DNA of 64,000 nt from Cetorhinus maximus. Its lineage: Eukaryota. The translations under genes and the position numbers were made by a program. The notes under the pieces are model-generated. The model was not told the origin of the DNA. It saw only the letters and a program-made list of their open reading frames with translations, and made no database searches. The stretch is from assembly GCF_964194155.1 (NCBI RefSeq), contig NC_135880.1, positions 36,208,001-36,272,000 of the forward strand, given 5' to 3'. Of this stretch, positions 1-64,000 are shown one piece after another (position 1 is the first letter of the stretch; each line of letters starts with the position of its first letter).

Positions 1-1551
1 CAGCATGAGCCTCTTTGTACTGTCTCTCTGCTGCAGTCTGAGGCTGCCACACAGGTGTCATCAGCCACATCCTCTTGTCCCCGAGGAGCTAACCCTGCAG
101 CCTCTCTGGACCCTGGTAGATGTCAGGCATCTGAGACCTACTAAGAAATTAGGATTCTTGGATGCTCCCTGGGAATCGTGTACAGACCTTTAGGATGTGT
201 TTGTGGTGGTCACACACCAGCTGAACATTCAGCGAGTGGAAGTCGTTACGGTTGATGTAGTTGACTGCTTGTTGCCACGGGGATCTAAGCTCCACGTGAG
301 TACAGTTGACGGCACCCTGCACCTGTGGAAAACCTGAGATCTGCACAAATCCCAGCGCTCTTGCTTCCTGGCTTTCCTGATCCCGAGCGAAATACACAAA
401 GTTCTGTGCCTTCACGAAGATGGCATCCATGACCTCCTGGATACATTTGTGTGTGGAGGCTTGTGAGATCCCTCACAGGTCACCTGTGGAGTCCTGGAAG
501 GAGTCACTGGCATAAAAATCGAGCACCACAGTCACTTTCACAGCCACTGGCAGTGGATGCTCTCCATGTCCCTGTGGTGCCAAATCCTGCAGCAGGTGGC
601 ATATGTGACCGACCAGTTCCCTCAACATGCGCAGTCTTCGGTGCCACTAGTTCTCAGTTATCTGCAGGAAAGACAAGCGTCATCGAGACCTTAGGTCTTG
701 TGAGGTGCCTACGAGTGACAGCTCGCTGTGGGTCTTCAGCTGTGTGCGCAACAGGCCCTGCCACCCCTTCATCTTGAGGGAGATGCTCCTCCCTTTGCCG
801 AGCCAGGGTCCTCCGCCGCTCTCTTTTTCTTCTTCTCTGCTCCCTGTAAGCCATGAGCCATGCCACTAAATCACCAGGTTCCATTATTCTGATGTTCTCC
901 TCCTGCAGGATCAAAGAGAGAGACACATGGGTTAGCATAGATCACCTAAGAACCTCTCTTGATTAAGTCTGAAGGCCCCTTCCTGCATGCAGGAGAGTGC
1001 TGGCCACCACTTGGATGGCCATTGTGTAGTGCGCTCATTGGCTGTCCGAAATCCCACCCCACTCCACTTGACCGATTGGTAGCAGCTTCAGCCATTGGAC
1101 TGCATGCTGTGCTCTCATCTCAGACGCAGGCATTCTCCTAACCCACTGCAAGGTTGCACTGTTAGCTTGAACCATGGTGGATACTGGTCCAAACTTTATT
1201 AAAGACATTGCAAGGGGCTGTGAGTGCCTCCAACAGTGATTGCGCCATGGGCACCTTTCACGAGGGGAATCTACAACTTGCCAATGTGAACTCATAATCC
1301 ACATGGGGGATGATTCTGGTGAGCAGGGCTTATAATGAGATACTAAAGTATTGAAATTGGTTTCTGATGTGCAGTGGTGGGAAACACGGCCTGTCATTGA
1401 TGGGTGGAGTGGACAATTGCAAACTGGTTTCACAATAGCATGAAACTGATTTTTGGCCTTCTAGCCATATTGCCTCACCCCCGCCCCGCACGCACCCCAC
1501 CTCCCCCACCCACCAGACACCCAATGCCATCGAGGCTGGAAAATTCCAGCC
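1..1551 (-). mobile_element. Degenerate PIF/Harbinger DNA transposon (transposase remnant, HARBI1-like DDE), truncated by window start
   Basis: Minus-strand translation ~149-560 gives HPLPVAVKVTVVLDFYASDSFQ..ISQASTHKCIQEV..GFPQVQGAVNCTH..YINRNDFHSLNVQLVCD..RFPGS, typical of Harbinger transposases. Catalytic positions look decayed (GAVN for GAID, QE for HD) and there is an in-frame stop. The end at 1551 reads GGCTGGAATTTT on the minus strand, similar to the MITE TIRs elsewhere in the window. Confidence 0.85.
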
Positions 1552-1580
1552 AAAGATTTTATTCTCTGAGAAATTCAGTT

Positions 1581-2420
1581 GGAGATGGTGGTGTAGTGAT
1601 AACATCACAGAACTAATAACCCAGAGAAAAACAGAATTACCTGGAAAAACTCAGCAGGTCTGGCAGCATCAGTGGAGAAGAAATCAGTTAACATTTCGAG
1701 CCTTCATGGCCCTTCGGCAGAACTGAAGCATAGTTAGGAGAGGGGTGAAATATAAGCTGGTTTAAGGTGGGGGGGGGTGGGGGCGGGGGGGGAAGAGAGA
1801 AGTTGAGGGTGTGGTGATTGTGGAGATAAGCAAGCAGTGATAGGAGCAGATAATCAAAAGATGTCACAGACAAAAGGATCAAAGAGGTGTTGAAGGTGGT
1901 GATATTTGTCTAAGAAAAGTGCTAATTAAGACTGGAAGACAGGACACTCAAAGTACAGCTCTAGTGGGGATGGGGTGGAAAAGACTAACAAGGTTTTAGT
2001 TTTAGATTTAAAAATAATGGAAATAGGTGGGGAAAGAAGAATCTATATAAATTGACAGAGACCCAGGCTAATGTCCTGGAGACATGGGTTCAAATCCCAC
2101 CATGGCAGCTGGTGGAATTTAAGTTCAATTTTTAAAAATCTGGAATTGAAAGCTATTCTCAGTGATGGTGACCATGAAACTATCATCAATTGTTGTAAAA
2201 ACCCATCTGGTTCACTAATGCCCTTTAGGGAAGGAAATCTGCCATCCTTACCTGGTCTGGCCTACATGTGAGTCCAGGCCCACAGTAATGTGGTTGACAC
2301 ATAACTGCCCTCTGAAATGGTGTGGCAAGCTCTTCAGTTCAAGGGCAATCAGGGATGGGCAACAAATGCTGGCCTTGCCAGCAATGCCCGCATCTCATGA
2401 AAGAATAAGGAAAAATAATA
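1581..2420 (+). mobile_element. tRNA-derived SINE with LINE-type 3' tail, interrupted by a Penelope fragment
   Basis: A-box-like TGGTGTAGTGA (~1586) and B-box GGTTCAAATCC (~2087). The tail AAGGGCAATCAGGGATGGGCAACAAATGCTGGCC is shared with a LINE 3' end in the window. A near-complete sister copy lies at 37187-37560. Confidence 0.8.
1628..2055 (-). mobile_element. Penelope-like element 3' fragment (pLTR with hammerhead motif at 1684-1726)
   Basis: Reverse complement is nearly identical to ~12875-13296. CAGAGA is duplicated at 1622-1627 and 2056-2061. Confidence 0.85.
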
Positions 2421-4150
2421 CTGTGGGCTGGATTTTTGCAGAGTCGAAAGAAAGGCTCTGTGGGCCTTTAAAAATGTCCTGCTCCCATTTCTGACAGATC
2501 TATTTTTTGCCAGTAGGGGAAAGGGGGAGAGCGTAATTCACGCAAGAAGGAAACCTGAACTCAGCAGGGCCATTTGAACTTAGTGCTGAGTTGAAACAGA
2601 TTCCATTTTTGCTGTTGGAAGGACCTTAACACACAGTGTGTGAAACATGAATTGATGGAGTGGACATAAATGCTTCTGAAGGGTGAATAAAGTCTGTATA
2701 ACTGTCATGATCTGAAGTAACTTAAAAGGAACAGGCTGCAGCTGTTAGTGAGAATTTTAGAAATCCTCTGCTTGGCTGTTTTGTTTGACAGACTATCTGG
2801 TGCATTTTAGAAAAAATCATTAGCATCTGTTAGTGCAGTTTCAATTGAGTGTTTTGTTGACATTTCCCCAAAGGCTATTATTATGCCATTATGAATGCTT
2901 GGCTGAGTTTCTAAAGCTACAATTATCTCAGCAGAGGTTCTGAGTTCACCATTTCATTGACAGTTTACAGAGACTATTAAAGGATTAGTTGTCTTTCATG
3001 GAGTCTGAATAGAAGTGTGTTTGTTTTTATAAGAGATTAACCACTTGAGGAGATTTAAAAGCTTGGATGGATTTTATGAACGGGAGTTTTTTTCACTATT
3101 AAGTGTATGAGTGAGAGTTGTACCACATTATTAGAAGTTAATGTTTATCATCTCCACATGGCTCCTGAGATCTGCCCATGGTGGTTACTGTGTTATGGAG
3201 GTGACATGGGAGTATGAGGGGAATAGGGGCTGGGTGGGGTACATGCTTTAGCACTGAGATAGCAGGGGGCCATGGGGCTTGCATGGTGGGTGACGGAATG
3301 TGAGGGGTGAGGACTAGAGGGCCTAATATCTTCTGAAAGAACTGGGACAAAGTCCCAGAGAACTGAAGCAGGCCTTCTAACCTGACTGCCTCAGCACTCA
3401 CCCACCCCCTTGGCCGCCTACGTTCTGCTTCGGGTTCAACAGGCCCAACTCCACCCCACACCTGTCCCCCCCCCCCCCCCCACCCAGAATGAAAATTGCA
3501 TGTATTGGGGCACTTTTTAACCGATTTGAGCTATCTGCCACAGTTGCCAACATCTGGTCCTTGTGTTCAATTATTTGGAAGTTACAAGTTTTTGGACTTG
3601 TAAATGTCCGGAAAAGGTGAAGTTGATAAGTCAAGAACCAGTCAGAGAAGAACGTGCTGGATGACGTGATAGAATAGGTAGGTGTAATATCAGGGGGGGG
3701 GGAGTTGGTCCATTCAATGTGTGCGGAGATGACAGCATGCAGAGAGAAGGCGCTCTGAATGAGAGAAATAAGAACATTGATCCACAAGATACAACAGCCA
3801 GAGTGTGCGTCTGATTGGTTCTGTAGAGGTTAGCAGTAAATTGTTACCAAAGGCGCTGGAGATACATACATTGGAACCAGTATTTTCCGTAATGTTTAAG
3901 GGAATTAAAGCTGTACATGCAATCTCTATGAGAGGACAATATAATCGAGCCACCCATTGCATTTCCTAACGCTCTCTATTCACAAATTGCAATCCTGAGC
4001 AGATAATTAAAAAAAAAGCGCTTGGCTTATATTTGAAGCTTCATTACCCTTGCCAACGTCCTAACTTCCTGTTGTGCCCGCCTGGGCCACTCAGGCTGCA
4101 GTGGTGGGTGGTTCTTCATCCAAACTAGGGCATGTGAAATTACAGGATGC

Positions 4151-4175
4151 TGTGTGTGTGTGTGTGTGTGTGTGT
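4151..4175. repeat. (TG)12 microsatellite upstream of promoter
   Basis: Read directly from sequence. Confidence 0.95.
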
Positions 4176-4205
4176 ATAATTAGCAGAAAGTGTGGGGAGC
4201 TGTCC

Positions 4206-4316
4206 TGACGTCATCGTATAATTGCTGTGCTTTGACGTCAGGCCGAACCGGAACGAGGCGGGCGAGTCAGAGGTGGGTGACGGCGCGACGCCGTGACGCG
4301 CTGACGTTTATTTAAA
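4206..4316 (+). promoter_or_regulatory. HOMER1 core promoter: CRE cluster plus TATA-like box in a CpG-rich island
   Basis: Full TGACGTCA at 4206-4213 and 4233-4240, TGACG half sites at 4278, 4294 and 4302, and TATTTAAA at 4309-4316. CpG-rich ~4200-5250 in an otherwise CpG-poor window, ~580 bp upstream of the start codon. Confidence 0.85.
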
Positions 4317-4339
4317 GGTCCGGCGCACGGAGGATGGAC

Positions 4340-4890
4340 GGACATAAGTGCTGGAGTGTGTGAGCGAGAGAGAGACAGAGACAGAGAGAGAGAGTGTGTG
4401 AACGGAACTGGAGCCGGAGCGTTGCCGACAAAGGGATGGAACGTAGCGGCTGGAACGCCGTGTCTTTGGAATCTTGACCCGGCTTGCTCCGGCACCCTCG
4501 CGCTGTCACTCCCTCCCTCCCGCTTCGCTTCTGCAGCCGCTGGGGCCGCGATCGGTGACCGCCCCCCAACCACCCCCCTCCCTCCCACCCCCACCCCTCT
4601 CCTCCCCACCTCCCCATTCCCTCCTCCTCCACCACCACCACCTCCAGGCACTCGGACTGCAAAGGGGTCTAGAGGACTTTACGAGGTTAGCCGTGGTGCT
4701 CGCAAGCTCTCGCCCCCCTCCCCTTCTCTTTCTCGTCTGGGGCACGAAATTATCCACTCCGATGTCTTTCTGAGCTGGGGCTTCAGAGAGCCTGGGTCTC
4801 CTCGGCACCATCTCCATCATTAACGCAATAAAACGAGAAGCGTTCCCAGCAGGCGGAGAATCGGCGTGTCTTCAGCAGGAGGAAAAAAAA
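4340..4890 (+). other. HOMER1: Probable 5' UTR part of HOMER1 exon 1 (TSS inferred ~30 nt after the TATA-like box)
   Basis: GC-rich with GA repeats and C-tracts, between the TATA-like box and the ATG. The TSS is not directly observable. Confidence 0.6.
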
Positions 4891-4895
4891 ATGGG
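4891..4895 (+). CDS. HOMER1: HOMER1 coding exon 1 (ATG GG, Met-Gly split)
   Basis: AAAAATGGG|GTGAGA: good Kozak context and donor. Phase 2 matches the single G opening exon 2, the same 5-nt coding exon arrangement as vertebrate Homer genes. Confidence 0.9.
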
Positions 4896-6904
4896 GTGAG
4901 ACATTCCGCTCCCTACTGCTGTTTAATGTATTGGAGAAGGGGGGGGGGGGGGGGGGTGGTAAAAAGGCACACTTGACACCCACGGTGGGTCGAGTCAGTC
5001 CAGGTTCTCCCCTCGTTGAGTTTCAATATCTAATGTTGCTTTCAGGTTGATAGCGGGTCGCTGACGCGGGTATTTCGGGCGACTCTACTGTTGCAATGGA
5101 CGAGAATCAGTTAGAGAACCCACTCAAAGTGATAGCTGCATTCCCCTGGTTTAGATTCGTACACTTGTAAATATATATTTGGTCATACAGCTTGCTACGA
5201 AGTCAGAGGAGGCAACGGCGTGTGTTTAGCGGAGTCAATCCTGCGAAGTCATAGTGTACGTTTAAGATGTGACATTAAAATAATCTGAAGTTTGAAAATT
5301 AGCTTGGGTTTGACTTGAAAAACTTTGAAAACACCATTCCGGTAATTTGATAACGCCAGAATTTCAGCCTTAAATTGTGACCATATACAGCAGCCCCTGC
5401 ATGATGTAAAGATACGGAGCTCTTTAAAACTTGTATGTTCTAAGTCTCGATTCAGTGCGATGAACAGTATATTGAGAATGTTAACGGTTTCTTTAAAATA
5501 ACGGATAAAGACTTAAAGTTAAAATAGTGTTTAAACCAAACTTAAATATTTCATTAAAATAATTAAATCCCAAATCCTCTTACTTGAGAACCATGTATTC
5601 CAGAGCTCTGTGACCCTACATGGCAAAAATCAACTAGACCCCTGTCTTCATAATGCAGTAGCAGCCTGTCAAGCAGATTATGAATGATAGCTATTCAGTA
5701 CATTGATTTTTTTTCCTTTCTTATATCTCAGAAATTTCAAAAGGAAACATTTTCCAAAAACTTTTTTTTATAATTTTCAGTGAAGTTCGTCTAACATCTG
5801 ACAGTTCAATGATATTTGGATTTAGTGTGTTGATTCCTTAATCCTTGATAAAACTTTATTGAAAAAAAAGGAACTTGTCACTTGGTATCTGTGGATTCAA
5901 TTTTAATGTAGGTGAATTATTTCTTGTCATAAAACTAAATTGGACTACTTATTATTTGGTCATAATTTGTGTACGTTAACATTTTTTTGCCTGTTTAGAG
6001 CTCAAATTCGGCATTAGTTGTAGGTTGGTAGCTCTGGATTAGGTTTTCTGATTAATTTCTGAAGCTTGAAAGCCAAAATAGAGGAAACATTCGAGATAGG
6101 GTGCATGATTTGTGAAATTAAGTGTGCACATGTTTGTATTTCAGATGTTTTAACCTCTGCATTTAAAATTCACATGGTTATTCTGTGGTGTCACTGCACC
6201 AGTTAATAACTGCTATTTGTCATAACAAATCACTCTGGCTTAGTAATGTGAAGTGATTTATTTTTCTTAACACTACATGGTTATGACTACTATTAAAAGT
6301 TTTTTTGCATGACTTCTACATTAATGATGTGTGGTTTACTGAAGTGAGCAATTGCAACTTATGAAGCTCTTTTCCATTTTGCCATTGAATGGTCTGTCCA
6401 AATTATATTTGTACTAGGAATATATGCAGACAGTTTTTAAGTTCTGAGTGGACCTTTACCTGTTTCAAGAAGTTTGTGGCACCACCTTAAGCTTTCTTAT
6501 TGAGCACTCTACATTTTTAAGCTCACCATCAAAATGGAATATTCTTCAATGTTGATTTTAAGATTTCAGATCTGATGAAGAAATGTTTCACGTCAGTTTT
6601 TTTTTGTATCACAATTTATTTTCCTTTCGCTATTTTGTAAAAGAGGTGATCTTTCTAATTTTTTCTGTGGAGCTAAACCAAACATATTTAAGCAGTGAAG
6701 GAATGCATTTTGTTGGATTACTGGTCTAATTTTCCCTCTACTTGCTTGATAATTAACCCAACAAGGCTTGTGGCACTACCTACGCAAAGACATGTGGTCA
6801 CAGCAGGTTAAATGGGTTTAGCTTCACAAATCTTAGCCAGCACATTTATGGATTTACTAAATGGTTGTACGTAACGATGTTACACCCAAAAATGTAACTA
6901 GATG

Positions 6905-8105
6905 TGGAAGTAAGAGACAGTCGTTCAATGTAGATGTGGTGTACTTGGACTTTCAAAAGGCATTCGATAAGATGCCACATCAAAGGTTGCAACACAACAT
7001 AAGAGCTCATGGCATAAGGGATAACATATTAGCATGGATAGAGGATTGGTTAGTTAACAAGAAGTAGAGCAGGGACAAATGTCATTTTTGGGCTGGAAGG
7101 CTATAACTTGTGGAGTGCCACAGGGATTAGTGCTGGGGCCTCAACTATTTACATAATATATTAAAATGAATGAAGGGACCGAATCGATGGTTGCTAAATT
7201 TTCTGATGACACCAAGGTGAGTACGAAAGTAAGTTGTTGCAAGGGCGTAGTGTCAATAAAGGGATCTGGATATGTTAAGCGAGTGGACAAAATTTGGCAG
7301 ATGGAAAATGTGAACTTGTCCACATTGGCAGGAAGGACAGGAAAGCAGTATATGAATTGAATGGAGAGAGACTGCAGAACTCTATGGACAGAGGGATCTG
7401 TATGTCCTGGTACATGAATCAGAAAAAGTTGGAATGCAGTTACAGCAAGTCATTAGGAAGGCAAATTCAATGTTGGTGTTTATTGCAAGGAAGATCAAAT
7501 ATAAAAGTAGGGAAATGTTGCTGCAGCTGTACAGCTGTTAGACTGCATCTGGTGTAGTGTGCACAGTTTTGGTCTCCTGATTTAAAGGAGGATATAATTG
7601 CATTAGAAGCAATTCAGAGAAGGTTCACTTGACTGATTCCTCAGGTGAGAGGGTGCAGAGGGTTATCTTATGAGGAAATGTTGGACAGGTTGGGTGTCTG
7701 GGTTAGAAGAATGAGAAGTGATCTTATTGGAACATATAAGATCCTGAGAGGACTTGACAGGGTGGATGCTGAGAAGATGTTTCCCCTTGTGGGAGAGTCT
7801 AGAGCTAGGGGATACAATTTAAAAATTGGGGGTCTCCCATTTAAGACTGAGATATGGAGATTTTTTTTTTCTTCAGATGTTAAGTTTGTGGAATTCTCTT
7901 TCCAAGAGAGCAATGCAGGCTGGGTCATTGAATACAATCAAGATTGAGTTAAAGGTTTTTGATCAATAAAGGAGCCAAGGATTGTGGGAAACGGACAGCA
8001 AAGTAGACTTGAGGCCACAGTCAGATCAACCATGATTTTATTGAATGGCTGTGCAGGCTCGATGGGTCGAATAGCCTACTTCTCTTCATTCTCGTGTCCT
8101 GTGTT
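6905..8105 (+). mobile_element. CR1 LINE 3' portion (degenerate RT)
   Basis: VDVVYLDFQKAFDKMPH, AKFSDDTK, DLIGTYKILRGLDRVD motifs across frameshifted ORFs, then a CR1 3'UTR. Confidence 0.9.
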
Positions 8106-8379
8106 CAATATTCACAGTCCCTTAAACTTTAAGGATATAACTGCTGTGTTACTCTGATATGTTTCAAGCAGAGATGCTGCAATTAGTTATTCTTTCTCTC
8201 TCATGCCTTCAGTGCTGTGTTACATCTTCTGATCGTCTAAATTGATGTGCATTTTGTTTGTTATCTATGTTGTCCTCTTGGATGCTAACATCTATAAAAC
8301 CACTACTTTCTGTCAAAATCAATCTGCTCCTCCTGCTGAGGGCTCAATAGCTAAGAACTCCTAGAGAAATATAAAAAAT

Positions 8380-8640
8380 GGCAAATGTAAGTCTGAAATA
8401 TAAATCGAAAATGCTGGAAATGCATGGCAGGTTTGTCAGCTTAAGAAGAAAGTTAAACACGTTAGGTCTCGCTCCTCACTAAGTGCTGTAAGTTATGTAA
8501 GCTTTTTATAGATTTCCTTTTTGTTCAGCTTTTTTAAACTCAATTACTGATCTTGCCGTTTCAGGTCTGAAGTATTAACTTATATTTTCTCTTCAGACAC
8601 TGGCAGGTGTATTTCCAAGTTTTTCTGTTTTTATTTGTAA
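8380..8640. mobile_element. Old inverted pair of Penelope pLTR remnants
   Basis: CTGAAATATAAATCGAAAATGCTGGAAAT..GCAGG and, inverted, ..ATTTCCAAGTTTTTCTGTTTTTATTT; strongly decayed. Confidence 0.5.
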
Positions 8641-8911
8641 TGAGATCTCATTTGTAGTCCCACAGTATGCTGTCTAGCTATTAAGTACAAAGGAGTTACA
8701 AAACTGCAGTCAAATGAAGTCTAGGTTAATAATCCTAATGGAATAGATATGTACGGAGGCAGCTGCAAGTTTTCTCGTGGAAGGTACAAGATCCAAAGTG
8801 CTTGTTGTAATACTTCCTTTTATTTTTTAACAAAAATATCCTTTGTGTAAACTTGTGTCCATAAAATTGGTTAATAAGTCTGCAAGTGTTGACTCCAGAA
8901 GTCTGGCTTTT

Positions 8912-9325
8912 ACTAGGAACATAGGAGTTGGGAGCAGAAGTAGGCCATTCGGCCCTTCGAGCTTGCTCTGCCATTGAGCAAGATCATGGCTAAGCTGTGG
9001 TTACGACTCCACATTTCTGTCTGCCCCCGATAACCCTGTACTGTCTTGCCTATCAAAAATCTATCCAACTCAGCCTTGAGTAAATTCAATGACCCAGCCT
9101 CCACTGCCTCCTGGGGAAGAGAATTCCCCATACTAATAACCCTCTAAGAGAAAAAAAGTTCTCCTCATCTCTGTCTTATATGGTAGACCTCTTACACTCA
9201 AACTGTCCCCCTAGTTCTAGTCTTTCCCACAAATGGAAAGATCCTCCCAGTATCTACCCCATCAAGTTCCCTCATGATCCTATGTTTCAATGAGATCACC
9301 TCTCGTTCTCAAACTCCAATGGGTA
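8912..9325 (-). mobile_element. CR1 LINE 3' end
   Basis: NSLPQEAVEAGSLNLLKAELDRFL on the minus strand and a CR1 3'UTR (GAATGGCCTACTTCTGCTCC). Confidence 0.9.
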
Positions 9326-9689
9326 AATGCTATTATAATAATAATATATGAATATACCCTAAAGATGTAATGAACAATGTACATGCTTTACAGTTGAGTT
9401 ATTTTGCTTGCTGCAGCAGAATTGTTTTTGTCTCATTGCAATAAAGTTATGTAGTGCCTAACTGAAGAATTCATCTCGAGTACATCAACTTGTCTGTTTC
9501 TGATCTGTAGAAACTAATCCTTGCCAAACTACTGTCCTTGTGTTTCTGTAGCTTTTTATTTTGTAAATGTTTATTGCTTTAAAGGAAGTTGTTTAAAGCT
9601 TTTAAAACTAAAACTTCTTCAAATGTGTTACTTGGATTGATCATAGAATCAACTGTTTTTAGTTGTATTATTATTTATATTATATTGAG

Positions 9690-11570
9690 GTTTTAAGTAG
9701 CATGATAGATGAGGGGGAACCAGTGGATGTGGTGCATTTGGATTTGCAAACAGCCTTCTATAAGGTACCAGACAAGAGGTTTTTGCACCAAATTAGAGCT
9801 CATGCGATTTGGGGGAAATATATTGACATGGATAGAAAACAGAGTAGGAATAAATAGGCCATTTGGGTTGACAGACTAACTAGCGGAGTACCACAATGAT
9901 TAGTTCTTGGGTCTCAGCTATTTACTATCTATATCAAAGACTTGGAGAAGGAGGAGTAAAATGACATAAAAGCAAAATTCTGTAGATGCTGGACTGAAAT
10001 AAAAACAGAAAATGCTGTAAATACTCAGTAGATCAGGCAAATTAAGGGAGACCAAACACAGATTGGGTGACTGCTTTGCAGAAAACCTCCATCCAGCCCT
10101 CAGGCATGACTTTGGGCTTCCAGTCAGTTGTCATTTTAATTCCCCACTTGGTTTCACACTGACCTCTAGGTCCAATGAAGCTCAATGTAGACTTGATGTA
10201 CCTCAACGTCTGATTAGGCACATTTTTTTTTATTCATTCACGGGATGTGGGCTTCACTGGCTGGGTCAGCATTTATTGCCCATCCTTACTTGCCCTTGAG
10301 AAGATGGTGGTGAGCTGCCTCCTTGAACCGCTGCAGTCCATATGGCGTAGCTACACCCAGTGCCGTTAGGAAGGGAGTTCCGGGATTTTGACCCAGCCTC
10401 CTGGACTCAACATTTGAGTTCAACAAATTTCAGACCATAATCTCTGCCCCCACTTTGTTTCCTTTTTCTTTGTAGGTTTTGGTTTGCTTTTCCTTTGTTT
10501 TTGCATTTGAATGGCAACTGTTCATCATTCTGCCATTCACACATCCTCTGGGCATAACTTTTGTTTCTTTACTTGTCCAATTTAAACACTGTCATTTAAT
10601 CTCTCCTGTCTCCCACCCTATCATAGTCCTTTTGCTTTTGTTGTTGTTCCCACATTCTCCCCACCCCCATTTCACTTGCTTGAAACCCATGACACTTCTA
10701 AGCTTTCCCAGTTCTGATAAAAGGTCATTGACCTGCAACATTCATTCTGTTTCTCTCTCAACAGATGCTCCCTGACTTGCTGAGCGTGCCAGCATTTTCT
10801 GTTTTTTACTTGGATGAGGAGGCTGAGTGTAATATGTCCAAGTTTGCTGATACAACATTAGGTGGATAAAGTAAGCTGTGATGAGGCTGCAATGAGGCTT
10901 CAAAGAGATATAGACAGGTTTAGTGAGTGGGCAAGAACATTGCGGATGGAATATTATGTGGGGTGGTGTGATGTTTTCTGCTTTGGAAACACAATAGAAA
11001 AGCAGAATTCTTTTTAATGGCGAGAAACTGGGAAATATTGGTATTCTAAGAGACCTGGGTGCCTTTGTACATGAATCACAGAAAAGCAACATGCAGATAC
11101 GGCAAGCAATTAGGAAAGCAAATTGTGCATTCTAAGCCCTTTGTAATAAAGGCTAAAAGTGAAGAAGTCTTAATGGCAATTGTATATGGAGCCCTTCGTG
11201 AGTACATACCTGGAGTACTCTTTACACTTTTTATCTCCTTACCTAAAGAAGGATATGGTTACTTTGGAAGGGGTGCAAAAATGTTTATTAGACAGGTCCT
11301 GAATAAGGAGATTGCACTCTGAAGAGAGATTTAATAGACTTGGACTATATTCTCTGGAATTCAGAAGGATGAAGGTGATCTCATTGAAATAAACTTCTTA
11401 AAGGTCTTGATAAAAGAGATGTTGAAAGGATATTTCCCTCGCCTGGCAAGTCTGGAACTAGGGGGTCATAGGCTCAGAATGAGGGGCCAGCCATTTTGGA
11501 CTAAGATGAGGAGAAATTTTCTACTGCAGAAGTCTGTGGATACTCTGTTGTTTAACATGTTCAAGACAGG
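9690..11570 (+). mobile_element. CR1 LINE fragment split by a Penelope insertion
   Basis: GEPVDVVHLDLQTAFYKVP before the insertion. RT sequence resumes at 10808 (..KFADT..). Confidence 0.85.
9955..10807 (+). mobile_element. Penelope-like element: inverted 5' pLTR, GIY-YIG remnant, 3' pLTR with decayed hammerhead (~10710-10744); contains a nested LINE tail ~10222-10398
   Basis: ETKHRLGDCFAENLH..LPVSCHFNSP..SNEAQCRL resembles a PLE GIY-YIG endonuclease. Imperfect 15-bp TSD ACTTGGAGAAGGAGG (9940-9954) / ACTTGGATGAGGAGG (10808-10822). Confidence 0.8.
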
Positions 11571-12725
11571 AGGTTCCTTTCAGTCATTTCCTTCATTGCA
11601 CAGTGCACTGCAACCAACAGTAGGCTTCTTATAAGGGTGCAGTTATTTTCTTTATATCATTTGTATAGCAAATCATTATGATAAAACTTTTTTTAATCAA
11701 ATATTTAATTTAATACACTTAATGCAGTGCTAGATTGAACATCCCTAACTAAACATCCTTGTAATTGTAATCTAAATGCAACCTTAATCTTCATTTTTTT
11801 TCTTAAAACTGCTCTTTCCTTTTTATAATTCCTCACAGCCTTGCTATCTTTAACATAATCTTTATCTAGGACTACTTACTGTATTTTCTAATTTGTTTTA
11901 TTTTATTGTATAATGTGGGCAGAAAGTATATTTCTTGTCTCACATCTTTTTAATGTGTGCATCTGTCATTACTTAATTCAGAGGGCTTGGTTGGTGCCTG
12001 CGTTACTGTAGTGATACTACTGTGGGAATATGAGAAGAAGCTTAAACTTGAAAACTTATCAACATTGTAGCCACCTGAATTGCTGCCCTGCAGCTGAAAT
12101 TGCACCCACTCACTCTTGCAGTCGAGTCAATAAAATAAATATATTGTAGTGCTTTGGAATGCTGCAACACAGAATAGCTTGACTCCCTTCCTCTTCTCCA
12201 TCTTTTTATCCCCCCTATGGTTATTTACTTATTTCTATTTCAATATTTTTTTTGGCTTTGCAATTCATGGTGCAGTGGTCTATTTTACTACAACCTGCAT
12301 TTGGGTAGTTCCTTTAGCATAGTAAAAGTGTCGAAGCAGTTCGCAAGTGCTATTGTCAATGAGTGATTACGAACCACGGAATTGTTTGGATAGCTGTGAG
12401 GTGTTTTCAAGGGGTGTCTTAATAGAAGAGGCAGAGGGGTTTAAGGAGGAAACTCTAACCTATATGAGATCTCTGAAGGTGGGGTGGTGAAAAAGGCTTA
12501 TGGGACACTTGCCTTTATCAATCGAGGCATAGATTACAAAAGTAGGGAGGTTATGTTGGAGTTGTATTGAACCTTGGTGAGGTCACAGCTGGAGTACTGT
12601 GTGCAGTTCTGGTCGCCACATTATAGGAAGGATGTGATTGCACTGGAGGGGGTGCAGAGGAGATTCACCAAGATGTTGGCTGGGATGAAACATTTAAGTT
12701 ATGAAGAGAGGTTGGATAGACTTGG

Positions 12726-13296
12726 AAGCCCAACGCAAACTGGAGGAACAGCACCTCATCTTCTGACTAGGCACTTTACAGCCTTCCGGGCTGAATATTG
12801 AATTCAACAACTTTAGATCTTAAACTCCCCCTCCCCCCATCCCCACCCCGTCTCTCCCCCCTCCCTTTTTTTTCAATAATTTATATAGATTCTTCTTTTC
12901 TCACCTATTTCCATTATTTTTAAATCTAAAACTAAAACTTTGTTAGTCTTTCCACCCCACCCCCACTAGAGCTGTACCTTGAGTGTCCTGTCTTCCATTC
13001 TTAATTAGCACTTTTCTTAGACAATATCACCACCTTCAACACCTCTTTGATCCTTTTGTCTGTGACATCTTTTGATTATCTGCTCCTATCACTGCTTGCT
13101 TATCTCCACAATCACCACACCCTCCACTTCTCTCTCCCCCCCGCCCCCCCCACCTTAAACCAGCTTATATTTCACCTTTCTCCTAACTATGCTTCAGTTC
13201 TGCCGAAGGGTCGTGACGACTCGAAATGTTAACTGATTTCTTCTCCCCCGGTGCTGCCAGACCTGCTGAGTTTTTCCAGGTAATTCTGTTTTTGTT
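12726..13296 (+). mobile_element. Penelope-like element 3' fragment (GIY-YIG C-terminus, 3'UTR, hammerhead-bearing pLTR)
   Basis: EAQRKLEEQHLIF*LGTLQPSGLNIEFNNFRS* at ~12725-12823. Perfect 14-bp TSD TTGGATAGACTTGG at 12712-12725 and 13297-13310. Confidence 0.9.
13194..13236 (+). ncRNA. Minimal type I hammerhead ribozyme-like motif in Penelope pLTR
   Basis: TCAGTT-CTGCCGA-A-GGGTC(GTGAC)GACTC-GAAA-TGTT-AACTGA: 6-bp helix I, 5-6-bp helix II, near-palindromic helix III. Core is CUGCCGA (A6C variant). Activity untested. Confidence 0.7.
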
Positions 13297-13858
13297 TTGG
13301 ATAGACTTGGGTTGTTTTCGTTGGAGCAGAGAAGACTGAGGGGCGACCTGATCGAGGTGTACAAGATTATGAGGGGCATGGACAGGATGGATCGGGAGCA
13401 GCTGTTCCCCTTAGTTGAAGGGTCAGTCACAAGGGGACATAAGTTCAAGGTGAGGGGCAGGAGGTTTAGGGGGGATGTGAGGAAAAACTTTTTTACCCAG
13501 AGGGTGGTGATGGTCTGGAATGCGCTGCCTGGGAGGGTGTTGGAGGCAGGTTGCCTCACATCCTTTAAAAAGCACCTGGATGAGCACTTGGCACATTATA
13601 ATTTTCAAGGCTATGGGCCAAGTGCTGGTAAATGGGATTAGGTAGGTAGGTCAGGTTTTTCACGTGTCGGTGCAGACTCGATGGGCTGAAGGGCCTCTTC
13701 TGCACTGTGAGATTCTGTGATTCTGAAATTTTGAACATTTATCTGGATGAAAGCAGTTCATTGTTATCCCGATAAATGAATAACTTATCTGCCACATTTA
13801 ATTCACTTATTGGGCACTCGTGACTGGTTATATTTGTGGGCAATGTCAAACTACATCA

Positions 13859-13998
13859 CTGCCACCATGCCCCCAACAATCCTCCTCCCCCTGCCCAACT
13901 AATAAACTCAAAATAATTTTATCTTGTTTTCCTGTTTAATGCCACCCTCCCCCCTCCACCTCAGTTTGTCCTGTGTTGAGTGGGAGATAAACAGAAAT
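13859..13998 (+). repeat. Left arm of ~140-bp inverted repeat (partner 16112-16252)
   Basis: Manual alignment to the reverse complement of 16112-16252 shows about 8 differences. Confidence 0.9.
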
Positions 13999-14039
13999 GG
14001 TGAGGGTGACCTCACCTGAAAGCACAATGCTATATTCCA

Positions 14040-14660
14040 CATGTATGCAGACAGCACCCAACTCTGTGACCATATCCTCTCTCGACTCCTCCACTACTGT
14101 TGATTTATCACACTGTTTTTCTGACATCCAGTATTGGATGAGCAGAAATTTCCTACAAATAAATATTAGGATGATGAAGCCATTGTCTTTGATCTCTGCC
14201 ACAAGCTGTGTTCTCCAGCTGCTATCTCTACCCTACTTCGTGGCCTTTGTCTGAGACTGAACTGGACTGTTCGCAATCTTGGTTTGATCCTGAGCTGAGT
14301 TTCTGGCCCACGTGTGCTGTCTTAAGACCAACTATTTCCACCTCTGTAATATTGCCCATATCCGTCCCTGTTCAAGCTCATTTGTTGAAATCCTCATCCA
14401 GGCCTTTATCTCCAGACTCGACTGTTCTGACGCCCTCCTGGCCAACCTCCCACCTTTCACCCTCCATAAACTGGAGCTCATCTGAAACTGTGTAGCCTGT
14501 ATCCTAACTTGCCTGTATCCTGTCTGCTCATGACCCCTGTATTTATCTCTGCTAAATTTGCCCTCAGTTCGGCAATGCGACAGTTTTAAAATTCTCATTA
14601 TTGTCTTCAAATCTCTCCATGGTGTCGTCATGCTCTGACTCTGCCTCTTCCAGCTCTATA
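14040..14660 (+). mobile_element. L2-clade LINE RT fragment, degenerate
   Basis: LSHCFSDIQYWMSRNFLQIN, RNLG..FDPELSF, LIQAFISRLDCS, FKILIIVFKSLHG are typical L2 RT/C-terminal motifs. Confidence 0.75.
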
Positions 14661-15349
14661 ATCTCCATTGGGAAGTTAAGTAACTGCTGTGGTAGGTTAT
14701 GCAATGCATAGAATTAGGAGTGAAGAAAGCTTTCAGAAAATGGCTTCCCTCTTTAATGGTCGTTTCTCTGTACATTTAATCAAAAGTGAAAAGAATTTGT
14801 TTATTAATATACCTTACAATATAAGTCATTACAGTATCAAAACGTACTCATGCAGATTGTTAACTCATTGCTATAAACTATTTGCTTCCTGGACTTTGTC
14901 ATTTGGCATATTCTTCATGACCTCTACAAAATTTGAATTAATAACTGTTCTGTGCAAGTTGGTTAGAACAATGCTGATATGTACTCTGCTTTCTAGCTGC
15001 TGCATCAGTGTTGTTTCTAGGAAATGCAAGACTTAAGGAAAAACCCAATTAATAACCTTTTTAAAAAATTGATAGTGTGCTAAGTATCTTCATTCATGTT
15101 CAACATGACTCACCAGGGCTAGTCGGTTCATTATGGAAAGCCTAAATGAAATTGTTTTGATTTGTTGCATCATGTAAACGGTTCCCACTGCTTGGCAATG
15201 TGTGTCTAATTGCATGATGAGTATCTTGAGAGGAGAATGTAGCGGAACTTGATCAAATTTTAATTTTAGAAGCAAGTTGACTAGGGTTACAAAGCTAGAG
15301 TGTGGTACCTATCGGGTGGGGATTAACTGTTGAGATCTGATCCCATTGG

Positions 15350-15790
15350 AAGAACTTGCATTTCTACAGCAGCTTTCATAACCTCTGATCATTCCAAATA
15401 GCTTTATAGCCAATTAAATACTTCTGAAGTGTAGTCATTGTTGTAATGTAAGGTAGCACAGCATCCAATTTGTGTACAGCAAGGAGCAAACTGCAAAGCC
15501 ATAAATAGTCATAATCTATTTTAATGATGTTTACAGTGATAAGTGTTGGTCAGAACCCTGGGAGAACTTCACTGCTCTTCTTCAAAAAGTGCAAAGAGAT
15601 CTCCTGACGTGGCTGACAGGATCTTAGTTTGACGTCGGAAAGATTTCAACTCCAACAGCATGGCATTCCCCTTAGTACTAGACTGAACTATCAACCTGGT
15701 TTGTGTGCACAAGACTTTAGGGTGGGGCTTGAACTTGATTCTTCTGACTTTGCTGCAAGTACGAGCACTGAGCCAGGATTGACACCTTGA
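15350..15790 (-). mobile_element. Deu-domain tRNA-derived SINE (SacSINE1/AmnSINE-like), old
   Basis: Reverse complement aligns to 46035-46465 (B-box GTTCAAGCCCC, ..TGACTACACTTCAGAAGTATTTAATTGGCT..). Confidence 0.7.
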
Positions 15791-16111
15791 GCAGTTTACT
15801 TTGTTGAAGATTGTGAGAGAGAACTGGAGTTGAAATTTTCAATGTCCAATATGTGAATTTGCATGAAGCATTTGGTATATTAAGATCTGCAATCAATATG
15901 ACCCTTGAAAGACGCATTCAACTCATATAAAAGATGTCAAAAGCAGTTTACATCTCTATACACCTCTACATGGGAGCCTTTCCTTGCTGATAGTGAGTGC
16001 TTACTCTCTGAGATGCTTTGACAATGTAGTGGAGAGAAAGTAAAGGGGAGATTTAATTTCAGAAGCCGACCTCGTGGTGACTGGTCAAGTTAATCCTGTA
16101 AGCTACTGGTT

Positions 16112-16252
16112 ATTTCTGTTTATCTCCCACTCAACACGGGACAAACTGAGTTGTGGGGGGTAGGGGTGGCATTAAACAGGAAAACAAGATAAAATTATTT
16201 TGAGTTTATTGGTTGGGCAGGGGGAGGAGGATTGTTGGGGGCACAGTGGCAG
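16112..16252 (-). repeat. Right arm of ~140-bp inverted repeat (partner 13859-13998)
   Basis: Reverse complement matches 13859-13998 with about 8 differences by manual alignment. Confidence 0.9.
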
Positions 16253-17971
16253 AAGGTGTTACAGGTGATGTTTCCAGTGCAATGCTATAATTCTGAAATT
16301 TCTCAAGATTTGGTTATGGAAACCTTTTTGGCTGTTAATCTAATATATAGCAGCCCTGATTTAGACTTCACAGCAAGCTGATTTACTGTGTTTCTTTGCT
16401 TACTGTTTTTTGGTTTTAAATTCAAATGACTGCCTTCCATCTAGTCTTTCTACCAGTGCAATGAATGCTAAAATTCCACAGTATATCAGTTGATTTGCAT
16501 TAGTATAGTTTCATTGTCAATCATATTCTTGTAGTACTGAAGTATGCCATTCTGCCATCATGCATGTGCTAGCTCCTTGAAAGAGTTAGCCATTAGTCCC
16601 GCTTTCCTGCTTTTTCCCTGAGAGCCCTGCAAATGTTTCTTTTGCTCTTAAATATCCAATTCCATTTTGAAAGTTACTACTGTACTGAATCTGTGTCCAC
16701 CATCCTTTCAGACAATGCATTTCACAGTTTTTAGACCAGGAAATTATAATTATCTCACCTCTGGTTCTTTTGTTAATTGTCTTAAATCTTATGTCCCGGT
16801 TACCAATCCACCTGCGTAAGAATCTTGGAAAATCCCTACATCGTATTTTCTTGTAATTAACAAAAACTAATTTATAAACAATGGCTGTACTTTTCTTTAA
16901 TTTAATTAATCTTATATTGAACTATTTAGGCCTTCATTGACTTAATGGTGAAAGAGTAAACTTCGGCAGAAAATCTAGCAGAGCATTAAAAACGGGCAGC
17001 TTGCTATGCGGGAACTAGGAGGTAAACACTTTAGCAACATCTCAATAGCTCAGATGTGTGTTTGAGCCAAGGCAAAATAACTGGGTGCCTAGGCCACCAC
17101 ATTTCCCTTGGTTTGGCCAGGCACCAGCATTAGAATGTTCACAAGCTGATAGATCTCGGAGTGTGGGAAGCCCAGAGATCTTGAGAATTTGACCTGGCTT
17201 GAGCAGCCATATGATCCAATGACCAATTTTGTAATTGGGCTGTTCAAATAATAGTGAGGTAATGATTTGGTTAAATCCCTCCCCATAGGCTTCATTGTGT
17301 AAAGAAAGCATAAGAAGAAATCCCCGAGCACAGAGATTGTGGAGGTTTTACAAGCTGCCTTGACTGATGTGACGGTACCTGAGGCATGGCCAGAGAGTAG
17401 TTACATGGAGATCATGCTTCCATTCGGGTTGTAGTTTTAATACGATTGCACTTTGATTCTACTGTTCAGACATTGGCAAATGTTAAGTCTTTCTTATAGT
17501 GAATAGAATATAACCACAGTCACCAATAAGGGTTATCACTTCAAATCATTTCAGAACTTGTGAATAAAGGGTTAAAAGGTTAATTGATTCAACCTCTCAT
17601 AAATTTGAATACTTCCTAATTAAATTTTCCCTTAACCTTCTCTGTTCTAATGAGAAATCCCAGTTTCTCTAATCTCCCAGCCTTTCAATGTATGTCTTTT
17701 TAGTTCTAAATATACACAACTACACTACCGCCAAGTGATAACTTCACAGAATTGTCACAGAAGTTTTCTGCCATAAACAAACACAATCGTTTTTGTGCAG
17801 TTTGTCTAAGATGAATAAAGTGTTCAACAGCTCTTATGAAATATAACTAGAATGAGGCTTAAATTATTCATTGCTTTTTGGTTCACATGTCAGAGTTCCA
17901 CTATGTGCATTAAAGGTGTCAATACTGTGTCTTCAATATTAAGAAGCATGCTGAAGTTTGAACCACAGTTT

Positions 17972-18885
17972 ATCACAGAATTTTATCAGTGCAGAAAGAG
18001 GCCATTCAGCCCATCGTGTCTGCACCAGCTCTCCGAATGAGCATTTCACCAAGTGCCATTCTCCTGCCTTCTCCCTGTAACCCTGTGCATTGTTTCTTTT
18101 CAAATAATTATCTGATTTCCTCTTGAATGCCTCAACTGAACCTGCCTCCACCACACTCTCAGCTAGTGCATTCCACGCTCTCACCACGTGATGTGTAAAA
18201 TATCGCTTTTGCTGCTTTTCCCTGCTTTTCCCAATTATTTTAAATCTGTGCCCCCTCATTCTCGATCCTTTCATGAGTGGGAACAGTTTCCTCCTGTCTA
18301 TTCTGTCCAGACCCCTCATGATTTTGAATATTTCTTCTATCGAAGCTCCTCTTAGCCTTTTCTCCAAGGAAAAGAGACCCAAATCCTGCAGTCTATCTTC
18401 ATAACTGATGTTTCTCATCCTTGGAGTCATTCTCGTAAACCTCTTCTGCCATCTCTCCAATGTCCTCACATCCTTCCTAAAATGTGGTGCCCAGAACTGT
18501 AGGCAGTACTCCAGCTGAGGTCTAACTAGTGTCTTACACAAGTTCAGCATAACCTTGCTCTTGTACTCTATGTCCCTATTTATAAAACCTAAGATACTAT
18601 ATGCTTTAACTGCTCTCCCAACATGTCCTGCCAACCTTAATGACTTATACACATACACTCGGGGCCCTCTGTTCCTGCACCTCGTTTAGAGTAGCACCCT
18701 TTATTTTATACTGTCTCTCCATGTTCTTCCTACAAAAATGTATCACCTCATTTCTCCGCATTGCACTTCACCTGCCACCTATCTGCCCATTCCACCAACT
18801 TGTCTATATCTTTTTGAAGTTCTACACTGTCGTCCTCACAGTTTACAATGCTTCCAAATTTTGTATCAACTGCAAATTTTGAAGT
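17972..18885 (-). mobile_element. CR1 LINE 3' portion
   Basis: ORF 17939-18658: LCKTLVRPQLEYCLQFWAPHFRKD..VVRAWNALAESVVEA, the CR1 ORF2 C-terminus. Confidence 0.95.
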
Positions 18886-21637
18886 TTTCCTAGATTTGCT
18901 TCAGTTCCAATCATTTGTAGTTGAGTTCCAATTCCCTAAATCTTTGAGGGGGTCAGTCCTTGCCTTGAAATATTAATAGTTTGGTAATGTCTGGAAAACC
19001 TAACAGTTAACCCTATTTTGTAATTCATTATGCATGGGACTATTTTGTACCTCTTGGTTTACAGGTGACATAGCATAATAGTGGATGCTGTTTCTAAAGT
19101 TTAAAATATGAAATAAATTTATTACGTTAATGAATAATTGAATAATCTAGTGATATAATTAAATATTTGCAATCGACAGTCTTTTATCTAACTCAAGTAG
19201 GCAAAATAAAATTGCAGCTTTACAATGTATGTTTGATGTCTGTGCAAAGCTGAAATCAGTTGACAATGAATTCTTAGTTTGGAGTCCTTTTAGTTCAATC
19301 TCTTGTGGGTGCAAGTTCCTGACATACAATAGACAATTTGCAATGAGATTGCAACTCGGATGGTGCAAGTTGGTTGGTTTGGAAGTCTCAGAAATGTGTA
19401 ATGTTGAAAAGAAAAGGGATTTCATTCCTCTGGAGGTGATATTGAAGCTCAGTGGATCTCGTGAGAATTTATACAAGGTCATTTCATTAAATCAGATCTA
19501 ACTTTCAGTACTGAATGCAGGAAAAATTCTCAATTTAAAAAAAAAAAAATGTTATGCCTGTAAAGTTTAAAAACAATAAGTAATAACTTGCAGAATCTTT
19601 TTAGGTGGTTTTTGGATCAACGAAACTACACTTCAGAGTTCAAATATGTTACGGTTTGTATTCACTTCAGAAGAAGGCTACGAAAGGCTTGCAATTATAT
19701 AATACCTTGCCATTATTGCTAAGAAGTGCCTAAAACATTTCAAGGATTAGTTACTACTTGGAGAGCAGTGTCTACTGTTATATAGGTCAATACTGCAGCC
19801 ATTTTGGGCAGAGTAAGAGTTCACAAACGGCAGTAAGATAAATTGGTTGATCTAGCTTTAGAGTTTTCTTACATTACTACAATGACTGCACTTCAAAAAG
19901 TGCTTAATTGACTGTAAAGTGCTTTTGAGGTGTTTGGTGGTTGTGAAAAGTGCTATATAAATGCAAGTCCTTTTTATATATTTTTGTTCGTGGTAGTTGA
20001 GGAAGAAATATTAGCCAAGACACCAAAAGAGTCTTCTGCAACAGGTGCTATTTCATCTTTAACATCCATTAGGAACTACCAGAACAAGCAAATTGGCCTG
20101 AATTAAATATCTCAGTTGAAGATGAGCACTTCCAACAGTGCAGCACTGTTGCACTGGATTATCAGCCTAGATATATCCAATTACTGTCGATTTGCAACCC
20201 TTTGGCCACGTGATTCAGAAGTCAAGATGTTACCAACTGTGTCAACGGAACACCAGTTTTCATAAATCGTTTTATAATTGAGTAAAAATCTTGTTGAAAT
20301 ACTTCAGTTTTATAAGGTTTTGAAACACACTGTCTCCCATAGAAAATAGTAGAATTTTTTTTCTTCTGATGCAGAATATTCTTCCCCTTTCTTCCAGAAG
20401 GTGCACTTAATAGTTGCTAGTGCAAATCTTAATGCATTACTGCATGCCTGGTCTAAAGCCAAAGCGTCACATTTCAGATTGTTTGATTAATTATATTACA
20501 ACATTTCCAATGAAAGCAGCTTATTTTGTGGGGACTGAACAGTGACATGTCTGACACATACATGGATTGGAAGCTTCAGTGTATACACTAATAAAACAAA
20601 CTTTTGAATCTAGAATATTGCAGCACAGGTGGAAATGATCTAAAACAGTGTGAACAATTGTTGGTTGTTTATTTTAATGCTCTACCTAGCGATGTAGTTT
20701 GAACTACACTATATTTCCTGCAGAGTTGACTTTGAACAGTAGTAACACATTAAACACAAACTTTTAGGTCACATGAAACATTTTGCACTTAATGCAAATA
20801 ATTCAGCTTTATCTGATGGTAAATTTATAAAGTTGCACCAATTTAGCTTTGCTGTTGAGCCTCAGTATTTGAGACAGCCAGCAGCATTTTTTTTTGAAGA
20901 ATAGCTTAACGAAATATTAGTCATGAAAACAGCTTTCACATGTAAATGTTGTAAAATGTCAGAACTGCTGATCTCCTATTGAGCGCCTGCTTTAGAAATG
21001 TCAGTCTGGATTTTAGACACAAGCGCATTCTGTTGGAGGAAATGGGGGTTTGCTGTTGTGTGGTTGGTTTGGGCGAGAAGGCCTCGGTCCTGTGAAGCAG
21101 GCTTCAAGAGCAGGTATGTGTATTAGGGGAGTAAGAGATCGTGGTGGCGGGGGGTGGGGGAGGATCCTAGTTGCAGTAAGATGGTCAGAGTAGGGGAAGG
21201 GGGGGAAGAAGCAGACAAATTCCTGTGGCATTGGAGGTGGGTGGTTTACTGGGTAGCTTGGCCCTTGGAAGAAGCACTTTTTGTTTTTTTTTTCCCCTCC
21301 TGACCCACAAGCAATGCTGCAGAGGCATTTACCTCATTGATTGAAACCTCCTTGCCTCCATTTAAGCTGCTGAGTTTCCCAAGGCCTGGGAAACCTGGCT
21401 GCCTGTGGTTAAAATGGAATGGCTGTCAAAATGAAGGCACCCAGCCTCATTATGATAGTTAAATTATATAATATCCCCATCCCACCACCTTTTTAAAACT
21501 GGCAATAGATGAGTTCAGTTCCGATTCTAGGGCTTTTAATTAAAATTTTAATCTTTGATATGATCCCAACCTACCTATTTTTTGGAGTAGAGATTTAGCA
21601 CTTGTTGAGGGGAGGACACTAGTAGTAAATAGTTTTC

Positions 21638-22195
21638 ATTGAAAAGAGATACGTTACCGAAGCTTTTCACCTTTTACTCACCAGGACAGACACACAAATG
21701 TCAAATTTCAAACGTTCACAACAATTTATACTACAGGAGAAGAGTGCTGATTGCTTGGCAAGTCAACTCTGGCCAAGATGTTGCCATGGAGAAAGCAATG
21801 GAACAGCATGCTCCTTCAGTTGTTCACAATAAGCACTTGCAAAACCGAAAACCAAACGTCCACTTTTAAATGTGATTCTGAGATTGGGAGGCACTTGCTG
21901 AATAATCCTGAGTGCGCTAACAGTTACACCAAAAAAACAATTTAAGATAATCAGTCAAGCTCATAACGTGACTAATTTATGTTTGCTAGAAGTGACATAC
22001 ATTCACATGCAGGGACCCATTCTCTTCAAGCAAAAGGAATATGTTAACACTTTGCACTGTTTGTGAATTATCCCAGAGCTTGGGGAGCCTATATTTTCTC
22101 ATTGTTTTCCCTATGGCAATGCCTCGGCCAATCAGAGTCAATTTGCCAACAATCAGCACCTCTGCCTCCTTTAGTATAAGTTGTTGTGATTGTCC
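21638..22195 (+). mobile_element. Second Penelope-like family: inverted pLTR + endonuclease C-terminus + pLTR
   Basis: CDSEIGRHLLNNPECANSYT..FKIISQAHNVTNLCLLEVTYIHMQGPILFKQKEYV resembles a PLE GIY-YIG tail. ~21715-21805 is an imperfect inverted copy of ~22095-22190. Decayed hammerhead-like CTGGTGA..GAAAAGCTTC on the minus strand at ~21655-21688. Confidence 0.7.
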
Positions 22196-23106
22196 CTGGT
22201 CCCAGCTTCAATCCTTGGTCTAAGCTGATCTAGCTGAGGTCAGCTTACTGGAAGTGGAGTCTACTGTTGACAGGTAGAGATGGGGAAAAATCAACAAAGG
22301 TAACTAGTCCTGATTACTTTCAAACTTATATTCTGAAAATTGGTTACACTAAATGTTAGTGCAAAAATGCAATTATTGCAGTACAGCAAGTTTACAGATG
22401 CTCATGTGTTTTTGGAAAAGTAGCATTAAGATAATTTGCAATGGAAAGGAGTATTCTATTAGAGATAGTGAGATGAAAGATCACCTAGATATTGAAAAAA
22501 TCATTATGAAATGGTTAGTTTAATCTGGAGCAACAGTGTAGTATAATATTGACTTCCATAATGATGGAAGCAAACTAGTACTTTGAATAGAAACTGCTGA
22601 CATAATTGAAGCTCCAGGATGATAAGTCCATCACTAGTTCTTCTTTGTAGATTCTCTGCACAATTGGTGTTGGTAGACTAGAATATCTAGGAGGCTGCTG
22701 GGATACGAGCTTCCCTGTGTGGGGTTTCTGGCAGGTCGAAGACAGGTACCTGTTGTCAAATCAATGAGGAAACCAAAATTTGGAGGGTTGTAGGAAAGTG
22801 TTACCTGAAAGCAATGTATGAGCTATAGACTTTTATATGCACTGAGATGGAGTTAGAGACAAATTGCTGCTGCTGTTAAAGCTCTGTTCCTCCAATGACT
22901 GACTGTACCTCCAATGAGTAAAATCTGCTTTCTGTGGGATATAATACATCGATGCCCTGATGAGTTGTGCTGCTCAGCAATTGCCTGAGAGATGCTGGTA
23001 CCTTTTTATATTTATTCATGGGATGTGGGTGTTGCTGGCTAGGCCAGCATTTGTTGCCCATCCCTAATTGCCCTTGAGAAGGTGGTGGTAAGCTGCCTTT
23101 CATATC

Positions 23107-23855
23107 AGCATAGGAAATAGGAGCAGACGTAGGCCATTCGGCCTGTTGAGCTTGTTCAGCCATTCATTAAGATCATAGCTGATCTATTTGTTTCAAATTC
23201 CACATTCTTATCTACCACTGATAACTTTGATTCCTTTGCCTAACAAGAATCTAATCTACTTCCGCCTTAAAAAAATATTCAATGACTCTGGCTCCGCCTC
23301 CACAGCCTTCGGAGGCAGAGTTCCAAAGTCGCACAACCCTCAGAAATAATTTCTCCTCCTCCTCTGTTCTAAAACGTCAACCCTTAATTTTAAAATGGTG
23401 TCCCCTAGTTCTGGACTCACTAACAAGAGAAAACGTCCTTTGCACATCCACCTTGTCAATACCATTCAGGATCTTGTACTTAGCTAAGTCACCCCTCACT
23501 CTTCTAAACTCCAGTGGAAACAAGGCCAGTCTGTCTAATCTTTCTTCATAAGGCAACCTGCTCATTCCAGGTATCAATCTAGTAAATCTGCTCCAAGCCA
23601 CCTCCAATGCATTTACGTTCTTCCTTAAATAAGAGATCAAAACTGCATTCAGTATTTGAGATGCGGCCTTGCCAATGTCCTGTATAAATGAAGCATAACA
23701 TCCTTACTTTTATGTTCAATTCCTCTCCTAATAAAGGATAGTATTCCATTAGCCTTTTTAATTACTTGCTGTACCTGCATACTAACTTTTTGTGACTCCT
23801 GCATGAGAACACCTAGATCCCTCTGTAGCTCAAGTTCTGCAGCTGTTCTCCATTT
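23107..23855 (-). mobile_element. CR1 LINE 3' portion
   Basis: QRDLGVLMQESQKVSMQVQQVIKKANGIL..YEERLDRLALFPLEFRRVRGDL. Confidence 0.9.
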
Positions 23856-26800
23856 TTTTTTATTCATTCCAGGGATGTGGGCTTCGCTGGCTGTGCCAGA
23901 ATTTATTGCCCATCCCTAATTGCCCTTGAGAAGGTGTTGGTGAGCTGCTGCCTTGAACCGCTGAAGTCCATGTGGTGTAGGTACACCCACAGTGCTGTTA
24001 GGAAGGGAGTTCCAGGATTTTGACCCAGTGACAGTGAAGGAACGGTGGAGATATATTTCCAAGTCAGGATGGTGAATTACTTGGAGGGGAACTTCCAGGT
24101 GGTGGTGTTCCCATTTATCTGCTGCCCTTGTCTTTCTAGGTGGTTGTGGGTTTGGAAGGTGCTGCCTAAGGAGCCTTGGTGAATTCCTGCAGTGCATTTT
24201 GTAGATGGTACACAATGCTGCCACTGTGCGTCGGTGGTGGAGGGAGTGAATGTTTGTGGATGTGGTGCCAATCAAGTGGGTTGCTTTGTCCTGGATGGTT
24301 TCCAGCTTCGAGTGTTGTTGGAACTGCACTCGTCCAGGCAACTGGAGAGTATTCCATCACACTCGTGACTTGGACAGGCTTTGGGGAATCAGGAGGTGAG
24401 TTACTCGCCACAGGATTCCTAACCTCTGACCTGCTCTTGTAGCCACAATATTTATATGGCTAGTCCAGTTCAGTTTCTGGTCAATGGTAACCCCAGGTTG
24501 TCAATAGTGGGGGATTCAGTGATGGTAATGCCATTGAATGACAAGGAGTGATGGCTAGATCCTCTCTTGAGGAGATGGTCATTGCCTGACACTTGTGTGG
24601 CGCGAATGTTACTTGCAACTTGTCAGCCCAAGCCTTGATATTGTCCAGGCCTTTCTGCATTTGGGCATGGACTGCTTCCGTATCTGAGGAGTTGCGAACG
24701 GTACTGAACATTGTGCAATCATCAGCAAATATCTCCACTTCTGACCTTATGATAGAAGGAAGGTCATTGATGAAGCAGCTGAAGATAGTTGGGCTAAGGA
24801 TATTACTCTGAGGAACTCCTGCAGTGATGTCCTGGAACTAAGCTGATTGACCTCCAAGAACCACAACCATCTTCCTTTGTGCTAGGTATGACTCCAACCA
24901 GTGAACAGTTTTCCCACTGAATCCCATTGACTCCAGTTTGGCTCCTTGATGCCAAATCAGTCAAATACTGCCTTGATGTCAAGGGCAGTCACTCTCACTC
25001 TTGCCTCTGGAGTTCAGCTCTTTTGTCCATGTTTGAACCAAGGCTGTAATATGGTCAGGAGCTGACTGGCCCTGTTGGGACACAAACTGGGTGTTAGTGA
25101 GCAGCTTATTGCTAAGCAAGTGCTGTTTGATAGCACTCTTGATGCACGCGAACTAGGAGCAGCAGTGGGTCACTCGACCCTTCAAGCCTGCTCCGCCATT
25201 TAATATGATTGTGACTGATCTGATTGTAATATCCAGCCTACCCCCGATAACTTTTCACCCCTTGTTAATCAAGAATCTATCTACCTCTGCTTTTAAAAAT
25301 ATTCACCCCTTGTTAATCAAGAATCTATCTACCTCTGCCTTTAAAAATATTCACCCCTTGTTAATCAAGAATCTATCTACCTCTGCCTTTAAAAATATTC
25401 ACCCCTTGTTAATCAAGAATCTATCTACCTCTGCCTTTAAAAATATTCAAAGATCCTGCTTCCATGGCCTTTTGAGGAATAAAGTTCCAAGGACTCATGA
25501 CCCCCCAGAGAAAAAAATTTCTCCTCATCATTGTCTTAAATGAGCAACCCCTTATTTTTAAACCATGATCCCTAGTTCTAGATTCTCCCATAAGAGGAAA
25601 CATCCTCTCCACATCTACTCTTAAGATCCCCAGGATCTTAAAGGTTTTGATCAAGTCACCTCTTACTCTTCTAAAATCCAGTGGATACTAACCCCTTCCA
25701 TCACTTTATGATGATTGAGACTTGACTGATGGGTAGTAATTGGCTGGATTGGATTTGTCCTGCTTTGTGTACGGGATGTACTTGGGCAATTTTCCACATA
25801 ACCGGGTAGCTGCCAGTGTTGTAGTTGTACTGGAGCAGCTTAGTTTGAGACCTGGCAAGTTCTGGAGCACAGGTCTTTGGTACTATTGCTGGAATATTGC
25901 CAGGGCCCATAGCCTTTGCAGAATCCAGTGCCTTCAGCCGTTTCTTGATACCACGTGGAGTGAATCTAATTGGCCGAGGATTGACATCTGTGATGCTGGG
26001 GACCTCCGGAGGAGGCCGAGATGGATCATCCACTCAGCACTTCTGGCTGAAGATTGTTGCAAATGCTTCAGCCTTAATTTATGCACTTAAATGACCCCAT
26101 TCTGAAATGGTCACATGTGGAGCCGCCTCCTCCAGCGAGTTGTTTAATTGTCCACCACCATTCACGACTGAATGTGGCAAGACTGCAGAGCTTGGGTCTG
26201 ATCCACTGGATGTGGAATCTCTTTTCTGTCTATCGCTTGCAGCTTATGCTGTTTGGCACGTAAGTAGTCCTGTGTTGTAGCTTCACCAGGTTTTCCCCTC
26301 ATTTTTAGGTATGCCTGGTGCTGCCCCTGGCATGCCCTCCTGCACTCTTCTTTGAACCAGGGTTGATCCCCTGGCTTGGTAGTATTGGTAGAGAGGGATA
26401 TACCGGCATGAGGTTACAAATTGTGGTTGAGTATAATGCTGCTGCCGATGGCCCACAGCACCTCATGGATGCCCAGCCTTCAGTTGCTAGATCTGTTCGA
26501 CGCAGGGTATCCTCCAAGTATATGGAGGGTATCCTCGAAGTGATATTCAACATGGAGGAGTACTGATTCATGAGCTGGGGGTGTGTGGTGCTGGTATGTA
26601 ATAATCAGCAGGAGGTTTCCTTGCCCATGTTTGACCTGATTCCATGAGACTTCATAGGGTCCAGAGTCAACGGGACAACTCCCTCCCTCCTGTATACCAC
26701 TGTGCCACCACCTCTACTGGGTCTGCCCTGCTGGTGGGACATGGTGATGGTAGTGTCTGTAAGGGTTGATTCAGCGAGTATGACTGTTAGGCTGTTGTTT

Positions 26801-27010
26801 GACTTGTCTGTGGGACAGCTCTTGCAATTTTGGCACAAGCCCCCAGATATTAGTAAGGAGGACTTTGCAGGATCGACGGGGCTGAGTTTGCTGTTGTCGG
26901 TTCTGGTCTCTAGGTCGATGCCAGGTGGTCTACCGCTTTTTGTTCCTTTTAGACTTTCTAGCCAATTGATACAACGGAGTCAACCACATTGCTGTGGGTT
27001 TGGAGTCGCA
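23855..27010 (-). mobile_element. Second non-LTR LINE family (CR1-group), ~2.6 kb of degenerate ORF2, interrupted by a CR1 3' end at ~25148-25690
   Basis: VILAESTLTD..SRGGGTVVY (endonuclease), KAMGPGNIPAIVPKTCAPELA, IFADDCTMFS, SVMEYSPVAW, KLETIQDKA..HSLHHRRTVAALCTIYKMHC, then the 3' tail and A-rich end at ~23855. Confidence 0.85.
25254..25449. repeat. Tandem array, 4 x 48 bp, inside a CR1 3' end
   Basis: Unit TTCACCCCTTGTTAATCAAGAATCTATCTACCTCTGCCTTTAAAAATA; one mismatch in the first unit; ends on TTCA microhomology. Confidence 0.95.
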
Positions 27011-27250
27011 TGCAGGCCAGACCAGGTAAGAACAGCAGATTTTGTTCCCTAGAGGGCATTAGTGAACTAGATGGGTCTTTACAACATTCAACAATTATTT
27101 CATGGTCATCATTAGACTTTTAATTCTACATTTTTTTTAATTCAAATTCCACCATCTGCCATGGTGGGATTCAAACCCAGGCCCCCAGAGCATTACCCTG
27201 GGTGTCTGGATTACTAGTCTAGTCTAGATAATACCACTACGCCACTGCCT
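27010..27250 (-). mobile_element. tRNA-derived SINE 5' part
   Basis: Reverse complement GGAGGCAGTGGCGTAGTGGTATT..GGTTTGAATCCCACCATGGCAGATGGTGGAATTT; same family as 1581 and 37187. Confidence 0.8.
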
Positions 27251-29744
27251 CCCTGTTGCCCACCTAATGAGGGCTCTTGTTGATTTGTCCAATAACAAAC
27301 TAGAACCTGCCTCTTTTGAGAAGGCTGGTGATAGTTTAGCAGTCTTTTTTTCTGAGTCAAAGTGGCACTAAGACCATGTAATGATGGAAATTCAGTAACA
27401 AATGAATTTCGATTTTTTTTGTAACTTTTTGACCCATGGAAAATTTCATTAAAAAAAAAAGCAAAATACTGACAAATATTTCTCCTATCACAGAGGGAGT
27501 ATCTATTTAAGTGGCTGCCCACAGTAGAATCAATTCATTGAGATGGATGGAAAGCATAAGTATGTTATAAAGGTTGAGCATTGCCTAGTTTTGGTTTCTG
27601 TACTAAGTACTTCTGTGCAGTGTATCGAATTATATTTAGCAGCATTCATACTCTATCATGGTTTGGCATTTCTGGGAATAGTGGGTACAGTTTCATGATC
27701 CACAATGTTTTTGTTCTTAAAGTAAATGCTTCTTAATAAAAATTGTGGGTAACGGGCAACAGTTACGTTTGTGATTATATATTTATATGTATTTTTTAAT
27801 GTGTAAATTTAATTTTGAGGGGTCAGCCAATATCTCTATCCTGAAACTGGGTTCCTGGCCAGGATATGGATTGTTGATCCTACTGTATACTGGATCCAAC
27901 CTTGAGCTAGTAGTCAAATCCCACTACTGTGGATACACTCCAGTAGCAATATAAATAAATGCAAGTTTTTTTCTCTAACTTTTTAATATCTGTAGGAATT
28001 TACAAAGCAGTTCACAGTTAATGAAGTATAGTCACTTGTTATGTATACAAACCCAGCAGTCAATTTGCACAGAGCAAGGCACCACAAAGAGCAATGAGAT
28101 AACTGACCTGTTTTTCGTGGTGTTGATTGAGCAGACAAATTGGCTATGTTATATTATGCCCCCTAAACAATGCAGTACTGCACTATGTCAGTCTAGCTTG
28201 TGTGTTCAAGGTCATGAATCCAAGATCTATGCTTCCCAGTGAAAACACTGACACTTTGACTTTTAAGTTGCAGTCCTCATTATTGCATGCCACAGTGGCA
28301 CTCTTGTTCAGTGACCCTCGAGTGAAATTTTAAAAAAGGAAAAGGTAGAGTCACATGCTGCAATACCAGCAACTGTTCAAAGTGGGATTTTCAATAATTG
28401 CTTTATAGTACTATGATTCCACCTTCATTCATAAAGATATAGGGAATAGCTTTTCCTGGAAAACCCTAATCAATTGTGCTTTTGCTTTTAAAAATGGAAA
28501 ATTGGCCAAAGCTTAAATTCACCTTAACGTTTGGCATAGTGGCTGAGTTGGCCAGTGAATTCAAATTTTCATACTGCACCATCTAGTTTTGAGCCATATC
28601 AAAAAAGTCTTGAGTTTGATTCAAACATGTTCTGAGTTAGCTGATCTCCCATACATAGTGAAAGGGATTAATACAGTTAGCCTCAGTTCCAGGATTAGGA
28701 AAGCAGAAAAACAATCCAATAATTCTTGCTGGACAGTACTGTGTGTGTATTTTGGGTGAAGACCAAATAGAGCTTGCTGTTACTTATTACCCCATGTGCA
28801 TGATGAGGAATATTAAAGGAGATGGGAAATTTAGCAGGATAGTGGGGTTTCACTAGGGGCTTGTGGTGAAAAGTAGTAACACAGACTTAGTGATCCAACT
28901 GGCCTACTCCCATAGTGTAACATTTAATTACTCTTGATTCACGCATGAAGAATGGCAATTTGGGCAAGTTACTGATGGCTGCTAAAGTAAACATCTTCCA
29001 AAAAGGCAAGAAAATTCCAGGGTGGTAATGATAATGCAGCTAATATGTCTTGCTGCGGTTTAATTTCCCCAAAATGTTTTGGTTGCATCTCGGCTTTGCT
29101 ATTTATAGTTTCTTGGAGCAAGTCAACTGCAGCCTCGTTTGAGAAGAGGGGAAGGAGAGGACCAAGTTGACTCAGTTGCTGATGTACCCTTCCTAATAGG
29201 TTTAAAGTGGGTTTGATAGAGCCACAGAGAAATCATCAGTCACTGCTCCCCCCCCCCCCCCCCCCCCAACCACACCTCCCACCCCTACTCCTCTCAACCA
29301 AGAATGGCATGGGAGATTTCATAGCCGGAGAAGCCAACGCACATTTAGTGATTTCTTAAATACAAATTAAACTGTGTAACTAAGACAAATCTGGAGTAAT
29401 TAAGGCTTTAACTTGCAGAATGATTTGATTTCAGTCAAATATGGCCTTGAGCACTAATTTATTGCTACTGTGCATATTTTTGGAGATGAAAGTAGATCCT
29501 CTCTTTTAATTTTTTTTCAGGTAAAATAAAATACATGAACTTTGCAGCTTGCTTATCCCTAGTGATATTTAGCATTTTGATCATACACTGGAAAGATATA
29601 ACTAGCACAAGTTAAATAAAGTAATTTGACTTACCTTATAACTCAGGTCCTCCTTTTGGAATTTCCATTAAGTTTTATTTAATGCTGTCATATTCTGCTG
29701 AATATGGAATCTCTCATTCTTTCCTGAAAACTTTAACAGATTCA

Positions 29745-30092
29745 AAAATTATGATGGGCATGGACAGGGTGGATAGGGAGCAGCTGTTTCCCTTAGTTGA
29801 AGGGTCAGTCATGAGGGGACATAAGTTCAAGGTGAGGGTCAGGAGGTTTAGGGGGGAATGTGAGGAAAAACTTTTTTACCCAGAGGATAGTGACTATCTG
29901 GAATACGCTGCCTGAGAGGGTGGTGGAGGCGGGTTGCCTCACATCCTTTAAAAAGTACCTGCTTGGCACATCATAACATTCAAGGCTATGGGCCAAGTGC
30001 TGGTAAATGGGATTAGGTAGGTCAGGTGTTTTTCACATGTCGGTGCAGACCCGATGGGCCGAAGGGCTTCTTCTGCACTGTTTGATTCTGTG
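29745..30092 (+). mobile_element. Young CR1 3' end
   Basis: KIMMGMDRVDREQLFPLVEGSVMRGHKFKVR; closely matches 13362-13725. Confidence 0.9.
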
Positions 30093-32689
30093 GAAAATAA
30101 CTGCACTAGATGGCAGTCTCAAGTCCCATTTTAACTTGATTGTAAAATAGCTCCTCAACTAATGTTTACATCTAATCTCTTGTAATTCACTCTGGTATTA
30201 CAAGATCCATTTTGTTTAATATGGCAAATTTAAGTTGGCTTAATTTGTCCTCGCTATTGTAATAAATTCAATTTTGGCCATAATGGGTAAGGAACAAGCT
30301 TAACTATAAGGAGATAATTATTTTCCTGAATTTGGGCACCCACAGAACTTTCTCCTCTCTCCATTGAATTGGTCTGAAAAACATAAGGTAGTTCCAGAGT
30401 GATTTTAAAAGCATGAACTTAATGAAAATCTGATTATTTCTGAATTTATATACCTAGTGTCCTGATTCTGTATAAAGGTACTGGATTCTTCTAACCTTGT
30501 GCAATACAGGGACCGGTTTTTTGCAGATAATCAGTTGGTTCTTTTATTCAGTCCCATTTTGTTAGCAGTTGTCTTGTCAATTTTCTATAATCTTTTGCTG
30601 TACATGCAAATGACTCCTGAAGAGCAGGGATTTGTTTTACAATTTTTTACACTCAAAATTGCAGTGCGAAGTAGTTAATGACTAATTCTTGGGCACTGAC
30701 AATAGTAATCAATGCACAGACTTTAACTGGTTACTTGATGAGAGTGATTGAATAAAATTATTTGCCGTGGCTTTGTTCCCGCCAATGGCCAATTTAAATT
30801 GGGAGTTCGATTGAGTGATGTGGGATGTTCAGGTTGTGTGCCAAATAAGCATAACAAGCTCACCATAATTTGCAGCTAATTGTGAACTTTGGTCTTGCAT
30901 ACAGGAAATGAATGGTAGTCTTGTTGCCATCATTGATAATTCAGTGAGAAAGCCAAAATCTAGAAACTTTTAACCTTTCTGGATTAAATTACCCAAAAAG
31001 GTGAACCTGCAGTTTACCTTAAAGATTGGCATTAACTTGGTGCCTTTCGTGACCTCAGGATATCCCAATGTCCTTTATAGCCAATTAAGTACTTTGAAGG
31101 GTAGACACTCTTGTAATATAGGAAATGAGTTGCATTTTTACTGATGATGGGAAAGGGAATGGCATATGGAAGTTTTGAATGAACCCATTTCAGTTGCCAG
31201 TATGATGGAGCAGTAATGCTCTAGGCTCCTTTCTAAGCAGGAACCAAGGGACTTTGCTTACAGCACAACAGTTCATGTTCAGAATATAAATGATGTAATC
31301 AGCAGATGGTCTCTTGGAGTTACTGTATGTTTTGCTGAACGGAATGAACATGTATGCTGTTGGAGAATCTAAAGCTGGGGTTGTGGCTCATGTTAGCAAA
31401 ATTTCAACCCTGTCATGCATCTGTCTAAGTTTCCATGTGGATAGTTCAAAGACAATATGAGTATCAGTCCTCAATTTACATGTGGTAGGAGATATCTAAC
31501 TCAAAACGAATACCTAACTCTTCAAAAATGCAACCTATTCAGAATTTAATCTCCTGTGAAAAAATTTGTCACTTTTGAGGACTGTTAAAATACTTTTGTA
31601 CTTGCATTGCATTCAGTTGCAGCTTAAATGTATAATGTATTCTATGAATACATTTCAAGGACTTGTCCTTTTCATTTCATTTCAAACTTTTCATCTAATT
31701 ATTGTGATTCTTGGCAGATTACTTTCATGGGGCCAAACCTTCCTTTGAGGGGAAAAAAAGACAATGCACGACCCATGCCATTATTAATAAGCAAATTAAC
31801 AGCAAGCTTGGAGGAAGAGATGCACTGAGTTGCAGATCTCCAGAACTTGCTGATTAATTTGTGCCACTTACCATTTGCTTTAACAAATCTCTCCCGTAGA
31901 TGCAACTTTGGAGCTTACTGGATTTGCACATCAATTGCCCATTCAACTCTCTGCAGAAATTTGAGGCTCGTAAATAGCTGCAGAAATACCCCTTTAATTC
32001 CTTATAATTGTTAATGCAATGCCAATCCATCTCCCCAGCCAAAGAGGGAACAACTTAAACTGGTGTTTCATTCTTGCATGTAGTAAATTGTTCTTGGAGA
32101 TTTTAAAAATTAAATTAAAAAAAAAATTACTTCTCTTTTCCTCTCAAGCCAATCTTTCTTTCTCTTTCTGTACTTGATTTGACTCCAATTCTTCCTCATT
32201 CTCCATCAAAGGTGGTGAAAGGCTATCATGGATAGGCAGGAACATGGAGTTGAGGTTAAAATCAGATCGGCCATGATCTTATAGAATGGCAGAGCTGACT
32301 CAAGGGGCTGAGTGGCCTACTCCTAATTCGTATATTCATATTCCAGTTTCTTTATCATTCTTTTTTAAACCTCATTTGTTAAGGAGATTTAACTGGTCCT
32401 TTCATTTACTGTCCAAAACTTCATGCTGCCATCAGCTCATACCTGCAGCTAGTTGTGGCACAAAATTACATTCAACCTGAAGTGTGCAGGAAAACGTCTA
32501 ACAGTGCATGCCATAAGATGCTCTGGTCTGGCAAGATTTAGTCCATTAACTTTCTGCATTTAAGGTCCTATGACGCTTTCTGTTTGTGCAGAAGGTTATT
32601 CTCATTTAGATAATTCAGTGCTAATTCTATCCTGTGGGCTATCATTGGAAGGTTGGATAGTCGTTCTGTTGGAGCATTCTTCCTACTGT

Positions 32690-33900
32690 AACTTTTACTG
32701 CACAAAGGACATGTATTTGCATCAATTCTCATTGTTTGAGGATTGCACTTTACTTCGTAAAATGGTAACTGCCGTTGGGGACAAAGTGATTGCAAAAATG
32801 CAGGGCCAATAGGAGATGGCATTCAATGGCAAAAATGCTGTATGCATCACCAACGCAAAGGATCCATCAACAGGTAGCTTTTTAAGTTGTTATATAATCA
32901 AATTCTCCAACAATTAGATATACAACCATACCTGGGGGTTCATCTTAAAAGCAATCCTAAATGGGGCTTCTGCATTCAGCAGAAAGCAGCTAAATCAAAC
33001 AGGGTCCTTGGAACTCTGACGAGGGACCTTTGGTATTGCAACAAATTAATCAGTTATAGCTTAACAAACAATTATTCGTCCAATCCTGGAGTATGCAAGT
33101 TGTGTGTGGGATCCCTATATGGCATAAGATTATAAATAAGATTGAAGCGACCCAAAGACTTTCTGCACGAATGAATATGGGAAATAGTGTCACATCCTTG
33201 ATCACGACAGCAAAGGAGAGGAATAAATAGACTGACCATGTTCTATAAAATATGGAATAAAATCAAAGTACTGGAAAAAAAAACTCGGGAGTTAGAAGGG
33301 GTGTGGTGTCTGGCAGCATCTGTGGAGAGAGAAACAGTTAACATTTCAAGTCCAATAGGACTTTTCGGAATATATTTCACCACATTTCTACTTGCCTTTA
33401 GCTCTGAAGACGAGTCATACAGACTCGAAACGTTAACTGCCTTTTTTTCCACAGATGCTGTCAGACCTGCTGAGTTTTTCCAGCATTTTTTGTTTTTGTT
33501 TCAGATTTCCAGCATCCGCAGTGTTTTGCCTTTATGACTCTTCGGAACTTTGGTTCCAAAAGACAGTCGTATTGTACTCAACATTAACTCCATGGATGCT
33601 GCCAGACCTGCTGAGTTTTCCAGCACTTTGCTTTGTTTTCCGATCTCCAGCATCTGTAGTCTTTTGCTTCTATAAAATATGGAATGGGCTGGTGGGGATT
33701 GACAAACAAGTATCTGCAAGCCTCCAGCAAAGACAAAACATGAGGTAGCCATCCACACAAACTACAGACCATTTGTCTCCAAGACAGTGTATCAACAATC
33801 TATCTTCTCAAGGACAATCCCACAATGGAACAAGCTGCCAAAGGAAATAGTCACAGCCCCATCACTTGAAATCTTCAAGACCCGTCTTAAGATTATTTCC
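32690..33900 (+). mobile_element. Old non-LTR retrotransposon RT C-terminus of a third family, split by a Penelope pLTR cluster
   Basis: PYLGVHLKSNPKW..KAAKSNRVLGTL, RLTMFYKIWN|GLVGID, YQQSIFSRTIPQWNKLPKEIVTAPSLEIFKTRL. Confidence 0.75.
33259..33667. mobile_element. Composite of inverted and tandem Penelope pLTRs
   Basis: Perfect 18-bp TSD TTCTATAAAATATGGAAT (33241-33258; 33668-33685). One minus pLTR is followed by two plus pLTRs. Hammerhead core CTGAAGA-C-GAGTC(ATACA)GACTC-GAAA-CGTT-AACT at 33404-33438. Confidence 0.85.
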
Positions 33901-34791
33901 ATTTATAAGTTTTTATTATCAGGACTACCATTTCAGCAGGTCATACCTGGTTCCACTACCCATATAAATGTTGGCGGAATACCAGATATTAGCCTGTGAT
34001 GCTGACACAACTAAAGCAGAAAAGAAAGCTTAACATCTTACTAAGATTCTAAAGACATTAAATTGAAGCTTTCATCACCACAGAGCTAAGTATACCATTG
34101 ATTCTTAACTTTCTCGTGCTAATAAACCGTTTTTGATTTGGTTATATTTCTCTACTCAAATGAAAAAACAAAGCTGGGGACTGAGGAAGCAGCAGGCTTA
34201 ATGAGCTAAATGGCCTTTACCTTATAATTTGCTGATCATCCTAATCACGCGTGCAACTTAAATTTCCTTGTATCAAAATGCAACTTAAATTCCTGGGTAA
34301 TAAAGTGCAGAATGTAATTTTTTCAAAGGAATAAGGTTTGAATAGTTCAGGGTCCTATATTGCATTCTATCACAGGATGAGAGCAAAAAATTACTACTCA
34401 ACTCTCTTAGCCCCACCCCATCTTCCCATCCCAATTAACTATCAATAGTGCTTTGCACTTTGTAATTTGCATTGTAGATATTTAAAATGCTAATCCAAAT
34501 TTTATTGCCTGGTTTAAGTGTTGCAATTACTGCAATCACCAATTAATATGCAAATTGTATGTAGGAATTCAGTGGCTGCTTGTGCCATTTGCAACTTTAC
34601 TGAGCCATACTTGCTGCTGTTAATGTAATATTGCAGAGCCTAGGTTAACTCAGGCTTCGCTTTAACTGTCTACTCACCCGTGTCTGTCAACCAAAGCTTT
34701 CAATTTGGTTAATCCTGGGACTAGTGACCAAATACTCCGCCTTGCAGCCCTCTAGGTTGTCCTTCCATAGCACAAACATTTGGATACATGT

Positions 34792-34913
34792 ATAAAAACA
34801 AAAAGCTAAAAGCTACTGCGGATGCTGGAAATCCAAAACAAAAACAGAATTACCTGGAAAAACTCAGCAGGTCTGGCAGCATCGGCGGAGAAGAAATCAG
34901 TTAACGTTTTTTG
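34792..34913 (-). mobile_element. Solo Penelope pLTR insertion, truncated within the hammerhead
   Basis: Perfect 14-bp TSD ATTTGGATACATGT (34778-34791; 34914-34927); near-identical to the reverse complement of 43446-43568. Confidence 0.9.
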
Positions 34914-36637
34914 ATTTGGATACATGTGGCTGCCGCCTTGCTCATTTGATTGGACTGTCTTTTATTTTGGTTTTTAAAATGACCTCCTTTTGAAAAGTAT
35001 ATAATAATATTGGGATTTAAGTGTCAAAAGTTGCTGAACCCAAGCTTTGTAATCCTAATTAATTTAGCAGGAGTTATAATTGTTGCTGTTTAATGAATTG
35101 TGCTGGAAGAATGAGCAAATTGTGAGATTTCCACGTTCAGTATAAAATAACAAAAGACAATGTAGCCTTAGGCTGCTTCTTCACATTGTATCTAATCAGT
35201 GTCAAAAGCCATTCATATCCTTTGAAAAGTGAAGGTATTATCATCAACATAAAAATTGAATCCTTCAATTTTAGGAATCCAGGGTCTCCATTATTTATCA
35301 TTATAACTCCTTTTGAGTATAGGAAATTAAAATCCTCTTAACATGCACTCCATCCTCCAGCAGAGAGCATATGTTGGATCTCTGGCTGAAGTTGGGGTGG
35401 AGGTCTTGAGCAGTGAGGATGGGGTGTAACCTTTACCCCTCTTTTTAAAATTCCTTTCAGAGTGAACTCCAATCATTGCATCAAATAGATAGTAAGAGCC
35501 TTCAGGTCTTCAATTAAGGATCCTGCATTTTATAACTTTGTGTATCCCTCCCTTGCACTTTTTTTTGTTTCGACCTTTCTGCTTCCTCTCTGACCTCCAG
35601 CACGCCACCTCCCCCTCCCCCCCGCTCCCCCAAATCATGTACTTTCTCATTTGTGCCTTGGCAGTCACTACAGCTGAGTGATTATTAAATAGTAGAAGCA
35701 ACAACCCTAGCTTTTAACTGGAATATTTTACTTGTAGAGCTACAAAACCTTGATTGAGTTATTGCATCTGTACATTGAAATATTTGTGTTTAATACGGTC
35801 CACTTCAAGCTATTAACCAAGCGGTTCAGCTGCACTGTGACTGTAATCTTTCGAATTCCTACTTGCAGAAGTGGAATTGGAAGATGCAGAAAGGAGCAGC
35901 TTTATGTAGCTGCTGAAGCGTGGGCATCAAAATAAGCTAATCGATAGATTAGTAGCTTTGTAAACTTATTACATGAAACTGGAATTGCATCTTCTAATTG
36001 GAAGAGGATACAGTAAAGTAGGATGTAACTTACCATGTTTCCATGATGTGCTTAAAACCACATATTTAAAGATTTTTCTGGTAAGTGTTTTAAATGAACT
36101 GTGCTTGTAAAATGTGATCCCTATCTGGACTTGCTTTTGTGGGCGCTTTCAGAAGCTGATCGCAACAATTCAGTGTAATCATGTTAATTAGTTTAATTGC
36201 TCAACATCCAATGTTGGCTGCTTGCTTCCGTTCCTGATGTTTGTTTTGTGAGAGAGCTAATAATTTTGAAAAGTGATTTTTATGCATCCAGAAGAAGCTG
36301 AACTTATTTAACTTTTCAAATTCTTGCTCCAAGTTTTATTTTTTAAACACCAGTTGTAATTTCCACAGTGAAATGAATAGATGAAAGAAAGTGGTAGATA
36401 TATTTTGGAATAGGCAGTGGCTGTGATTGTGATGTCTTCAGGATTTAGTTTAATTTCCTTTTTAATCTGAGGGAAGGTGGAAAGAATCCTGGGTATTCTA
36501 AAATCCATTTTGAAAAATGCTGAATCAAGGTTAAATTTTTTTTTTCAATGTTGGATGATGCATTGTATATAATGGTAGGGTGTGATAACATAACTGGAAT
36601 GTTTTCATATATAGACAAAAATGCTGTTGAGTCACAA

Positions 36638-38830
36638 ATACGAACCCAAGAACTAGGAGCAGAAGTAGGCCATTTGGCCCTTCGATCCTGCTCTGCCATT
36701 TGAAAAGATCATGGCTGATCTGATTGTGGCCTCAACTCTACTTTCCTGTCTATTCCTGAACATTTGACTCCCTTGTTAATCAAGAATCTATCTAACTCTG
36801 CCTTAAAAATGTTCAATGACCCTGCCTCCATGGCTCTTTGGGGAAGAAAATTCCACAGACCAACGACTCTGAGAGAAAAGAATTCTTGTCCTCTCTGTTT
36901 ACCCATTATTTTTAAACTGTGTTTCTTAGTTCTAGTCACTCCTATAAAGAGAGAAACCTCCTTTCCACATCTACCCTGTCAACTCTCTCCTCAGGATCTT
37001 ATGTTTCAATAAGATCACCTCTCATTATTCTTAACTCCAACGGATACAGGCCCAACCTTTCCTCCCCATATAACCCCTTCATCTAAGGTCTCAGTAGAGT
37101 GAACCTTCTCTGAACTGCTTCTTGTGCAATTATATGCTTTGTGTAAGGAAATCAAAACTCTAGACAGTAGTCCAGATGTGGTCTCATGGGGAAGATGACG
37201 TAGTGGTCATGTGACTGGACTAGTAATCCAGAGACCCAGGCTGATGATCTGGGGACACAAGTTCAGTTATTACTACAGCAGCTGGTAGAATTTAAATAAA
37301 ATCTGGAATTGAAAGTTAATCTTGAAAATGGTGACCTGAAACTATCATCGATTGTTGTGAAAACCCATCTGGCTCACTAATGCCCTTTAAAGAAGGAAAC
37401 CTGACCTACATGTGACTCCAGACCCACAGAATTGTGGTTGAGTCTTAACTGCCCTCTGAAATGGCCTAGCAAGCCACTTCATTCAAGGGAAATTAGGAAT
37501 GGACAATAAATGCTGGCCTTGTCAACGACACCCATATCCCATGAAAGAACAACTTTAAAAATGCCCTGTACAACTGTAGCAAAACCTCCCTACTTTTATA
37601 CTCTATTCCGCATGCAATAAACGTCAATATTCAATTTGCCTTCCTAAAACTTGCTGTGTCTGCATACAAACTTTTTATGATTCATGTACCAGGACACCAA
37701 GATCCATCTGTAATGCAGAGTCTGCAAAATCTCTCCATTTAAACAGTATACTGCTTCTTTATTCTTCCTGACAAAGTGGAAAAGTTCACACTTTCCCACA
37801 TTTTACTCCACCTGCCAAATTTTTGACCTCTTGCTTAGCCTATCTGTATCCCTTTGCAGACTCCTCATGTCCTCTTCACAACCTACTCTCCGACTTACCT
37901 TTGTGTCAGCAGCAAATTTAGCAACCATGCATTTGGTCCCTTCAACCAAGCCATTGATATAGATTGTAAATAGTTGAGGCCCCAGCACTGATCCCTGTGG
38001 CACTCCACTAGTCATAGCTTGCCAAAAAAACCCATTTATCCCTACTCTCTTCTTCCTATTAGCTAACCAATCCTTTATCCTGCTAATATGTTACCCCTGA
38101 CACCATGAGCTCTTATTTTGTGTAGTAACTTTTTTGACGTGGCAACTTAGAAATGCCTTCTGGAAATCCAAGTACACCACATTCACAGGTTCCCCTTTAC
38201 CCATGTTCTTTGTTATTTCCTCAAAGAACTCTAATAAATCAGTCAAACATGATTCCCTTTCTCACAAAAATATTAACTCTGCCTGATTGCCTTAAGATTT
38301 TCTAAGTGCCCTGCTTAATATGACTGATATAAGGCTAACTGCCCAGTAGTTTCTTGCTTTCTGTCTCCCTCCTTTCTTGAATAGAGGAGTTACATTTGGT
38401 ATTTTCCAATTTGATGGGACCTTTCCAAAGTCTGGGGAATTTTGGAAAATTACAACCAATGCATCTACTATCTCAGCAGCCACCCTAGGTTGCAAGCCAT
38501 CAGTTCCTGGGGACTTGTCAGCCTTCAGTCCTAATAATTTTCTCAGTTCTTTTTCCCTGGTGATTATAATTGTTTTGAGTTCCTCCCCATCTTTGACCTC
38601 TTGATTTACAAGTATTTCTGGGATGTTATTTGTGTCTTCTACAGTAAAAGTGGACAGAAAATATCTGTTCAACGCTTTACCATTTCCTTATCTCCTACTA
38701 TTAATTCCCCATTCTCACTGTCTTGAGGACCAACGCTTTCTTTAATTACTCTTGTCCTTTTTGAATACTTGTAGGAACTCTAACTATCTGTTATATTCTA
38801 GCTAGCTTTCTCATACTCTTAATTTCTCCC
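36638..38830 (-). mobile_element. CR1 LINE (RT to 3'UTR) interrupted by a SINE
   Basis: LKADKSPGTDGLQPR..WKIPNVTPLFKKG, TSGVPQGSVLGPQLFTIYIN..KFAADTK, FFSLRVVGLWNFLPQ. Confidence 0.92.
37187..37560 (+). mobile_element. Full-length tRNA-derived SINE nested in CR1
   Basis: A-box TGACGTAGTGG, decayed B-box, same body and LINE-type tail as 1581-2420. CR1 sequence resumes at 37561. Confidence 0.85.
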
Positions 38831-39944
38831 TCATTTTTAAAAATTCATTCAAATAATGACATTGGCTTTGCTATCCCAGGAATATCACAGTCATAAAGTT
38901 CCAGATGCACTAGTGTGCAGTATTTCCAGTGTGCGGTACTTTGGTATACAATAGATACATTAGTTTGAATATTAATACTACTTTGTTTCATTTCCCTGCG
39001 TTGTCACGGCTGACCAGTTGCATATCGCAAGATTTGGTATAATTTATAAAGTATGAAATCAAAATATTAATGGCCATATTAGAACTTAACTTGTGGCATA
39101 AGTTTGACAGATGCTGACTGGTGTCTCATTTCAGGTTTCCAGTAATTATAGCTTTTCTACGTTGCTGCCATACATTTGTTACTGTTATATGGCTTTCGGA
39201 TTAAAGCTTTGACATTTGTATAACAAACTAAGTATAAATGATCTCCTGGACAGTGAACAGATTGGTAGATTTAATTTTCACTTGGCAGTTCAATCCCTAA
39301 AATGCCACATTGAGAGCTTTCATCCAACTAAGGTTTAACTGCCAGCCAGTTGCCAGATTTTTGTTGCTTCTAGATGGAAATACAGAAATGTTTTGGCAGT
39401 ATTTAGCTATGCCTTAACTGAACTATTTCTCCTTCCTTCCTTTGTTCTTCCCTTTATTCCCCCAATACGTTGCCATATTTTTGTAAGGAAAACATGGTGA
39501 AAGCAAAGCATCTGTAAGTGTTGATGTTGAGAAACTTTGGCAGACTGTATACAAATACAAGGGAAACTCTTTCAAGTTACCAACAGTCTCAGATTGCAAC
39601 TCTTTCGAGTACAATCACAGTTCTTGGTTTCCGGGAGTGGGACATGAACCCACAACCCTCTGATTCAAAGGCGAGGGTGCTATGAACTGAGCCACAGCTG
39701 ACACCTCACAAATACAAGGGAAGGAGAAGGATTGCTATGTGAATCTATATATTTGGTAGTGGAGTCTTCAGATTGCACAGTTAGCATTTCCTAATTGGAA
39801 AAAAAACCTTGTGCTAATTAAAGTTTTTCAATTTGTTTGCATCTAATGGAAACTGAAGTGATTTGAACTATTTGACTTCTCCATCCCCAGCATGGTTGTG
39901 CACAAGCAGTTTTATGGTCTAATTTCTACTTTCTACCCCCTCAG

Positions 39945-40101
39945 GGAGCAGCCCATCTTCAGCACGCGAGCCCATGTCTTCCAGATTGATCCTACCACAA
40001 AGAAGAACTGGGTTCCCACCAGCAAACATGCTGTGACTGTGTCCTACTTCTATGACAATACACGCAATGTATACAGGATAATCAGCCTTGATGGGTCAAA
40101 G
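39945..40101 (+). CDS. HOMER1: HOMER1 exon 2 (EVH1 domain N-half)
   Basis: cag|[53 protein letters not shown]|gtgagg, 157 nt. KHAVTV and IISLDGSK are Homer1-type residues. Confidence 0.98.
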
Positions 40102-40949
40102 GTGAGGACTACATGAAAGTACAATGCATAAAAGGCTGGGTTTTCTATCAGATCTGTTTTGCTATCTCTGACTCCTGTTACGATCTCTGTAGAGACCGAT
40201 AATTTTACAAGTATTTGAATTCCCAGTGACCGACTTAAAGGAATCACATAACAAGATTTCAAGTTTTCAGACTTTTACTGTAACAAACAAACTAAAAGCA
40301 GTCTTGACTAAACATTAATTAGAGGAGACGAATATTTTAAAATACAGAAAAGATATTCCTTGGCAGTGTTTAACACGACCAATAAGCCCACGCTGCATTT
40401 ACTGTACGACACGCTATCCACAGAATTGCTGCCTTTTCAGGAAACAGTCCAAAGCCACTCCCAGTTTCCAACAGGTTCACTTCTCCCCATTTTGCCACAT
40501 CATAAAGGGATTGTCACACTTTACAATTTCCATCGGCCTACTAAAATAGGAGACTTTCATGTTACACACGCATGCGCTCACTTTTGACTTTTATGTGTTG
40601 GACTGTACTTATTCATGTTAAAATGTATCTGCCACATAATTGCATATCCGTCTACCTCTTCAAATGATCCAAGTATTTCTGAGGATAGTTATTCTCTTTT
40701 TTAACTCTTTCCCTACTTTTTATCAAAAGTAAATTTCACATTATAGACCCACTGTACCACATCCTTCATGAATAGAAGCAGAATTCCCCAATCATTTCAT
40801 GTGAAATTCCACTAGTGACTTTTTTTTCTTCTCCAGTCAATTTTGCATTTATACTACCCTGTGCTCCCAAGCCAGTTCTAAATCCATTTAAACATCTGAT
40901 TTTTTAGGATATAGAAAAATATTATTTAGCACAGTACCAGGCAGCTGAT

Positions 40950-41335
40950 TGCAACTTGAGCACAAAATCCTAGGTTGACATTCCCATGCAGCACTGAGGG
41001 AGTGCTGCATTGTCTGCGGTGGTGTCTATTGGATGCAATATTAAACCAACATCCTGTCTCTCTCTTAGGTGGATGTAAAATATCCCTATTTTGAAGAAGA
41101 GTAGGGGAGTTATTCCTGGTACCCTTGCCAATAATTATCTCTCAATCAACATCACAAACAGATTATCTGGTTATCATTACATAGCAGGCTTCCACAAACA
41201 GTAATGTGCAAATTGGCTGCCACATTTCCTGCTTTATAGTAGCGACTACATTTCAGTAGCACTTCATTGGCTGTGAAGCACTTTGGGACATCCTGAGGTC
41301 ACACAAGGAGTTGTATCAATGCAAACCTGCCTTTC
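40950..41335 (+). mobile_element. Deu-domain SINE
   Basis: ACTTGAGCACAAAATCCTAGGTTGAC..GCAGCACTGAGGGAGTGCTGCA..TTGAAGAAGAGTAGGGGAGTT..CTTCATTGGCTGTGAAGCACTTTGGGAC; aligns to 46035-46465. Confidence 0.75.
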
Positions 41336-42429
41336 TTTAAGGAAGATTGATGCTGTATCTCATACTTCAATTAAAATTGGTTCTTGCATATACAATGAAG
41401 AATGGCTAAGTCATGCACAATTTTTTGAATCAACTGGTTCATGAGCTATATGAACAATAAGCTTTTGGAGCAATGACTCTAGACAGTTTTCCCTTAAACA
41501 AATTTTGTGTGCTGCTTCTCAGCCCCATTGACAGATTAATCAAGGTATATTCTTGATGCGAGGTGCCTTAACTGAGTGTCTTAATAATACAAGCTGAAAT
41601 ATAAGTTTGCACAGTGTAGTCTTCAGATTACTTTCACCTTTTTGGAATTTATTGTTAATGTTTTACATTTGAGTAAAACAGCAATGATGTACAGAATGAC
41701 TTCACTAGAACTTTATCGCCATTGTACAGAGTAATGGACACAAGCAGGTAATGTATGGTGTTGGAGGCTCAGCTGGTGAGTGAAGTTCATGGGATATTCA
41801 CAGGTGTTACTGCTAAAGAAGCTTTTATTCAGTAAAAATGCAGGAATTAGTGCATTTCCCTGTTGCAGAGAGAGTGTTTTTAGGACGAGCAGATTCTGCA
41901 TGATCACTCTGCACTGTTCTTCCCCATAATTGGCAAAGCTGAGACGTGCAACCCCTGAAGTTGCAGTCTGTGGCTCATCACTTTTGTCCAGTTTAAGCTA
42001 TGGCTCTGTGCCATTCTGTGGATCCAGAACTGAAACTTTGCACAAGGCCCCTGCAAGGCAAATGTTGCTTCTGCTAATTGTGAAGGAATAATTCAAACAG
42101 CTACAGTAGATCAGTATTTTTTAAACTTCTTTGTTGAAGGACCCAGATCATGGACCACCCCCACCCTCCCCACTGTCAGCCATTGAAGTTATAATGCTAT
42201 ATAACATTCATAATATGAAAGTGCTGTATGAAAAGAATAAATAAAGTGAATAATGATTTTAAGGAAACAGGAATTCACTTAACAGATATTCAGTGAGATG
42301 GGTGTTCCTGCTTCTCACTGCAGGGAACTGTCCTTCCTGCACACTCCCTGCTAGTTGAGACAGTGAGCCCACTCTGCACTCTACTATCATCTCATGGCTT
42401 GCATTTCAAATTATTTCGTGGATGCTATC

Positions 42430-44230
42430 ACCCCCTGGCCAGCAAGACTGTACAGACCCCCCATGGGATGTAAGAATATAAGAAGTGGGAGTAGGCTATC
42501 CAGCCTCTCAAGCTTTCTCTGCCATTCAGAAACTCACCAAGACTCCTTAGAACGCACCTTCTAAACCTATGAGCTCTGCCATCAAGGACAGCAGACACAT
42601 GGAAGCACCACCACCCATAAGTTCCCCTCCAAACCACTCACCATCCTGACTTGGAAATATATCGCCATTCCTTCACTGTCGCTGGGTCAAAATCCTGGAA
42701 CTGTCCCTAACAGCAGTGTGGATGTACCAACACCACGTGGACTGCAGCAGTTCAAGAAGGCAGCTCATCACTACCATCTTGAGAGCAACTGGAGGCAGTG
42801 GCATAGTGGTATTGTCACTGGACTAGTAATCCAGAAACCCAAGGTAATGCTCTGGATTCGAATCTCACCTAATGATGACCATGAAACCATTGTCACTATC
42901 TTTACCTGGTCTGGCCTAAATGTGACTCCAGACCCACAGCAATGTGCCCTCTGAACAAGGGCAGTTAGGGATGGTCAATAAATGCTGGCCTGGCCAGTGA
43001 CGCCCACATCCCATGAATTAATTTTTTTTTAAAAACCACGAGGAAGCATTCTCCCCACCGGGTCAGGGGGGTGGGGGGCGGGGGGGGGGGGGGGGGAGGG
43101 GTGCGGGTGGAAGTGCAGGATAGGCGCCCCCAATCAGGGGCGCGTGAAAGAGCACACTCGTCTCCCTGAGGCTAAGTGCTGCCTCAGGGAGATCGGCGCC
43201 AAATTTTAAAATGGTAAAGGTGCAAAAACAAAATTTCCCTGACATGTCCCCTCATGGGACATGTCCATCACTTTAAATCATACATTTATTAAATTTTCAA
43301 AAACCCTCATGAAACCTCATCCCGCCCGTGGATGAGGTTTAATGCTTTTTCTGAAGCCCACCAGGGCTCCTGGCCTGCCTACCAACCCTAAGGTTGGATG
43401 GGCAGGTCCATTAATGAGGTTCTGCTGAAGGGCCATGAGGGCTCGAAACGTTGACTGATTTCTTCTCCACCGATGCTGCCAGACTTGCTGAGTTTTTCCA
43501 GGTAATTCTGTTTTTATTTTGTTTTGGATTTCCAGCATCCGCAGTAGCTTTTAGTTTTTTGTTTTTAACATTAATGAGGCTAATGACTTTGTCAATGGCC
43601 TCAATAGGCCGTTGACAGGTCGGCGGGCGCACAGCTGATTTGGCCGCGCCCCCGCCAACTTGAAAATTGAAATGACGTGGGTGACGTCGGGAATTCTGCC
43701 CGACAACATCCCGCGTAATTTTACGCGTTGGTGAGTGGGCCCCGCCGCCTGCTCGCCAACATAAAGATCCTGCCCATGATCTTTTACCTCCACTTCCCCA
43801 CCATCACACCTTGCCTTTTGTATTCAAAAACACTCAGCATTGAATATGTTCACTGACCTAAGTATCCGCAGACCTTTTATGGTAGAGAATTCAAAAGGTC
43901 TGCAACTTTTTGAATAAGGAAATTTCTCCTCATCTCAGTCCTATTCTGAGACTGTGACCTGTCAGTTCTTGATTCCCCAGTCAGGGAAACATCTTCTGAG
44001 CCTGTACCCAGTCAAGCCTCTTAAGAATTTTATACACTCCAATGATAGCACCTCTTTCTCCTAAACTCTAAGGAATATTGTTTACTCAATCCCTCCTCAT
44101 TGGGCCATCTCTGCATCCCAGAGTCTAGTCTAACCTATGTTTCACTCCGTCTAAGGAAATATATCCTCCTTTTGGTAAGGAGATCAAAACAGTGCACACT
44201 ACTCCAGGTGTGATCTCACCAAGGCTCTAT
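42430..44230. mobile_element. Nested cluster: minus CR1 3' end, plus LINE/SINE 3' end (~42530-43030), minus Harbinger-type MITE (~43040-43775)
   Basis: The CR1 3'UTR starts ~42468 and resumes at ~43776. The MITE terminus reads GGGCAGGATCTTT on the minus strand from 43775 and aligns to 46790 onward. Confidence 0.75.
43420..43568 (+). mobile_element. Solo Penelope pLTR with hammerhead motif (43418-43456) inserted in a MITE
   Basis: 11-bp TSD CATTAATGAGG (43409-43419; 43569-43579). CTGCTGA-A-GGGCC(ATGAG)GGCTC-GAAA-CGTT-GACT. Confidence 0.88.
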
Positions 44231-44792
44231 TTCTATCCCTGGTTTGCTGTAATTAATTTGGGTGCTATGTCTGGGACAAGGGATCTAAGGCGTGCTTTTT
44301 CACAAGGATATTACAATCCTGTCTTTTAGTTAGATCTCAGTGTAGAGAGAGTAAACTATGAATACAAAGTTCTCTTGTTTAAATGCTAATACAAGATTGT
44401 GCCCACAGTGTGCTTGCTCACAGTGGTAGTCTTTCTCATCAACTTTTTATCTTGCCTGAATTGGTTCAATAAATCTCCTCCGTTTCCCCTTCCAGCACCT
44501 GACTGCAGTGCACAGGCATCAAGGATGCAGATAAGAATGAGGTTATGATCTTATTGTAGACAAATTCTGTTAGGATCAGTAAAACTTTCCCTTTATTGGT
44601 GCTTATTTTCAAATCTTTCTGGGCTCTGAAATGCACTTCCTACAGCAAACCTTTTGAGAATATTTCAGCTGATCCTTTTTATTGTGTTGATCCAAGATGT
44701 AAATATTTTGCTTAAAATGTGAGGTGGGCACTAAGGAACTTGTTTGTGCAAGCATTGTTGCTGTCTCCCTGATCACTACTACACGCGCACAC

Positions 44793-45460
44793 GGCTGAAT
44801 TTTGCAGCCCACCCACGCGCAGCAAGGAAGGTGAGTTAACAGCACTGCCATCTGTGGCCTGCCCAGCTGCCCCACCATGATTTTATATGTGCTGCAGGAG
44901 GCATTGGGTGGGTCATCCCCATGATCCAATTTAGGCCCTTAAGTGGGCAATTAATACTCTGATTTAGACAGGGAAGCCTGGCACTCAACATGCAGCCAGG
45001 CAGTTTTAACCCTGTGGGCTGTTGACCAGTTAAGGAGTTTGTGGGGAGGGTGCAGGGTGCCTCTTGCCTGGCTGCTGGTACCAGTTGAAGGCCCCTCACC
45101 ACAGTTTTGTCTCCCCATATCCATTCTCATTGCCTTCCCCTGTCCTGTCCAACATGCCCCCACCCCAGGCCCCAGTGATATCCAAGACATACCCGAATGT
45201 CCTGGTCTGTCGCTGAACACCACCACCTTGTCCTACTTGCAGTACTGGCAGTGGCCACCACTTCTGCTGGCGCTGTCTGCATACAGAACTGCTGGCCTTT
45301 GATTGGCAACAGCTAAATGAGGCTGGACTTTCTCCTGGACACAGACACAAGTCCCACCTTGCTAATTAAAGTGCCATTGGCCAAACAATTAAAGTGAGGT
45401 GAGCCAGCTATGCGGAGGCAGGCTCTCCCGCCCCACTACCCCCACCCCCCAACATTTACA
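44793..45460 (+). mobile_element. Older Harbinger-type MITE remnant
   Basis: Starts GGCTGAATTTTGC like the other MITE TIRs and is GC-rich; right end unclear. Confidence 0.5.
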
Positions 45461-46034
45461 CTCAGCATATAACCTAAGGTATAGTGATGCCCATCTTGAG
45501 AGCCTTAGTCCCAATGCACACTGAGCATTGACCTTTTGGGTGATGAGGATAACTACTTTTCCAAGGACCATGTCCATGCAAATTGAATGTCTGGAAATGT
45601 TCAGATTTTATGAGAAATGACCAACCTGCACTACTTGTGAATTTTCATTGCCTAACCATACTACTGAATAATAGCCACAATTTTTTTTGTGTTTCTGTGA
45701 TTGGACTCAAAGTTAATCTGTTTCATAATCAAGGAGCTCATATGTGGAACAAGTACAAAATATCAAGTCTTTTCTTAAGCTTTTTTTAAAATTTGTTCAT
45801 GGGATGTGGGTATTGCTAGCAAGGCTAATGCTTATTTCCCATCCCTAAAAGACCTTGAGAACATGGTGGTGTACAGCTGCAGTCCATGTGGTGTAACTAT
45901 ACCCACAATGCTGTTGGGTAGGGAATTTGAGGATTTTGACCCACCATGATTAAGAAACACGAATGTGTTTTCAAATCAGGATAGTCCACAACATGTCAGG
46001 GCCAAGTGGCACTCTTCCCAGGTTACGTCAAATT

Positions 46035-46465
46035 AAAGTGTCAGCTGTGACTCATTTGATAGTGCACTCTCCTCTGAGCCAGGAGGTTGAGTTTAAATCT
46101 TACTTAAGAGCTCGAGCACAAAGACCCAGACTGACATTCCAGTGCAGCACTGAGGGAGTGCTGCACTGTCAGAGATGTCATCTGAGGCCTCAACTGCTCT
46201 CTCGGATGAATGTAGATCTCATGGCATTATTTCAAAAAAGAGCACGAGAGTTAATCCCCAGTCTTCTGACCAATATTTATCCCTCAGCCAACGTCTCAAA
46301 ACAATACCTGGTCATTATCAAATTGCTTTTTGTAAGAATATGCTGTGTACAATTTGACTTCCATGTTTCCTACATTACAACAGTGACTACACTTCAAAAG
46401 TACTTAATCTGGTTTAAAGCACTTTGGTGGTTCATGAAAGGCACCATATAAATGTAAATCTTCAA
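46035..46465 (+). mobile_element. Deu-domain tRNA-derived SINE, near full length
   Basis: tRNA-like head (GTGTCAGCTGTGACTCA..GAGTTTAAATC), body CAGTGCAGCACTGAGGGAGTGCTGCACTG, tail TACATTACAACAGTGACTACACTTCAAAAGTAC. Confidence 0.8.
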
Positions 46466-46789
46466 TCCTTTACATTGGCAGCCCCTCTGCTTGATATAGA
46501 AAACACATTAAAGATTTGTCCCCTTAAAATCTTTAGGTATTTGAAGAACATTAGAAAAAAATTCTAGTTAACTAACTTGCAACATTAAAAAGGTAAGAAT
46601 TTATATGTGGAAAGATTAGAGTACTTCAGAATTTCTGAAAAGTGAAACTAAAATTAAGAAAATACGGTGATGGTGAGTGCAAGTAAAATAGATACATTTA
46701 TATGATGTTGTTCAGCATTAGTTAATTATTTATAATGGTCGAGTAGGTCTTAGGGAATTAAAGAAGTTTGAGGAGAGAATTAAATCTAT

Positions 46790-47503
46790 GGGCTGAATTT
46801 TTCCGTCGGCGAGCTGGGGGGTGGGGCCCGCTCGCCAGCGCGAAAATGACGCGGGATGAGGTCGAGCGGAACCTCCAACGTCACCCCGCCCCATTTAAAT
46901 ATTCAGGAAAGCGGGCGGACAGTGCAATCAGCTGTCCGCCCGCTGACCTGTCAATGGCCAATTGAGGCCATTGACAGGGTAGTTAAAACAATTAAAAGGC
47001 CCCACCCGTCCAACCTTAAGGTTGGCGGGGAGGCCAAGAGCCCCAGCGGGCTTCTGAAAAAAAACATGAAACCTCATCCACCGGCGGGATGAGGTTTCAT
47101 GTCGGTTTTAAAAGAGTTTAATAAAGTTTTTGTGCACTTTATTAACATGTCCCATCTCGTGTGACATTGTCACATGAGGGGGACATGTTAATGATTTTTT
47201 TATTGTTCAATCTTTAAACTTTGAAAACCTTTCAGTGATCTCCCTGAGGCACCACTTAGCCTCAGGGAGATGTGCACTCTTTTGCACACATGCGTGAAAA
47301 AGCGCACACTCGCATTTGGTGAATCCCCCCCTCCCCCACACAGGAAGCGCATAGTGCATTTCCATCAGGCGTCACGCTGGGGGGCCTTAATTGGCCCGCC
47401 CACGTAAAATGGCGGCGGGGCCCGTTTTGGCAGCAGCGATCGGCTGCCCGCCCACTGCTGAGTCGGTCGGGCCCGCCCACCCGTCAAGGGCAAAATTTAG
47501 CCC
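46790..47503 (+). mobile_element. Complete 714-bp non-autonomous Harbinger-type element (MITE)
   Basis: Imperfect ~22-bp TIRs GGGCTGAATTTTTCCGTCGGCG / (rc) GGGCTAAATTTTGCCCTTGACG. 3-bp TSD TAT (46787-46789; 47504-47506). CpG-rich, so probably young. Confidence 0.88.
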
Positions 47504-48259
47504 TATATGTGGCAGCTTTTTCAGCAGCGGGCTTTTAGCTAATACATGAAAAATCTAACCAGAGTAGCTGATCCGAGTTCCCTGAGTTGTCTGACTATCC
47601 AAAGATTAAAAGCATTAAAATTCTCACGGCAAACGTTTCCTGAAGCTGACGATTAAACTTGCTGATCCACGGATGTTTACCTCAAAGTTAAATGACCAGT
47701 TTGTTCCTTTTTCAAAAATTGGGATGAAATTTGGTCAACAAGATGCAATCTCCAACAACCTGCTTGTTGACAACTGGAAAATAGTTTCAAGTGCATGGAG
47801 ATGCAAGTTATTTTGTATTCCTTCATGTGGAAGCTTTGGAGTTTGGATTTTTTTTTTGCAAACGCCATTTTGTGTCTTTCCATAGGAAGTTGTGATTTTC
47901 TATTTAGGAAATGTTTCCAACTCTTGTTGATTGAAACTGTTAAGACGAGCATTATGCATTCTTCCACAAACTGATTTTTGGGATTTCCCTTTTTAATGTG
48001 GAAAGCAAGTAGCTAACAGAAATAAGGATATATGGACAGTTTGTCACAAGCATCTTTCAGGTGGGGTGTTGAAGAAATAATCAACCCAAGCATCTTTCAA
48101 TGTCAATTTTGAGCTACCTGTTTGAAGTACAAGTGGTTTGGAATTAAATGGCCTGTCTAACCTTATTGGGGAAGGCTGGGGCCATTGATCTGTTTTGAAG
48201 GATTCTAGTTATAGAAGCCAATTAAACGATACAATGAAGTGTGTTTTGTTTTCTTCCAG

Positions 48260-48391
48260 GCAATAATCAACAGCACAATCACTCCAAACATGACATTCAC
48301 AAAAACATCTCAGAAGTTTGGACAGTGGCCGGATAGCCGTGCAAACACAGTCTACGGTTTAGGTTTTTCCTCGGAACATCATCTAACAAAA
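48260..48391 (+). CDS. HOMER1: HOMER1 exon 3 (EVH1 domain C-half)
   Basis: ccag|[44 protein letters not shown]|gtgagt, 132 nt. Confidence 0.98.
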
Positions 48392-48817
48392 GTGAGTATA
48401 ACCATGTAATGTGGGACAGCATTTTGGAAAACTTGGCAAAGTAAATATTCATAAACACATCTGGTGGTACTTGCATTGAATTTAACTTGTACAAAATTAT
48501 GCCTATTTTCTAGATTATGACTAAAATGTTAGAAATGCACAATAACTCCAATACCCTATACAGTAATTCCTTGCTTAACATTGTAATTGCATTTCTGAAC
48601 TTGGGTTATGACCTGAGAGAGAGAGAGAGAGTGTCCCGCCGGTTTATGGTTGATGCAAAACTTGTTTAAAAAGTTAATTAAGGTGACATCATAATGTAGC
48701 ATGTTTCCAGAGTATCTGTATAATGATTGGCTGCACTACAGTGTGACAAGATAGCGATTACCAATTCTACCAAAATGTCAATGATATAGTTTGAACAACT
48801 GCATAAGCTGCCAGAAT

Positions 48818-50745
48818 TAGTTGGTGGTGTACTTGGACTTCAAAAAGGCATTTGATAAAGTTCCACATAACAGGCTTGTCAGCAAAGTTAAAGCCCATGG
48901 AATACAGGGACAGTGGCGGCATGAATGCAAAGTTAGTTGAGGGAGAGAAAACAGAGCAGTGCTGAGTGGTTGCTTTTCACCGTGGGGTTCTTCAAGAGTC
49001 AGTATTAGGCTCACTGCTTTTCTTGATGCATATCAGTAATCTAATTCGAGTGTACAGGGCATGATTTCAAAATATATGAATGACATAAAACTTGGAAATA
49101 TAGGGTAGAATCTTACCTATGGCAGGGGTGGGTGCAGAGCTGATCACCGCCCGCGATCAGCTGTGTACTGCCATTTTACGCAGGCGGGCTTTAATCGTAA
49201 CACGCCGCCGATAGCACTCAGTGCTACCTGTGCAGGTGGTGGGGGGGGGAGGAGGAAGAGTCGGCGCCTGCGCTCTTTCGCCAACCATAGAACACTACAG
49301 CACAGAAAAACAGGCCATTCGGCCCTTCTAGTCTGTGCCGAAATATTATTCCGCTAGTCCCATTGACCTGCACCTAGTCCATAACCCTCCAGACCTCTCC
49401 CATCCATGTACCCTGACGCTTTCAACAATTTGTACACATATTCCCCCAGGTTTGCCCTTTTTGCCCTTTTCCCCATCCAACCTCTAACAGAGCTGCCTCA
49501 GAGAGATTATGTCGATAATAGTTTTTTTTAAAATGAAGTAAAAAATAATTTAAACATATCCCCTCATGTGACAGTGTCACATGAGCCTGGACATGTTTGT
49601 GAAGTTTACTCAATTTATTTATTAATTTTATAAAATCTTCAGGAAACCTCATCCCGCCCGTGGATGAGTTTTCCTGGAAAACGCAAAGGCCGCTTGGGCT
49701 CTTCGCCTGCTCGCCAACCTTAAGATTGGACGGGCAGCATTGTTAATAAGGTAAATTGCTTTCTTAATGGCCTTTATAACCCACTGAACGCAATATTGAA
49801 ATGACGTCGGGACGCATGCCCGAGGTCTACTCACGTCATTTTACGCGTCGGCATGTTGGGCCCGCTCCCGCACACCGGCAATATTCTGCCCATAATGAAC
49901 TGTGAGGAGGATAGTGATAGACTTGAAGAGGACATTAGCGGGCTGATGGAATAGCTGGGCACATGGAGATGAAATTTAATGCACAGAAGTGCGAAGTGGT
50001 ACATTTTCGTAGGAAAAACAGAGGGGCATCATAAGACAAAGGGCACAATTCCTCAGTTGAGGGAAAGGGCAGACCTGGGGGCATACGTGCACAAATTGTT
50101 GAAGGTGTGAGTGTAGGTTGTGAATGTAGTTCATAAGGCTTACTGGATCCTGAGCTTTATAAATAGGGACATAGAATACAAAAGCAAGGAAGTTATGGTG
50201 AACCTTTATAAAACAAGGGTTCAGCCTTGATTAGTGTATTGTATCCAATTCTGGACACTGCACTTCAGGAAGGAAGTGAAGAGGAAGCAGAAGAAATTCA
50301 TGAGTGGTTCCAGGGATGAGTGACTTCAGTTACGTGGATAGATTGCTCAAAGATGAAGAAACCCAGAGTCTCCAGAGGAGATTTAATAGACATACTCAAA
50401 ATCTTGAGGGGTCTGGCCAGAATAGATAAGGAGAAACTTCCCATTGGCAGAAAGGTCAAGAACCAGAGGACACCAATTTTAAGGTGAATAGCAATGAACC
50501 AAAGTTGACATGAGGAAAATCTCTTTTATGCAGCAAGTGGTTAGAATCTGGAATTCGCTACCAGAGTGTGGTGGAGGCAGATCAATTGTGGCTTTCAAAA
50601 GGGAATTGGATAATTATCTGAAGAGAAAATTTGCAGGGATATGTATAATAGGTGCAGAGAGGGACTAAATGAGCTGCTCCTGCAGGAAGCCAACATGGAC
50701 ATAATGGGCTGAACAGCAGCGTCTTGTGCTTTATTGTTCTGTGAT
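48818..50745 (+). mobile_element. CR1 LINE split by a MITE
   Basis: VVYLDFKKAFDKVPHNRL; removing 49103-49891 and one TSD restores KLGNIMNCEEDSDRLEEDI; continues to the 3'UTR. Confidence 0.88.
49103..49891 (-). mobile_element. Harbinger-type MITE with nested CR1 3' tip (~49287-49411)
   Basis: Ends GGGTAGAATCTTACC / (rc) GGGCAGAATATTGCC. TSD ATA (49100-49102; 49892-49894). Homologous to 46790-47503 in reverse. Confidence 0.85.
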
Positions 50746-50939
50746 TCAATGTGCAAATCTGCCACTTAATAACTCTCCCTTCATATTACAGCTAAATAAT
50801 TTAAAAGTAGGGCCATTGCTTGGGTTTTTGTACAAAAATTGCCTCTTTGAGCAATCAGCTGTATGTTGTCCATGTGTTATTTGTAGTCTTTCATATTTAC
50901 AAACTGATTTTTTAAAAAAAAATTTTATTCCCAATATAG

Positions 50940-51032
50940 TTTGCAGAAAAGTTCCAGGAATTTAAAGATGCAGCACGGATAGCAAAGGAAAAAATGCAGG
51001 AAAAAATGGAATTAACCAGTACGCCTTCACAG
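50940..51032 (+). CDS. HOMER1: HOMER1 exon 4
   Basis: atag|FAEKFQEFKDAARIAKEKMQEKMELTSTPSQ|gtaggc, 93 nt. Confidence 0.97.
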
Positions 51033-51351
51033 GTAGGCATTACTAGTATTATGCATTAAATGTCACACAGGTCAGAAACAGGTTTGTGCAATCAGCAAAA
51101 AAATAAACGGCTCTGACAATTCAAGGGTAGAGTATTTTACCTTCAAACAGCCCCTTCAAAACTCTAAGTGAAAGAAGAGCAGGTTGTCTGAGCAAACAGG
51201 GAAGCATCATGGGGCAGTAAGTACTTAGTGAAAATTAGCATTGACCCATTTTGCAGTAAATAACCTAACCCAAAAAGGTTTTTTAAAACTTGCGCAAACC
51301 ATTTATCCAAAATTCCTTTAGAAGCATAAAATTTAAACCGAAACTCCAGAT

Positions 51352-52220
51352 CCAGATCACAGGAAGATATAGACAGGATGGTCAAATGGGCAGATAAGTG
51401 GCAGATGGAATTTAACCCTGAAAAGTGTGAGGTGATACACTTTGGAAGGAGTAATTTGACAAGGAAGTATTCAATGAACGGCATGACACTAGGAAGTTCC
51501 TGAGTAACAAAGGGACCTTGGCGTGTGTGTCCATAGATCTCTGAAGGCGGAGGGATATGTTAGTGGGGTGGTGAAAAAGACATTTGGGACACTTGCCTTT
51601 ATCAATCGAGGCATAGATTACAAAAGTAGGGAGGTCATGTTGGAGTTGTATAGAACCTTGGTGAGGCCACAGCTGGAGTACTGTGTGCAGTTCTGGTTGC
51701 CACATTATAGGAAGGATGTGGTTGCACTGGAGGGGGTGCAGAGGAGATTCAGCAGGATGTTCCCTGGGATGAAACATTTAAGTTATGAAGAGAGGTTGGA
51801 TAGACTTGGGTTGTTTTCATTGGAGCAGAGAAGACTATGGGGCGACCTGATCGAGGTGTACAAGATTGAGGGGCATGGACAGGATGGATCAGGAGCAGCT
51901 GTTCCCCTTAGTTGAAGGGTCAGTCACAAGGGGACATAAGCTCATGGTGGGGGGCAGGAGGTTTAGGGAGGATGTGAGGAAAATCTTTTTTACCCAGAGG
52001 GTGGTGACAGTCTGGAATGCGCTGCCTGGGAGGGTGGTGGAGGCGGGTTGCCTCACATCCTTTTAAAAAGTACCTGGATGAGCACTTGGCATGTCATAAC
52101 ATTCAAGGCTATGGGCCAAGTCCTGGTAAGTGGGATTAGCTAGGTAGGTCAGGTGTTTCTCACATGTCAGTGCAGACTCGATGGGCTGAAGGGCCTCTTC
52201 TGCACTATGTGATTCTGTGA
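51352..52220 (+). mobile_element. Young CR1 LINE 3' portion
   Basis: QEDIDRMVKWADKWQMEFNPEKCEVIHFG..LYRTLVRPQLEYCVQFW..FFTQRVVTVWNALP; GATTCTGT tail. Confidence 0.95.
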
Positions 52221-52844
52221 TCCTGTCAATTTAAGAATGATTGATTATTTCATCATCTAGACCTGCAACCAGGTCAGGAAGCATCATTCTTGATTTTGTG
52301 AAGGTTTGGCGATGGGCATTTTTTACATATCAAATGCAGAAAATATTTTATGGATCGCTGCATAAGAAATTGTTTGAGATAGCTGAGGCCTATGGTGTAA
52401 AAGGGAGAGTGAAGATATAGGTAACAACGGCTGAAAGACAGTTGTGGCAAGAGGATTTTTTTCCGCCTGATCTGTGTTAACGTTGTAATTGGCTGCTGAT
52501 GGCAAACTCCAGATACCAATCCCTTGGGAAAATCATGGGCATTAAGCAGACTCGAAGAATAAGCAAATCCATTGCAAACATAGTGGAACATGGGAAAATG
52601 AGAGATGATGCTTTTGGGCAAAACAAGAATAGAGATATGCCTAACATGGGAAATGTCTCCAGGCAGGGAAGAATCAAAGGGATGGACATGCGTAAATTCA
52701 TTAACCCTTAAGTGGGTGGACAATTTATATTTTTAAAAAACATTGATAGATGAGATTTTGGTATTTATATTGTGAGAAATTGAATGTAGCAGGAAAGTGG
52801 TTGTGATGACACTATACAATTACTGATTATGCCACATTTGGAAT

Positions 52845-53460
52845 AGGAACATAAGAAATAGGAGCTGGAGAAGGCCTTTCCGCCCCTCATTCAATAAGAT
52901 CAAGGCTGATCTGCCCCAGGCCTCAACTCCTCTTTCGTGCCAGCTCCTCGTATCCCTCAACTCCCTGATATTTCAAAAATCTATCTACCTCCTTTTAAAT
53001 GCTTTCAGTGATCTAGCCTCCACAACTCTGGGGTAGAGAATTCCAGACATTCACTACCCTCTGAGAGAAGAAATTCCTTCGCATCTCAGTTTTAAATGAG
53101 TGTCCCTTTATTCTGTAACTATGTCCCCTAGTTCAAGATTCCCCCACTAGTGGAAGCATCTTCTCAACACCTACCCTGTCAAGCCCCCTCAGAATCTTGG
53201 ACGTTTCAATATGATCACCCCTCATTCTTCTAAACTCTAATGAATAAAAGCCTAACCTGTTAATAATGGATCTAGCATTTTCCCAACGACAGACGTTGTG
53301 CTGGCTGGCCTATAGTTTCCTGCTTTTTGTCTCCCTCCCTTCTTGATCAAAGGCGTCACATTAGCGGTTTTCCAATCCACTGGGACCCTCTCGTAATCCA
53401 GTGAGTTCTGGAATATTTCAACCAATGCCTCCACCATCTCTGCAGCCACTTCCTTTAAAA
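52845..53460 (-). mobile_element. CR1 3' end joined to an internal CR1 fragment
   Basis: 3'UTR at ~52845; EIFQNSLDYERVPVDWKTANVTPLIKKGGRQKAGNYRP at 53252-53449. Confidence 0.85.
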
Positions 53461-54416
53461 TCTGTAGTTTTCAACGACTCATAGGATGGAAATGGATCCC
53501 TGGAGTGTGCAATGCAGATTTACTTGATTAAAATTAAGACTGAAGGGCCTGGAAAATTTAAGAATTCTTGAGCAACTGGGGCTATATTATTTTGTACTGA
53601 GAAATTTGAATGAGTGTTGATCAAAATGATAAAGGAACAAACAAAGGAAACATTATTTATTTTTGATAAGTGAAAAGATGAGGCCAGCTTCTCAAAAGCT
53701 GTGGATACATAAAGAGGAGATTAGAAGAAGCTTTTTTGTGCAAGAGCTGTTCAAATACAGAAGGTTTTACCACATGTGCTGCTCAATGTTAATTCGATAT
53801 TCATTTAGGCATTGGATAATTAATATTAAAGAGAAAATAATAAAACATGCAGACAACGGGGATGAAAAACTCTGTTTCTATAACTCAGAAGCGAGATATC
53901 TAAAATTCCTAATGCAATCCCTGTAAGTATGAGGACTAATGCATTCAATAAATTATTTTCAAGGTGAGAACTATTTCTGCAAAATGGGGAAATGTTTAAT
54001 TTGCCTTTATAATCTGGATAGGTCATCTACTTACCCTAAATTGCAGGGCTGTGCTATTCAGAGGTCATCTGATACTGTGATTTGTGTTGTAGCTAGAACT
54101 ATCCATACTTTAAATTTGAATAAGACCCAAAACCATCCTTGGAGCAAAACTTATTTTTGGTGGGGGGGGTGGTTGTGGAGATGGGAAGTGCTGGGGGAGG
54201 AGTGTGGAATAGGGCAAATGGTGACTATGAATCCAGTTCCAGAGGTGAAATACTGACCCATTGTGGAACCTACAATTCCAGTTGCATTTCTACTGACTGG
54301 AACGAAATTGAAATTGAATTGAATGGAATTTGAAAGCTTTATGTTTAATGATTTACTGTTCATAACCAAAGGAATGACTCTTTCAGAATGAAAGATTTGA
54401 GATTTTTGCTTCACAG

Positions 54417-54559
54417 GAGTCTGCAGGAGGTGACCTGCAGTCACCTCTGACACCAGAGAGTATCAATGGGACAGATGATGAAAGGTCTATTCAGGATGTG
54501 GCACAAGATTCTGATGCACGAGCTGAAATTAACCAGAGTTCTCTACCTTTTACTCACAG
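54417..54559 (+). CDS. HOMER1: HOMER1 exon 5 (hinge with P-motif SPLTP)
   Basis: acag|ESAGGDLQSPLTPESINGTDDERSIQDVAQDSDARAEINQSSLPFTH-AG|gtaggc, 143 nt. SPLTP is the Homer1-specific P-motif. Confidence 0.97.
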
Positions 54560-56321
54560 GTAGGCATATGAAATGTGAAGTTTTTGTTAGTCCCGTGGTG
54601 ATTACTGTTTTATTCTGCTTCCACATTGGTGTTGCCTTTTAATTAAAATCGCCTACTGCTTTAAACTACACAATTTTTCTTTTGCTGGAGTTTTAAGTTT
54701 TATACTGGGCCTCCAGGACAATGTTTTAAATGAAGAAACCAGAGCAAAGATCTGTAATAGAGAGACCATTACCAAGGTTGAAATGATTTTTTTTAAACAA
54801 AAATCAGATTTTTTTTAAAAGAAAAATAACACATCAGAAAATAATGTTTTAAAGGTCTGATGATTGCAGGGGAAAGGGAGACTGAGGAACATAAGGAGTT
54901 TAAGTTGAGGAAGTACAGCATGTGAAGTCTTGATTTTAATCATGTCGGGTAATGTATTTAGAGAGGAATAAGAGGAAAGCTGAAAGAGAACTGACTCTAT
55001 CTGCCCAATATCATGAGAGAAGAGAGACAGTTATATGGTTGAGCTGCCTGTTTGGATGCTGAGATTTTCATTTGGCCTGTTCTAAAGTATGAAAAATTTT
55101 CAGAAGAGGCTTTTCAAATATGGGAGCAGTAAGTCTTAGATTGACCGAGAACTTTCAACTTCTTTATAAAGCTTGAGAAACGAGTACTAGGTGAGCAAAG
55201 CAATCTGGAGGCAATTTTAGTTATAGAAACGGTGTGACTTCTATTTGAGATTAGCAAGGATGGTGGAGTCGAGGATGTTTGTCAGAGGAGCTGGGTAGAG
55301 TCAGGGATAAGTTGGTAGTTGTGGTCTTTGAAATATGAAATATCTCCGCGCTTTCAATTTTGCTTCAGCCTGTGTAATGAGATCACAAACTTCTTGAATT
55401 ATCGAACCCTGGAAGTTTAAGAACCAGTAATTAGAACTTGTCTTTATGGTTGTCATAGCAACTGATCTATTTAAAGATGGCCCCTTACTGCCTTGAGTTA
55501 ACTTTTTTTTAACTTTCCACTATAGCTTATTAGTATAGATGGTCATATCCAACTTTGGGCAAAGCTCTTTTTTTCTTAGTTGATTGAAATAAAGCATCTA
55601 GTGTGGTCGATCAATGTGTCAGGAGGAAGCTCTTAATTTTGATTTCCAAATATCTGTCTTAATTAGTTCATATCGTACCCTAGACCACGTATATCGCATC
55701 TGTCGATGAAGTGTATGTTTGGCTCAGACAACCAATATCTGTTTAGCCAAGTATGTGGATTTGCTCAAATATTAGATATCCTCTACACTGGAAAAGCAGG
55801 GAATCATGAACCAGCTATTGCCACCAAACCAAAATATGCCTGGAAATGTTTTCGAATCCTAGAATGGTACAGCACAGGAGGAGGCTGTTTGGCCTATGTG
55901 TCCGTGTCAGTTTTCGAAAAAGCTACCCAATTATGCCACCTCTACTCTCTTCCATAGCCCAGCACTTTTGTTCCTTTTCAAGTACCTATCCAATTGCCTA
56001 TTGTAGAGTTTTTCTTTAATCTGTTTCCACTACCCTTTCAAAGGCAGTGCATTCCAGATCATAACATGCCTTTAAAATAAAATAGTCACATTTCTTCTAC
56101 TTCTTTCACCTTAAAATCTGTGCCCTCTAGCTATTGAACCTTTTGCCATTGGCAGCAGTTTCTCCTCCCTTTATCAAAACCCTTCAAGATTTTGAACTTG
56201 AAGGAGAATAAGCATAGATCTCCTAGTGTTAGTGAAGCCATTTTGCTTCCATGCAAAGGCCACTTTAAACAGCTAAAAGATATTGTAGCAAATATAAGAG
56301 CAGAGAAGCACAAAACCTACC

Positions 56322-56422
56322 TCTGAAGATGAATCATACGGACTTGAAACGTTGGCTCTGTTTCTCACTCCACAGATGCTGTCAAACCTGCTGAGTTTTT
56401 CTAGCATTTGCTGTTTTTATTT
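56322..56422 (+). mobile_element. Solo Penelope pLTR (decayed hammerhead) in intron 5
   Basis: 13-bp TSD CACAAAA(C/T)CTACC (56309-56321; 56423-56435). Begins TCTGAAGA-T-GAATC(ATACG)GACTT-GAAA-CGTT. Confidence 0.8.
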
Positions 56423-58517
56423 CACAAAATCTACCATTGGTTTTATATCCTTCTGTGCAATCTTAAAAACCCCTCACTGGAGCTTCAAACTTGGTGTTGT
56501 GTTGCCTCCATTATCTTATAGTGTGTGCTTGGAACTTATCTGAATGATTTGGCTCCACAAAGTAGTGGTGGACAGAGCGTGCCAATGCCATCGTGTTTGT
56601 GTGTATAACCCTGGACTAACCTTCAATATAACTTAAGGCTGTTGTCACCGATTGACTCTAACATCAATTTGGTGAAGGTTTACAAATAGGAAGTTAAACC
56701 ATGTCTTGTCAATGGTGGGTCATAATATTCTGATGCTGCCAAAACATATTCTGGTGGAGAAGTGCAATTTCTTTTCCTCATATATATCCTCTGAATTCAC
56801 ATTTCTCTCAATTAACATCACAGTTTTGGTGTCTGTGCCAAAATTGACTAAGGAAGTCCCCACTTGTTTCACGGTCATTCATTCGTTCAGTTCTAATTTT
56901 TTAAGACTCTTTTTTTGCTCCTTGACCCTTTTGGTTGTGCTACACTCCCCCAATTCTGAATGGGGCCACAGCATGTCAGAAATGTGCTTCGTAAATTGGA
57001 ATATATCCATGAGCAATGACGAAGGTAATCCTGTATATTTGTTCAAGCATTTGTACGTTGAAGTTGAAAAATGCAACAGATCTGCCTCCCCCATGGACTC
57101 TTGGAGAGCTGTTTTTGAGTCCGATTGGGACCTGTTTCTGCAGTCACACTGTCACTTTTTGAATAGTGAAGCATTGCTATGGATAAGGAGTAATTTAAGA
57201 ATTTAACTCCGTACATCACCAAAAATCTGAGTGCCTCCCTTCCCCCCCTTTGTCCCCTATATCCTTTGTAACATGCTGTAGAACTGACTAACAATATAGG
57301 AAGGTGGAGAAGATCCACAAATGCTCTTCACCAGGTAGTGAGCGGCTATAAAAATACCCAGGACAATTTTAGGAAACAAAGCATAAAAGGGTTACGGTGG
57401 AGGTGGTTGACTTCTTCTGCAGTTGACGTGTATGATCATAAAATAATTGAAAAGATTTTTTTTTAAAGTTTCACACTTGGAAATGGTATTATCAAACCAA
57501 TATTGTGTTCAAGTTTATTTAATAAAATGCGTCCAAAATCGTACTAGTTTTATTTTCAAGCCTATGTGGTGACTCCTAGTCAGGAAAAGTCCACACTCAT
57601 TATTCAATAATTGTGTAGCTTTTTTCTTGTAACTGACCTACTTAGTTCTAGATTTTATTTTAAATCAGCATTGAATTCAGGTCACAGATGGGCAGATTGC
57701 AGGAGTTGGTCTTTCTGACCTGACCCAATTGAAATGCTAATAACGATGGTGAATTTGCAAGCTCATCGTTATTGTGACAAGACGTTTATGCACCTCCTTT
57801 GTAATGTGCTGTAGAGCTGATAAATGATATAGAAAGATGCAGAAGATCCACAAATACTCTTCACTCTTTAGAATATCCATTACAACTTGCATTTAAATAG
57901 TCTCCTCAATACAGACACATTCCAAACACGTAAGAGGGAAAATAGACGACATGTAGAGTTAACCAAGAGCGGAGTTTTAAGGGTAACTTAAGCGATGTAA
58001 AAGGGTATAGGGAGGGATCTCCAGAAAGTAGAGGCTAAGCAACTGAAGGTACAGCCAGAAGGAAGGAATGCACAAGGCCAGAATGCGAAGAATGGAGAGT
58101 TTAGGTATAATGACTACTGTAGCCAGAATGCCCAGAAGCCAACATGTTCAAGAATGTCAGAAAGGCTCATAAAGGTGCCAGTCCAGCAGTACTTTGCAAA
58201 GGGTGAGTTTTTGTGAGGGGAGGATTTGAAGGGGAGAGCAGCGCAGAGGAAACAATTTACAATATTGGGTAGCATGGCAGCCAGGAAGGAACGTTGGGGT
58301 GTCAGCATGTGATGGTCCCTTCAGGAAAGATTATGGGATGGGGGTGGGGGGCGGTGATGGGGAAACTGGAAATAAGTGAACGTGTTCCAACATCAGATTT
58401 GCCATTTGCTACAGATATCTCAATGTAAAATGTAAATAGATTGAATTTTTTTTTAAGAAGCCAGTGACAAAATCTACACAATGCTTAATAGTAACAAATT
58501 GTCTTATTTTTATACAG

Positions 58518-58674
58518 TACTACAATAGGAAAGCATTGGGAGTCTGAATTGGCAACCTTAAAAACCAACAATGCTAAACTTACAGCAGCACTACTGGAGT
58601 CTACTGCCAATGTTAAACAGTGGAAACAGCAGCTCACTGCTTATCAGGACGAAGCAGAGCGACTACACAAACGC
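58518..58674 (+). CDS. HOMER1: HOMER1 exon 6 (coiled-coil start)
   Basis: acag|T TTIGKHWESELATLKTNNAKLTAALLESTANVKQWKQQLTAYQDEAERLHKR|gtatgt, 157 nt. Confidence 0.97.
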
Positions 58675-60387
58675 GTATGTATTGATGTACTGCATATGAT
58701 TTCTGCCCACCAGTTGAATAGCACGCATTAACAGTTATGGCAGGTTATAGTCTAATTATTTGAAACATTCTATATACTGACTTAATCTTATTTATGTCTA
58801 GAAATGTAACTGGAATATTTCATTGAATTTCAGTTTGTTTCAAAGTGGCCTTGTATTTTGATTTAAGATTTGAGGTCTAGTTCTAAATTTTTCAGGATGA
58901 GTAAAGACTCCATGGTCTGACTGTACAGCCAATCGGTAATTGAGTGAGACTAATAGTTATTTCTCAATTAGATATACAAATCCTCCCAGTGTTAGGATTA
59001 ATTGACAGAACTGCAGTTTGCACTCTGGAAAAGTAACTTTCAGTAGCAGTTGCTATCTTCAATGTCTCAGATTTTGTACATAGCTGCACCTCTTTTAGAA
59101 TAGTCCTCAGGGCAGATTTCGTTATCCTTAAGGGATCTGACTAAAGTTGATAGCTCCTGACTTTACCTGAAGATATTATATAAAAAAAACTTAGGTAGGA
59201 AATAAACATTTCCCTAGTTCAGTGTTGCATGCTGCATTTCGAAGGTTTTTCCGTTCCTGTTTGAGGGACTGTACAGTATGATTGTTCAATGTGCAACCAA
59301 TTAAAATTGCTGCTTTAATAGACGACATTGGCTAAGTTATAAAGATTGGTAGACCATAAAGAATAATTGCAGACCCTCATTGGCCTTCACTGTTTTTAGG
59401 GTAAATTATGGAATCTAGGTGATGAGTAAATAGTTAGATTTCAGGTCAGGGTGACATTATTGGGCACTTTCATGTCACTTGAAACAGAGTCTGAAAGCCT
59501 TGTGACCATTTTAAAAAATAATTAATGGATAGTTGATGGGAATTTACTGCATTAAGATGGTATGGCAGTGTAAATCTTCATGTGCCTGTTGCACACAAAT
59601 CTGTTTCATTGATAATAAAGTCCGTGCCCTTGATTTTTTTTTAACAGCAATTGGCGTTATGACAGGAGCTACATGTAAAGTGGTGTTTTACATTGATGCT
59701 CCAGCAAAGGAAAATGCAGGTCTGGCTTCCCTGCCAGTACTGCTTAAATTGCCAGTCCACAGTATTGCTGTCAGGAGGTCAGTTGCCTTCATACAACGAG
59801 GAGGAAGATAGTTTAGCTCCAAGGTTGTTCTAGTAGTTTCTAGCCGTCAATTCTGACAGACCAGATTGCACATTTATCTGCTTGTGTTATTGTTAACATG
59901 TGGGCTGGGGTGATAAGCTCATCCTCAAAAGCACAGAACTGTCCACTGGAAATTATAAACTAAGAAGTGGGGGTCATAACTTAGGCAAATTATTTCTAAA
60001 CACTTGTCTAAGTTGAAGCTTCACTTTAGTGCAATGTGCACATATTTTTCAGAACGTTGAGAAGTAAGAAATGATTTGCAAGATAGGAAAGGGGCTAACT
60101 GCTTAACTATTGAATAATGCTACTGTAATATCCTTAAAATTGTTAAGTTTTCAGTCAAAATATCTTTTCTTGGGCCAGACTTATGTGCCCTATTTTACTT
60201 GTAGCTCCTGTGCTTGCCCCCCTGCAAAGTGCAGCTGTGGACAAAATATTTTGTGCTCGTGCTGAATTAATCATTTTTGCTAATAATCAAAAAAACTTTT
60301 TACAAAAGTATACAAGAATCATTATTGGACTTGCATTTAGAATGGAATGTTAAGGTAACATTCACCATTCAGCAGAAACTGAACTAG

Positions 60388-60915
60388 GCTGGGAATTCTG
60401 CAGGGAGTAACTCACCACCTGACTCTCCAAAGCCTGTCCTCCATCTACAAGGCACAAGTCAGGAGTGTGATGGAATAGTCTCCACTTGCCTGGATGAGTG
60501 CAGCTCCATGAACACCTACAACCCAAGGCAAAGCAGTCCGATTGGTTGGCACTCCATCTGCCCTCGACATTCACTCCCACCACAACTGATGCACCGTGGC
60601 AGCAGTGTGTACCATCGACAAGATGCACTGCAGTAACTTGCAAAGGCTCCTGTGACAGCACCTTCCAAACCCACAGTCTGTACCACCTAGAAGGACAAGG
60701 GCAGCAGATACATGGGAACACCACCATCTTGACTTGGAAACATATCGCCGTTCCTTCTGTCACTGGAACTCCCTGACAGCACTCTGGGTGTACCTACACC
60801 ACATGGACTGCAGCGGTTCAAGGCGACGGCTCTCCACCACATTCTTGGGGGCAATTATGGATGTACAATTTATAAATGCTGGCATAGCCAGCAACTCCCA
60901 CACCCCGTGAAAGAA
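60388..60915 (+). mobile_element. 3' end of the second LINE family
   Basis: SIYKAQVRSVME*SPLAWMSAAP..; homologous to the reverse complement of 23855-24420. Confidence 0.85.
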
Positions 60916-62784
60916 TATCTAAGTGTTGACGGGAAGAGAGCTTGTTTCTAGTTTGAAATGCAGAAACAGGACTTAATGTTAGTTATTATAAATATACATG
61001 ATCAAAAGGCTTTAATAGAATTAAAGAATAATAGAATGTTTTAATAGAATTAAATGTAAGAATTGTGCAAACTTATGACCAGGTCAGGAGCAAGAATTGT
61101 GGGAGAATGTGGAACTTAATACACCTTGACCATTGTAGTATCTGAGTAGTACACATGTGTTGTATAGTGCCTGGAGGATTATTTGTCGTCTTCATGAACA
61201 AATCTTGTTGTGAATAGCTCAAATTCCTTCTGGTGTAAAAAATCTGGAATGATTACTTCACGCCATAAACTGAACGGACTGCTGCTCAGCTTTGCTAAGC
61301 ATATTGGTGAAGTGTTTGAGCAGAAATTGTTTCCTGCTGTAGAGCAGGAATTTAAAATTCGATACTTTGTTTACGTGCCATCAGCTAATTCCAGAAAGTA
61401 TAGCTGGCACATGTATCAAATTGCATGGCTAATGTCATTAGGACGAGTTTTATTTGTTGATCCGAGTTAACTATTTACTGGAGACTACCAAGGAAACAAG
61501 AAGTAAAAGGGTCTGGTTTTCAGTTTGGTGAGTCTGCCCCCTTGTGTTTAAACATCTTTTCCGGTGTAATGAATAGGAAATCATTTCGCAGTTTTTGGTC
61601 TTTTTATATTCACACAATCTGATATTTAACTGGAAATTGTTTCTTTATTTAATCTATACTCCATAAATAGGGCAGAATATTGAAGAGAACGGAGTTGAGC
61701 TGGAGCGTTTGTACATGCTTACTTGAATTTCTTTAATATGTTTTAGTAGTTAGGAATGCTTAGAGTATTGAACAATTAGTAAGATTTAGCATCTCTTCAC
61801 GACCGCACCCCACCATGAACAAAATAGTTCTAACAATAGCAAGATCTTCATAGTTATATTTTTAAGTTACATTTGTATAGTTAATTACCATATTTATGGT
61901 GGTGAATTCAATTATTATTTTGATCAGAATTGTACGTACTGATTACATTCCATTAGAATGTACACAATTACTGCCATTCAGAGCTGTATTCGGTTTCAGC
62001 AGTGTGTTTAATACAAATCATCCTCTGGTATAGTTCCAATGTGCTACTAAAAATATAACTGAGTGCAGGAATGATAATGAGGGAGGAAGACCAGAAACTT
62101 GAAACAAAAACAAGGTTCAGGAACTGCCCTGCATTCAGTCGATACCTAAAAAGAAAGACTGTTTTTAACATTTTGGATGTGTAACCTTTTTAACGTACTG
62201 AAATAAAGTTAACACACCCAAAATGTCAAAACCTGCCTTTTCCTCTTTTACAGATGTTGGTGATCTGCTATGTATTTCCAGCATTTTGCCAGCATAAGGA
62301 ATAGAGGGTGTGCACCCAAATGCTAAACCGGTTTGTGAAATGTAGTTTGTTGCTTTTTTTTTTGTCTAGAGTGAGGGAACAATACACATGTTCTAATGCG
62401 TTGAATAATAGTAAACTGGAGTGGCAAATGGCAGAGGAAATCCGTTATGTTGAAAAGAGAGAACAATTATTAAACTCACTCAATGATTTGAGAAGAGGAC
62501 AATCAAGTTATCTGGCTAATGAAAAATGTGCATAAACCGGCTCCCTTCCTTTTTAACTCATTTCCCTTTGTTCTCCTTATCACAAACCCAGATGCAGAAG
62601 CCCCTAAGCTAAGTTTTCTACATGCTTTAAAAATGGTTAAGTGGGTTACTTTGTGTAGTAATGGTAGCAGTAAAATATAATTTTTTAAAGCCTGCACTGA
62701 TTCTGTTTTCCTTATATAGAGTCCTAGAAACCCAGCACATGGTGATTTATTAGAATTTTGGTCCAAACTGTTTAAATTCCATAT

Positions 62785-63010
62785 ATGAGAACACGAGTCA
62801 CAAGATTTGCCCTTTGAGCCTGCTACACAATTAGATAAGATCATGGCTGATCTGAGTGTGGCCTCAACTCCACTTTCCTGTCTGCCCCCTGTAACCACTT
62901 GTCTATCAAAAATCTATCTAACCCTGCCTTGAATATATTCAATGACCCAGCTTCCACTCCTCTCCGTGGAAGAGAATTCCATAAACTGATGACCATTTGA
63001 GAGGAAAAAA
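62785..63010 (-). mobile_element. CR1 3' end
   Basis: AGATCATGGCTGATCTG..TTGAATATATTCAATGACCCAGC..GGAAGAGAATTCC, as in the other CR1 tails. Confidence 0.85.
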
Positions 63011-63101
63011 TTATTTTTTTATTTTGTTTTACATTTAGGAATAACTGTCTTTAATATATCAGTGAAAAATATGTTTTCTCATTTTGATTTTCTGCATTCA
63101 G

Positions 63102-63212
63102 GTTTCTGAACTTGAATGTCTGAGTGGGCAGGCAAATGTGCTTAAGACACACAAAACTGAACTGAACAGGACAATAGAAGAACTAGAGGCACAGATGAAG
63201 GACAAAGAGGAG
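63102..63212 (+). CDS. HOMER1: HOMER1 exon 7 (coiled coil); gene continues beyond window
   Basis: tcag|VSELECLSGQANVLKTHKTELNRTIEELEAQMKDKEE|gtaagg, 111 nt. Confidence 0.96.
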
Positions 63213-63609
63213 GTAAGGGCAAAATATATCTTCCTCCAACCTTCCTCTATTGACATTGGTTGGAACACTAGAAACATGTGCATGATTATAAATTAAATTC
63301 AAAAAATTCAAACAAAAAAAAAGTTGGTGTCCTTGATCAGATAAATGTATAATCACATGGTGTCCTATCATGTTGAATAAATGGCTTAATAAGTGGCAAC
63401 ACTGCTTGGAGCATTTTACAAACAGTGAAAATGTAAAACAAAATACTTGATGCATACCTAAGGAGATCTAAAATGACTTTCAGCAAATATATAATTCAAA
63501 TCTGCATACATTACCTACATGTTGTTGAAAGTTGTAGTGCAATTCATTGTCAGAATAGCTCAAAGCATTTCATAAATGCTGTGTACATTACTATTCTATT
63601 AAATTTGAT

Positions 63610-64000
63610 GGGCCCCAGATTCACACTAAATGTGATAGCAGGCGGGAGAAAGAATGTCTTATCCACCCGCCGCAATGGCAGCTTTTCACACTGTTTCATC
63701 CCAATCCCGCCTCATTAAGCATACATTCCCAGGAAACAAGTTGTTTCGATGGCATTTGCCTGCCACGCTGTCACCTCGCCGCTTCCTCACGCCAGGCGCC
63801 ATATTTAAAGTGCAGCCACGCACACACCTCTCCGTGCTCCCAGCCCAGGACTGTTGCACAGAAGACATGGCCCTGAAAGGCAAGAAGACTGCAGCCTCCC
63901 CAATTCAGTGACACATCCCTGGAACACCTTTTGGACACTGGAGGCTCACCGTGATGTCCTCTGGCTGCAGGAGGTCCAGCAATCTCTCTACTCCAGCTTG
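63610..64000 (+). mobile_element. Left part of a Harbinger element with frameshifted Myb/SANT-like ORF
   Basis: TATTTAAA at ~63802, ATG at 63867. MALKGKKTAA / PQFSDTSLEHLLDT / EAHRDVL across two frameshifts resembles the start of Harbinger Myb/SANT-like proteins (PRFSxxELExLLxxVExRRxVL). Confidence 0.65.

Follow-up and report, generated by a model that had tools for sequence, protein, structure and literature searches.

Hammerhead ribozyme motifs in and beside Homer1 of Cetorhinus maximus as 3' ends of truncated Penelope-like retroelements

The stretch of Cetorhinus maximus DNA analysed here, hereafter the window, is 64,000 nucleotides long (contig NC_135880.1, positions 36,208,001 to 36,272,000) and carries the first seven exons of Homer1 together with a number of retroelement pieces (Table 1). 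Exon 2 is closest to Homer1 in the PDB, with 103 bits against 90 for Homer2 and Homer3, and most of the named matches to this exon are Homer1. Eight exons of the skate Homer1 (P0020) were mapped on the + strand at 86-98% identity, from 39945 to about 87820. Read-through of exon 5 meets an immediate stop codon, as in the short isoforms of fish (175-179 amino acids), and a Homer1a-type isoform is plausible. PolyA-like signals were seen at 54642, 55588, 56076 and 57521, the last two flanking the broken hammerhead motif at 56323. A 48-nt unit is repeated in tandem in about 4-5 copies at 25201-25488, within the 3' end of a repeat.

Table 1. Features of Homer1 and of Penelope-like retroelements (PLEs) in the window; positions are those of the window.
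Feature	Position	Strand	Remarks
PLE 3' fragment with A6C hammerhead at 1684-1726	1627..2053	-	upstream of Homer1 exon 1
Homer1 exon 1, putative coding end (start codon and two bases, then GT donor)	4891..4895	+	GC-rich promoter-like region
Antisense PLE tail (9957-10034) beside inverted GIY-YIG piece (10048-10215)	9957..10215	.	
Old PLE end with G8A/A13C hammerhead	10710..10806	+	intron 1
LINE-like host repeat split by PLE insertion	12479..13725	+	uninterrupted paralogue at 51563-52225
Target-site duplication, up to 14 bp	12712..12725	+	repeat at 13297-13310; joint 12711>13297
5'-truncated Neptune-type PLE	12726..13302	+	577 nt; 93% identical to full-length copy L124
Minimal type I hammerhead, core CUGCCGA (A6C)	13194..13236	+	Homer1 intron 1
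Inverted partial copy of the 33400 insertion	33308..33366	-	
PLE end, older A6 subfamily	33371..33535	+	intron 1; motif at 33398-33440
Tail-only piece of the 33400 compound insertion, no hammerhead	33588..33672	+	
PLE tail fragment truncated inside the hammerhead, 13-bp target duplication	34792..34909	-	antisense
Homer1 exon 2 (EVH1/WH1 domain)	39945..40101	+	
Short PLE end starting at helix I, CUGCUGA (A6C), with tail and 11-bp target duplication	43418..43569	+	intron 2
Homer1 exon 3	48260..48391	+	
Homer1 exon 4	50940..51032	+	
Homer1 exon 5	54417..54559	+	approximate ends
Old short PLE end, canonical core, G10.1.U11.1	56318..56424	+	intron 5
Homer1 exon 6	58517..58674	+	approximate ends
Homer1 exon 7	63102..63212	+	
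Homer1 exons 8 and 9	about +68300, +87635-87820	+	beyond the window

Six hammerhead motifs are present, at the coordinates and on the strands given for them in the preliminary description of this DNA: 1684 on the minus strand and 10710, 13194, 33400, 43418 and 56323 on the plus strand. Five of them are intronic and sense in Homer1, as had been claimed; intron 1 holds three, and introns 2 and 5 hold one each. The 1684 copy is antisense and lies upstream of exon 1, and is therefore absent from the Homer1 pre-mRNA. The six motifs are far beyond chance. A motif profile gave 89 matches in sampled stretches and the Homer1 region and none on reversed sequences, while exact patterns gave 9,930, 12,125 and 50,201 matches genome-wide (3.99 Gb in 5,087 contigs) and zero when reversed.

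The type I topology, an extra nucleotide after A9 and the absence of a helix III loop are common to all six copies. The canonical core, CUGANGA...GAAA...UH, is found in two (33400 and 56323) and not in the named copy 13194. A core of the form CUGNNGA, as first described, holds for most copies, but 10710 reads CUGAUAA...GCAA, and the formula conceals a C at position 6 in 1684, 13194 and 43418. The 13194 motif has a 6-bp helix I, an extra A, a 5-bp stem II (GGGTC/GACTC) and GAAA-UGUU; its palindrome has decayed to U.G, and the predicted cut is after 13230. The 1684 motif is of the same A6C type, with stem II GGGCC/GGCTC, and 43418 has A6C in the core CUGCUGA, an intact AACGTT and a helix I of 4 bp including two G.U pairs. 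In 33400 the core is CUGAAGA and stem II and palindrome are intact, helix I having a C.A mismatch at its second pair; this is the only sense copy with both a canonical core and an intact stem II. In 56323 a G.U replaces G10.1-C11.1 in stem II (GAATC/GACTT), which also has an internal mismatch, and helix I is broken. The 10710 copy, with G8A and A13C, a broken helix I and a lost palindrome, is predicted to be dead.

The AACGTT palindrome ascribed to the whole family is whole in three copies only, reading AATGTT in 1684 and 13194 and AACATT in 10710, and a full helix I of 6 bp is confined to 1684 and 13194. The pair G10.1-C11.1 is G-C in four of the six copies and in 33 of 46 aligned rows. The palindromic positions 15.2/16.2 are CG in 21 of 30 sampled copies with a near-intact core and in three of the six window copies, and most of the non-CG palindromes look like CpG decay. 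The four stem II pairs quoted at the outset (GGGCC/GGCTC, GGGTC/GACTC, GAGTC/GACTC and AGGTC/GACCT) are all right, and the cut sites predicted at 13230/1, 33434/5 and 43452/3 fall directly after H17. The predicted cleavage after GUU agrees with Figure S3 of PMC4209133, in which this triplet is common. A search with hammerhead models had also been proposed; an Rfam scan of the window gave seven weak unrelated matches and no hammerhead at E<=10, motifs without loops not being matched by its models.

Each of the six motifs is the 3' pseudo-LTR (pLTR) end of a separate, 5'-truncated PLE of Neptune type, the clade being assigned provisionally from the CX4CxxC linker motif and not from an RT tree. 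A linker of the form CX2-5CxxC between RT and endonuclease is part of the definition of EN+ PLEs (PMC8557442). The translations of longer copies contain RT, the C-X4-C-X2-C linker and GIY-YIG. An open frame of 822 amino acids in one of them (L111) matched RVT_1 (E=7.6e-7) and GIY-YIG (E=4.5e-4) with Pfam scores slightly below the curated cut-offs, 29.5 vs 29.6 for RT and 20.9 vs 22.6 for GIY-YIG. In the full-length copy L124, a partial tandem, each pLTR has one motif (5249 and 8548), the two lying 3,299 nt apart. The motifs had been proposed to be the minimal type I hammerheads of PLE pLTRs, with covariation in stem II, and this was borne out by the tandem, by the PLE coding sequence upstream of the motifs and by the covariation described below. 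In the 33400 family, the upstream DNA runs into PLE protein, with 60-80% identity in the longer matches.

Among the closest 30 of 1,210 candidate loci (40 were scored), the 3' part is common and the 5' ends are scattered, and a tail of about 40 nt is present in some and absent in others. Inverted partners are common (L033, L036, L080, L084). Variable 5' ends, a common 3' end, an optional tail and inverted partners are all described as PLE traits (PMC8557442, PMC11167929). Separate target duplications surround four insertions in the window, those of 33400, 34792 and 43418 each having its own. In the insertion carrying 13194, the ORF is reduced to its final 32 codons, from the GIY-YIG part and with one premature stop; the 3' UTR/pLTR and the hammerhead follow, and the 40-nt tail is absent. 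It splits a LINE-like repeat, which we take to be of CR1/L2 type by resemblance. Empty-site joints (12711>13297) were considered as a sign of polymorphism and rejected, since other LINE copies can yield them. A retrozyme or tandem reading of the motifs is ruled out by the dispersed copies and their separate target duplications. A pair of copies on one strand of contig C1 (L079), 2.56 kb from each other and considered as a tandem, turned out to be unrelated short inserts.

Several further features of the element were observed. The long ORF of L124 appears to start about 200 nt past the motif. Immediately 3' of the hammerhead (13244-13286 and 33445-33490 in the window, and in L124), older subfamilies have an acceptor-like pyrimidine tract and CAG followed by ATG; in younger subfamilies that AG is lost and a donor-like CAG-GTAATT stands 29 nt past the ATG. 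A 5' intron of the PLE may have shifted position. Inspection by eye gave no acceptor with an in-frame join, and the splice reading of these signals was rejected. In three short copies (43419, 56318-56322 and 10710) the first base lies only a few nucleotides from the 5' arm of helix I, and the template may tend to have its 5' end there. A natural 69-nt tandem duplication (L083:2826-2965; G000:C1:8366838-8366937) holds two adjacent intact C6C7 motifs, preceded by a third, inverted one. An identical canonical motif with A6 and a GUC triplet was found at L081:4437, L082:4441 and L085:4581; it occurs in seven unplaced scaffolds, besides a variant on C196, and in the three scaffolds read it adjoins a 32/64-nt satellite and so is part of a larger repeated unit. 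Beside PLE fragments on the minus strand at L084:6417-8168 lies a 584-aa open RT frame of a LINE, which suggests a recently active LINE family.

The abundance of the family was estimated with a profile from 46 non-redundant seeds, which matched 67 times in 520 kb of sequence (52 stretches of 10 kb, placed arbitrarily), 22 times in the 194-kb Homer1 region and never in reversed sequence. Extrapolation gives about 5x10^5 PLE ends genome-wide. The motif segment is retained in 45 of the 67 sampled matches; two are fully intact and canonical and nine are intact but for position 6, and from these 11 about 8x10^4 copies of either kind are extrapolated for the genome. The window holds 12 PLE ends where 8.2 are expected (P=0.13), so that its density is at background, without enrichment. 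The strand ratio in Homer1 is seven sense to four antisense (P=0.55). Copies with a full motif are five sense to none antisense (P=0.06, post hoc), the sole figure that leans toward the cutting of Homer1 RNA in cis. In about 39 kb that cover Homer1 introns 6-8 (+56430 to +95760, G000:C2) no PLE end was found, about five being expected. Nearly every large shark gene should contain such PLE copies.

The covariation of stem II was examined in 46 distinct copies: the six of the window, 10 picked to represent subfamilies, and 30 that keep nine or more of the 10 core letters and come from the sample or from the flank of Homer1. Stem II is 93% paired and shows two-sided changes in four of its five pairs. 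The 6-bp helix I is 66% paired, its inner four pairs alone holding. The covariation score of 0.225, which counts copies and not events (related copies imply few events), was reached by none of 500 shuffles, and slid controls gave 0.02-0.09. The number of pairs with two-sided changes, taken alone, was equalled by 93 of 500 shuffles and is not above chance. Stem II is shown to covary between subfamilies. In the C6C7 subfamily, exact genome-wide counts for the fourth pair of stem II were 1,824 U-A, 5,926 C-G, 311 U.G and 67 C.A, and the excess U.G is often found in both arms of one insertion. Since neutral decay predicts about equal numbers of U.G and C.A, the excess of the former suggests that the master element went through a U.G wobble intermediate.

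Position 6 of the core stands out. In matched patterns genome-wide, which are biased toward young copies, A6 counts 12,125 and U6 or C6 50,201, with zero in reversed controls; for the named (13194) subfamily the position-6 pattern counts are 9,930 vs 19. In the unbiased sample of 30, the same position is A in 18, U in eight, C in three and G in one. A tree of the flanks only, comprising the 84 of 147 copies with at least 200 nt of upstream homology, rooted at the midpoint, with bootstrap not fully settled and C6C7 tips partly picked for closeness to the query, forms a ladder A6 -> U6 -> C6U7 -> C6C7. The change from U-A to C-G in stem II falls within the C6C7 clade. Nearest-neighbour identity of unselected copies rises in the same order, from 0.86 (AU) over 0.92 (AA), 0.95 (UU) and 0.96 (CU) to 0.99 (CC), with n=8, 10, 9, 2 and 3. 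By tree and by identity the U6 and C6 copies are the younger subfamilies, and by the matched patterns the more numerous. The other core positions (C3, U4, G5, G8, A9, G12-A15 and U16), the palindrome and helix I stay unchanged across variant copies numbering in the tens of thousands. Descriptors that require CUGANGA would miss about four-fifths of the well-preserved copies here. Position 6 is thinly covered in the runs of other organisms; one loose-end consensus reads CUGUUGA, as a hint only.

A hammerhead of this kind requires two motifs for its active form, with the arms of helix I swapped and the 4-bp palindrome paired. The preliminary description held that the copies transcribed within Homer1 introns could in principle pair in cis and cut the nascent RNA. 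Cutting after such long-range pairing might tune splicing or the short Homer1a-type isoform. Such cutting is very improbable: of the five sense copies none is both intact and accessible, density and overall strand ratio are those of the background, and the copies come from subfamilies of differing age. It is favoured by the absence of full antisense motifs from the gene and by the cross-compatible helix I and helix III arms of 13194, 33400 and 43418. In a nearest-neighbour energy model without tertiary contacts, positive even for intact controls, thus of relative use only and no more than mildly discriminating, the active dimer lay 7.2 to 21.5 kcal/mol above the free monomers (+7.2 to +21.5) in ten window pairs and +3.9, +5.7 and +9.0 kcal/mol above them in three intact control homodimers. 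The best window pair, 13194 with 43418 (+7.2 kcal/mol), is within the control range, so energy alone does not exclude pairing; both of its cores carry A6C, and the two motifs are 30 kb apart with exon 2 between them. Motif partners are 2.5-46 kb apart in all. Against cutting stand the distances of the plausible partners (10-30 kb, two of three pairs spanning exon 2) and the effective concentration, 2-6x10^-7 M at 10-23 kb vs 10^-3 M at 70 nt by a crude random-coil estimate.

Accessibility was modelled for 33400. The 181-nt region over this motif folds at -75.8 kcal/mol (z=-7.9), and in the predicted fold G16.2, U16.1, U17 and the 3' arm are paired with a probability near 1. The inverted fragment at 33308..33366 is predicted to pair in the sense RNA with GAAACGUUAACU and the 3' flank of the 33400 motif, which would hide the cut site. 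A Homer1a-like isoform would end in intron 5 (PMC3332115), which holds the 56323 copy, but this copy is downstream of three polyA-like signals and has the most broken stems of all. Intronic ribozymes can alter mRNA output, as for CPEB3 (PMC10274809), whereas splicing persists when a slow hammerhead cuts the intron (PMC2995048, citing Dye 2006). Published PLE motifs are reported as inactive when monomeric and weak even as adjacent dimers (PMC4209133), and one of nine Xenopus dimers cleaved (bioRxiv 10.64898/2026.07.22.740005). As regulators of Homer1 the motifs are most likely without importance.

It is also improbable, if somewhat less so, that solo copies are nicked now and then in trans by abundant PLE RNA or by PLE protein, in many introns and with little effect per gene. 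The number of copies that are intact, or intact but for position 6, would provide for this, as would the motif region found in four runs taken by guess as RNA. The 22 public runs covered all consist of contigs, however; those with the motif region might derive from DNA, and transcript ends are not to be seen in them. In Anolis, cleavage of the motif needs the protein of the element, which would allow nicking in trans, yet no RNA-seq reads are reported to start or end at the site (PMC11167929). A depletion of sense copies in Homer1, for which the power is low, was not seen. Two of the runs guessed to be RNA (X12, record 9, and X15, record 17) gave single motif contigs, covering 13195-13280, with depths of 6,269 and 1,184. 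This depth might reflect abundant motif-bearing RNA, which contigs alone cannot show.

The preferred reading, with a probability of about 0.87, is that the motifs are minimal type I hammerheads in the 3' pLTR of an abundant Neptune-type lineage, carried by separate 5'-truncated insertions that are likely inert passengers in the Homer1 introns. Selection on the motif would have acted in the master elements, where the partial-tandem transcript would join two hammerheads via the ACGU palindrome and the protein of the element would probably assist trimming to unit-length RNA. Solo copies, with no nearby partner after insertion, would then decay. In the younger subfamilies A6 would have given way to U and then to C, with stem II repaired throughout.

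On this reading, and from the substitution pattern, the fold is likely still under selection in the young subfamilies and cleavage is likely slow or conditional. The stronger statement, that the youngest amplifying Penelope lineage of this shark runs on a core changing from A6 to U to C through several successive subfamilies, in more than 50,000 copies, while repairing stem II, and that its motif is a natural ribozyme kept by selection, attenuated or conditional in its action and reliant on Mn2+ or on the protein of the element, is put forward tentatively. Held with equal reserve is the alternative that the motif of the young subfamilies is no longer a ribozyme and that stem II is kept for protein binding, as a promoter or for the start of reverse transcription. 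The loss of A6 in the younger, more numerous subfamilies would fit this, as would the near inactivity of A6C at low Mg2+, 0.004 per min at 1 mM Mg2+ vs 0.31 in Mn2+ (PMC7151607). Hammerhead mutants leave PLE insertion in vitro unaffected in Anolis (PMC11167929). The Naiad PLEs do well although they lack canonical motifs (PMC8557442). The fixation of the remaining core, palindrome and helix I argues the other way, being a better fit to retained catalysis than to a generic hairpin. This alternative agrees with the preferred reading in taking the Homer1 copies as inert and differs from it only on the master element. What PLE hammerheads do is described as an open question in PMC8557442. This genome provides natural variants of the core in a dated order, at a position where change cripples the Mg2+ cleavage of other hammerheads. 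If the ribozyme is indeed selected and attenuated, the family would be a ready test of whether PLE hammerheads must cut at all.

PLE hammerhead variants are said to cleave as dimers, reportedly in the 2017 work of Lunse et al. Among the titles listed, none concerned variant-core hammerheads of PLEs or vertebrates, and Lunse et al. 2017 may list position-6 variants; the literature search likewise found none on PLE hammerheads of sharks. The motif class itself is already known as the minimal PLE hammerhead, min-HHR (Cervera and De la Pena 2014, PMC4209133). The window copies share with it type I topology, a short helix I, the extra nucleotide after A9, G10.1-C11.1, the lack of a helix III loop, the palindromic 15.2/16.2, the frequent GUU, the prevalence of solo truncated copies and covarying families. 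All 44 rows examined in Figure S3 of that paper have A6, which its descriptor required, and cartilaginous fish are absent from these rows, whereas U6 and C6 outnumber A6 four to one here by matched patterns. Coelacanth and Xenopus have 4,000-9,000 copies (PMC4209133), as compared with tens of thousands here. That PLE hammerheads occur in a shark too, and in very many copies, is to be expected, and 13194 is best filed as a position-6 variant that would work like, or descend from, the min-HHR.

The architecture agrees with that of Neptune EN+ PLEs as described in PMC8557442, in the RT, the CX2-5CxxC linker and C-terminal GIY-YIG, the partial tandem pLTRs, the inverted 5'-truncated partner, the 30-40-nt tail and the hammerhead near the 3' end, and no architectural difference from that description was found. 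Poseidon PAc of Anolis (Frangieh 2024, PMC11167929) likewise carries its hammerhead in the pLTR, ahead of two 3' end points with a tail between them, but belongs to another clade, and its ORF starts at stem II as against an apparent start about 200 nt downstream here. The hammerhead of phage Bcep176 shares the C at core position 6 (PMC3088659, PMC7151607). It is a single phage motif with low activity in Mg2+ (kobs <0.1 per min, PMC3088659) and a preference for Mn2+, and A6C put into another hammerhead gave a 10,000-fold gap between Mn and Mg (PMC7151607). Here, unlike in the phage, C6 and also U6 are fixed in amplifying subfamilies of a vertebrate retroelement, and the ribozyme activity is a predicted one. 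The domesticated intronic hammerheads of amniotes (RECK etc., PMC6155905) and CPEB3 also lie in sense within an intron of a vertebrate gene. They are single, conserved across species and self-sufficient (PMC6155905), the hammerheads with a stable helix III for cleavage as monomers, whereas the window copies are decayed repeats at background density that need a partner and have no helix III loop. The non-LTR retrozymes, reported in one chondrichthyan genome (bioRxiv 10.64898/2026.07.22.740005), are PLE-derived and of type I as well. They form tandem arrays with a motif in each unit, whereas the window copies are dispersed PLE ends, 2.5-23 kb from neighbour to neighbour and with different flanks.
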